Of a DNA stretch of 39,709 bases, positions 1 through 39,709 are shown one piece after another (the stretch's first letter is position 1; each line of letters begins with the position of its first letter). The notes below the pieces were generated by a model that did not search any database, was not told the DNA's origin, and saw nothing but the letters and a program-made list of their open reading frames with translations. The stretch is taken from NCBI GenBank assembly GCA_016650015.1, contig JAENWV010000003.1, positions 1-39,709 on the forward strand, in the 5' to 3' direction. Position numbers and translations under genes: made by a program. The stretch is from Thermoleophilia bacterium. Lineage in GTDB: Bacteria; Actinomycetota; Thermoleophilia; BMS3ABIN01.

Positions 1-194
1 TCCTCGAGCTGTTCACCGCGCTGGCAGTAGCGCCGGGAGACGCCGTAGACCAGCGGCAGGTAACGGGTGATTAGTTCGTCGCGGGCGCGGGTGTCCCCCT
101 GCCGGCAATAGGCTGCCAGCAACTGCCCTTCACTGAGATGCCGGTGACGTGCCGCGGTCGTGTTTTGAGTTGCATAACATGCTGCCGTGCTCAT
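1..194 (-). CDS. RNA polymerase sigma factor, SigB/SigF/SigG family (5' part; runs off the window)
   Basis: Not in the ORF track. Manual translation from ATG 194 gives MSTAACYATQNTTAARHRHLSEGQLLAAYCRQGDTRARDELITRYLPLVYGVSRRYCQRGEQLE, which matches the region-2 start of group-3 sigma factors. GGAGG RBS at 201-205. Confidence 0.85.
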   Translation of the reverse strand, partial: MSTAACYATQNTTAARHRHLSEGQLLAAYCRQGDTRARDELITRYLPLVYGVSRRYCQRGEQLE

Positions 195-308
195 TGCCCA
201 CCTCCATCGATTTGCGCCTAACCTGACGGCGCTTTTGTTCTGTTTCGATGGTCCCACCCAGACCTGGCCCTGAACCCTGAGCAACACCCTGAAGCGGGAT
301 TATGGACC

Positions 309-331
309 TACCCCAGCCTGCATAATAAACC
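309..331 (-). promoter_or_regulatory. Candidate SigB/SigF-type promoter (GGTTT-N13-GGGTA) upstream of the sigma gene
   Basis: Minus strand reads GGTTTattatgcaggctgGGGTAg, similar to the SigB/SigF consensus. The spacer is slightly short. Confidence 0.4.
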
Positions 332-357
332 TCAGCCTTCTGCGCACAAGCTTATAC

Positions 358-642
358 TCAAACGAGGAAATCCGACATCGGGCTTATCCCTGAATTCGCG
401 CCGGCAAGTTCCCGATCAAACTCCGCCTCGCGCTCGGTAGCCGCCTTCCTGCCGACCTCCACCGCTTCCTTCACTTCTTGCTGCAGTTCAGCCTGCGTCT
501 GCTTAAGTTCACCAGGCAGGTTCGCCAGAACCGCCCCCATGTCCCTGCCGGTCTTTTCCGCTCGCCGCTGGGCGTAGACTAATACAGCCGCGCCGGCTAT
601 CATTCCCGTCCATCCCAGTTTGGCGAACAGCTTGCCCATCAC
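358..642 (-). CDS. YtxH-like small membrane-anchored general stress protein
   Basis: N-terminal hydrophobic GMIAGAAVLVYA followed by a charged amphipathic helix. 4-bp ATGA overlap with the upstream DUF948-like gene, as in the ytxG-ytxH arrangement. Confidence 0.55.
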   Translation of the reverse strand: MMGKLFAKLGWTGMIAGAAVLVYAQRRAEKTGRDMGAVLANLPGELKQTQAELQQEVKEAVEVGRKAATEREAEFDRELAGANSGISPMSDFLV

Positions 643-1007
643 TGGCGCCTTCCTCTCTGGCTGACCAGGGAGGAGATTGCCTCCGACACTCCGGCCGTGA
701 CACCGGCGACCTTCTTGACCGGCGCGGTCAGCGCCGACGATACCGCCCTGGTGGTATGGTCGACCCGGTCGGTCACTCCCACCAGCGTCCCCATCATGTC
801 ATCCAGCTTGCCCAGCTGGCTGTTCACCTCGTCCAGCGTCACCTGGAGCCTGGTCAGCAACGGGATGACCTCTTCGTCGAGCCGTTTGAGGAATACATTC
901 AGCCTCGAAAACGTCCCACCCATCTTCAAGAGCAGAAACGCCAGAGCCAGCGCTGTTACTACCAAAAAGAAGCTCAACGATCCTTCGAGAATGTCTGTCC
1001 AGTCCAT
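639..1007 (-). CDS. DUF948 / YtxG-like membrane protein
   Basis: N-terminal TM helix, then a heptad-like helix (LDEEVIPLLTRLQVTLDEVNSQLGKLD) and C-terminal PVKKVAGVTAGV. GGGAGG RBS upstream. Confidence 0.7.
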   Translation of the reverse strand: MDWTDILEGSLSFFLVVTALALAFLLLKMGGTFSRLNVFLKRLDEEVIPLLTRLQVTLDEVNSQLGKLDDMMGTLVGVTDRVDHTTRAVSSALTAPVKKVAGVTAGVSEAISSLVSQRGRRQ

Positions 1008-1298
1008 ATGGGTTTTCCTCCCGTGTATTGACAGTTTGTCGCTTGTATCTTAACACAGTTGAAATACCCATTGTGACCGGCATTGCCTCCCTGGAAAGTC
1101 CACCTTTACTTAGGCTGAGTTGCCAATATATCGCAATTCTGAAATAAACCTTAATCGGGAAAAACCCCTTTTTACAGGTAGTAAAACCCTGAGTACCTCC
1201 TTATCAGATTTTCATTATTATGTCGTGATGCGCCGGTGATACTCTCCCCGGGCTAGCGTATACATGGTTGAGACCGAATAAAGAGAGGGTTTGCCGCC

Positions 1299-1889
1299 AT
1301 GGCAAATACGGAAGAAACAGTGGTGAGAATGAACTTGCTTCGCAGACATAAGCAAACCGCTGGCGCGATGGCAGCGGACATCACCTCTCAGTTCGATGAA
1401 GTCTATCGTGCTTACCTGAGGCCAGTATATGCCTTCGTTGCATTCCGGGTCGGCAATCGTGCCGCCGCGGAGGATATCACCGCTCAGGTGTTCGAGAAGG
1501 CCTGGCGCGGTTATCCCAGGTTCGACCCGCGCAAGGCGGCGATATCAACCTGGCTGTTCACGATAGCCAGAAACAGCCTGACCGACCACTATCGCAGCGC
1601 CGGCAGAAAAACCGATGAAGTCGAGCTTCCCGATGATCTGGGCGCCGGGGCTGAATCAGACCCCGTTCCCCGGCTTGAAGCCCTGGAGCTGCGGCGCGAG
1701 CTTAATGCGGCGCTTACCAGCCTGGAACCGCGGGAGCTGGAGATCGTGTCACTGAAATTCGGTGGCGCCATGACGAACCGCGACATCAGCACACTCTTGC
1801 AGATTTCTGAATCCAATGTTGGCACCATCCTCTACCGGTCTCTCAAGAAAATGAAAACCCGAATTGAGGGCGGGATCAAAAATGACTGA
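1299..1889 (+). CDS. ECF-family RNA polymerase sigma-70 factor
   Basis: Region 2 (AEDITAQVFEKAW...STWLFTIARN) and region 4 HTH (LEPRELEIVSLKF...DISTLLQISESNVGTILYRSLKKM). Confidence 0.93.
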   Translation: MANTEETVVRMNLLRRHKQTAGAMAADITSQFDEVYRAYLRPVYAFVAFRVGNRAAAEDITAQVFEKAWRGYPRFDPRKAAISTWLFTIARNSLTDHYRSAGRKTDEVELPDDLGAGAESDPVPRLEALELRRELNAALTSLEPRELEIVSLKFGGAMTNRDISTLLQISESNVGTILYRSLKKMKTRIEGGIKND

Positions 1890-3204
1890 TGACAGAGAAC
1901 AACAGGAACTAATTGACCTGATCGAACGGCTGCTCGCCGGCGAAACCGTCGCAGCGGCAGGCGATCGCGAGGAAGAACTGGAAAAGCTTCTGGCTATCGC
2001 GGCGGAACTCAATGAGCGAAGGCCGGAACCGTCAGCTGAGTTCGAGGAAAGGCTCGAAGCCAGGATGGCTGGGTTGAAAACCGCTACGGCCGTAACGAGC
2101 GATGATACTGCAGACGCGTCCCCCGGAGACGGCGTTGCGGCTCCCGGTGCGGCAACCGGAACGTCAATCGACGAGAAGAGCTGGTTGCGTGCATGGCTCT
2201 CCATGCCGCGGCTTGCCGCCGTGGCGGCCGCGCTGGTCATCGGGCTCGGCGTGGTCGGCATGGGCGGAGCCATTATCCGTGGCGGCTACCAGGGCAAAAC
2301 AGCTACTGTATCAGATGTGGCCAGCGATACCGGGACCCCTGCTGATGACGTAAAGACCCTGGAAAATGCCACGGGGCAGTCGGCTGCCGGGCGCTCCGGG
2401 GAAATCGCCGCCGGCGACACCGCGGGTTATGCCGGTTCGCCCCCCGGTGGTTCCGCCGACTCGGGCAGCACCGCAGGCATATCCGGGGTAGATACCGTGA
2501 CGCCGCTGCCTTCCACCCAGCGAATCATCCAGAGCGCCGACTACCAGGTCGAGGTGGCGCAGGGTGAATTCAACGACAAGTACTCGCAGATTTCGGCTAT
2601 CGCCGCGAAGTATGGCGGTTATGTGGTATCCGGCGATACGCGCTCCAGCGGCGATGAGCTCAAGCGTGGCAGCATCACCATCCGCGTCGCCAGCGGCAAC
2701 GACAACTTCACCAAGGCCCAGGCCGATCTCGAGGGACTCGGCAACGTGACCTCCAGGAAAGTATCCGGCCAGGATGTCACCGAAGAATACGTGGACCTGC
2801 AAAGCCGGCTGCGTAACGCCGAGGCCCAGGAAACCCAGATGCTGGAGCTGATGAAAAGGGCGCAGACCATCGAGGAGATACTTACGGTGCAGTCGCGCCT
2901 GGCGGAGATCCAGTCCCAGATCGAGCAGATCAAGGGCCGCATGAAATACACGGAGTCACGCACTGACTTCGCCACCATCACTGTGGACCTGCGCGAGACG
3001 AAGGAAGGAGTCAGCGAGACTGAGAGCGTTGGCACCAACTGGGGTTTCATCGACTCGCTAAAATACGCCGGCTGGCTGGCGGTTCAGACGCTGAACTTCG
3101 TCATCGTAGCGCTTGCGGTTATCGTTCCGCTGACCTTTATGGGCGGCGGTCTGGCTATTCTGTTCTACCGCCTGGCACAATGGCGGCGGAACCGAAACAA
3201 GTAG
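1882..3204 (+). CDS. Membrane protein with a putative N-terminal anti-sigma region and a DUF4349 domain
   Basis: ATG 1882 overlaps the ECF stop (ATGACTGA). Contains RPEPSAEFEERL, a TM helix, a G/S/T/A linker, DUF4349-like motifs (GGYV, GQDVTEEYVDLQSRL, SRTDFATITV) and a C-terminal TM. Confidence 0.75.
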   Translation: MTDDREQQELIDLIERLLAGETVAAAGDREEELEKLLAIAAELNERRPEPSAEFEERLEARMAGLKTATAVTSDDTADASPGDGVAAPGAATGTSIDEKSWLRAWLSMPRLAAVAAALVIGLGVVGMGGAIIRGGYQGKTATVSDVASDTGTPADDVKTLENATGQSAAGRSGEIAAGDTAGYAGSPPGGSADSGSTAGISGVDTVTPLPSTQRIIQSADYQVEVAQGEFNDKYSQISAIAAKYGGYVVSGDTRSSGDELKRGSITIRVASGNDNFTKAQADLEGLGNVTSRKVSGQDVTEEYVDLQSRLRNAEAQETQMLELMKRAQTIEEILTVQSRLAEIQSQIEQIKGRMKYTESRTDFATITVDLRETKEGVSETESVGTNWGFIDSLKYAGWLAVQTLNFVIVALAVIVPLTFMGGGLAILFYRLAQWRRNRNK

Positions 3205-3247
3205 GGACATGAGGACAGCGCTGCCAAAAGCGCAGGCAATAATCCGA

Positions 3248-3277
3248 AAAGGGAGCGTCGCAAACGGTGCTCCCTTT
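3248..3277 (+). terminator. Intrinsic terminator after the ECF/DUF4349 operon
   Basis: Hairpin AAAGGGAGC-GTCG-CAAA-CGGT-GCTCCCTTT about 45 bp after the stop. Confidence 0.75.
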
Positions 3278-3518
3278 CACTATCTGCCATGGCGTCTCTA
3301 TTCAGCCAGCTGTTACGCCGGGGTGTTCCTCCTCTTTCTTATGGGTATAAGAAAAATGCAATATTGTTAGTTTTCCTGGCAGCGAGCCACAACCATGGGG
3401 AAAATTGCTTTGTGAGGCGCTAATTGAAAAAACGGGATGTGGATAATCATCAGTGGCGTGGATATGTTTTGTTAATTCTCGCCACGAGTGATATCCGGGA
3501 ACGGCCGGGGCGGCATTA

Positions 3519-5633
3519 ATGATAACTCTGTTTGGCCTGCTTTCGCTGGCATCGACTGGCATCGCCTTGATTATGGGGACCCTGGTGATCTCCCGGAATC
3601 ATCGGGAACCGGTCAACCGGATCTTCTTTGCCCTATGCCTGGCGATCGCCTACTGGTCCTTTACCAAGTATGAGCACCGCATAGCCGGCGAATATGACGA
3701 AGCCCTTTTCTGGATCCACATATCGTTCGTCTGGGCGCTGCCCAGCGCCATGCTGCTGCACTTCGTCCTGGTCTATACAGGCAACGAGCGTTTTCTCCAG
3801 AAGAAATGGCCCTTCATGCTGCTGTATGGCCCGTCGGTGATCATCGCGGTTCTGACTATCGTCAGCGATGACTATTCCGGGCTACCCAAGATGAGACCGT
3901 GGGGCTGGTCCATCGAACCTCTGCATGGCCGCCTCACTATCTTTAGCTATTTTTACATATCTTTACTCACCTTTTCAGCGTTGCTGATCTGCTTGCGCTT
4001 TTTTTTGAAACAGGATGATCCTCGAAAGCGAATTCAGTCAGGTCTTACGCTTGCCGGCATCAGTGTCTATGCCATAGCTCCGGCACTGAGTTACATCCTG
4101 CTGCCGTTGCTCAAAATAAGAATCCCCGATATCAGCTCTGTCACCTTCGCAGTGGGGGTCGGCGGCATCATCGGCTACGGGATCTGGAAGTACGATCTGC
4201 TCTCGATGACCCCTGCCGACGCCGCCGAAAAAATCATCTCAACAATGTCCGACGCTTTGCTGCTGATTGGCACCAGTGGCGAAATCAAGAATATCAACAA
4301 CGCGGCCCTGGACCTTCTCGGCTACGAACAGGCAGAAATCCTGGGCATGTCGGCGGAAAAAATCTTTCCCGATGGCTGGCTGAAGGAATGCATCCTCAGC
4401 CGCGAGGGAACCAGCGGCAGCATCGAGGGCGTCAGCGAAATCGAAACAATCGTTCTGACCAGGTCGGGCGAGAAAACGCCGGTCTCCCTTTCCAGCTCCA
4501 AACTTCATAACCAGCGCAAACAGCTGGTCGGAACCGTCTGTATCGCCCGCAATATCAGCGAGCGCAAACGCGCCGAGGACCTGATCAAAATGCAGAGCGA
4601 AGGTCTGATTTCCAGAAACGCCGAGCTGACGGCGCTTTACGAGATCTCAAACGTAGTCCGCAACAGCCTTGACCTTGACCTGATGCTGCGGCAGGCGCTG
4701 GACACGATAACCAGCCTGTCTGTATTCAACATCGAGTATAAGGGTGGCATTTTCACGGTCGAGGGCGAAACGCTGCGACTGTTGGCGAGTCTGCATCATG
4801 CAGATAATTTCCTGCGGGCCCATGATGGAATAAAGCTTGGTGACTGCCTCTGCGGCCAGGCGGCCCGAAGCGGCGAGATCATCGTATCATTGAATGCCCG
4901 GGAGGAAGACAGGCATACGAAAGATTATCCTGAAATCAGTGATCACGGGCATGTGATCGTACCGCTCAAAGCCATGGAAAAAGTCACCGGTGTCCTCTAT
5001 CTTTATCTGCCGGCGAACGCTGAAATCGATAATCGGCAGCTTAAGCTGCTGGAGACGATCGCTGCCGAGCTGGGCATCGCCATCGAGAACGCCCGCCTCT
5101 ACACAGAGACCCGGACCTTGTCGCTACACGACCCGCTGACCGGCCTCGCCAACCGGCGACTGATGGCGCTGGAGCTGGACAAGGCCCTCGCGCGCGCCAA
5201 GCGCACGGGCAAGCCCTTCTCGCTGGTCATGGCGGATATCGACCTTTTCAAAAACTACAACGACCTCTACGGGCATGCAGCCGGCGACGAAATTCTGGCC
5301 GGGATAGCAAAATTGATACTTGAAGAAATTCGCCGCATCGATCTTGGGGCGCGCTTTGGCGGCGAGGAATTTCTACTGATACTACCGGACACGGACCTGG
5401 ATGAAGCTGTCGAGGTCGCTGAACGCATACGCTGTAAGGCTGCCGCAACCGAGTTCACCTGCTCCGCAACCTTGAAAACATCCGGCATCACGATCAGTCT
5501 GGGTGTAGCGACCTGGGACGACAGTATCGGCAGCGAAGACATATTGGTCGCCAGGGCCGATACGGCGCTATACATGGCGAAAAACAAGGGTCGAAACCGG
5601 GTTGAGAGCTGGAAGCGGATGAACATAACCTGA
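3519..5633 (+). CDS. Membrane-bound diguanylate cyclase (7TM HisKA_7TM-like + PAS + GAF + GGDEF)
   Basis: About 7 TM helices, PAS (INNAALDLLGY...IARNISERK), GAF, then HDPLTGLANRR, DIDLFKNYNDLYGH, I-site RxxD (RRID), GGEEF and AKNKGRNR. Confidence 0.93.
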   Translation: MITLFGLLSLASTGIALIMGTLVISRNHREPVNRIFFALCLAIAYWSFTKYEHRIAGEYDEALFWIHISFVWALPSAMLLHFVLVYTGNERFLQKKWPFMLLYGPSVIIAVLTIVSDDYSGLPKMRPWGWSIEPLHGRLTIFSYFYISLLTFSALLICLRFFLKQDDPRKRIQSGLTLAGISVYAIAPALSYILLPLLKIRIPDISSVTFAVGVGGIIGYGIWKYDLLSMTPADAAEKIISTMSDALLLIGTSGEIKNINNAALDLLGYEQAEILGMSAEKIFPDGWLKECILSREGTSGSIEGVSEIETIVLTRSGEKTPVSLSSSKLHNQRKQLVGTVCIARNISERKRAEDLIKMQSEGLISRNAELTALYEISNVVRNSLDLDLMLRQALDTITSLSVFNIEYKGGIFTVEGETLRLLASLHHADNFLRAHDGIKLGDCLCGQAARSGEIIVSLNAREEDRHTKDYPEISDHGHVIVPLKAMEKVTGVLYLYLPANAEIDNRQLKLLETIAAELGIAIENARLYTETRTLSLHDPLTGLANRRLMALELDKALARAKRTGKPFSLVMADIDLFKNYNDLYGHAAGDEILAGIAKLILEEIRRIDLGARFGGEEFLLILPDTDLDEAVEVAERIRCKAAATEFTCSATLKTSGITISLGVATWDDSIGSEDILVARADTALYMAKNKGRNRVESWKRMNIT

Positions 5634-5683
5634 AATTCAGACTAACCGGTTGCCGACGCACCCGAGGCCAAAAGGGAACTCGA

Positions 5684-7159
5684 TCAGAATGCTGTTTCGA
5701 TAACTCCGCCGGCCATCAGGATCTGATCATCATAGATCACCGCCGACTGCCCGGGCGCGATACCGTGGACCGGCTGGTCGAGTTCCAGGCGCCATGAGCC
5801 CCGGAAGTCTTCCACAATGCGGCCGGGAACAGCCGGAGCGTTATACCTGGGCTGGATCATCAGGCTGATGCCGAGCAATTCATCGGCCGGGACGAAACTG
5901 TTTACCTGTCCGATCACCAGTGTCGACACCGCCAGCTCTGCGCGGCTTCCCGCCACCACCAGATTCTCTTCCGGAACCGTCCGCAAAACATACAGGGGTT
6001 CCGGGGCGCTGACGCCAAGACCGTGCCGCTGGCCTACCGTGTAGTCGATAAAGCCTCCGTGTGATCCAAGCCGGTCGCCAGCGGCATCGACGATATCCCC
6101 GGCTCCGGGAAGCTCCACGGCGCGACTGCGCAGGAAGCGGCGATAATCGTCGTCGGGAATGAAACAGACCTCCTGGCTCTCCGGCCGGTTGTGGGCGGCG
6201 ATTCCTGCCTCACGGGCCAGATTACGGCTGTCATCCTTGGACAATTCCCCCAGGGGGAAATCAAGCCGCTCCAGCAATGCGGGCTTGATGCCCCAAAGCA
6301 TGTATGACTGGTCCTTTGCCTGATCGGCGCCGCGGACGATCAGGCGGCCATCACCACCCGACTGCCGCAGCCGGACATAATGGCCGGTGGCCACTTGGGC
6401 GGCACCCAGCCTGTCGGCCAGAAGAATCAGCTCGTGGAAACGGAAGCGGCCATTGCAGCGCGCGCAGGGGTTAGGCGTCCGCCCGGCCATGTATTCCCCG
6501 ACGAAGTCGTCCACGACCACCGCAGCGAACGTCTCCGTGTAGTCGACCGTCAGGTGGGGCAGGCCCAGGCCATGGCAGACCTCGCGAGCGCCACGGATGG
6601 CCTCGGGAGAACAACAGCTGGGAGATTCAACATCTTCGCAGGATGGATCGCTCCAGAGGCGCATCGTGACGCCGACAACATCGCGGCCGGCGTTTCGTTC
6701 GAGCAGGCAGGCGGTGGAGCTGTCGACGCCACCGCTCATGGCGACGAGCATGCTATTTTCATGGATCTCTTTCGCCTTGGGGAAGGTGCCGCGCCCGATG
6801 GCGTCCTCCAGGGCTGCATGCAGGGACTCGACGGCGAAGAACGCGGCTTTTCGGATCGATTCGCCGCCACGTTCCGAGTCACCACTCAATGCCGCCTCTA
6901 TCGTCGCGGACGGCAAGCGAGCCGCTTCCTGCCAGCTCCTGCCGGTTATTATTTCGGTGATCAGGCTGCCGGCGGCGATGGCCGCGCTCGAACCAGATGC
7001 CTGAAAACGGGCTTCGGCCAGATTGCCGGCATCAAAGTTGATGAAAAATTTTATGACAACGCCACAGCCGGGATCGCCGGCCCCGCCACGTCCATCAGCG
7101 CCGGGAAGCTCTCCGGCGTTTCTGGGGTTATGGAAATGATCGAGGAGCAGTGATGTCAT
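5684..7159 (-). CDS. mnmA: tRNA 2-thiouridine(34) synthase MnmA with an N-terminal IscU/NifU-like domain
   Basis: MnmA motifs AMSGGVDSS, TPNPCARCN, ATGHY, KDQSY, SQEVCF, YTVGQRHGLG, APGQSAV. The first ~120 aa are NifU_N-like (LDHFHNPRNAG, GDPGCG). Confidence 0.92.
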   Translation of the reverse strand: MTSLLLDHFHNPRNAGELPGADGRGGAGDPGCGVVIKFFINFDAGNLAEARFQASGSSAAIAAGSLITEIITGRSWQEAARLPSATIEAALSGDSERGGESIRKAAFFAVESLHAALEDAIGRGTFPKAKEIHENSMLVAMSGGVDSSTACLLERNAGRDVVGVTMRLWSDPSCEDVESPSCCSPEAIRGAREVCHGLGLPHLTVDYTETFAAVVVDDFVGEYMAGRTPNPCARCNGRFRFHELILLADRLGAAQVATGHYVRLRQSGGDGRLIVRGADQAKDQSYMLWGIKPALLERLDFPLGELSKDDSRNLAREAGIAAHNRPESQEVCFIPDDDYRRFLRSRAVELPGAGDIVDAAGDRLGSHGGFIDYTVGQRHGLGVSAPEPLYVLRTVPEENLVVAGSRAELAVSTLVIGQVNSFVPADELLGISLMIQPRYNAPAVPGRIVEDFRGSWRLELDQPVHGIAPGQSAVIYDDQILMAGGVIETAF

Positions 7160-7193
7160 GAATCCATGATAACTCTATACGACAGCAGGCAAA
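7160..7193 (-). promoter_or_regulatory. Candidate sigma-A promoter giving a leaderless mnmA transcript
   Basis: Minus strand TTGCCT-N15-TATCAT-ggattc-ATG: the -10 lies 6 nt before the start codon and there is no SD sequence. Confidence 0.5.
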
Positions 7194-7225
7194 AGAAATG
7201 GCCGCCCCCTTAAGGAGCGGCCATT
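7191..7225 (-). terminator. Intrinsic terminator after the thioredoxin-fold lipoprotein gene
   Basis: Minus strand AATGGCCGCTCC...GGGGCGGCCATT hairpin followed by TCTTTT. Confidence 0.75.
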
Positions 7226-7278
7226 GAATATATTCCTATTGAAATTCCGTTGCGGGAAAACCCATCCGCTTTTGCTTG

Positions 7279-7920
7279 TTACCTGACCGTGCCGGTGCCG
7301 CTCTCCGTTCTGATGCCGGTACTGGTGCCGGAGCTGCCAGTTGTATTCGTGCTGGTCCCGCCGCCACTATTACTGCTGCCGCTGCTTGAGCTGCTGCTGC
7401 CGCTGCAACTTCCCGTGGCCTCGCAAATACCCTGTTCGATCGACTTGGAATCAACAAAGCCGGACCAGGCGCGCTGCACCTGCGCCTCCTTGTTGATGAT
7501 GACGACCGTAGGCGTTGTCGAGACTTTGAGAATGATCGACAGATCGCCGAACTTCTGACCGTCCGTATAAAGGTAATCGTAGAAGTCTACCTGGCCGCGG
7601 AATTTGTTCTGCAACGACATCACCGAAGAGCGAACCTGGTTATCATCGTAAGGTCCGCTTATATAAAAGGTGACGACGATCGGCCGTCGCGATTCGATCG
7701 AGCTCTTAAAATCCTTGGGAGACAGTTCGCCAGGAGTTATGACCTGTCCGATGAGGTCTTCCGGTTTGCCGGTGCTGGCGCTTCCCGAGCCCGACTTGCT
7801 GGTTTTGGAGGTCTTGGTCGGTGTAGTGGCCGGTGCTCCCGAGTCACCACAGCCGGTAAATATAAAAGCCACAAGCGCTACTATGAGCACTGTGGCTGTA
7901 AGCTTCAGAATTTTGGTCAT
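7279..7920 (-). CDS. Predicted lipoprotein with a thioredoxin-like fold lacking CXXC and a Ser/Gly/Thr tail
   Basis: Signal peptide and lipobox FTGC. RPIVVTFY and VSTTPTVVIINKEAQVQRAWSG resemble the thioredoxin beta-strand and cis-Pro loop. I prefer ATG 7920 because the track start (7953) lies within the 6S RNA. Confidence 0.65.
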   Translation of the reverse strand: MTKILKLTATVLIVALVAFIFTGCGDSGAPATTPTKTSKTSKSGSGSASTGKPEDLIGQVITPGELSPKDFKSSIESRRPIVVTFYISGPYDDNQVRSSVMSLQNKFRGQVDFYDYLYTDGQKFGDLSIILKVSTTPTVVIINKEAQVQRAWSGFVDSKSIEQGICEATGSCSGSSSSSSGSSNSGGGTSTNTTGSSGTSTGIRTESGTGTVR

Positions 7921-7943
7921 CCGCCGCCTTCTTGTTGCAAAAT

Positions 7944-8099
7944 AAAGCTCCACCTTGCCGTCTCCGCTTGTTTATTGAACCTGCTCTAGCAGGTGGGTGC
8001 CCGCTCCCCAGCTACCCTTAAGCAGTTGGGAAAGACTAAGCTCCCGTACTCAATATGTTGGCTCAATAAAGTTACGAATCACAAACAAGGTCGAGCTTT
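7944..8099 (-). ncRNA. ssrS: 6S RNA (SsrS)
   Basis: 156-nt rod with closing stem AAAGCTCGACCTTG / CAAGGTGGAGCTTT. Contains 6S-like blocks TTGAGCCAACAT, GTACGGGAGC and GGGCACCCACCTGC...GCAGGTTCAA. Located downstream of aspS, like B. subtilis bsrA. Confidence 0.85.
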
Positions 8100-8104
8100 G
8101 ATTA

Positions 8105-8134
8105 ATAATATCATACGCCTTTCTTTTTCGGCAA
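8105..8134 (-). promoter_or_regulatory. Sigma-A promoter of the 6S RNA
   Basis: TTGCCG-N18-TATTAT with an extended -10 TG; the -10 ends about 5 nt before the RNA 5' stem. Confidence 0.7.
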
Positions 8135-8210
8135 TAGCCAAAATAATCCTTCCGAGTGGCTTTGAAGCAATTTGTCAAGACCCCGGCTCGGCTATCAGCA
8201 ATAATCCCCG

Positions 8211-9959
8211 TTATTGCCGGATTTTGAGCTCTTTTAGCTGCCGCGGATCAACGATTGCCGGAGCGCCGGTGAGCGGACAGCCGCCACTCTGTGTCTTGGG
8301 AAATGCTATCACATCCCTGATGGTGGAAAGACCCGCCATCAGCATGACCAGGCGATCGAGGCCGAAAGCCAGCCCGCCGTGGGGCGGCGCTCCATATTTG
8401 AGAGCCTCCAGCAGGAAACCGAAATCCCGTTCCATCTGGTGGTCCTCGTGGCCGAGAATGGCGAGTATCCGCCGTTGCAGTTCCGGCTTGTGGATACGCA
8501 GACCACCGCTGGCGATCTCCACGCCGTTGAGAACCAGGTCATAGAGGCTGCCACGAACCTTGAGCGGCTCGTCCTCGAGAAAAGCGACCGTCTCCGCGCT
8601 GGGCAGTGTAAAAGGATGATGTTCGGCGACGATCTGGCCACTTTCTGCGTCCAGTTTAAACATGGGAAAATCCGTCACCCAGAGGAAGCTCCAGCCGGGC
8701 TCGACCAGTTCCAGCTCGGTGGCCAGGCGAGGCCGCAGGACGCCCAGGACCTCCACAGCCACGTCGACGGTGTCGGCGACGAAAAATACGATGTCGCCCG
8801 CTTCGGCCGCGGTTGCATCCAGGACCTGTGACAGTTCCTCCCGCGAGAGAAACTTGGCGATCGGCGACTGCACCTCCAGGCCTTCCTTGATAATCAGGTA
8901 TGCGAGCCCTTTGGCGCCATGGGAAAGCGCGAAGTCGGTATGTTCGTCTATTTCCCGGCGCGTAAAACGCCCGGCTCCTGGCGCCCGGATTGCCCGCACC
9001 GTGCCACCATCGGCTAGCGCCCGGGAAAACACGGCGAACTCCGAGCCGCGGAAGATATCGGAAGCGTCGACGATAGGAAGGCCGAAACGCAGGTCTGGTT
9101 TGTCGGAGCCGTACCTGAGAATCGCCTCGTCGTAGGTCATGACGGGGAAGGGTTTGTCGAGCGCGACGCCAAGCACTTCGTCGAAGAGAACAAGCATCAA
9201 ATCCTCGAGCAACCCCATGATCCCAGCCTCCGACATGAAGGACATCTCTATGTCCACCTGGGTGTGTTCGGGTTGCCGGTCGGCGCGCAGGTCCTCATCC
9301 CTGAACGCGTGCGCGAACTGGTAATAGCGGTCGAGCCCGGAGATCATCAGCAGTTGCTTGAAGAGCTGCGGCGACTGCGGCAGGGCGTAGAATTTTTTCG
9401 GTTGCAACCGCGACGGCACCAGGAAATCCCGGGCGCCTTCAGGCGTGCTCTTGGTGAGCACGGGTGTCTCCACCTCGGTGAAATTATTATTATCCAGAAA
9501 TTTTCGGGCGCTGCGGGAGACGCGGTGGCGCAACAGCAGGTTGTCGAGCATCTCCTCGCGGCGCAGGTCGATGTAGCGGTATTTGAGGCGCAGGTTGTCG
9601 TCCACATCGCCACGCTCCTCGACGCTGAACGGTGGCGTCTCGGAACGGTTGAGCACTTCGACGGCGGCGACGTTTATCTCGACCTCGCCGGTGGCCAGGT
9701 CCGGATTGACCGTTTCCGCCGGGCGGGGAGCCACTTTGCCCTTTATCTGGAGGACATCCTCCGGACGCAGCGAGTGGCCGATGGTATGGACTTCACCGGA
9801 ACGTTTGGGATCGAAGACGATCTGCACCAGGCCACTGACATCTCGAAGATCGACGAATATCAGCCCGCCGTGATCGCGCCGGCGATGGACCCAGCCGCAC
9901 AACGTTACGTCACGGTCGAGATCGTCCTTTTTTAGTTTTCCGCAGTAGTCGGTACGCAT
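8211..9959 (-). CDS. aspS: Aspartate--tRNA ligase (possibly non-discriminating)
   Basis: [63 protein letters not shown]. The His in RDHGG is typical of non-discriminating AspRS. Confidence 0.98.
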
Positions 9960-10078
9960 TATTCTTGTTTCTATTCTCGTTTCGTTGTGGGGGCCATGTT
10001 TTTCTAATTTCGGCTCTTAGTAAACCTGGGGGGCTACCCAAAAGTTTCTTAAACAGCCATCTCTTCAAGTAAGGTTTT

Positions 10079-11329
10079 TCAAAACCGTTCTGACAGGTTT
10101 TGCTCCAGGCCATCCAGCGCCACCGACTCCTGCTCGCCGGAACCCATATCGCGGACAGTGGCCGCGCCTGACGCCAGTTCGTCCTCGCCGATGATAACAG
10201 CAAAACGCGCGTTGAGGCGGTTCGCCTGCTTCATCTGTCCTTTCGCCTTTCGGCCGGCGTAATCCGTATCGGCGGAAATTCCCAAGCCGCGTAGCCGGTG
10301 CAGCGCCTGCATGACCCGCGGCCGCGCTTCTTCAGCCAAAACCATGATAAAGACGTCGATGCCCGGCGGCGCCGGCGTGATCCCGGCCGATTCAAGAGCC
10401 AGGACAATGCGCTCGAGACCGGTACCAAAACCGGTTGCCGGTGCCGGCTGGCCGCCGATCTCCTCGACAAGATTATCATACCGTCCGCCTCCCCCGATCC
10501 CTTTTTGGGCCCCGAGACGGGCGCACTCGTATTCAAAAGTCGTTCGCGTGTAATAATCAAAGCCGCGCACGAGCGTACCGTCGACCCGGTAGCTTCGCCT
10601 GAAAAGGTCGAGGTAACCCCTTACCTCGTCGAAATGTTTCTGGCAGGAAGGGCAGAGATTATCAACCAGTTTGGGCGCCTCGCCCAGCAGTGAAATACAA
10701 TTTTCGTTCTTGCAGTCGAAAACACGCAGCGGATTCAGCTTTGCCCGCTCCTGGCAGTCACGGCAGAGAGCATCACCAACGCCTTCCAGATAGAGCTTCA
10801 GCCGTTCCAGATATGGTGGCCGGCATTCCCTGTCGCCCATGCTGCTGAGCCTGAGCTCCACATCCGGAACGCCCAGCACCTCGTACAGTTGCGACAGCAT
10901 CATGATCATTTCCGCGTCGAGGGCGGCATCGCCGGAACCGATGGCCTCGGCCCCCAGCTGGTAGTGCTCCCGGTAACGACCGGCCTGGGGCCGTTCGAAA
11001 CGATACATGCGTTCTAAATACCAGAGCTTCACCGGTTGGGGCAGTTTGTGCATCCCGTGCTGCACGTAGGCTCGCACTACGGGGGCGGTGCCCTCGGGTT
11101 TCAAGGTCAGGCTGCGGCCGCCTTTGTCCTCGAAGCTGTACATCTCTTTTCTGACGATATCCGAAGAAGTGCCAACGCCCCTGACGAATAATTCTGTGTC
11201 CTCAAACGCCGGTGTGTTGATGTGTTCGTAGGCCGCCGTGCGAAATATGGCGGCGGCGACGTCAATAACCTGTTCGCGGAGAGCCTGCGCCGCCGGCAGA
11301 ACGTCGTATGTTCCTTTGGGACCCTGCAT
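10079..11329 (-). CDS. hisS: Histidine--tRNA ligase
   Basis: Start MQGPKGTYD at 11329 (the track extension overlaps the upstream gene). KEMYSFEDKG, RFERPQAGRYRE, LVRGFDYY, GGGGRYD. Confidence 0.97.
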   Translation of the reverse strand: MQGPKGTYDVLPAAQALREQVIDVAAAIFRTAAYEHINTPAFEDTELFVRGVGTSSDIVRKEMYSFEDKGGRSLTLKPEGTAPVVRAYVQHGMHKLPQPVKLWYLERMYRFERPQAGRYREHYQLGAEAIGSGDAALDAEMIMMLSQLYEVLGVPDVELRLSSMGDRECRPPYLERLKLYLEGVGDALCRDCQERAKLNPLRVFDCKNENCISLLGEAPKLVDNLCPSCQKHFDEVRGYLDLFRRSYRVDGTLVRGFDYYTRTTFEYECARLGAQKGIGGGGRYDNLVEEIGGQPAPATGFGTGLERIVLALESAGITPAPPGIDVFIMVLAEEARPRVMQALHRLRGLGISADTDYAGRKAKGQMKQANRLNARFAVIIGEDELASGAATVRDMGSGEQESVALDGLEQNLSERF

Positions 11330-11330
11330 T

Positions 11331-11969
11331 TTACCAGCCCAGATCGGTGAGAAAGGGGTTGTCCTCCCTCTCGGCCGCCAGAGTTGTACTGTTCCCGTGC
11401 CCGGGATAGACCCTGGTATCCGGTGGGAAGTGCAGAATAAGGTTCTTGACCGCCGCAGCCAGCTCATCGAATGACCCACCAGGTAAATCAGTGCGGCCTA
11501 CTGAGCCATGAAAAAGCAGGTCGCCGGTAAACAGGCAATCAGCGACAAAAAAAGTGAGTGATCCCGGCGAATGACCACGCGTGGCGATTATCTTGACGTC
11601 AATGCCATCGATTGAGACCGTCTCGCCGCCCTCGAGCAGGCGATCGACCTTGCAGCTTGAAAAACCGGGCATGCCGGGGAAGAACTGAAATTTTTCCGGG
11701 GCTGCCAGAACCATCTCCACCTCACGGCTGGCATAGACCTCAGCACCGGTAGATTCCGCCAGTCCGGCCACGCCGCCGATATGATCCGGGTGTCCGTGCG
11801 TGATGAAGATCGCCGAACACCGGGCTCCAGCTTCCCTGAAAGCCGTGAGGACCACTTCCGGATCACCGCCGGGATCCACGGCAAAACCGGCACCCGAGGC
11901 GGAATCGTGAACTATATAGCAGTTGGCCTGAAGCGGACCCACCGCCCTGGTTATGATTTCGATGCTGAT
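11331..11969 (-). CDS. MBL-fold metallo-hydrolase (glyoxalase II / YcbL-like)
   Basis: GPLQANCY, THGHPDHIGG, GHSPGS, FTGDLLF, GRTDLPGG, PGHG. Start uncertain: GTG 11942 or non-canonical ATC at 11963/11969. Confidence 0.9.
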   Translation of the reverse strand: MSIEIITRAVGPLQANCYIVHDSASGAGFAVDPGGDPEVVLTAFREAGARCSAIFITHGHPDHIGGVAGLAESTGAEVYASREVEMVLAAPEKFQFFPGMPGFSSCKVDRLLEGGETVSIDGIDVKIIATRGHSPGSLTFFVADCLFTGDLLFHGSVGRTDLPGGSFDELAAAVKNLILHFPPDTRVYPGHGNSTTLAAEREDNPFLTDLGW

Positions 11970-12000
11970 AAAGCTCTCCTGAATAGTTTTGCTACGCTGG

Positions 12001-13302
12001 TTACTCTAGCAAAAGTACGGGAGCAGGTTCTACCCTCGACCTGGAAATCCCGTACGCCGCCTGGATCATCCCGGCAGCCTTCTGGCCTTTGGATTTCTCA
12101 GTAGCATACACTGACGCCAATACCTGCCCCGGCATTACCGGGTCTCCCTTTTTTAGCTTAAGCCTGACTCCAACCGAGTGGTCAATGCTGTCTTCCTGAC
12201 GCTGGCGGCCGGCACCCAGTTCCACGGCGGCCCTGCCCACCACCCGCGCATCGATTGCCTCAATCCAGCCTTGAGAAGAAGCCTGAATCTCGATTTCGGT
12301 GGAGGCGACGGGCAACGCAGCCGGATCATCGATAAACGAGACGTCCCCGCCCTGTACTTTGATCCATTCACGAAACTTTGCCAATGCCGAGCCATTCGCC
12401 AGGGCACGCCGCGCTTCGGCTTCAGCCTGCGGCGCTTCCCAGCCAAGGTCGGACAGAACCAAGAGCCGGGTCCCCAGAGCCAATACCACTTCTACCAGAT
12501 CTGACGGACCTTTCCCCTTAAGCGTCTCAACCGCCTCGAGCACCTCCAGGGCGTTGCCGACGGCGTGGCCCAGCGGCTGCTCCATCGAGGTCATGATCGC
12601 CTCGACGGTAATGCCGCGGCGCTCCCCCACTGCCCGCATCAGATGGGCGACTCCCTGGGCGTGGCCCATGGTCTTGAAGAACGATCCCTTGCCGACTTTG
12701 ACGTCGAGCACAACGGCGCTGGCTCCGCCCGCCAACTTCTTGCTGATGATGCTGGCGGCGATCAGCGGGTTTGATTCCACGGTGGCGGTGACATCCCTGA
12801 GGGCGTAGAGGCGGTTGTCGGCGGGCACCAGGTCGGCGCTCTGGCCGGCTACACAGATGCCGGTCTCCCCCAGCTGTCCGACAAAATCTTCCGCTGACAG
12901 GGAGGTGCGAAACCCCGGGATCGACTCCAGTTTGTCGATAGTGCCACCGGTATGACCGAGGCCACGCCCCGACATCTTGCCGAAGACGGCCCCAGATGAG
13001 GCGACCAGCGGCCCCAATACCATCGTGACCTTGTCGCCGACGCCGCCGGTGCTGTGCTTGTCGACGACGCGCCGGCCGAGCGGGGTGAGATCCAGCCGCT
13101 TGCCCGAGTCCAGCAGGGCGTCGGTAAGCGCCAGGGTCTCAGACAGGCTCAACCCTTTGAGCAGGGCCGCCATCAGCCAGGCAGACATCTGATAATCTGC
13201 TACCTCTCCGTCCATGAACGCCCGGATGAAGCCGGCCAGCTCCACAGCGGAGTGCTCGCCGCCATCGCGCTTCCGCTGGATTATATCGACCGGTGATGTC
13301 AT
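12001..13302 (-). CDS. pdp: Thymidine / pyrimidine-nucleoside phosphorylase
   Basis: DKHSTGGVGDK, KMSGRGLGHTGGTIDKLESIPG, LYALRDVTATV, LDVKVGKG. Confidence 0.95.
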   Translation of the reverse strand: MTSPVDIIQRKRDGGEHSAVELAGFIRAFMDGEVADYQMSAWLMAALLKGLSLSETLALTDALLDSGKRLDLTPLGRRVVDKHSTGGVGDKVTMVLGPLVASSGAVFGKMSGRGLGHTGGTIDKLESIPGFRTSLSAEDFVGQLGETGICVAGQSADLVPADNRLYALRDVTATVESNPLIAASIISKKLAGGASAVVLDVKVGKGSFFKTMGHAQGVAHLMRAVGERRGITVEAIMTSMEQPLGHAVGNALEVLEAVETLKGKGPSDLVEVVLALGTRLLVLSDLGWEAPQAEAEARRALANGSALAKFREWIKVQGGDVSFIDDPAALPVASTEIEIQASSQGWIEAIDARVVGRAAVELGAGRQRQEDSIDHSVGVRLKLKKGDPVMPGQVLASVYATEKSKGQKAAGMIQAAYGISRSRVEPAPVLLLE

Positions 13303-13683
13303 AGGCTGCTGAACGCTCCCTGGGTCGCATTTGGCACTGCCATATTATTGCCTGTTTAACTACTAAACAAGTGTTGCGGCCCATAGCTACTTCACGAGAC
13401 TCAGTGCCGCCTGCCGAGTAATGCCAGTTTGTAGACTTAACAGGGGTTACAGCGGGAAATGCCGCCGGAATACATCAAAAAACTATAGACGCCGGCAGCA
13501 CTTTATGGTACTCTCAAAACCTAGCGATCGTCGGGTAAAAAAGTAACCCGGCAAGCGGGCCTTCGTCTTCACCCGGTGCGCGCCGCCGGGAAGCGTTACG
13601 CCCTGGCTGATGCCCGCCCCCGCGGCCTGATCAACTGCCTGGCTGAAACGTGACTTGCGGCCGACTTGCGCCGTGGACCTTCC

Positions 13684-14976
13684 TTATTTTTTCACTGTGA
13701 CCAGAAACGGCCTGCCGGCAAGTTTCAACGCCTCCGCTATTTCCAGCTTCGGACCGGTGAAAAAACGGAAGACCGTGGCTCCCACATCGGCAAATTCCCC
13801 CATATACGGTTCGTCGCGCGGCTGGCGGCCCGAGATGCCCTGTTCCAGAGATGCCGTTTCAAACAGCGACCCTCCAGGTGAAAACACCTCGCTGCCCAGC
13901 CGGGCCAGCAGCGGTATGTACTCCCTGGTGTGGTCGGTTCCAGGCGCCAGGGGGTCGCAGCCATGGTCGGCGGTGATAATCATCAGATCGTTTTCGCCGC
14001 AGGAGGCGATCAGCTCCGGCACCGCGGCGTCCACTTCCTCCAGGCCGGCGGCAAAACCGGCCGGGTCATTGCGATGGCCCCAGAGCATGTCGAAATCCAC
14101 CAGGTTAGTGAAAACCAGGCCCTCTTTAAGCTCACGCATGAGCGAGATTGACTTCTCCAGACCTTCGGCGTTGCCGGTGGTCTTGTACTCGTAGCGAACT
14201 CCCGATCCGGCGAAAATCTGCGATATCTTGCCGACGCCGTGCACCGGCACGCCTATCTCGCTGAGAATGTTGAGATAGGTGCGTGGTGGCGTCACGGAAA
14301 AATCCCGGCGCCGCGGCGTGCGGCTGAAGCTGCCCGGTTCGCCGCTGAACGGCCGGGCGATCACGCGCACGACCTCGTTTTCGCCGCGCAAAATCTCCCG
14401 AGCACGACGGCAGTAATCGTAAAGATCATCCACGGAGACGATATCCTCGTGGGCGGCGATCTGGAAGACGCTGTCGGCCGAGGTGTAGACGATTAGCTTG
14501 CCGGTCCTGAGGTGCTCCTCCCCCAGCTCGCTGATGATCTCGGTGCCGGAGGCGGGAATATTGCCCAGAACACCTCGGCCGGTGACCCGCTCAAATTCCT
14601 CGATAACCGTCTCTGGAAAACCTTCGGGAAATACTGGAAAGGATTTTCCGGTGACAACTCCCATGAGCTCCCAGTGACCAACGGTAGTGTCCATGCCTCG
14701 GGAACGCTCAGCGAGCTTGCCGAAGAGCGCCTGCGGCCTCGGCGCCGGCGGCACGCCCGGCAGCGGCAGTATATTCCCCAGCCCTAACGCGCCCAGGTTC
14801 GGCAGCTTGAGGCCGGCGATTGCCTCGGCAACGTGCCCCAGGGTGTTCACATCCAGGTCACCGAACTCGCCGGCATCGGAAAGCGCGCCACAACCAACGC
14901 CGTCCAGGGTGATAAGCAGGCAGCGCACCCGCCGCCGCAGCCGTTTCCGGCCGAGCAGCCAGAGGGGGTTAATCAT
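13684..14976 (-). CDS. deoB: Phosphopentomutase
   Basis: LITLDGVG, DTTVGHWE, YTSADSVFQIAAHE, RVIARPF, NLVDFDMLWGHRND, TADHGCDP, TDHTREY. Start is ATG 14976 (overlapping xerD) or GTG 14928. Confidence 0.95.
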   Translation of the reverse strand: MINPLWLLGRKRLRRRVRCLLITLDGVGCGALSDAGEFGDLDVNTLGHVAEAIAGLKLPNLGALGLGNILPLPGVPPAPRPQALFGKLAERSRGMDTTVGHWELMGVVTGKSFPVFPEGFPETVIEEFERVTGRGVLGNIPASGTEIISELGEEHLRTGKLIVYTSADSVFQIAAHEDIVSVDDLYDYCRRAREILRGENEVVRVIARPFSGEPGSFSRTPRRRDFSVTPPRTYLNILSEIGVPVHGVGKISQIFAGSGVRYEYKTTGNAEGLEKSISLMRELKEGLVFTNLVDFDMLWGHRNDPAGFAAGLEEVDAAVPELIASCGENDLMIITADHGCDPLAPGTDHTREYIPLLARLGSEVFSPGGSLFETASLEQGISGRQPRDEPYMGEFADVGATVFRFFTGPKLEIAEALKLAGRPFLVTVKK

Positions 14977-15937
14977 TGACCGGTGACTTCCTCGCCCGGG
15001 GATGTGAATCGAAATAGATATCCCGCAACCGCTGGTGGCTGAGGTGAGTGTAGATCTGAGTGGTCGATACGTCCGCGTGCCCCAGCATCTCCTGGACGCT
15101 GCGCAGGTCGGCGCCACCGGCCAGCAGGTGCGTGGCAAAACTGTGTCTCAACGTGTGTGGGGTAACCACCTTCTGAATCCCGGCCTGACGGGCATAACTA
15201 ACCACCAGGCGATGGATGCTCTGGCGCGTCAGCCCCCGCCCGAACCGATTCAGGAAAAGATGGCTGGTTTTGCCGCCCTTGCCCAGAAAAGGCCGCCCCA
15301 GCTGCAGGTAGCGGTGCACGGCGGCCAGCGCCGGCTCACCAACCGGGATAATCCTTTCCTTTGAGCCTTTGCCCAGGCAGCGGACAAATCCCCCCTCCAG
15401 GTCCACGTCGCCGGTATGCAGCCCGATAAGCTCCGAAACCCTCAGTCCGGCGCTGTAAAGCAGTTCCAGGATGGCGGTGTCCCGGCTCGCCCCGGGCGTG
15501 CCGCCGGTCGGCTGGCTGAGCAGGATCTTGACCTCGGCCAGGTTGAGTACGGTGGGCAGCTTGTGATTCTGCTTGGGCGATTTAATCGATACAACCGGGT
15601 TGGCATCGGTCAGTTTCTCGCGGCAGAGGTACTTGTAAAAGCTTTTGAGCACGCTGATCTTGCGGGCCATGGTGGCGCCCGCCGGCAAACCTTCGATACC
15701 GCTCAGACCTGCCAGAAAATTCCGGATGGAGCCTGTAGTGACCACGATGGCGTTCATGCCCTGCCCGTCGATGAATGCCTGAAACTGCGCCAGGTCCCGC
15801 CGGTACGAAGAAACCGTATTGTCTGCAAGCCCGCGCTCGAACTGCAGATAGGCCAGATATTCATCGATCAGCTGGTTTCGGATATCCGCTTGTATTGTTA
15901 CCGCTCCGGTTTCCGGAGCCTCAAGCTGCTGATCCAT
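14969..15937 (-). CDS. xerD: Site-specific tyrosine recombinase XerD
   Basis: ERGLADNTVSSYRRDL, LLYSAGLRVSEL, GKGSKER, TPHTLRHSFATHLL, LGHADVSTTQIYTH; nudix-...-xerD-deoB synteny. Confidence 0.93.
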   Translation of the reverse strand: MDQQLEAPETGAVTIQADIRNQLIDEYLAYLQFERGLADNTVSSYRRDLAQFQAFIDGQGMNAIVVTTGSIRNFLAGLSGIEGLPAGATMARKISVLKSFYKYLCREKLTDANPVVSIKSPKQNHKLPTVLNLAEVKILLSQPTGGTPGASRDTAILELLYSAGLRVSELIGLHTGDVDLEGGFVRCLGKGSKERIIPVGEPALAAVHRYLQLGRPFLGKGGKTSHLFLNRFGRGLTRQSIHRLVVSYARQAGIQKVVTPHTLRHSFATHLLAGGADLRSVQEMLGHADVSTTQIYTHLSHQRLRDIYFDSHPRARKSPVND

Positions 15938-16072
15938 GGCCTTTTGATTCGCTGTCGGGCATCAATGCTCCTTTTTTACCAGATAACAATCAGTCAAAAA
16001 TTCGTCCTCACTGTTTAGCGACCACGTTTACATAAACAAACGCGGTGCGAACAGCGTGCCCCCCTGCCAGCG

Positions 16073-17221
16073 TTACGAGACGGGAAACTGGTCTGATGAC
16101 GACAGCCGGAAGGGGATGATGCTGGATAACTGATAATGGGGCAGACCGACGGAGTCGGCCACCGCCTGATTGGTAATCTTTCCCTCCATGACGTTGACTC
16201 CGTGGGCCAGCGCGTCATTGCGCCGGATAGCCGCAATGGTGCCTTCGCTGCCCAGGTCGACGATGTAGGGCAGAGTTGCGTTCGTCAGCGCGAACGTGGA
16301 GGTGATGGGCACCGCTCCGGGAATATTGCCGACGCAATAATGGATCACGTCGTGGGCGAGGTAGGTGGGTTCGCTGTGGGTAGTCATGCGTGAGGTCTCG
16401 GCGCAACCTCCCTGGTCGATGGAGACATCGACGATGACTGAGTGCGGCACCATCTCCTCGACCAGTTTTTCCGAGATAAGCTTCGGCGCGGTAGCGCCCG
16501 GATTGAGCACGGCGCAGATGACCAGGTCAGCAGTGGAGACCTGCTCCTCGATGGAAAGCGCCGTGGACATGACCGTGGTCAGTCGGCCGGAAACATAGCC
16601 ATGCAGTGAACGCAATTTGTCCAGATCCTTGTCCAGGACGACCACATTCGCCAGCATGCCCGCGGCTATCTTGGCGGCATTGGCGCCAACGATGCCTGAG
16701 CCGAGCACGACGACCTTCGCCGGCGGCACCCCGGCAACGCCGCCCAGCAGGATGCCGCGCCCGCCGATCATCTTCTCCAGAAAATAGGCTCCCACCTGGG
16801 CTGACATGCGTCCGGCTATCTCGCTCATGGGGGCAAGCAGTGGCAGGCGGCCCTCCTGCTCGACCGTCTCATAGGCGATGCAAGTGGCGCCTGTCTCCAT
16901 CAACTGCCGCGCCAACTCCGGCTGGGGCGCCAGGTGCAGGAAGGAAAAGATTGTCTGTTCCGGCTTTAGCAGCGCCACTTCCCGGGGGGAAGGATCCTTG
17001 ACCTTGACGATGAGCTCCGCCGTGTCAAAAAGCTCCTCGAAACTTTCGATGATACGGGCGCCCTGGCTCTCGTAGGCAGAATCCGGCAATTTGCTGCCGT
17101 CGCCGGCGCCCGCCTGGACCAGAACCGTCATGCCCGCGCCTGCCAGCTCGCGAACCCCGGCCGGCGTTATGGCCACGCGGTATTCGTCAACATCGACTTC
17201 CGATGGGACCCCGATTATCAA
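16073..17221 (-). CDS. ald: Alanine dehydrogenase
   Basis: IIGVP..E.RV, LPLLAPMSEIAGR, GRGILLGGV, VDVSIDQGGCAETS, HYCVGNIPGAVP. TTG start with AGGAG RBS. Confidence 0.96.
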   Translation of the reverse strand: MIIGVPSEVDVDEYRVAITPAGVRELAGAGMTVLVQAGAGDGSKLPDSAYESQGARIIESFEELFDTAELIVKVKDPSPREVALLKPEQTIFSFLHLAPQPELARQLMETGATCIAYETVEQEGRLPLLAPMSEIAGRMSAQVGAYFLEKMIGGRGILLGGVAGVPPAKVVVLGSGIVGANAAKIAAGMLANVVVLDKDLDKLRSLHGYVSGRLTTVMSTALSIEEQVSTADLVICAVLNPGATAPKLISEKLVEEMVPHSVIVDVSIDQGGCAETSRMTTHSEPTYLAHDVIHYCVGNIPGAVPITSTFALTNATLPYIVDLGSEGTIAAIRRNDALAHGVNVMEGKITNQAVADSVGLPHYQLSSIIPFRLSSSDQFPVS

Positions 17222-17333
17222 TCTCTTCTCCTTGTCGGTGAGTTATGCCAATAATTGCTGATCATAAAACCTTTCGCTCCGGCCCGTCCCGCTACCTGCC
17301 GCCATCCCGCGCGCAGCCCGTCTTAGCTAATAT

Positions 17334-17864
17334 TCAACCGCGCCCGGCCAATTCCCTGTGCGCGAGCATAACGCCAATGATCGATTTGCCATCCCTAAGC
17401 TCTTGCAACAGCTCCGGCAGGGGATCCAGCGGACGCTGTTCGGGCTCGATGAACTCCTCGTGATCACTGTCCTCTTCGCCATGGGTGAGCTCTTCCGCAA
17501 GAAAGACATGCAATATCTCATCGCAAAAACCAGGTGATGAATAAAAGGCGGTCAACCGGATGAGTTTACCGGCCGTCAGCCCCAGTTCCTCGCGAAGCTC
17601 GCGCCGGGCGCAGTCGGCGGGATCCTCACCGGGATCGAGCTTGCCGGCGGGAACCTCCAAGAGCTGCTGCCCGATGGCGTCGCGATACTGGCGCACCAGA
17701 TGCACCGTACCCTCGCCGTCGACAGGAACGATAACCGCCGCTCCGGGGTGCTCCATGACCTCGCGGATGGTCCGATGGCCGTCGGGCAACTCTACCTGAT
17801 CCACCCGCAGCCTGATCACGCGGCCCTTGTAAACATATTCCGATGAGAGGATGCGGTTATTCAA
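17334..17864 (-). CDS. NUDIX hydrolase (ADP-ribose pyrophosphatase, NudF-like)
   Basis: Nudix box GKLDPGEDPADCARRELREELG, HPGAA, YSSPGFCDE. TTG 17864 overlaps the upstream stop (TTGA). Confidence 0.92.
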   Translation of the reverse strand: MNNRILSSEYVYKGRVIRLRVDQVELPDGHRTIREVMEHPGAAVIVPVDGEGTVHLVRQYRDAIGQQLLEVPAGKLDPGEDPADCARRELREELGLTAGKLIRLTAFYSSPGFCDEILHVFLAEELTHGEEDSDHEEFIEPEQRPLDPLPELLQELRDGKSIIGVMLAHRELAGRG

Positions 17865-19021
17865 AAGCTCATCTGCCCATTGGCGCCGCGGGCTTCCTCC
17901 ACCAGCGCCATCAGAAAATCGTGCATCTGCTGAAGCGATTCCACGGAGATATATTCTTCGGGTGTATGCACACACTCCATGCCGGTAGCAAGATTCACGC
18001 AGGGCAGCCCCCTGAGGTTGAAAACATTGACGTCGCTGCCGCCACCAGTCGATGTACGCTCGGTAGGCAGACCCAGGCGGCCGAATGCCCGTTCGGCCAG
18101 CTCTATGGGCAAACCGCCAGCGGAGAAATCAAATCCGTGGAATTCATCCACGACCGTTATCTCTACATCCACCTCTTCCTCAGCCGCGGCCAGGTTGATT
18201 GCTTCGAGCATATGCACAACCTGGTTTTCCAGCTTCTCCTGATCGTGACTGCGAGCTTCGCAATGGATGGCACAGCGGTCAGGGACTACGTTGACCGCCT
18301 CTCCTCCCCGGATAATGCCGACATTGGCGGTAGTCTCACCGTCGAGGCGGCCCAGCTTCATCGCGGCAACCGCCTTCGCCGCCGCCACCACGGCATTGCG
18401 GCCGTCTTCCGGCACAACGCCGGCGTGAGCCGACTTGCCGATAAATGTAGCGTTCACGGTCTTCTGTGAGGGTGAGCGCACTATGACACCACCCACCGGA
18501 CCGGTGCAGTCGAGGCAAAAACCGCACTCGGCCACCACCAATTCCAGGGAACTTGCCTTGGCGCCGCGCAGGCCTCCCTCCTCCCCCACGGTCAGCAGGA
18601 GTTCGATACCGGCCTGGGGCAGCTTCTCGCGAATGATCCTTTCCAGTGTATGGATGATGGCGGCCACCGCCGACTTGTCGTCAGCTCCCAGCACCGCACG
18701 GCTGCCGCTGCGGATAACGCCATCCACCAGCGTCGGGTCGGGCAACGCCTCGTCTTCGGAAGGGACAGTATCGGTATGGGCTGAAAGCAGGATGGGTGTC
18801 CCGGGGACACTTGCTTCCAGGCGACAATATAGATTGCCGGCGCTGGAGCCGCTGTCCGGGTATAGAGGCTCGTCCTCCCGGACCTCCAGCCCCAGGCCCC
18901 GCAGCCGTGTCGTCAGAAAATCATTGATAGCCCTCTCGTGGCCGGAAGGGCTGGGGATACGTGCCAGCTCCAGGAAAAAAGTTACCAGGGGGCCAGCTGC
19001 GGCTATGCTATCTTGCCTCAT
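17861..19021 (-). CDS. M20/M25/M40 metallopeptidase (peptidase T-like)
   Basis: [38 protein letters not shown]. Confidence 0.9.
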
Positions 19022-20699
19022 CGATCAGGTCGGGTAAAGGGACTTCGAAAGTGTCCTCCCCGACATGATGGCCCTGGTCGCCGGCGAACTCCCGCTTTTG
19101 CGCCAGCTCGATGGCGGCACCGACAAAATCACGGAAGAGCGGGTGTGGCCTGGTCGGCCTGGACTTGAACTCGGGGTGGAACTGGGTTGCCACGAACCAG
19201 GGATGGTCGGTCAGCTCGATGATCTCCACCAGGCGCTTGTCCGGCGAGGTGCCGCTGATCTTCATCCCGGCCTCCACCAGTTTCGGCCGCAGAGCATTGT
19301 TGACCTCATAACGATGGCGGTGGCGCTCGTGTATGGTGCGCTCGCCATATGCCTTGACCGCTTTCCCGGAGCGTGACAGCTTGCAGGGATAAGAGCCCAA
19401 CCGCATGGTGCCTCCCATGGCCTCAACATCCTTCTGTTCCGGCAGCAGGTCGATGACCGGGTAGGGCGTGCTCTGGTCAAACTCGGTGCTGTTGGCCCCG
19501 GGCATGCCAGCGACATTGCGGGCGTACTCGACCACGGCACACTGCATTCCCAGGCAGATGCCCAGGAAGGGGATCTTGTTCTCGCGGGCATAGGTCACGG
19601 CCTGCACCTTTCCCTCGATGGCCCGCGGCCCGAAACCGCCGGGGATCAGTATGCCGTCGACGTCGCGCAGCTGGGATTCCACCAGCATCGGCGATACGTC
19701 TTCGGAATCCACCCAGATCAGCTCCAGTTCGCGATTATGAAAAACGGCCGCGTTCTTCAGCGCCTGGATCACACTCATGTAGGCATCCCACAACTGTACG
19801 TACTTGCCAACCAGGGCGATCCTTACCTTGTCCTTGCAGGAGTTTATCCGGTCTACCAGGTCCTGCCAGTCGGCGAGGTCAGGTTCTGCCGCATCTATGC
19901 CCAGTTTCCGGATTACCAGGTCATCCAGTCCCTCGTCGTGAAGTATCAGCGGCACCATGTAGATATCGGGAGCGTCGATCGCCGTGACCACCGCTTCGAC
20001 TTCGATGTCGCAAAGAAGCGCGATCTTCTCCCGCAGACCCTTGTTCAGATGGCGCGGCGACCGGCAGACGATAACGTCCGGCGTGATGCCGATGCCACGC
20101 AGCTCCTTGACCGAATGCTGCGTCGGCTTGGTCTTCTGCTCACCCGCCGCTTCGAGATACGGCACCAGGGAAACGTGGATGTAGAGCGCGTTCTCTCGGC
20201 CGACATCGTTGCGGAACTGGCGGATGGCCTCGAGGAACGGCAGCGACTCGATATCGCCGACAGTGCCACCGATCTCGGTGATGACCACATCGACGCCGCC
20301 ACCCATATCGGCCACGCGATGGATGCGCTGCTTGATCTCGTTGGTGATGTGCGGGATCAGCTGTACGGTCTTGCCAAGGAAATCTCCCCGGCGCTCCTTG
20401 TTGATGACGCTGAAGTAGACGGTCCCGGAGGTTACGTTGCAGTCGCTGGTCAGATTTTCATCGACATAGCGCTCATAGTGACCGAGGTCGAGATCGGTCT
20501 CGGCGCCGTCTTCGGTTACAAACACCTCTCCGTGCTCGTAGGGGCTCATGGTGCCAGGGTCGACGTTGATGTACGGGTCCAGCTTCTGCATCTGCACCTT
20601 GAGGCCACGGCTTCTGAGCAACCGCCCCAATGATGCGGCCGTGATGCCTTTTCCCAACGACGATACCACCCCACCGGTCACGAAAATATGTTTAGCCAT
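19008..20699 (-). CDS. pyrG: CTP synthase
   Basis: [63 protein letters not shown]. Confidence 0.99.
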
Positions 20700-20740
20700 G
20701 CGTCTGCCGCCTTTCCCAGCCAATTAAATGATTATTAAAC

Positions 20741-20766
20741 GAAAAAACCGGAGGCTCGGCTCCGGT
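20741..20766 (-). terminator. Intrinsic terminator in the pyrG 5' region (candidate attenuator)
   Basis: Minus strand ACCGGAG-CCGAGC-CTCCGGT followed by TTTTTCGTTT, about 40 nt before the pyrG start. Confidence 0.75.
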
Positions 20767-20848
20767 AAGTTGAAAAACAGATAAATTTTCGGACCTTGCG
20801 CCCATCGGCTATCCTGTTGCCATCATGGTGGTCTGATTACAATTGGAG

Positions 20849-20877
20849 AGTATATCACCTGTCGCCGCATCGGGAAA
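20849..20877 (-). promoter_or_regulatory. Candidate pyrG promoter (extended -10)
   Basis: TTCCCG-N16-TATACT with TG one base upstream of the -10 (TGaTATACT), just after the ferredoxin stop. Confidence 0.55.
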
Positions 20878-20896
20878 GTGCTACCGCCTGCGTCCT

Positions 20897-21094
20897 CTAC
20901 TCTTCTTCGTAGGTGATTGCATCCTCCGGGCAGTTCTCCACCGCCGCCTCGATGCAGCCCTCCAGCCCGAAAAAGTCCGAAATAATAACATGCGACAGGT
21001 TATCGGACTCTTCGATCAGAAAAACCTCAGGGCAGATTGCCTCACAGTTGCCACAGGCCACGCATTTTTCCGGATCGACTTTCGGTATTTTCAA
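20897..21094 (-). CDS. Monocluster [4Fe-4S]/[3Fe-4S] ferredoxin
   Basis: CVACGNCEAICPEVF...CIEAAVENCPEDAI. TTG 21094 with AAGGAG RBS. Confidence 0.92.
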   Translation of the reverse strand: MKIPKVDPEKCVACGNCEAICPEVFLIEESDNLSHVIISDFFGLEGCIEAAVENCPEDAITYEEE

Positions 21095-21254
21095 TTCCCG
21101 GTCTCCTTTATCAACCGTGGCGCAATCCGCTTCTCTACCGTTCACGCCTGGCCATCATTTTAGCATACGGCGCAGATATCCCTGGCTATGAGCGGCGATT
21201 GAAGGCGAGTTGTTTCGCTGCGGGGTTTTTCAAAGGCTCCTGCGGAGCAGACGC

Positions 21255-22154
21255 CTATCTGCCTGGCTCGATATGGATGATCACATCCGCCTGTTCGCCA
21301 TATTCCGTTTTCAGCCGCCGCTCGACGTGGGAAGCAAGCTCATGGGAGCGGCGCGTGGTCAGCTGCGGCTCCACCAGAAGGTGCAGATCGATCCAGTAGC
21401 CCGACTCACTGCCCCGGGTGCGGATTTTATGACAGCCGAGAATCTCTTTTTCGCCGCCACCGAGACAGATCTCTTCGACTTTCGCCGGGTCAAGGACGGC
21501 GCGATCGAGCAGGACGACTGAAGCCTCCTTCATTATCCTGAAAGCCGCGTAACCGATGACCAGGGCGATAAAACCACCGACTAGCGCATCGATCTCCGGA
21601 TGTCCGAGACGCACCGCGATCAGGCTGGCGATCACGGAAAAGGAAACATAGACGTCACTGAGGGTGTGTTTGGAATCGGCGACCAGGAAGACGCTGTTCA
21701 GCTTCCTGCCCTGCCGGCGCTCGTAAATGCTGACGCAGATGTTGATGGCGATGGTCACGCCCATCATCGAAAAAGCGAGCACGCCGGCATCCGGACTGAC
21801 CGGGTTGTTGGTGGTCAGGCGGCCGTAGACGCTTTCACCGATCTGCACCGCGGTGATCAGCAACAGCACCACGATACCCATGCTGGCAAAAGTTTCGAAC
21901 TTGGAGTGGCCATAGGCATGGCTGTCGTCCCGCGGGCGTGAAGCCAGGCTGATGCCTATCAGCCCGATGATGTTGGAGGAACCGTCCATCAGGGAATGAA
22001 ATGAATCGGCCACCATGCCAATAGAGTGGCTGAGGATCCCCACGACAAACTTGCCCAGGGCAACCGCAAAGTTGGCGATGAGAACGTAGATCAGAACCAT
22101 CCTGATCTGATGGTAGCGTTCCTGGCTGGTGTTTTTGCTGGTCGCGCTGTTCAT
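21255..22154 (-). CDS. Cation diffusion facilitator (FieF/CzcD-like) metal efflux transporter
   Basis: ADSFHSLMD, DDSHAYGHSKFE, ADSKHTLSD and C-terminal cytosolic domain (HKIRTR...DLHL...IIHIEP). Start MNSATSK at 22154. Confidence 0.93.
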   Translation of the reverse strand: MNSATSKNTSQERYHQIRMVLIYVLIANFAVALGKFVVGILSHSIGMVADSFHSLMDGSSNIIGLIGISLASRPRDDSHAYGHSKFETFASMGIVVLLLITAVQIGESVYGRLTTNNPVSPDAGVLAFSMMGVTIAINICVSIYERRQGRKLNSVFLVADSKHTLSDVYVSFSVIASLIAVRLGHPEIDALVGGFIALVIGYAAFRIMKEASVVLLDRAVLDPAKVEEICLGGGEKEILGCHKIRTRGSESGYWIDLHLLVEPQLTTRRSHELASHVERRLKTEYGEQADVIIHIEPGR

Positions 22155-22170
22155 TTTTCTTAAAGCTGGT

Positions 22171-23319
22171 TCAGAGCCGGCGGCGCAATCCGACCAGGGC
22201 CGCGGTCGCGAAAATGCCGGCCGCGGCAATGCCGGCCAACGAACCCTTGCCCTTGCCCTGCCGGTCGAGCGCCGCGTCTTCCGGCAGGTAGTCCTGCAGC
22301 AGCTGCCCCCACCTGGTCTCCGCTATCTGGTTAAGATGTTTCCAGCCGGAATACGGATACCAGCAGTAATCCTGCAATAATTTTGCGGCCCTGGCTGGTA
22401 GTAGTGATCCCGGAGCAAGCAGGTTGTTCCCCAATCTGCCGCCATCCGGTCCCTCAAATTGGAAGTTTATGGCGGCGATATCCTCGCCGGCTATTTCAAT
22501 TTCGCTTATGTCGCCACAACCCAATCCCCGTTCGTGGGCCTTGCGGATGTAACCGATTGACCGGGGGTCGAATCCCATCATCCTGGCGATTACGGCGTCC
22601 ACGGCAACCGGATCAGCGCCGGCCAGAATGTATCCCTTCTCATAAGGGGTGAGCGCCCGGGGCCCGGGGCCGTCGCCGCAAAAGACACCGTCAGCCACGT
22701 TAAACAATCCGGGGTGCAATTCCTGCTGCAGCGCCAGCAGATCGACGAGCAGATCATCGATCCCGGCGCTGCTGAGCAGGGCATTTTCACGCACCAGGCC
22801 GCCCATTGCGTTCTGCATGGCGCCGGCCAGGAAAGCCCGGGCATGCGTCTTCATGGTCGGCAGATGAATGATGTTACTGCCGGGGAAAAAGTCCGGAACC
22901 AGTATTCCTTCCGGGTATATTTGGTCAATGGCCGGCAACGCCACCCGGGAGCGGTAACGGATCCAGTTCACCGGGGGCTCTTCGAGGCAGGTTATGCCGA
23001 TGCCCAGACGCTCGACGGCAGTGGTGAGGCCGTTTTTGCGCTCGGCACGGCGAGGATCGATGCCGCCGGAGCCACTGTCAGCGGGAATGATGCTGGTCGC
23101 GTCGTAACCATCGTCGACGAGCGCCCTGCAGACGCCCTCCAGTTGCCAGGGCGCCGTGGAACAGGCAGGGAACCAGAGATCCCAGGAGAGATTGATTTTT
23201 AGCACGGTGTTGCGGCCCGGTTTGACGAACCCGGTACAGCCGGATTCGCGGAGCAGTCTTCCATAATCATCGATAACCGTCTCCGGGCCGGTTTTTAGAA
23301 TGGTTACTTTTGAGTTCAA
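22171..23319 (-). CDS. DUF362 family protein with a C-terminal hydrophobic anchor
   Basis: VLKINLSW, CSTAPWQLEG, IHLPTMKTH, DGVFCGDGPGP, ILAGADPVAVDAV..RMMGFDP, AHERGLG. TTGA overlap with recN. Confidence 0.8.
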   Translation of the reverse strand: MNSKVTILKTGPETVIDDYGRLLRESGCTGFVKPGRNTVLKINLSWDLWFPACSTAPWQLEGVCRALVDDGYDATSIIPADSGSGGIDPRRAERKNGLTTAVERLGIGITCLEEPPVNWIRYRSRVALPAIDQIYPEGILVPDFFPGSNIIHLPTMKTHARAFLAGAMQNAMGGLVRENALLSSAGIDDLLVDLLALQQELHPGLFNVADGVFCGDGPGPRALTPYEKGYILAGADPVAVDAVIARMMGFDPRSIGYIRKAHERGLGCGDISEIEIAGEDIAAINFQFEGPDGGRLGNNLLAPGSLLPARAAKLLQDYCWYPYSGWKHLNQIAETRWGQLLQDYLPEDAALDRQGKGKGSLAGIAAAGIFATAALVGLRRRL

Positions 23320-25109
23320 CGGCTGCCCGCTTTCGTCGATGTTCCGTTTTTGATCGACGCTCGATTGTTTTTCGTGTCAGAAATCTTCTGAACCCTCAGC
23401 AGCAAATCGCCGGCGTGGGCGCGAGCCTTGCCGTCTTTGGGCTTCGAGCCCATCATGCGGCAGAGTTCATCGACGACTCCCTCTCCCTGCAGCCGCTCCA
23501 CCGCGGTCACCGTCTGGCCGCCGGCGGTCCGCTTGACCACCCGGAAATGCGCGTCAGCATAGCAGGCTATCTGAGGCAGGTGAGTGATGCAGATGATCTG
23601 TGAGCCGCTGGTCAGGCTCCTCAGCCTTGCGCCCACGGCGGCGCCGGTTTCGCCGCCGATGCCGGCATCGATTTCATCGAATACCAGGGTGGCGGTATCG
23701 CGCGAGGCCAAAACAGCGCTTTTGATAGCCAGCATGATTCTTGACAACTCGCCACCGGAAGCGGTGTCGCGCAATGGCGTTGCCGGCATTCCCGGATTGA
23801 GCCGTACCAAAAACTCAGCGTTGTCCGCTCCGTTGCGGTTGGGCGATTCAGCCTTGGACAGCCGCACTTCGAAACCGCAATCGTTGAAGGCCAGCTCCCC
23901 GAGATGCCGGCCGGCTTCCTCTTCCAGCCTGGAGGCGGCTTCCTGCCGTAGCTCGCTAAGTTTAGCGGCCAGCCCGAGCAGCTCCGCCGAAACTTGCGAC
24001 AGTTCTTTTTCCAGGGCCGGCTTGCCTTCGCTGACGCCCGTCAGCCGGGCGAGCCTCTCCGCCGACCTGACCGAATAGTTCAAGATTTCTTCGATGCCGC
24101 CCGGTGAGCCGTTGCCGGCGGCTTTTTCGCCACTGCCGGCGACTCCCTGGCCGACGCCATATTTTCGTTTGAGCTGTCCGATGAGGTCGAGCCGTTCCTC
24201 GACTTCCCCCAGGTGCAGGGGATCACTCTGTACGGATTCCGAATAATCCCGTGCCGATCGGTTGATTTCCTCCAGCTCATAATAATTCTTCTGCAGCCGG
24301 CCGGCGATGGCGTCCAGTTCGTCGTCGACCCCGGCGGAGTTCTCCAGCCGCGCCATCATCTGCGAAAGGGTGTCCGTCAGGCCAGCTCCGCCTTCGTCTC
24401 CGCTCAGGACCGCCGTCAGCTCCGCGGTTGCCTCCCTCAATTCCTGTGCGTGGAGCAAACGCCGGCGCTCGTCCTCGAGCTCCAGATCCTCTCCCTTTAG
24501 CAGATCCGCATTATCGATTTCGGACAACTGGAACCGGAGCAGTTCCGCTTCGCGTGCCTGGGCTTCGTAATCCTGGCTCAAATCAGCCAGCTGATCAGCC
24601 AGTTCCCGGTGGCGATCGTAGGCCAACCTATATTCGTCCAGCAGGTCCGCCAACCCTGCCCCGGCAAAATCATCGAGGATCTCCAGCTGACGCGACGCCA
24701 GCATCAGCCGCCGCTGCTCGTGCTGGGCGGAAAAAGCCAGCAAGCGGCCGGTAAGCTCGCCCAGCAGCGAGAGCGTGGCCGAGCGTCCGCCGATGAAAGC
24801 GCGGCTTCGGCCATCCCGGGAGATGCGGCGGCGCACAGCCAGCACATCTTCATCGGGAAGGTCGATTTCGCCGGCAATATCGGCGAAAAAACCTTCGGGC
24901 AGGGAGAAAACGGCTTCGACTGAAGCTTCGGCGGCGCCGGGCCGGATGAGCCCGCTATCCGCCCGTGTGCCTAAAAGCAGGGAAATGGCATGGGCCAGGA
25001 TGGTCTTGCCGGCGCCGGTCTCGCCGCTGATGACGTTAAGTCCGGCGTCGAAGACCAGGTCGGCGCCGTCGATGACCGCCAGATTCTCGATGTGGAGTTC
25101 GATGAGCAA
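23316..25109 (-). CDS. recN: DNA repair protein RecN
   Basis: Walker A SGETGAGKT, signature ASGGELSRIMLA, Walker B LVFDEIDAGIGG, ITHLPQIA. Confidence 0.96.
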   Translation of the reverse strand: MLIELHIENLAVIDGADLVFDAGLNVISGETGAGKTILAHAISLLLGTRADSGLIRPGAAEASVEAVFSLPEGFFADIAGEIDLPDEDVLAVRRRISRDGRSRAFIGGRSATLSLLGELTGRLLAFSAQHEQRRLMLASRQLEILDDFAGAGLADLLDEYRLAYDRHRELADQLADLSQDYEAQAREAELLRFQLSEIDNADLLKGEDLELEDERRRLLHAQELREATAELTAVLSGDEGGAGLTDTLSQMMARLENSAGVDDELDAIAGRLQKNYYELEEINRSARDYSESVQSDPLHLGEVEERLDLIGQLKRKYGVGQGVAGSGEKAAGNGSPGGIEEILNYSVRSAERLARLTGVSEGKPALEKELSQVSAELLGLAAKLSELRQEAASRLEEEAGRHLGELAFNDCGFEVRLSKAESPNRNGADNAEFLVRLNPGMPATPLRDTASGGELSRIMLAIKSAVLASRDTATLVFDEIDAGIGGETGAAVGARLRSLTSGSQIICITHLPQIACYADAHFRVVKRTAGGQTVTAVERLQGEGVVDELCRMMGSKPKDGKARAHAGDLLLRVQKISDTKNNRASIKNGTSTKAGSR

Positions 25110-25122
25110 AAGCGCCGGCGCC

Positions 25123-26010
25123 TTACCTCGGGGGCTGGATAAAGCGGTCGCGAAGAGTGAGATAAAAATCGGCTCCCGGAGGCTTCACCAGGTGAGCTTT
25201 TTGTGACGCCATGGACAGCTTCAGGGAACTGCCGGAAGCCAGCAGGCCGCGATTGCGACCGTCGACATAGATCGCCGCGGCCGAGCCGATAGTCTCGTTG
25301 CCGATGACGAGCTTCTCCGTCGGCCCCATCACCATCGCCCGGAACTGCAGGGTATGGGGCGCGATGGCCGTCAGAGCCAGCGCGTCCAGCGAAAGCGACA
25401 GCACGGGACCACCGTTGGAAAGGTTGTAGGCTGTGGAGCCGGCGGGAGTCGAGAGCACCATGCCGTCGCAGCTTATGGCATCGAATTCGACGCCGCCGGT
25501 GCTGTAAGCAAGCCGCACGACCGAACCGCCATCGGGTTTGTGGACGACGACGTCGTTAAGCGCCAGCGCCCGATCGCCAGCGTTTTCCATTTCGATGAGA
25601 CTCAGGTCGAGCGTCTCATAACCACCCTGGAAGATCGAACGAAGCCCTTCGGGAATATCTTCCGGCCCGATCGCCGAGAGGAATCCGACGCGGCCGAAGT
25701 TCACGCCAAGCACCGGCGTCTGCATCTCGGGGAACCGGCGAAAAGCCCTGAGGATGGTGCCGTCTCCGCCCAAAGCCACGCAGAAATCTACCTGGACCTC
25801 TTCCAGGAGCGGCACGACGGTGCCGAAGCTGCCTGCTTCCTCCAGCGAGTATTTCTCCACTTCAAGCTGGGGAATGACCGCCTCGATGGAGAGTTCCCGG
25901 CAGAGCTCCAGAACCCGCAACAGAGCTTCACGGGTGGCCTCTGACTGGCGATGGCTGATGACTGCGATTTTCGTGACCAGAGCTGCCCCAGATCTTGCGT
26001 ATTTTTCCAT
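25123..26010 (-). CDS. nadK: NAD(+) kinase
   Basis: ALGGDGTIL, GVNFGRVGFL, ALNDVV, DGMVLSTPAGSTAYNLSNGGP. Start uncertain; ATG 26010 chosen. Confidence 0.95.
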   Translation of the reverse strand: MEKYARSGAALVTKIAVISHRQSEATREALLRVLELCRELSIEAVIPQLEVEKYSLEEAGSFGTVVPLLEEVQVDFCVALGGDGTILRAFRRFPEMQTPVLGVNFGRVGFLSAIGPEDIPEGLRSIFQGGYETLDLSLIEMENAGDRALALNDVVVHKPDGGSVVRLAYSTGGVEFDAISCDGMVLSTPAGSTAYNLSNGGPVLSLSLDALALTAIAPHTLQFRAMVMGPTEKLVIGNETIGSAAAIYVDGRNRGLLASGSSLKLSMASQKAHLVKPPGADFYLTLRDRFIQPPR

Positions 26011-26142
26011 AACCCTGAATTGGATTCGCCCGATCCAGAGCCGAAAGCATTTTATCACAGCAGGCGGATACTTATGAGAGCCATATTAGAGCCAATGAGT
26101 CAATCGACCCGATGCTTATCGGCTATGGAGCGAGTTAATGAG

Positions 26143-26925
26143 TCAATCAAGCATTGCCAAAACGTCATTCCTGTCCGGCTTTGACGCGTATCCCTGGTTG
26201 TCAGCGGCGAAATACAGCAGATACTCACGATTCCCCTTGGGGCCGCGGACGGGCGACTCAGTGAGACCCAGAACCACCCAGCCTGATTCTTCGATGAAAG
26301 ACCATATTTCCTCAAGGACTTCACGGCGCACGTTGCTGTCGCGCACAACCCCGCCCTTGCCGACCTTGCCGCGCCCCGCCTCGAACTGGGGCTTGATCAG
26401 GGCGATTGCCTGAAAATCCTCTTCGAGCGTATCGATGACCGGCTGAAGAACCTTTTTGAGTGAAATGAAGGAGAGGTCAAAGGTGGCAAATGACGGTGCT
26501 TCGGAAAGCATTTCCTGTGTGATGCCGCGGATATTGGTACGCTCAAGCACATCCACCCGCGGATCATTCCTGAGCTTCCAGTCCAGTTGCCCGTAGCCGA
26601 CGTCCACGGCGATGACTTTTCTGGCGCCGTGCTGGAGCAGACAATCGGTGAAGCCGCCTGTGGAAGCCCCGGCATCGAGAGCTACGCGGCCGGTGACATC
26701 GATCGGGAATTCCTCAAAAGCCCGTTCCAGCTTGAGGCCGCCGCGAGATACGAAGCGGGGTTGCTCTTTAAGCGTGACTTCAATGTCCGGCGTCACCAGC
26801 GTGCCCGCCTTGGTGACCGGTTGCCCGCTGACTCTCACTTCACCCGCGAGCACCGCGGCGGCGGCCTGGGATCGGGAAGAAAAAAATCCCCGCTGGACGA
26901 GGACGGTGTCGAGACGCTCTTTCAT
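26143..26925 (-). CDS. tlyA: TlyA family rRNA 2'-O-methyltransferase
   Basis: S4 domain KERLD, VSRGGLKL, DAGASTGGFTDCLLQ, DLSFISL, LIKPQFE, GPKGNREY. Confidence 0.96.
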   Translation of the reverse strand: MKERLDTVLVQRGFFSSRSQAAAAVLAGEVRVSGQPVTKAGTLVTPDIEVTLKEQPRFVSRGGLKLERAFEEFPIDVTGRVALDAGASTGGFTDCLLQHGARKVIAVDVGYGQLDWKLRNDPRVDVLERTNIRGITQEMLSEAPSFATFDLSFISLKKVLQPVIDTLEEDFQAIALIKPQFEAGRGKVGKGGVVRDSNVRREVLEEIWSFIEESGWVVLGLTESPVRGPKGNREYLLYFAADNQGYASKPDRNDVLAMLD

Positions 26926-26942
26926 TCAGACGTACCCATACC

Positions 26943-28928
26943 TCAGTTGTCCTCGCCCGAAACCTTCTTTCGCTCCGCCGGCACGATCTTCTTTTTCAGC
27001 AACCTCTCCCCCACGTACGCAGAGACCGCCTCAGGGTTGAGGCCGATGTCCCGCAACAGCTTGTTGCGATTGCCGTGAGGGACGAAATAATCCGGAATGG
27101 CGAAGCTCTTGACCGACACCGATGCTTCTTCGGCAAACAGCCCCTGCACGGCGGCGCCGAAACCTCCTCTGGCCGTACTCTCTTCGACAGTCACTACCAG
27201 CTCGTGCTGTGAGGCCAGCTCGCGGATCAGCCCTTCATCGATCGGCTTCAGGAAACGGGCGTTGACCACCGTCGGCCTCAGACCGTGCTGCTCGACGAGC
27301 AGCCGGGCGGCGCGGCGACAGATGCCGACGCCGCTGCCTATTCCCAGGAGCAGCGCCCCCTCACCGCGGTCGATGACCTCGGCCTTGCCCACCGGCAACG
27401 CCTCAAAGTCCTCCGGCAGGGAGACACCGCCTCCCGCCGCGCGCGGATAACGGATGGCAGCCGGCTTGCCCAGTTGCAACGCCGTGTAAACCATGTTTTG
27501 AAGTTCGGCTTCGTCCCTGGGCGCCATCACGATGAGACCCGGCACCAAACTCAGGTAGCCGAGGTCGAAGACGCCATGATGCGAGGGGCCGTCGTCACCC
27601 ACCAGCCCGGCGCGGTCCAGGGCGAAAACCACCGGCAGTTCCTGCATCGCCACATCCTGTACCAGCATGTCGAATGCCCGCTGCAGGAAGGTGGAATAGA
27701 TTGCGACCACCGGCTTGAACCCGCCGATGGCGAGGCCCGCCGCAAAAGCCACGGCGTGCTCCTCGGCGATACCGACGTCAAAAAACCTGTCGGGGAACTT
27801 CCTCTCAAAATGATACAGCCCGGTGCCGCTGGACATGGCGGCGGTGATAGCTACGATCCTGTCGTCGCTCTCGGCCATGCGCGCCAGCCCCTGCCCGAAA
27901 GCCTCGGTATAGGTGATCGGTCCCGGCCTCTTGATGGCCTTGCCAGTGCTGACGGTGAAGGGCGCTATGCCGTGGAAGGTGTCCGGACGCGCCTCGGCGG
28001 GCTCGTACCCCTTCCCCTTGGTGGTCTTAATATGGATCAGCACCGGACGCTCGATCTCCATAGCCGCCCTGATGCTCTTGCGCAGCGCCTTGATGTCGTG
28101 CCCGTCGATGATGCCGATGTAGGCGAAGCCCAGCTCTTCAAAAAGCATCCCCGGCACCAGAAAAGCCTTCATGCTTTCCTTGATCGATCGCGAGGCGCCG
28201 CGGATGCCCGGTATCTTCTCGATGCCGTGCTCGAATTCCTCGCGCAGCTTGAAGAGCGTAGGGTCGAGGCGCAGCTTGTGTAAATACTGGGAGATGGCAC
28301 CCACATTGGGCTTAATCGACATCTCGTTGTCGTTAAGAATCACGATGAGCGGGGTTTTGAGATGGCCGGCCTGGTTCATCGCCTCATAGGCGATGCCGCC
28401 GGTCAGAGCCCCATCACCGATCACGCAGGCGACATGGCCCCCGGTCTTTTCCTCGCCGGCCTCCTCGCTGCCCGGCTCACTGCCGCCGGCCAGAGTCGCA
28501 TCGATGCCGGCCAGCTCCGCCTGCGCCGCCGCCAGCCTGATGGCCTCCTGGATGCCAACGCCATAACTGATGGAAGTGGAGCTGTGCCCGGTCCCGACGA
28601 TATCGTGCTCTGACTCGTGCTTATTGGGGAATCCGGAGAGGCCGCCGTACTGGCGGACAGTATGAAATTCGGCGGCTCGGCCGGTGATGATCTTGTGGGC
28701 GTAGCACTGGTGACCGACGTCCCAGATGATTTTATCTTCAGGGCTGTTGAGGACGCTGTGCAGGGCCAGAGTCAGCTCGACAACACCGAGGCTGGGAGCG
28801 AGGTGACCGCCGACCTTGGACACAGCGCCGATCATGAATTCGCGGATCTCGTCGGCGAGCAGCTGCAGCTCGCGGTCGTTGAAACGACGCAAGTCTGACG
28901 GGGAATGGATTTGCTCGAGGAGCGACAC
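26943..28928 (-). CDS. dxs: 1-deoxy-D-xylulose-5-phosphate synthase
   Basis: GGHLAPSLGVVEL, WDVGHQCY, IGDGALTGG...NDNEMSI, DVGIAEEHA, YSTFLQR, DRAGLVGDDG, IRYPR. Confidence 0.98.
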   Translation of the reverse strand: MSLLEQIHSPSDLRRFNDRELQLLADEIREFMIGAVSKVGGHLAPSLGVVELTLALHSVLNSPEDKIIWDVGHQCYAHKIITGRAAEFHTVRQYGGLSGFPNKHESEHDIVGTGHSSTSISYGVGIQEAIRLAAAQAELAGIDATLAGGSEPGSEEAGEEKTGGHVACVIGDGALTGGIAYEAMNQAGHLKTPLIVILNDNEMSIKPNVGAISQYLHKLRLDPTLFKLREEFEHGIEKIPGIRGASRSIKESMKAFLVPGMLFEELGFAYIGIIDGHDIKALRKSIRAAMEIERPVLIHIKTTKGKGYEPAEARPDTFHGIAPFTVSTGKAIKRPGPITYTEAFGQGLARMAESDDRIVAITAAMSSGTGLYHFERKFPDRFFDVGIAEEHAVAFAAGLAIGGFKPVVAIYSTFLQRAFDMLVQDVAMQELPVVFALDRAGLVGDDGPSHHGVFDLGYLSLVPGLIVMAPRDEAELQNMVYTALQLGKPAAIRYPRAAGGGVSLPEDFEALPVGKAEVIDRGEGALLLGIGSGVGICRRAARLLVEQHGLRPTVVNARFLKPIDEGLIRELASQHELVVTVEESTARGGFGAAVQGLFAEEASVSVKSFAIPDYFVPHGNRNKLLRDIGLNPEAVSAYVGERLLKKKIVPAERKKVSGEDN

Positions 28929-28931
28929 TAG

Positions 28932-29870
28932 CTAACTCTGGCGCTCATAAATGTAGTTGGTGATTCCGGCAAGAGCATCGGTTTTCCCTCCTACCCGGTC
29001 AAGAGCCTCAAGAGCTTCGTCCCGGGACTTGAGCGCCAGGCGCTCCGCCTCTTCCAGGCCATATACGCTGACGTAGGTACGCCGATCCAGCCTGGCGTCG
29101 GCGCCCGCTTCCTTGCCCAGCAGGGCCGTTTCACCCACTACATCCAAAATATCGTCTTTTATCTGGAATAGCAATCCGAGCTCGGCGGCAAAATCGCGAA
29201 GATTTGTTAACTCCTGTCCGGGCGCTTCGGCGAGCAGCGCGCCACAGTGAACACAGGCCATGATCAGCCGCCCGGTTTTCAGAGAATGGAGCAGTTTCAG
29301 GGAATCCGGCTGACTTTCAGAGATCCCTGATACGTCCAGGTACTGGCCGCCGACCATACCGTTGACGCCGGTTGCCACTGCGATCTCCCTGATTACTCCG
29401 AGCAGGATAGCGGCAGCCCCCTGCTGCCGCTCGCAGATAAGCCTGAACGCCTCGGCGAACAGGGCGTCGCCGGCGAGAATGGCCGTGTTCTCACCAAACT
29501 TCACATGGCAGGTAGGCTTGCCACGGCGCAGCTCGTCGTCGTCAAAGGCGGGCAGGTCGTCATGGATCAGGGAATAGGTGTGAATCATCTCCAGCGCGGC
29601 GGCGGTCGGCAACATCCCGGCGGGCTCACGCCCGAAGGCCTGGCCGGTCGCCATCAGCAATACCGGCCGGATCCGCTTGCCGCCGGCCAGCAAGGAATAC
29701 TGCATGGCTTCGCTGAGAGGCGACACCGAGGCATCCTCGCCGTAGTCGAGTTCCTCCAGATAACCGTCAAGCAGGTGAGTCAGTTCTTCGGGATAGCTCA
29801 AAGTCTCCTGATCCTCAAGGGCCCCGGAATTCTCAGAGCCCCGGAATTCGGTCTTGTTCGTGAGGCTCAT
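28932..29870 (-). CDS. ispA: Geranyltranstransferase / polyprenyl diphosphate synthase
   Basis: GGKRIRP, FARM LIHDDLPAFDDDELRRG, GQYLD, KTG, SARM FQIKDDILD. Start uncertain; ATG 29870 overlaps xseB. Confidence 0.92.
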   Translation of the reverse strand: MSLTNKTEFRGSENSGALEDQETLSYPEELTHLLDGYLEELDYGEDASVSPLSEAMQYSLLAGGKRIRPVLLMATGQAFGREPAGMLPTAAALEMIHTYSLIHDDLPAFDDDELRRGKPTCHVKFGENTAILAGDALFAEAFRLICERQQGAAAILLGVIREIAVATGVNGMVGGQYLDVSGISESQPDSLKLLHSLKTGRLIMACVHCGALLAEAPGQELTNLRDFAAELGLLFQIKDDILDVVGETALLGKEAGADARLDRRTYVSVYGLEEAERLALKSRDEALEALDRVGGKTDALAGITNYIYERQS

Positions 29871-30207
29871 CCTCCGGGGAACCATAGACGACATCCTGTA
29901 CGACCCGATCGAGCTTCTGGCTGCTCTCCATGGCCAGCTCATTGGCTTCCGATAACAGGCGCACCGACTCTTCCCAGTCGGATTCGCCCGCCTCCAGCTT
30001 TCGTACGATCGTCTCCATGCGCTCGATGGACTGGTTGAGGCTCTCGAGGGTGGATACCAGGGCGCTGGTCAGCTCGCCTTCCTTCGCCGGCGGATCCGGT
30101 TGCCGGTTCGGCTGTGATGCCGCCTGTGGCGTTTCGTTCCGCCTGCCCGACGGTTCCACCGGTTGCGCGTTATCCGGTTGCGGACCAGATTCGGTTTCGT
30201 CATTCAT
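29833..30207 (-). CDS. xseB: Exodeoxyribonuclease VII small subunit with an N-terminal extension
   Basis: SIERMETIVRKLEAGESDWEESVRLLSEANEL matches the XseB pattern; canonical position directly before ispA. Confidence 0.75.
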   Translation of the reverse strand: MNDETESGPQPDNAQPVEPSGRRNETPQAASQPNRQPDPPAKEGELTSALVSTLESLNQSIERMETIVRKLEAGESDWEESVRLLSEANELAMESSQKLDRVVQDVVYGSPEDEPHEQDRIPGL

Positions 30208-30217
30208 GGCAGCTCAC

Positions 30218-30658
30218 TCACTCGTCGTTTGACAGTGGTTCAGCGCTCTCGGACCTCTCTTCAACGATCCTGCCGAGAACACCGTTGACCAGCGATCCCG
30301 CCTCGCGGGAACAGAAGCGCTTGGCCAGTTCCACAGCTTCGTCGATGCTCACTTCGGCCGGGATGTCGTCACGGCTCTGGATTTCATAAATCGCCAGACG
30401 GAGTATGTTGCGCTCCAGCGCGGCCATCCTTTTCGCGGACCAGTTGTTAGCGTTGGCATCGATGACCGCATCGATCTCATTCCGCGAGGCGAGCACCGCC
30501 TCAACCTCATCGCGGGTAAATGAATCGAGCTTGCGAGCTTCCTCACGCTCCAGATTATCATACAAATCTTCCAGCGCACCACCGGTCAGGTCGTGCTGAT
30601 AAAGCAACACCATGGCGTCTCGGCGGGCCTGGCGGCGTGTTGTGGATGATGAGTTCAT
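30218..30658 (-). CDS. nusB: Transcription antitermination factor NusB
   Basis: RRQARRDAMVLLYQ, WSAKRMAALERNILRLAIYE, VSIDEAVELAK, VNGVLG. Start ATG 30658. Confidence 0.96.
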   Translation of the reverse strand: MNSSSTTRRQARRDAMVLLYQHDLTGGALEDLYDNLEREEARKLDSFTRDEVEAVLASRNEIDAVIDANANNWSAKRMAALERNILRLAIYEIQSRDDIPAEVSIDEAVELAKRFCSREAGSLVNGVLGRIVEERSESAEPLSNDE

Positions 30659-30695
30659 CGTTCCTGGTTCCCGGCTTCTGATTAAAACAGAAAGC

Positions 30696-32045
30696 CTAGA
30701 ACTGAAGCAGCTCCATATTCTCTTCGATGAAGGCTGTCGTGTATTCACCATCACGGAATGCCGGTGCTTTAAGTATCCGGGCGCAAAGCTCCTTGTTGGT
30801 GACGATGCCCTCGATCACATATTCGTCGAGGGCCCGGAGCGCCCGGCGAATGGCTGCCGGCCGATCCACATCCCAGACGATGAGCTTGGCCAGCAGGGAA
30901 TCGTAAAAAACCGGGATGGTATAACCCTCATAGAGGTGCGAATCCACTCGCACGCCAGGGCCGCCTGGTGTCACATAACGGCTGATGGTGCCTGTGTTGG
31001 GACGAAAATCGTTGGCCGGGTCCTCGGCATTGATGCGCAGCTCGATGGCATGTCCCCGCGGTTGAAGCGCGCCGGTATGCGGCAGGAGATCGCCACGGGC
31101 GATCCTGATCTGCTCACGGACAATATCTATGCCGGTGACCATCTCGGAAACTGGATGCTCCACCTGGATACGGGTGTTCATTTCCATGAAATAAAAGTTG
31201 CGTTCGTTATCGACCAGAAATTCCAGGGTGCCGGCATTCTCGTAACCACAGGCGCGGCAGGCGACAATGGCCGCTTCCGACATTTTCTGCCGGGTTTCCG
31301 CGTCCAGAAACGGCGACGGGGATTCTTCCACCAGTTTCTGGTGGCGCCGCTGCACCGAGCAGTCACGCTCGCCCAGGGTCAACACCGACCCGGCCTTGTC
31401 CACCAGCACCTGGACCTCGACATGATGGGGGCCGACGATCACCTTTTCCAGGTACATCGTGCCGTCGCCGAAAGCGGTTTCGGCTTCGGCGCTGGCCATG
31501 TTGAAAAGGTTCTCCATCTCGGCCGGCGAATTGACCAGGCGCATGCCCCGCCCACCACCGCCGGCGGCAGCTTTTACCATCACCGGATATCCGTAACTTT
31601 CGGCGAGCCGACCCCCTTCGCTGGCGTCGGCCACAGTTCCCTCGGAACCTGGCACAACCGGTATACGCGCCTCCTTCATTAACTGCTTGGCGAGAGACTT
31701 GTCGCCCATGCTGCGCATCAGGTCGGCTCCCGGCCCGATAAAGACCATGTCATTGTCCTCGCAGGACAGAACAAAATCGGGATTCTCGGCCAGGAAACCG
31801 TACCCGGGATGAATAGCGTCGCAACCGGTGATTTCCGCCGCGCCGATGATGTTGCGGATCTGCAGGTAACTGCCGCTGACGGGGCCGGGGCCAATGCAAA
31901 CGATCTCATCGGCTTCCTTCACATGTAACGAATCGACATCCGCCTCGGAATAGACCGCCACGCAGGGAATGTCCAGTTCATGGCAGGCGCGAATTACCCG
32001 CACGGCCACTTCACCACGATTGGCTATAAGAATTTTAGAAAGCAT
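30696..32045 (-). CDS. accC: Biotin carboxylase
   Basis: KILIANRGEVA, HPGYGFLAEN, GGGGRGMR, ERDCSVQRRHQKL, EMNTRIQVEH, YDSLLAKL. Confidence 0.97.
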   Translation of the reverse strand: MLSKILIANRGEVAVRVIRACHELDIPCVAVYSEADVDSLHVKEADEIVCIGPGPVSGSYLQIRNIIGAAEITGCDAIHPGYGFLAENPDFVLSCEDNDMVFIGPGADLMRSMGDKSLAKQLMKEARIPVVPGSEGTVADASEGGRLAESYGYPVMVKAAAGGGGRGMRLVNSPAEMENLFNMASAEAETAFGDGTMYLEKVIVGPHHVEVQVLVDKAGSVLTLGERDCSVQRRHQKLVEESPSPFLDAETRQKMSEAAIVACRACGYENAGTLEFLVDNERNFYFMEMNTRIQVEHPVSEMVTGIDIVREQIRIARGDLLPHTGALQPRGHAIELRINAEDPANDFRPNTGTISRYVTPGGPGVRVDSHLYEGYTIPVFYDSLLAKLIVWDVDRPAAIRRALRALDEYVIEGIVTNKELCARILKAPAFRDGEYTTAFIEENMELLQF

Positions 32046-32051
32046 CGAGCG

Positions 32052-33893
32052 CTACTCTTCGGCTTCAACCGGCTCGATATACAAAAGCGACTGCCCGTAC
32101 TCGACCGGCTTGCCGTTCTCGACAAGCACCCGCCGTACCGTCCCGGCAATCTCACTAGTAACCTCATTCATCAACTTCATCGCCTCGAGAATGCAGAGCG
32201 TCTGCCCCACGGTCACCTCATCGCCCTCCTGAATAAACGGATCGCTGGTCGGCGACGCGGCGTGGTAGAAAGTGCCCACCATCGGTGACTTGACAACATG
32301 ATAATTGTTTTCCTCCTCAATCAACGGGATGCCGGCCGGCGCCGCGCCGGCCGCCGCGACCGCTTCGCCAGTTTCAGCCGGGGCAGCCTCGCCGCCCTTG
32401 CGGACCGTAATCCTCGTGTCGCCTTCCTCGATGGTGATTTCGGAGATCGTCGACTGCTCGACCGTGGCGATCAGATCCTTGATTTTGTCTATATCCATTT
32501 CAACCCCACTTTTCTCCTCCGTTTCCTGTATCAGGAACACGTCTTCTTCGACCCGGTGCTGGCGCTTCTCCAGAAATGTGCGCCCGGTCGCCGGGAAAAG
32601 AGCATAGGTCAGAACATCTTCCTCGTTGTGGGCCAGCTCGCCGATCTCACCGGCATACCGCTCCAAAGTTTCGTCCAGCAGATCCGCCGGCCGGCAGGTG
32701 AGCGGTTGCTCGTCACCCAGCACCTTGTGCATGACGTCCGGGTTGATCGGGCCCGGCGCCTTGCCATAACGGCCACGCAAATATGATTTCATCTCATCGG
32801 GAATAATCTGCCAGCGCTTGCCTGAGAGGATATTCAGCACCGCCTGGGTTCCGACAATCTGGCTCATCGGCGTCACCAGCGGCGGGTATCCGACTTCCGC
32901 CCGTACGATCGGAATCTCCTCGAGCACTTCGGGCAGCCGATCCAGCGCGTTCTGCTCGGCCAGCTGGCTTTCCAGATTGGAAATCATGCCGCCCGGCACC
33001 TGGTGCGAGTATACCTGCATATGCGTCAGCGAGGTGACCCCGCGCGGATGTCCGCCGCGAATGCGAACTTCTTCCCAATATTTGGCGATTTCGAACAACT
33101 TATCCAGATCCAGCTCGGTATCGTAGGGCGTACCGGAGAGGGCGCTGACGACCATCTCGGTCGCCGGGTTGGAAGCGCCGAATGCCAGGGGCACGGTGGC
33201 CGTGTCGATTATGTCGACGCCGGCCTCGATTGATTTCAGATAGGTCATGGGCGCCAGGCCACCGATGTAATGGCAATGCAGCTCCAGCGGCAGGTCGAAT
33301 TCTTCTTTGATGCGCTGCACCAGCTGCTCGGCGTGATAAGGCGACAGCAGGGCCGCCATGTCCTTGATGCAGAGGGAGTCGGCTCCCATGTCCGCGTAGA
33401 TATGGGCTACCTCCATGAAATGATCAAGGGTATGGACCGGGCTTATCGTGTAGACGATGGCCCCCTGAAAGTGTTTGCCGGCTTCCTTGATCGCCTCGGC
33501 TGCCGCCTCGACGTTGCGGGTGTCGTTGAGGGCATCGAAAACCCTGAATATGTCAACGCCGCTCTCGGCGGAGTGGGCGACGAACCGGCGGACGATATCG
33601 TCGCCATAATGCCTGTAGCCGACCAGGTTCTGGCCGCGCAGCAGCATCTGCAGGGGCGTCTTGGGACAATGGTGCTTGATGGTGCGCAGACGCTCCCAGG
33701 GATCGTCGTCCAGGAAACGGATACAGCTGTCGAAGGTCGCCCCGCCCCAGACTTCCAGTGAGTAGAAGCCGATATCGTCCATGGCCGACAGGATGGGCAG
33801 CATCTCGCTGGTCCGCATGCGCGTGGCCCAGAGCGACTGATGGCCATCCCTGAGAGTGGTATCGGTGATCAGTATGCGGCGCGCTTTTGTCAT
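32052..33893 (-). CDS. Pyruvate carboxylase subunit B / OadA-type carboxyltransferase fused to a full AccB-type biotin carboxyl carrier protein
   Basis: DTTLRDGHQSL, EVWGGATFD, QMLLRGQN, CIKDMA, HCH, HQVPGGM, GYPPLVTP; then MDIDKIKDLI...SPMVGTFY...LEAMKLMNE. Confidence 0.9.
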   Translation of the reverse strand: MTKARRILITDTTLRDGHQSLWATRMRTSEMLPILSAMDDIGFYSLEVWGGATFDSCIRFLDDDPWERLRTIKHHCPKTPLQMLLRGQNLVGYRHYGDDIVRRFVAHSAESGVDIFRVFDALNDTRNVEAAAEAIKEAGKHFQGAIVYTISPVHTLDHFMEVAHIYADMGADSLCIKDMAALLSPYHAEQLVQRIKEEFDLPLELHCHYIGGLAPMTYLKSIEAGVDIIDTATVPLAFGASNPATEMVVSALSGTPYDTELDLDKLFEIAKYWEEVRIRGGHPRGVTSLTHMQVYSHQVPGGMISNLESQLAEQNALDRLPEVLEEIPIVRAEVGYPPLVTPMSQIVGTQAVLNILSGKRWQIIPDEMKSYLRGRYGKAPGPINPDVMHKVLGDEQPLTCRPADLLDETLERYAGEIGELAHNEEDVLTYALFPATGRTFLEKRQHRVEEDVFLIQETEEKSGVEMDIDKIKDLIATVEQSTISEITIEEGDTRITVRKGGEAAPAETGEAVAAAGAAPAGIPLIEEENNYHVVKSPMVGTFYHAASPTSDPFIQEGDEVTVGQTLCILEAMKLMNEVTSEIAGTVRRVLVENGKPVEYGQSLLYIEPVEAEE

Positions 33894-33902
33894 GGCCTGG
33901 GG

Positions 33903-34460
33903 TTAGACCCTCTCCACATAGTTGCCAGTACGGCTGTCGATCTTGAGCATGTCGCCGGTCTTGATAAAGAGCGGTACGTTCACCAATGCTCCCGTCTCCA
34001 GGGTCGCGGGCTTCGAGCCACCGCTCACCGTGTCGCCCTTGACGCCGGGCTGGGTGTCGGTAACCTCAAGCTCGACGAAAATCGGCGGCACCAGCTGGGC
34101 CGGTTTGCCGTCGATCATCTGAACCTCGACTTCCATGTTGTCCTTGATGAAAGAAAGAGCGTCACCAGCCAGGGCCGGCGGCAACGACAGCTGCTCGTAG
34201 TTGTCGTTGTCCATCAGCACCACCTCGTCCGGCGTCGCGTACAGAAAGAGCATCTTCTTACTCTCGATGCGCACCCGACGGAACTTCTCCACCGGCCTGA
34301 AGGTCCGGTCAAGCACCGCGCCGGTCTCAATGTTCTTGATCTTGGTGCGCACGAAAGCACCGCCCTTGCCGGGTTTAACATGTTGGAACTCGACAATGGT
34401 AAATATCTGGCCTTCGACCTCGATGGCCATGCCATTTTTAAAGTCGCTTGTTGAAACCAA
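33903..34460 (-). CDS. efp: Translation elongation factor P
   Basis: QHVKPGKGGAFVR, KGDTVSGGSKPATLETG, VPLFI. TTG start with GGAGG RBS. Confidence 0.98.
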   Translation of the reverse strand: MVSTSDFKNGMAIEVEGQIFTIVEFQHVKPGKGGAFVRTKIKNIETGAVLDRTFRPVEKFRRVRIESKKMLFLYATPDEVVLMDNDNYEQLSLPPALAGDALSFIKDNMEVEVQMIDGKPAQLVPPIFVELEVTDTQPGVKGDTVSGGSKPATLETGALVNVPLFIKTGDMLKIDSRTGNYVERV

Positions 34461-34506
34461 GATTCCTCCGAAGGGTCAATCGTTCTTCACAAACACGGGC
34501 AAAGAG

Positions 34507-34540
34507 AGATTTTACACTATAAACGGAGGCCGGGGGAAGC
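34507..34540 (-). promoter_or_regulatory. Candidate internal promoter for efp and downstream genes
   Basis: Minus strand TTCCCC-N17-TAAAAT in the 136-bp gap upstream of efp. Confidence 0.4.
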
Positions 34541-34596
34541 CTGACAGCCATTCCGGTTCCTTCCGGAACAGCCCTGATCAGGCGCAAATACGGGCT

Positions 34597-35646
34597 TTAA
34601 CGCAGAACTTTGAGTTCCCGCGGGAATTTCGTCAGCGGTATGGCGCCCCTGGCGCCGACCAGTACCGTGTCCTCGATGCGCACACCGCCAAGACGCTCGA
34701 GGTAGATGCCAGGCTCGATGGTGACAGTCATGCCGGCCTTCAGGGTCTCTTTCGACCGGCCTGACAGCACCGGCGCTTCATGGGGCTCGAGTCCGACCCC
34801 GTGGCCCAGGGAATGGCCAAAAGCTTCGCCAAAACCGGCCGCCGAAATGTGGTCACGGGCCAACCGGTCTATTTCGGCGCAGGCCACGCCGTCACGCACG
34901 CCGGAAAGGGCCAGTTGTTGGGCTTCCTGTACGATGCGATGGATTTCGGTCAGCCGCGGCGGCAGATGCCCGCTGGCAAAAGTTCTGGTGGCGTCGGAGC
35001 AGTAACCGTCGAAGCTGGCGCCCAGATCCACTACCACCAGCTCTCCTGTCCCTATTATCCGATTTCCGGCGACGCCATGGGGCAGCGCCGAACGCGGCCC
35101 CGAGGCGACAATTATCTCGAAAGGCATGGATCCGGAACCGGCCTCGCGCATGGCGGACTCGAGCAGCCAGGCGACCTGTTTCTCACTCCTGCCCACGACT
35201 TTTAAACGGACCAGCCTGGCGAAGGCCAGGTCCGCAATCGCCGCCGCCCGCCGCAGCCGCCTCAGCTCAACGGGTTTCTTGACCTGGCGCCGCTGTTCGA
35301 TCTCTCCCGAGGCGTCCAGAAAGCTGAGCCCCTTGAGCTGCTTCTTCATCAGCTGAAACTGCCGGAGAGTCAGATGATCGCCATCGTAGCCGATAACCCC
35401 GGTTTTCAGACGCCGGACGTTGATGTAACTGCAGCAGCCCTCCATTGCTCCACCATTGACGATGCGGACATCGAAACCCTTTACCTCCCGGATAGCCTGG
35501 CCGCGGTAGCGAAAATCGGTGAAGAACAGATTTAGCCGCGGTGTCATCAGGGCGCACCCGGCTGAGCCGCTGAAACCGGTCAGGTAGCGAATACTGGGAA
35601 GGTGGGTTACCAGCAGGGAGTCGGGCTTGCGGGATTCGGAGGTCAA
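34597..35646 (-). CDS. Xaa-Pro aminopeptidase / dipeptidase (M24B, YqhT-like)
   Basis: RYLTGFSGS, IVASGPRSALPHG, DLGA..DGYCSDATRT, HSLGHGVGLEPHEAP, TIEPGIY, GGVRIED. Start uncertain; TTG 35646 just after the aroQ stop was chosen. Confidence 0.92.
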   Translation of the reverse strand: MTSESRKPDSLLVTHLPSIRYLTGFSGSAGCALMTPRLNLFFTDFRYRGQAIREVKGFDVRIVNGGAMEGCCSYINVRRLKTGVIGYDGDHLTLRQFQLMKKQLKGLSFLDASGEIEQRRQVKKPVELRRLRRAAAIADLAFARLVRLKVVGRSEKQVAWLLESAMREAGSGSMPFEIIVASGPRSALPHGVAGNRIIGTGELVVVDLGASFDGYCSDATRTFASGHLPPRLTEIHRIVQEAQQLALSGVRDGVACAEIDRLARDHISAAGFGEAFGHSLGHGVGLEPHEAPVLSGRSKETLKAGMTVTIEPGIYLERLGGVRIEDTVLVGARGAIPLTKFPRELKVLR

Positions 35647-35647
35647 G

Positions 35648-36112
35648 CTAACCAGTCGGGTTGAGCCGCTGCGCCAGCGACTGCAGCGCCTCCATGTAGC
35701 CGTCAGGGCCCTTGCCGGAAATGGTCTGGTCGCAGACATCGCGTATCACGGAATGGTGCCGCCATTCCTCCGTCCGCGCGTCGATATCGGAAAGGTGGAC
35801 TTCGATGACCGGCCCCTTGACCATTTCCAGGGCGTCACGGATGGCATAGCTGTAATGTGTCCAGGCGCCCGGATTGATGATCATGCCCAGCGCCCTCAGG
35901 CGCAACTCATGGATCTTTTCCACCAGATCACCCTCATGGTTTGTCTGGAAGGAAATACAGACCAGCCCCAGGCGGCGCGCCTCTTTGACCACCTGGTTTT
36001 CCAGTTCGGCCAGGCTCAGTGTGCCGTAATGTTCCGGATCGCGCTTGCCCAGCATATTCATGTTGACACCGTGCAGAAGAGCTATGTTGAGGATCTCCCG
36101 TTCCTGGTACAT
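35648..36112 (-). CDS. aroQ: Type II 3-dehydroquinate dehydratase
   Basis: HGVNMNMLGKRDPEHYG, FQTNHEG, INPGAWTHYSYAIRDA, EVHLS. Confidence 0.96.
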   Translation of the reverse strand: MYQEREILNIALLHGVNMNMLGKRDPEHYGTLSLAELENQVVKEARRLGLVCISFQTNHEGDLVEKIHELRLRALGMIINPGAWTHYSYAIRDALEMVKGPVIEVHLSDIDARTEEWRHHSVIRDVCDQTISGKGPDGYMEALQSLAQRLNPTG

Positions 36113-36113
36113 T

Positions 36114-37208
36114 TCACTTTCCCCCCGCGGCCAGGCGCTCGACTTCCCGGCGCAGCATGGTGGCGTCAACGTCACAGTTGATCACCGGTTCGCCAATGGT
36201 CTTGAGCAACACCATGTTGGCCGAGATATCATCCGCCTTCTTGTCGCTGGACAGGGCGCTGATTACAGCTCCCGGGTCGATGCCCTGGTAATGCGTCGGC
36301 AGCCCCAGCAACTCCAGCAGGGCTTCCAGCCTGTGGGAATAATCTCCCGGCAAGGAAAAAATCTGCTCCGAGATGCGCACGGCTGCCAGCAGCCCGAGCG
36401 CCACAGCCTGCCCGTGGGAATAGGCGGTGTAGTTGCCGGCCGTCTCGATACCGTGGCCGACGCTGTGTCCAAGGTTCAGCACCGCCCGGCGGCCATAATC
36501 GCGCTCGTCTTCCGATACCACCCCGAGCTTGTACTCGATGCAGCGCCGGACCATCGGCTCGACGAGAGCCATGTTCAGCATCAGGAATTCCTCGTAGCCG
36601 GATTCGAGCGCGTAGAAAAATTCGTCCCCGGAAAGCAGGGCGTATTTGATCACCTCGGCCAGGCCCTCGACCAGCTGTTCCCGCGGCAGCGTTTTCAGCA
36701 GCTCCGGATCGGTGATGACCATATCGGGCTGATAAAAGGAACCGACGTAATTTTTTGCTTCGTTGATGTTGATGCCGACCTTGCCGCCGATGCTGGAATC
36801 CACCTGGGACAGCAGTGTGGTCGGTATCTGCACAAACCCGATACCGCGCATGTAAGTGCTGGCCACAAAGCCGGCCAGATCGCCGACGACTCCGCCGCCA
36901 AGGGCGCAAACGGCATCGCCACGCCGGGTCTGCAGGCGAAACAGTTCCGAGAAAAGCCTCGTGGCCTCGGCCAGGCTCTTGGCCTCCTCGCCGGCGTCGA
37001 CAACAATAGCCTTGACCGCGAAACCGGCTTTCACAAAAACCTGCTCCACTGAGCCAAGAAAGAGGTTGGCCACGTTACTGTCGGTAATGATCACCACTTT
37101 GCCCGGCCGGCCGCGGGAACTCCAGAGGTTGCCGGCCTCCCGCACGGCCGCCGCGCTGAGGTATACCGGATATTCCTTGCTGCGCGTGCTGGCGAGCAGC
37201 TGGATCAC
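36114..37208 (-). CDS. aroB: 3-dehydroquinate synthase
   Basis: GEEAKS, ALGGGVVGDLAGF, PTTLLSQVDSSIGGKVG, LNLGHSVGH, HGQAV. Confidence 0.97.
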   Translation of the reverse strand: MIQLLASTRSKEYPVYLSAAAVREAGNLWSSRGRPGKVVIITDSNVANLFLGSVEQVFVKAGFAVKAIVVDAGEEAKSLAEATRLFSELFRLQTRRGDAVCALGGGVVGDLAGFVASTYMRGIGFVQIPTTLLSQVDSSIGGKVGININEAKNYVGSFYQPDMVITDPELLKTLPREQLVEGLAEVIKYALLSGDEFFYALESGYEEFLMLNMALVEPMVRRCIEYKLGVVSEDERDYGRRAVLNLGHSVGHGIETAGNYTAYSHGQAVALGLLAAVRISEQIFSLPGDYSHRLEALLELLGLPTHYQGIDPGAVISALSSDKKADDISANMVLLKTIGEPVINCDVDATMLRREVERLAAGGK

Positions 37209-37732
37209 AGGATCCCGGTCCTTTCGTGAATCAGTCTGATGATCCTGTCGGCCACCTGTTCCACCTTCAGGCCACGAGTATCGACGATATATTTGGAAAG
37301 GCTGCGATAAAGGCTTTCCCTTTCGGAGTAGAGGGCCTGAAATTTGTCCCGGTCATCGGCAAGCGGCCGCTTGCCACCACGGGCGCGCTTGAAGGCCATG
37401 TTGATATCCTCGTCGAGCAGTACCACCAGAGGCTCCCGGGTCAAGCGTTCGTATACAGCCGGTATGGTTACGGCGCCACCACCCAGTGAAACGACGGTGC
37501 CAGTCTGCGCACGCGAGGCTTCTTCCAGCAGCCCCAGTACCACTGCCTCCTCAGCCTTGCGAAAACCGGACTCACCATGTATTTCAAAGATCTCGTGAAT
37601 CGGCATACCAAGATGTTGCTCTACGAGGGGGTCAGCGTCGAAGAAATCCCAGCCCAGTTTTCCGGCCAGCCGCTTGCCGACGGCGGTCTTGCCGCTGCCC
37701 ATGAACCCGGTCAGGATCAGCCTCTCGGCCAA
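37205..37732 (-). CDS. aroK: Shikimate kinase
   Basis: GFMGSGKT, DAD, GESGFR, SLGGG, RPL. Confidence 0.96.
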   Translation of the reverse strand: MAERLILTGFMGSGKTAVGKRLAGKLGWDFFDADPLVEQHLGMPIHEIFEIHGESGFRKAEEAVVLGLLEEASRAQTGTVVSLGGGAVTIPAVYERLTREPLVVLLDEDINMAFKRARGGKRPLADDRDKFQALYSERESLYRSLSKYIVDTRGLKVEQVADRIIRLIHERTGIL

Positions 37733-38889
37733 TTTCCCCTCATTCTCCTCATGCAGGCGAGGTACGATTCCCTGACATCAACAAGACAATCTCCGCCAAA
37801 CTTTTCCAGAAATGCCGCCGCCAGCTCTATGGCGACCATCGCCTCGGCGACGACCGCCGCGGCCGGGACAGCGCAGACGTCGCTGCGCTCCTTGAGCGCC
37901 GGCTCCTCGTCACCGGATACCACATCGACGGAACGCAGCGGTTTGGTCAGGGTGGGAATCGGTTTCATGCAGGCGCGAACGATGAGAGGCTCACCGTTGG
38001 TCATGCCGCCCTCGAGGCCGCCGGCATTGTTGGTGCGTCGATGATAGCCGGTATCATCGAAATAGATTTCGTCGTGAACAGCCGATCCCGGCCTGCCGGC
38101 CAGGTCGAAGCCCGCGCCGATCTCCGCCCCCTTGATGGCTGGTATGCTCATCAGTGCTCCGCCGATACGGCCGCCGAGCCGCTCCGGTCCCGAGGCGTAA
38201 GAACCCAGCCCGGGTATCAGGCCAAATGCCTGGACCTCGAAGACTCCGCCCAGGGACTCGCCATCCTTGCGGGCCTTGTCGATCTCCGCCACCATTGCTT
38301 CAGCGGCCTTCCCGTCCAGGCAACGAACCGGCGATTCGTCAACCTCCAGGAAATCCTCCGGACTGACTGCCGGTCGATCTGCTTCGATTATGCCGATCCG
38401 GGTCACATGGCTGACTACCGAAATCTCAAAACCGGCAAGCAGCTTCCGGGCGATCGCACCGACTGCGACCCTGGCGGCGGTCTCCCGGGCACTCGCCCGC
38501 TCGAGCACGCTGCGAACATCATTTAGTCCAAACTTCTGCATGCCCGCAAGGTCTGCATGGCCCGGCCGGGGAACTGTCAGTGGTGCACCTTTTTTTCCGC
38601 TTTCGGGCTGACCGGCCGCCATTGCCTCGGTCCAGTTCTTCCAGTCGCTGTTAGCGATCCTCAAAGCTATGGGCGTTCCCAGGGTAGTCCCGTGCCGTAC
38701 GCCACTCACGATTATCGCCTGATCGGTTTCGATCTTCATGCGGCCACCGCGGCCATGCCCCAGCTGCCGCCGTGCCAGGTCGCGATCGATATCATCAACG
38801 GACAGACCGAGGCCAGCCGGTACACCTTCGGCTATGGCAACCAGCTCGGGGCCATGGGATTCGCCTGCTGTCGTAAAGCTAAACGGCAA
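37717..38889 (-). CDS. aroC: Chorismate synthase
   Basis: TAGESHG, RRQLGHGRGGRM, PRPGHAD, ERASARETA, NNAGGLEGG, MKPIPTL, ERSD. Confidence 0.98.
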   Translation of the reverse strand: MPFSFTTAGESHGPELVAIAEGVPAGLGLSVDDIDRDLARRQLGHGRGGRMKIETDQAIIVSGVRHGTTLGTPIALRIANSDWKNWTEAMAAGQPESGKKGAPLTVPRPGHADLAGMQKFGLNDVRSVLERASARETAARVAVGAIARKLLAGFEISVVSHVTRIGIIEADRPAVSPEDFLEVDESPVRCLDGKAAEAMVAEIDKARKDGESLGGVFEVQAFGLIPGLGSYASGPERLGGRIGGALMSIPAIKGAEIGAGFDLAGRPGSAVHDEIYFDDTGYHRRTNNAGGLEGGMTNGEPLIVRACMKPIPTLTKPLRSVDVVSGDEEPALKERSDVCAVPAAAVVAEAMVAIELAAAFLEKFGGDCLVDVRESYLACMRRMRGNWPRG

Positions 38890-38994
38890 GAAATCACTCT
38901 CCCGTAATGAGATTTGTTTTTACCTGCGGACAGGCTCTGGAGCCGGCCTGTTGAGGAATGCCCCGAACCTTTTCGTTCAGGATTGACACTTGAG

Positions 38995-39558
38995 TTACTT
39001 TACCGGCGGCGGAGTGTATGTGCCACTGGTGCCACTGGTGCCACTGGTGCCACTGGTGCCGGTACTTCCCGTGGTGCCGGTAGTACCCGTCGTTCCTGTC
39101 GTGCCAGTTGTACCGGTAGATCCGGTGTAGGTATAAGTGCCGGTGGTGCCGGTGGTGCCAGTAGTTCCTGTGCTGGTTGACGGTGTCGTCGAAGTACCAG
39201 TGGTGCCTGTTGTGCCGGTGCCACTGGTCGTGCCCGAACTCTTGGAGACCTGCTGAATGAAAGGATCCTTCCTCAGAAACACAGGTTTCCAGGCGCTTTC
39301 GGCGGTCCTGTATCCATCGCTGGTACCGGAAACAGAATAACCGCTGGTCGATGGCGTATTCGACGACTTGTTAGTCGTGGTTCCAGTGGTTCCACCCGGC
39401 TTCGTCTCGGCATTTGTCTTCGCCGAGGTCGGCGGGGCAGTTTCCTCGCCACAGGATACAGCCAGGGCCACCGTGAGCATCACCAGTACGATGGCTGCAA
39501 CCGCCGCAAGTATCGGCGAGCCCCGAAATTTTACAAATTTTGTTACTAATATGTTCAT
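38995..39558 (-). CDS. Predicted lipoprotein, PilP-like (RKDPF motif), with a Thr/Gly/Ser-repeat C-terminus
   Basis: Signal peptide with lipobox AVSC, FLRKDPF, then (TGT)n/(GTS)n repeats. Lies between a PilO-like gene end and aroC. Confidence 0.55.
   Translation of the reverse strand: MNILVTKFVKFRGSPILAAVAAIVLVMLTVALAVSCGEETAPPTSAKTNAETKPGGTTGTTTNKSSNTPSTSGYSVSGTSDGYRTAESAWKPVFLRKDPFIQQVSKSSGTTSGTGTTGTTGTSTTPSTSTGTTGTTGTTGTYTYTGSTGTTGTTGTTGTTGTTGSTGTSGTSGTSGTSGTYTPPPVK
39020..39060 (+). repeat. 9-bp tandem repeat (GTGCCACTG) x ~4.5 encoding (Gly-Thr-Ser)n on the minus strand
   Basis: Exact units at 39020, 39029, 39038 and 39047 plus a partial unit; degenerate units continue to about 39235. 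Confidence 0.9.
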
Positions 39559-39578
39559 TTATTGATCATTTCCCGTAA

Positions 39579-39709
39579 TTATTGAGTGGCGCTTGTATCA
39601 CTCTGGGTTCTGCTGGCTGTCTTGCTCGCCGGGGCCGGGTTCGTCATGTAGGCGTTGGCTCCGATCTTCACCAGCACTTCCGGGAAGTCACCGTTATCCG
39701 GCTGCATCA
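39579..39709 (-). CDS. 3' end of an upstream gene, possibly PilO-like (type IV pilus alignment protein)
   Basis: Manual translation ...MQPDNGDFPEVLVKIGANAYMTNPAPASKTASRTQSDTSATQ*. The final beta-strand ending in AY resembles PilO C-termini; only 42 codons are visible. Confidence 0.4.
   Translation of the reverse strand, partial: MQPDNGDFPEVLVKIGANAYMTNPAPASKTASRTQSDTSATQ

Follow-up and report, generated by a model that had tools for sequence, protein, structure and literature searches.

A degenerate one-cysteine IscU-like domain fused to a C-type MnmA in Thermoleophilia, with a possible role in sulfur transfer

How C-type MnmA and the related [4Fe-4S] thiolases are supplied with sulfur is an open question in the field, and it is still debated which cysteine of IscU is the first to accept a persulfide. 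A gene on the minus strand of the window (the whole stretch of 39,709 nucleotides that was analysed) encodes a single polypeptide in which a domain with the IscU fold, reduced to one cysteine, precedes an MnmA. What such a domain may do for the enzyme to which it is attached is the question raised by this locus. The lineage represents a natural dissection of both problems: the same enzyme carries an IscU-like domain with three, two or one cysteines, the domain is never detached from it, Cys1 is retained throughout, and an iscS gene stands next to it in some genomes and not in others. If the domain relays sulfur, it would be a case of a scaffold turned sulfur carrier; if it is inert, the finding is an annotation detail only. 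No description of a NifU/IscU-MnmA fusion was found in the openly accessible literature searched. The available parts of PMC13066941, PMC7025502 and PMC5372745 do not mention one; sequences of this kind may be included in Supplemental Fig. S1 of PMC7025502.

The preliminary description of this DNA had reported one uninterrupted reading frame with NifU_N-like residues ahead of MnmA, and both statements hold. The frame encodes 491 amino acids; Pfam places NifU_N at residues 5-119 (70.3 bits against a cut-off of 22) and tRNA_Me_trans (PF03054) at residues 137-335 (206.8 bits, E 3.7e-61). The fusion is present in all 24 genomes of the source family and also in most families of its class. The AlphaFold2 model of the fusion is confident (pLDDT 95, pTM 0.92), including the linker region (blocks 121-140, pLDDT 97-98). 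The gene has the following parts.

5684..7159, minus strand: whole fused gene, 491 aa plus stop (IscU-like domain, linker, C-type MnmA)
6785..7159, minus strand: N-terminal IscU/NifU-fold domain, residues 1-125, degenerate, one cysteine (Pfam, Foldseek)
7064..7066, minus strand: Cys32 codon TGT, equivalent to Cys1 of U-type proteins (E. coli IscU Cys37, B. subtilis SufU Cys41)
6764..6784, minus strand: linker, residues 126-132, from the last IscU-like helix to MnmA strand 1 (AlphaFold2)
6155..6751, minus strand: MnmA PP-loop (HUP) catalytic domain, residues 137-335 (Pfam PF03054)
6719..6736, minus strand: PP-loop SGGVDS, residues 142-147, for ATP binding and U34 adenylation (columns invariant in alignment A1)
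6611..6616, minus strand: CC motif of C-type MnmA, Cys182-Cys183 (121/121 homologues)
6455..6466, minus strand: CxxC, Cys232 and Cys235, presumed [4Fe-4S] ligands (aligned with DxxC of E. coli)
6164..6166, minus strand: Cys332, third presumed cluster ligand (aligned with the second catalytic cysteine of E. coli MnmA)
5948..6103, minus strand: MnmA PRC-barrel, residues 353-404 (Pfam)
5699..5923, minus strand: MnmA C-terminal beta-barrel, residues 413-487 (Pfam)

Judged from its sequence, the MnmA part is a complete C-type MnmA (tRNA U34 2-thiolase), and it is predicted to form s2U34 on tRNA Glu, Gln and Lys. It passes the MnmA equivalog cut-offs (NF001138, 341.9 against 284; TIGR00420, 271.7 against 236.95), and the model superimposes on 2DET_A with a TMt of 0.90 and an rmsd of 2.4 (Foldseek). 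The CxxC (CARC) and QEVC noted earlier are indeed present, as PNPCARC with Cys232 and Cys235 and as QEVC332. The SCCS at 181-184, which had been taken for an extra motif, is not extra, its CC being part of CC-CxxC-C, the defining signature of C-type MnmA (Shigi 2020, available part of PMC7025502); each of the five cysteines (Cys182/183, Cys232/235, Cys332) is found in 121/121 aligned homologues. From this motif, the MnmA part putatively binds a [4Fe-4S] cluster on which its activity would depend, and clusters of C-type MnmA are described, in the part of a review that was available, as having one open iron site. Thermus thermophilus TtMnmA shares the CC-CxxC-C signature, the PP-loop and the three-domain body, and presumably also the adenylation and sulfur-insertion chemistry at U34. 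TtMnmA, as far as PMC7025502 describes it, is a stand-alone enzyme, whereas the fusion adds an IscU-fold domain of about 125 residues at the N-terminus.

The N-terminal domain has the fold of the cluster scaffolds. The model matches the chains of IscU and clostridial-type NifU (PDB 7C8M, 4EB5_C, 3LVL_A) with TMt values of 0.80-0.86, and the domain shares with them the F-x-N-P-R-N motif, the Cys1-Gly turn and the G-x-x-A-A-I-A helix start. Its ligand pattern reads C-V-S-I-K-A, as opposed to C-D-C-K-H-C in canonical NifU. The motifs are as first read from the sequence: GDPGC32GVV with Val34 in place of Asp, GSSAAIA with Ser57 in place of Cys2, and SIRKAA with Ala105 in place of Cys3. Only Cys32 is thus retained; the domain lacks the Asp, Cys2, the His, Cys3, the LPP motif and the counterpart of Lys103. 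The domain misses the scaffold equivalog cut-offs (TIGR03419, 74.3 against 187.9; TIGR01999, 55.9 against 192.4) and that of SufU (TIGR01994, 43.7 against 92.5). The earlier proposal that the domain is no longer a normal cluster scaffold is therefore sustained, because one of the three cysteines is left, the Asp is lost and the scores lie far below the NifU, IscU and SufU cut-offs. Unlike the scaffolds, the domain forms part of an enzyme polypeptide, and sister genomes have a canonical NifU in addition to it. SufU has the U-type fold in common with the domain, and its acceptor Cys41, in a C-x-D motif, occupies the Cys32 position; SufU keeps four zinc ligands and swaps ligands with type II SufS (available part of PMC8918507). 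In contrast, three of the four ligands of the Cys-Asp-Cys-Cys zinc site are lost from the domain, the first Cys alone being left, and the similarity in fold is lower (TMt about 0.6). The N-domain is under constraint: in a comparison with a 93% identical orthologue, dN/dS is 0.31 for it and 0.22 for the MnmA part.

The retention of Cys32 with loss of the other two cysteines, as first described, is also seen across relatives. The Cys32 column of the alignment contains Cys in 113 of 121 homologues, a gap in 8 and other residues in none; Cys1 is present in all 24 genomes of the source family, every one of them a one-cysteine form, and in 29/29 and 12/12 further loci. Among the 115 homologues with an N-terminal extension, 63 have one cysteine, 44 have two (pattern CDCKHA) and 6 have three. 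In the one-cysteine forms Cys2 has become Ser (50/63) and Cys3 has become Ala (58/63), and Cys1 is replaced in none. The invariance of Cys32 is shared by Gly33 and Gly56. Most families keep Cys1, Asp and Cys2, with His and Cys3 variable (12/12 loci of other families). The Cys1 stretch is absent from seven deposited homologues, a number that leaves out P0071, a fragment on a 1,044-nt contig. P0033, from a 1,420-nt contig, is probably cut at the contig end, and P0044, P0055, P0065, P0067, P0068 and P0070 look like late start calls. No order of ligand loss is drawn from the tree of the MnmA part, made with FastTree only, because P0074 (the 3-Cys row) and L058 lie on long branches. A search of protein representatives with the N-domain gave 3,742 matches (E up to 0.001). 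The best 150 of these are mostly short IscU-like proteins or fragments, with only three one-cysteine fragments (P0122, P0123, P0125); the MAFFT cysteine patterns of this set are unreliable, and it is unfit for counting architectures or fusion partners.

The surroundings of the gene suggest where the fusion came from. Upstream of it lies a conserved block.

7279..11479, minus strand: conserved upstream synteny hisS-aspS-lipoprotein gene; in relatives an iscS-type gene stands between this block and the fusion
10079-11479, minus strand: hisS
8211-9959, minus strand: aspS
7279-7953, minus strand: gene for a 224-aa lipoprotein
7197..7225, minus strand: terminator-like hairpin of 13 pairs and a T run, between the lipoprotein gene and the fusion ATG (consensus match only)

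Because the putative hairpin separates the lipoprotein gene from the fusion ATG, the fusion is probably transcribed from its own start. Among the 24 runs listed, no RNA run carrying the locus is found. Relatives do show a link to an IscS-type desulfurase: in soil relatives with a two-cysteine domain, such a gene lies directly upstream and ends just before the fusion in all 17 loci examined; in other families, an IscS-type gene is beside the fusion in 2 of 12 loci. No desulfurase gene is found next to the fusion in the source family, despite the same hisS-aspS-lipoprotein synteny. Firmicutes-type loci, as well as one actinomycete MAG, have iscR-iscS-nifU-mnmA as separate genes. L058, considered as a fusion with an adjacent desulfurase, was rejected as it consists of these four separate genes. 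The fusion is most likely derived from an iscS-nifU-mnmA gene cluster.

Sister genomes have, in addition, an iscR-iscS-nifU operon of the canonical kind, apart from the fusion; in one of them, G054, the standalone NifU reaches 201.3 in the comparison with the scaffold equivalogs. A canonical NifU accompanies the fusion in 21/24 genomes of the family, which makes the fused copy a specialised paralogue. In the source family, the N-domain has lost everything needed for a cluster, and the separate canonical NifU does the scaffold job. In the source genome, an 85%-complete assembly, an IscS of the iscRSU type, NifU and the neighbouring tatD were not found. This is read as an assembly gap rather than a real absence; NifU is missing from two further family genomes, which are likewise incomplete (78% and 75%).

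By combining these observations, it is possible to propose a path for the sulfur. This path is inferred; the identity of the two parts is established by the comparisons above. The reading tentatively preferred, with the balance close to even and tilted slightly against it, is that the domain is an IscU-derived sulfur-acceptor or docking module through which persulfide sulfur is passed via Cys32 to MnmA. A cysteine desulfurase, for which the IscS of the iscRSU operon and a TIGR01977-type enzyme are candidates, would form the persulfide, and the IscU-like domain would offer it a docking face. Cys32, at a position that is normally surface-exposed, would accept the sulfur, as Cys41 does in SufU, and would hand it on, without the sulfur leaving the polypeptide, to the active site of MnmA. 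There the sulfur would presumably be received at the free iron of the [4Fe-4S] cluster that has Cys232, Cys235 and Cys332 as its ligands, and would then substitute the oxygen of the adenylated U34. A U-type protein that serves in sulfur transfer only, through Cys41, is known in SufU (available part of PMC8918507).

The docking step can be compared with the interaction of E. coli IscU with IscS. According to the available part of PMC2854127, IscU docks through its N-terminus, the beta2/beta3 loops and Lys103, the K103E mutation abolishes IscS binding, and Cys37 is the most exposed cysteine, nearest to the Cys328 loop of IscS and proposed as the first sulfur acceptor. The F-x-NPRN motif, the Cys-Gly turn and Gly56 are kept in the N-domain. 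The Lys103 equivalent is Ile102 (Leu or Ile in 42/63 one-cysteine forms), and the equivalent of Tyr3 is lost; these losses, together with the lack of an adjacent desulfurase gene in the source family, an iscRSU operon missing from the incomplete source assembly and the seven deposited homologues without the Cys1 stretch, are points against the relay. The predicted complex of the fusion with a same-genus IscS reaches an ipSAE of 0.54 (best of three controls 0.00), a pass in the low range that may mirror likeness only, because solved IscS-IscU complexes exist. Of 80 solved complexes 58 reach the mark, as do 2 of 110 mismatched pairs, and passing scores of 0.60 or less comprise only 7 of the 80 solved complexes and both of the passing mismatched pairs. 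At least 78% of contacts are shared between the runs, with a partner pLDDT of at least 85.

In E. coli, sulfur reaches MnmA through the relay IscS-TusA-TusBCD-TusE-MnmA. The suggestion that the fused domain replaces a relay of this type found no support. Two TusA-family proteins are encoded elsewhere in the source genome, and IscS or SufS can pass sulfur directly to the C-type MnmA of Thermus in vitro (available part of PMC7025502). As that enzyme works in vitro with either desulfurase alone, a relay is not obligatory. The Tus relay, in which TusA docks on IscS (E. coli, available part of PMC2854127), and the dedicated desulfurase-MnmA pair YrvO-MnmA of B. subtilis (named in the accessible part of a review) are likewise private paths for IscS-type persulfide sulfur to MnmA, and such a path may compete with IscU for the desulfurase. 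Unlike in the Tus relay, the adaptor of the fusion is scaffold-derived, is a covalent part of MnmA and has no Tus homology; the Pfam and NCBIfam matches of the fusion frame include no Tus family.

A more specific proposal, possible and rather more doubtful, is that the domain is a metal-free persulfide carrier with a single cysteine, which arose stepwise from an Fe-S scaffold through three-, two- and one-cysteine forms, independently of SufU, and became hard-wired to a [4Fe-4S] thiolase. Cys1 would then be the site at which sulfur enters U-type proteins, and the open iron of the MnmA cluster would receive its sulfur straight from Cys32-SSH. The fused domain and free NifU would compete for the same face of IscS, and this competition would determine how sulfur is divided between tRNA and cluster assembly.

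It is unlikely, though a serious alternative, that the IscU-like domain serves the [4Fe-4S] cluster of MnmA itself and not the substrate sulfur. The three- and two-cysteine domains would be private scaffolds or receivers, and in the one-cysteine form Cys32 would be a removable fourth ligand or cap that shields the open iron site mentioned above, or else a handle that takes the cluster from canonical NifU. Most families do keep Cys1, Asp and Cys2 (12/12 loci and the 44 CDCKHA homologues) and could bind a metal or cluster, and the model predicts a rigid packing of the domain on MnmA (pTM 0.92). In the source family, however, the domain has one cysteine and neither Asp nor His (24/24), and therefore cannot hold a cluster alone; the canonical NifU in 21/24 genomes also speaks against such a role.

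Somewhat less probable still is that the domain is a structural remnant, needed by MnmA for folding, dimerisation or tRNA binding only, and that Cys32 and its flanking glycines are conserved for their turn without any sulfur chemistry. The invariance of Gly33 and Gly56, the partial loss of the IscS-contact residues, the direct transfer from desulfurase to MnmA known elsewhere (available part of PMC7025502) and the tight packing in the AlphaFold2 model would all be in keeping with this. One would, however, expect a structural cysteine to have changed to Ser or Ala somewhere, as Cys2 (50/63) and Cys3 (58/63) have done and Cys1 never has, and the corresponding Cys37 of IscU is surface-exposed (available part of PMC2854127).

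The junction itself, where a stop or frameshift had been raised as a possibility, was compared with contigs of four other sequencing runs, and no indel is listed. Across 5600-7260, a 10,127-nt contig of run X13 differs by 7 substitutions and 0 gaps, and a 3,207-nt contig of run X4 by 3 substitutions and 0 gaps. That adjacent nifU and mnmA genes, which are separate neighbours in Firmicutes-type loci, were fused by an assembly or sequencing error is thus refuted to near certainty by these contigs, by the same N-domain within an open frame of 371-591 aa in 24/24 family genomes, by open fusion frames in 12/12 loci of other families, and by the joint presence of NifU_N and tRNA_Me_trans (Pfam) in 108 of the 120 listed homologues. 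Database entries with the fusion are annotated as plain MnmA.

The gene at 5684..7159 encodes a known enzyme in a genuine, conserved and previously undescribed form, in which an N-terminal IscU/NifU-fold domain (residues 1-125, the N-domain) precedes MnmA. No published description of a NifU/IscU-MnmA fusion was found in the portions of the literature open to a search for it, and the fused homologues are labeled in the databases as plain MnmA. The preliminary description had read one uninterrupted frame joining a NifU_N-like domain to MnmA, and the translation and Pfam matches bear this out; the strand is minus, and all of the quoted motifs are present in the translation. The features are as follows.

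Gene order in the window: hisS, aspS, gene of a 224-aa lipoprotein, terminator-like hairpin, fusion
5684..7159, minus strand: fused gene, a single open reading frame of 491 aa
Residues 5-119, minus strand: NifU_N (Pfam, E 2.3e-19)
Residues 137-335, 353-404 and 413-487, minus strand: the three MnmA domains (Pfam)

The reading frame is supported by the contigs of four other sequencing runs compared over 5600-7260, where no insertions or deletions are listed. Two of them, X13 (10,127 nt) and X4 (3,207 nt), cover the whole region without gaps and with 7 and 3 substitutions, respectively, and the domain junction is also crossed by the X5 and X3 contigs. The frameshift between the domains that had been named beforehand as speaking against the fusion is not listed in any of the contigs over the junction.

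The fusion is also widespread, as a survey of the architecture across genomes, proposed earlier, has established. PF01592 and the MnmA families occur together in 108 of the best 120 database homologues listed, and the source names of the database homologues are MAGs of Thermoleophilia and Rubrobacteraceae. The N-domain lies within an open frame of 371-591 aa in all 24 species genomes of the window's family, the shortest frame (371 aa) being sited on a 5.2-kb contig. A class sample of 91 genomes, each with a completeness of 90% or more apart from the window's own, was searched with the N-domain as query, and frames of at least 470 aa were scored. By a reading of the match table, such frames with an N-domain match are found, among the matches listed, in 16/16 genomes of family f1, at least 13/15 of f2, 0 or 1/15 of f3, 0 or 1/13 of f4, at least 5/15 of f5, 6/8 of f6, 6/6 of f7 and 1/1 each of f8, f9 and f10. 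At all 12 loci fetched from eight of the sampled families, the N-domain and the PP-loop share a single frame. In one f3 genome (G080:C71:4794-5156), canonical NifU_N is matched strongly (E 1.9e-46) inside a 691-aa open frame, which could represent another kind of NifU fusion or merely a long GC-rich frame.

By its sequence, the fusion contains a complete MnmA of the C type. Both MnmA equivalog cut-offs are exceeded (341.9 vs 284 and 271.7 vs 236.95; NCBIfam). In the alignment to E. coli MnmA (PDB 2DER), Cys232/Cys235 align with DxxC and Cys332 with the second catalytic cysteine. Together with Cys182-Cys183 they form the CC-CxxC-C signature, which the available text of Shigi et al. (PMC7025502) gives as defining the C-type, [4Fe-4S]-dependent MnmA. 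All five cysteines are kept in 121/121 aligned homologues. The SCCS taken for an extra motif in the preliminary description is therefore the ordinary CC motif of this type. Two further positions vary among the 121 homologues: Cys151 (6705-6707, minus strand), which lies in the helix that follows the PP-loop, with 69 Cys and 50 Ala, and Cys195 (6573-6575, minus strand), where E. coli MnmA likewise has Cys, with 70 Cys and 50 Ala.

The N-domain belongs to the NifU_N fold family. It lies outside the IscU/NifU scaffold and SufU equivalogs, because it fails both the ligand test and the score test, all U-type cut-offs being missed widely (NifU_clost 74.3 vs 187.9, IscU 55.9 vs 192.4, SufU 43.7 vs 92.5; NCBIfam). 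The fused N-domains were aligned to the canonical NifU of the sister genomes, in which the residues at Cys1, Asp, Cys2, the Lys103 equivalent, His and Cys3 are C-D-C-K-H-C. Among the 115 homologues with an N-extension of >100 aa, all three cysteines are retained in 6 (CDCK.C), Cys3 is gone in 44 (CDCKHA), Cys1 alone is retained in 63, as in the window (C-V-S-I-K-A), and 2 have a gap at Cys1, their deposited entries beginning later. The expected conservation of Cys1 (Cys32 of the window protein) is confirmed: in the alignment of 121 its column holds 113 Cys and 8 gaps, with no other residue in any sequence, and the 1-Cys form with Cys1-Gly retained occurs in each of the 24 genomes in the window's family. 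The expected loss of the other two cysteines holds for the 63 and throughout that family, and fails for the 44, which lost only Cys3, and the 6, which lost none. The Cys1 stretch is missing from seven deposited homologues, the fragment P0071 being excluded from this count; P0033 (1,420-nt contig) is probably cut at its end, and P0044, P0055, P0065, P0067, P0068 and P0070 look like late start calls.

Eight other families sampled retain Cys1, Asp and Cys2, with Cys3 present or absent (CDC.HG, CDC.HA, CDCKHA, CDCHHA, CDCRSC, CDCAAC, CDCNGC), which makes the form in the window's family the most degenerate of those seen. In the 1-Cys clade (n=63), the Asp position holds Ala in 53 and Val in 9, the Cys2 position Ser in 50 and the Cys3 position Ala in 58; the LPP motif is gone, and Gly62 and the F-x-N-P-R-N motif at the N-terminus are retained. 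In two database proteins, P0124 (482 aa) and P0127 (472 aa), the N-domain query matches three separate stretches each, a pattern in the sequences that suggests repeated NifU_N-like modules.

The AlphaFold2 model, built with 108 fused sequences, has a mean pLDDT of 95.0 and a pTM of 0.92. The linker blocks reach 97-98, which suggests that the N-domain and MnmA are packed in a fixed arrangement in the model. In Foldseek comparisons, the MnmA body resembles MnmA 2DET_A (TMt 0.90). The fold of the added domain is that of IscU, with more resemblance to the IscU chains 7C8O, 4EB5_C and 3LVL_A (TMt 0.79-0.86) than to SufU (about 0.6). The N-domain is under constraint, with dN/dS of 0.31 vs 0.22 for MnmA in a single pair with small counts (the 93% identical orthologue L009).

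A scaffold's ligands are missing from the N-domain, and sister genomes have a true NifU alongside it. Its proposed part is that of a docking module or an acceptor of sulfur, and Cys32 might relay a persulfide to the cluster site. This reading is supported by two precedents. According to the available text of PMC2854127, Cys37 (Cys1) in the E. coli IscS-IscU structure is the exposed cysteine nearest the IscS Cys328 loop and is suggested to be the initial acceptor; a Cys328-Cys37 disulfide from A. vinelandii is cited there. SufU is described, in the part of PMC8918507 available, as a U-type protein in sulfur transfer only, via Cys41 of its Cys41-Asp43-Cys66-Cys128 site. When the same-genus IscS is folded with the full fusion, ipSAE is 0.54 (runs 0.59, 0.50, 0.54; best control 0.00), graded as weak support, on a scale where the mark is passed by 58/80 solved complexes and 2/110 mismatched pairs, and where <=0.60 comprises only 7 of those 80 plus both mismatches that passed. 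The runs share at least 78% of contacts, with partner pLDDT at least 85. Since solved IscS-IscU complexes exist, this pass may show likeness only.

Three points keep the relay through Cys32 at somewhat under an even chance. The Lys103 equivalent is lost in the 1-Cys clade (Leu in 26 of 63, Ile in 16), and K103E is stated to abolish IscS binding by E. coli IscU (PMC2854127, available text). No desulfurase gene adjoins the fusion in the window's family. Thermus MnmA is reported, in the accessible portion of PMC7025502, to require no relay in vitro. A role of the N-domain in care of the cluster is rather unlikely. A purely structural remnant is improbable. The remaining probability falls to readings not listed here. 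The N-domain is unrelated to Tus proteins. The suggestion that it replaces a Tus-type relay finds no support.

A metG-tatD-iscR-iscS-nifU order is present in four sister genomes, with a canonical NifU (TIGR03419, 201.3 vs 187.9). Standalone NifU is matched in 21/24 genomes of the window's family, and the three without it have the lowest completeness (85%, 78% and 75%). In the window's own assembly (85% complete), neither the iscR-iscS-nifU operon nor tatD was found. The only clear cysteine desulfurase found there is of the TIGR01977 type (430.6 vs 377), on contig C70, and might supply the fusion with sulfur. This 'cysteine desulfurase family protein' (L001 1495-2640) has 381 aa and the active-site motif RAGIHCAP. 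The assembly also holds a SufB/D fragment at a contig end and two TusA-family genes.

As noted earlier, no desulfurase gene lies within the window, where a GGDEF sensor gene converges on the fusion from the opposite side. In other families the hisS-aspS block precedes the fusion at 11/12 loci, and an IscS-like gene is directly upstream at 2/12 (f9, f10). Of 37 soil-metagenome loci of the CDCKHA type, 17 were examined; in all 17, a gene of the IscS/NifS type, with 41-45% identity to the IscS of the sister genomes, ends immediately ahead of the fusion and in the same orientation. Twelve of these loci have aspS further upstream, and one soil locus has a lipoprotein homologue between aspS and iscS. 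The window locus therefore looks like the same arrangement minus iscS. Separate adjacent iscR, iscS, nifU and mnmA occur in Firmicutes-type loci, one Latescibacterota locus and one actinomycete MAG, and are likely the ancestral state.

The predicted lipoprotein (7279-7953, minus strand, 224 aa) has no Pfam match and keeps its place between aspS and the fusion in the relatives L009-L014, L131 and L194. Its look-alikes by language model and structure are thioredoxin-fold proteins, a likeness that serves as a lead only; the lipoprotein itself has SGPY at the usual CxxC position. At 1299-3204 (plus strand), an ECF-type sigma factor gene and an overlapping gene for a 446-aa DUF4349 protein may form a sigma/anti-sigma-like pair. 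On contig C154 (L098 1-6317), a single strand carries genes for an Rrf2-type regulator, a CysK-like O-acetylserine sulfhydrylase, a TusA-family protein, a small ThiS/MoaD-like ORF, a MoeB/ThiF-type E1, a JAMM/MPN protease and a LarE-like PP-loop protein. Named from a reading of the translations and two family matches, this cluster looks like a protein-thiocarboxylate sulfur-carrier system.
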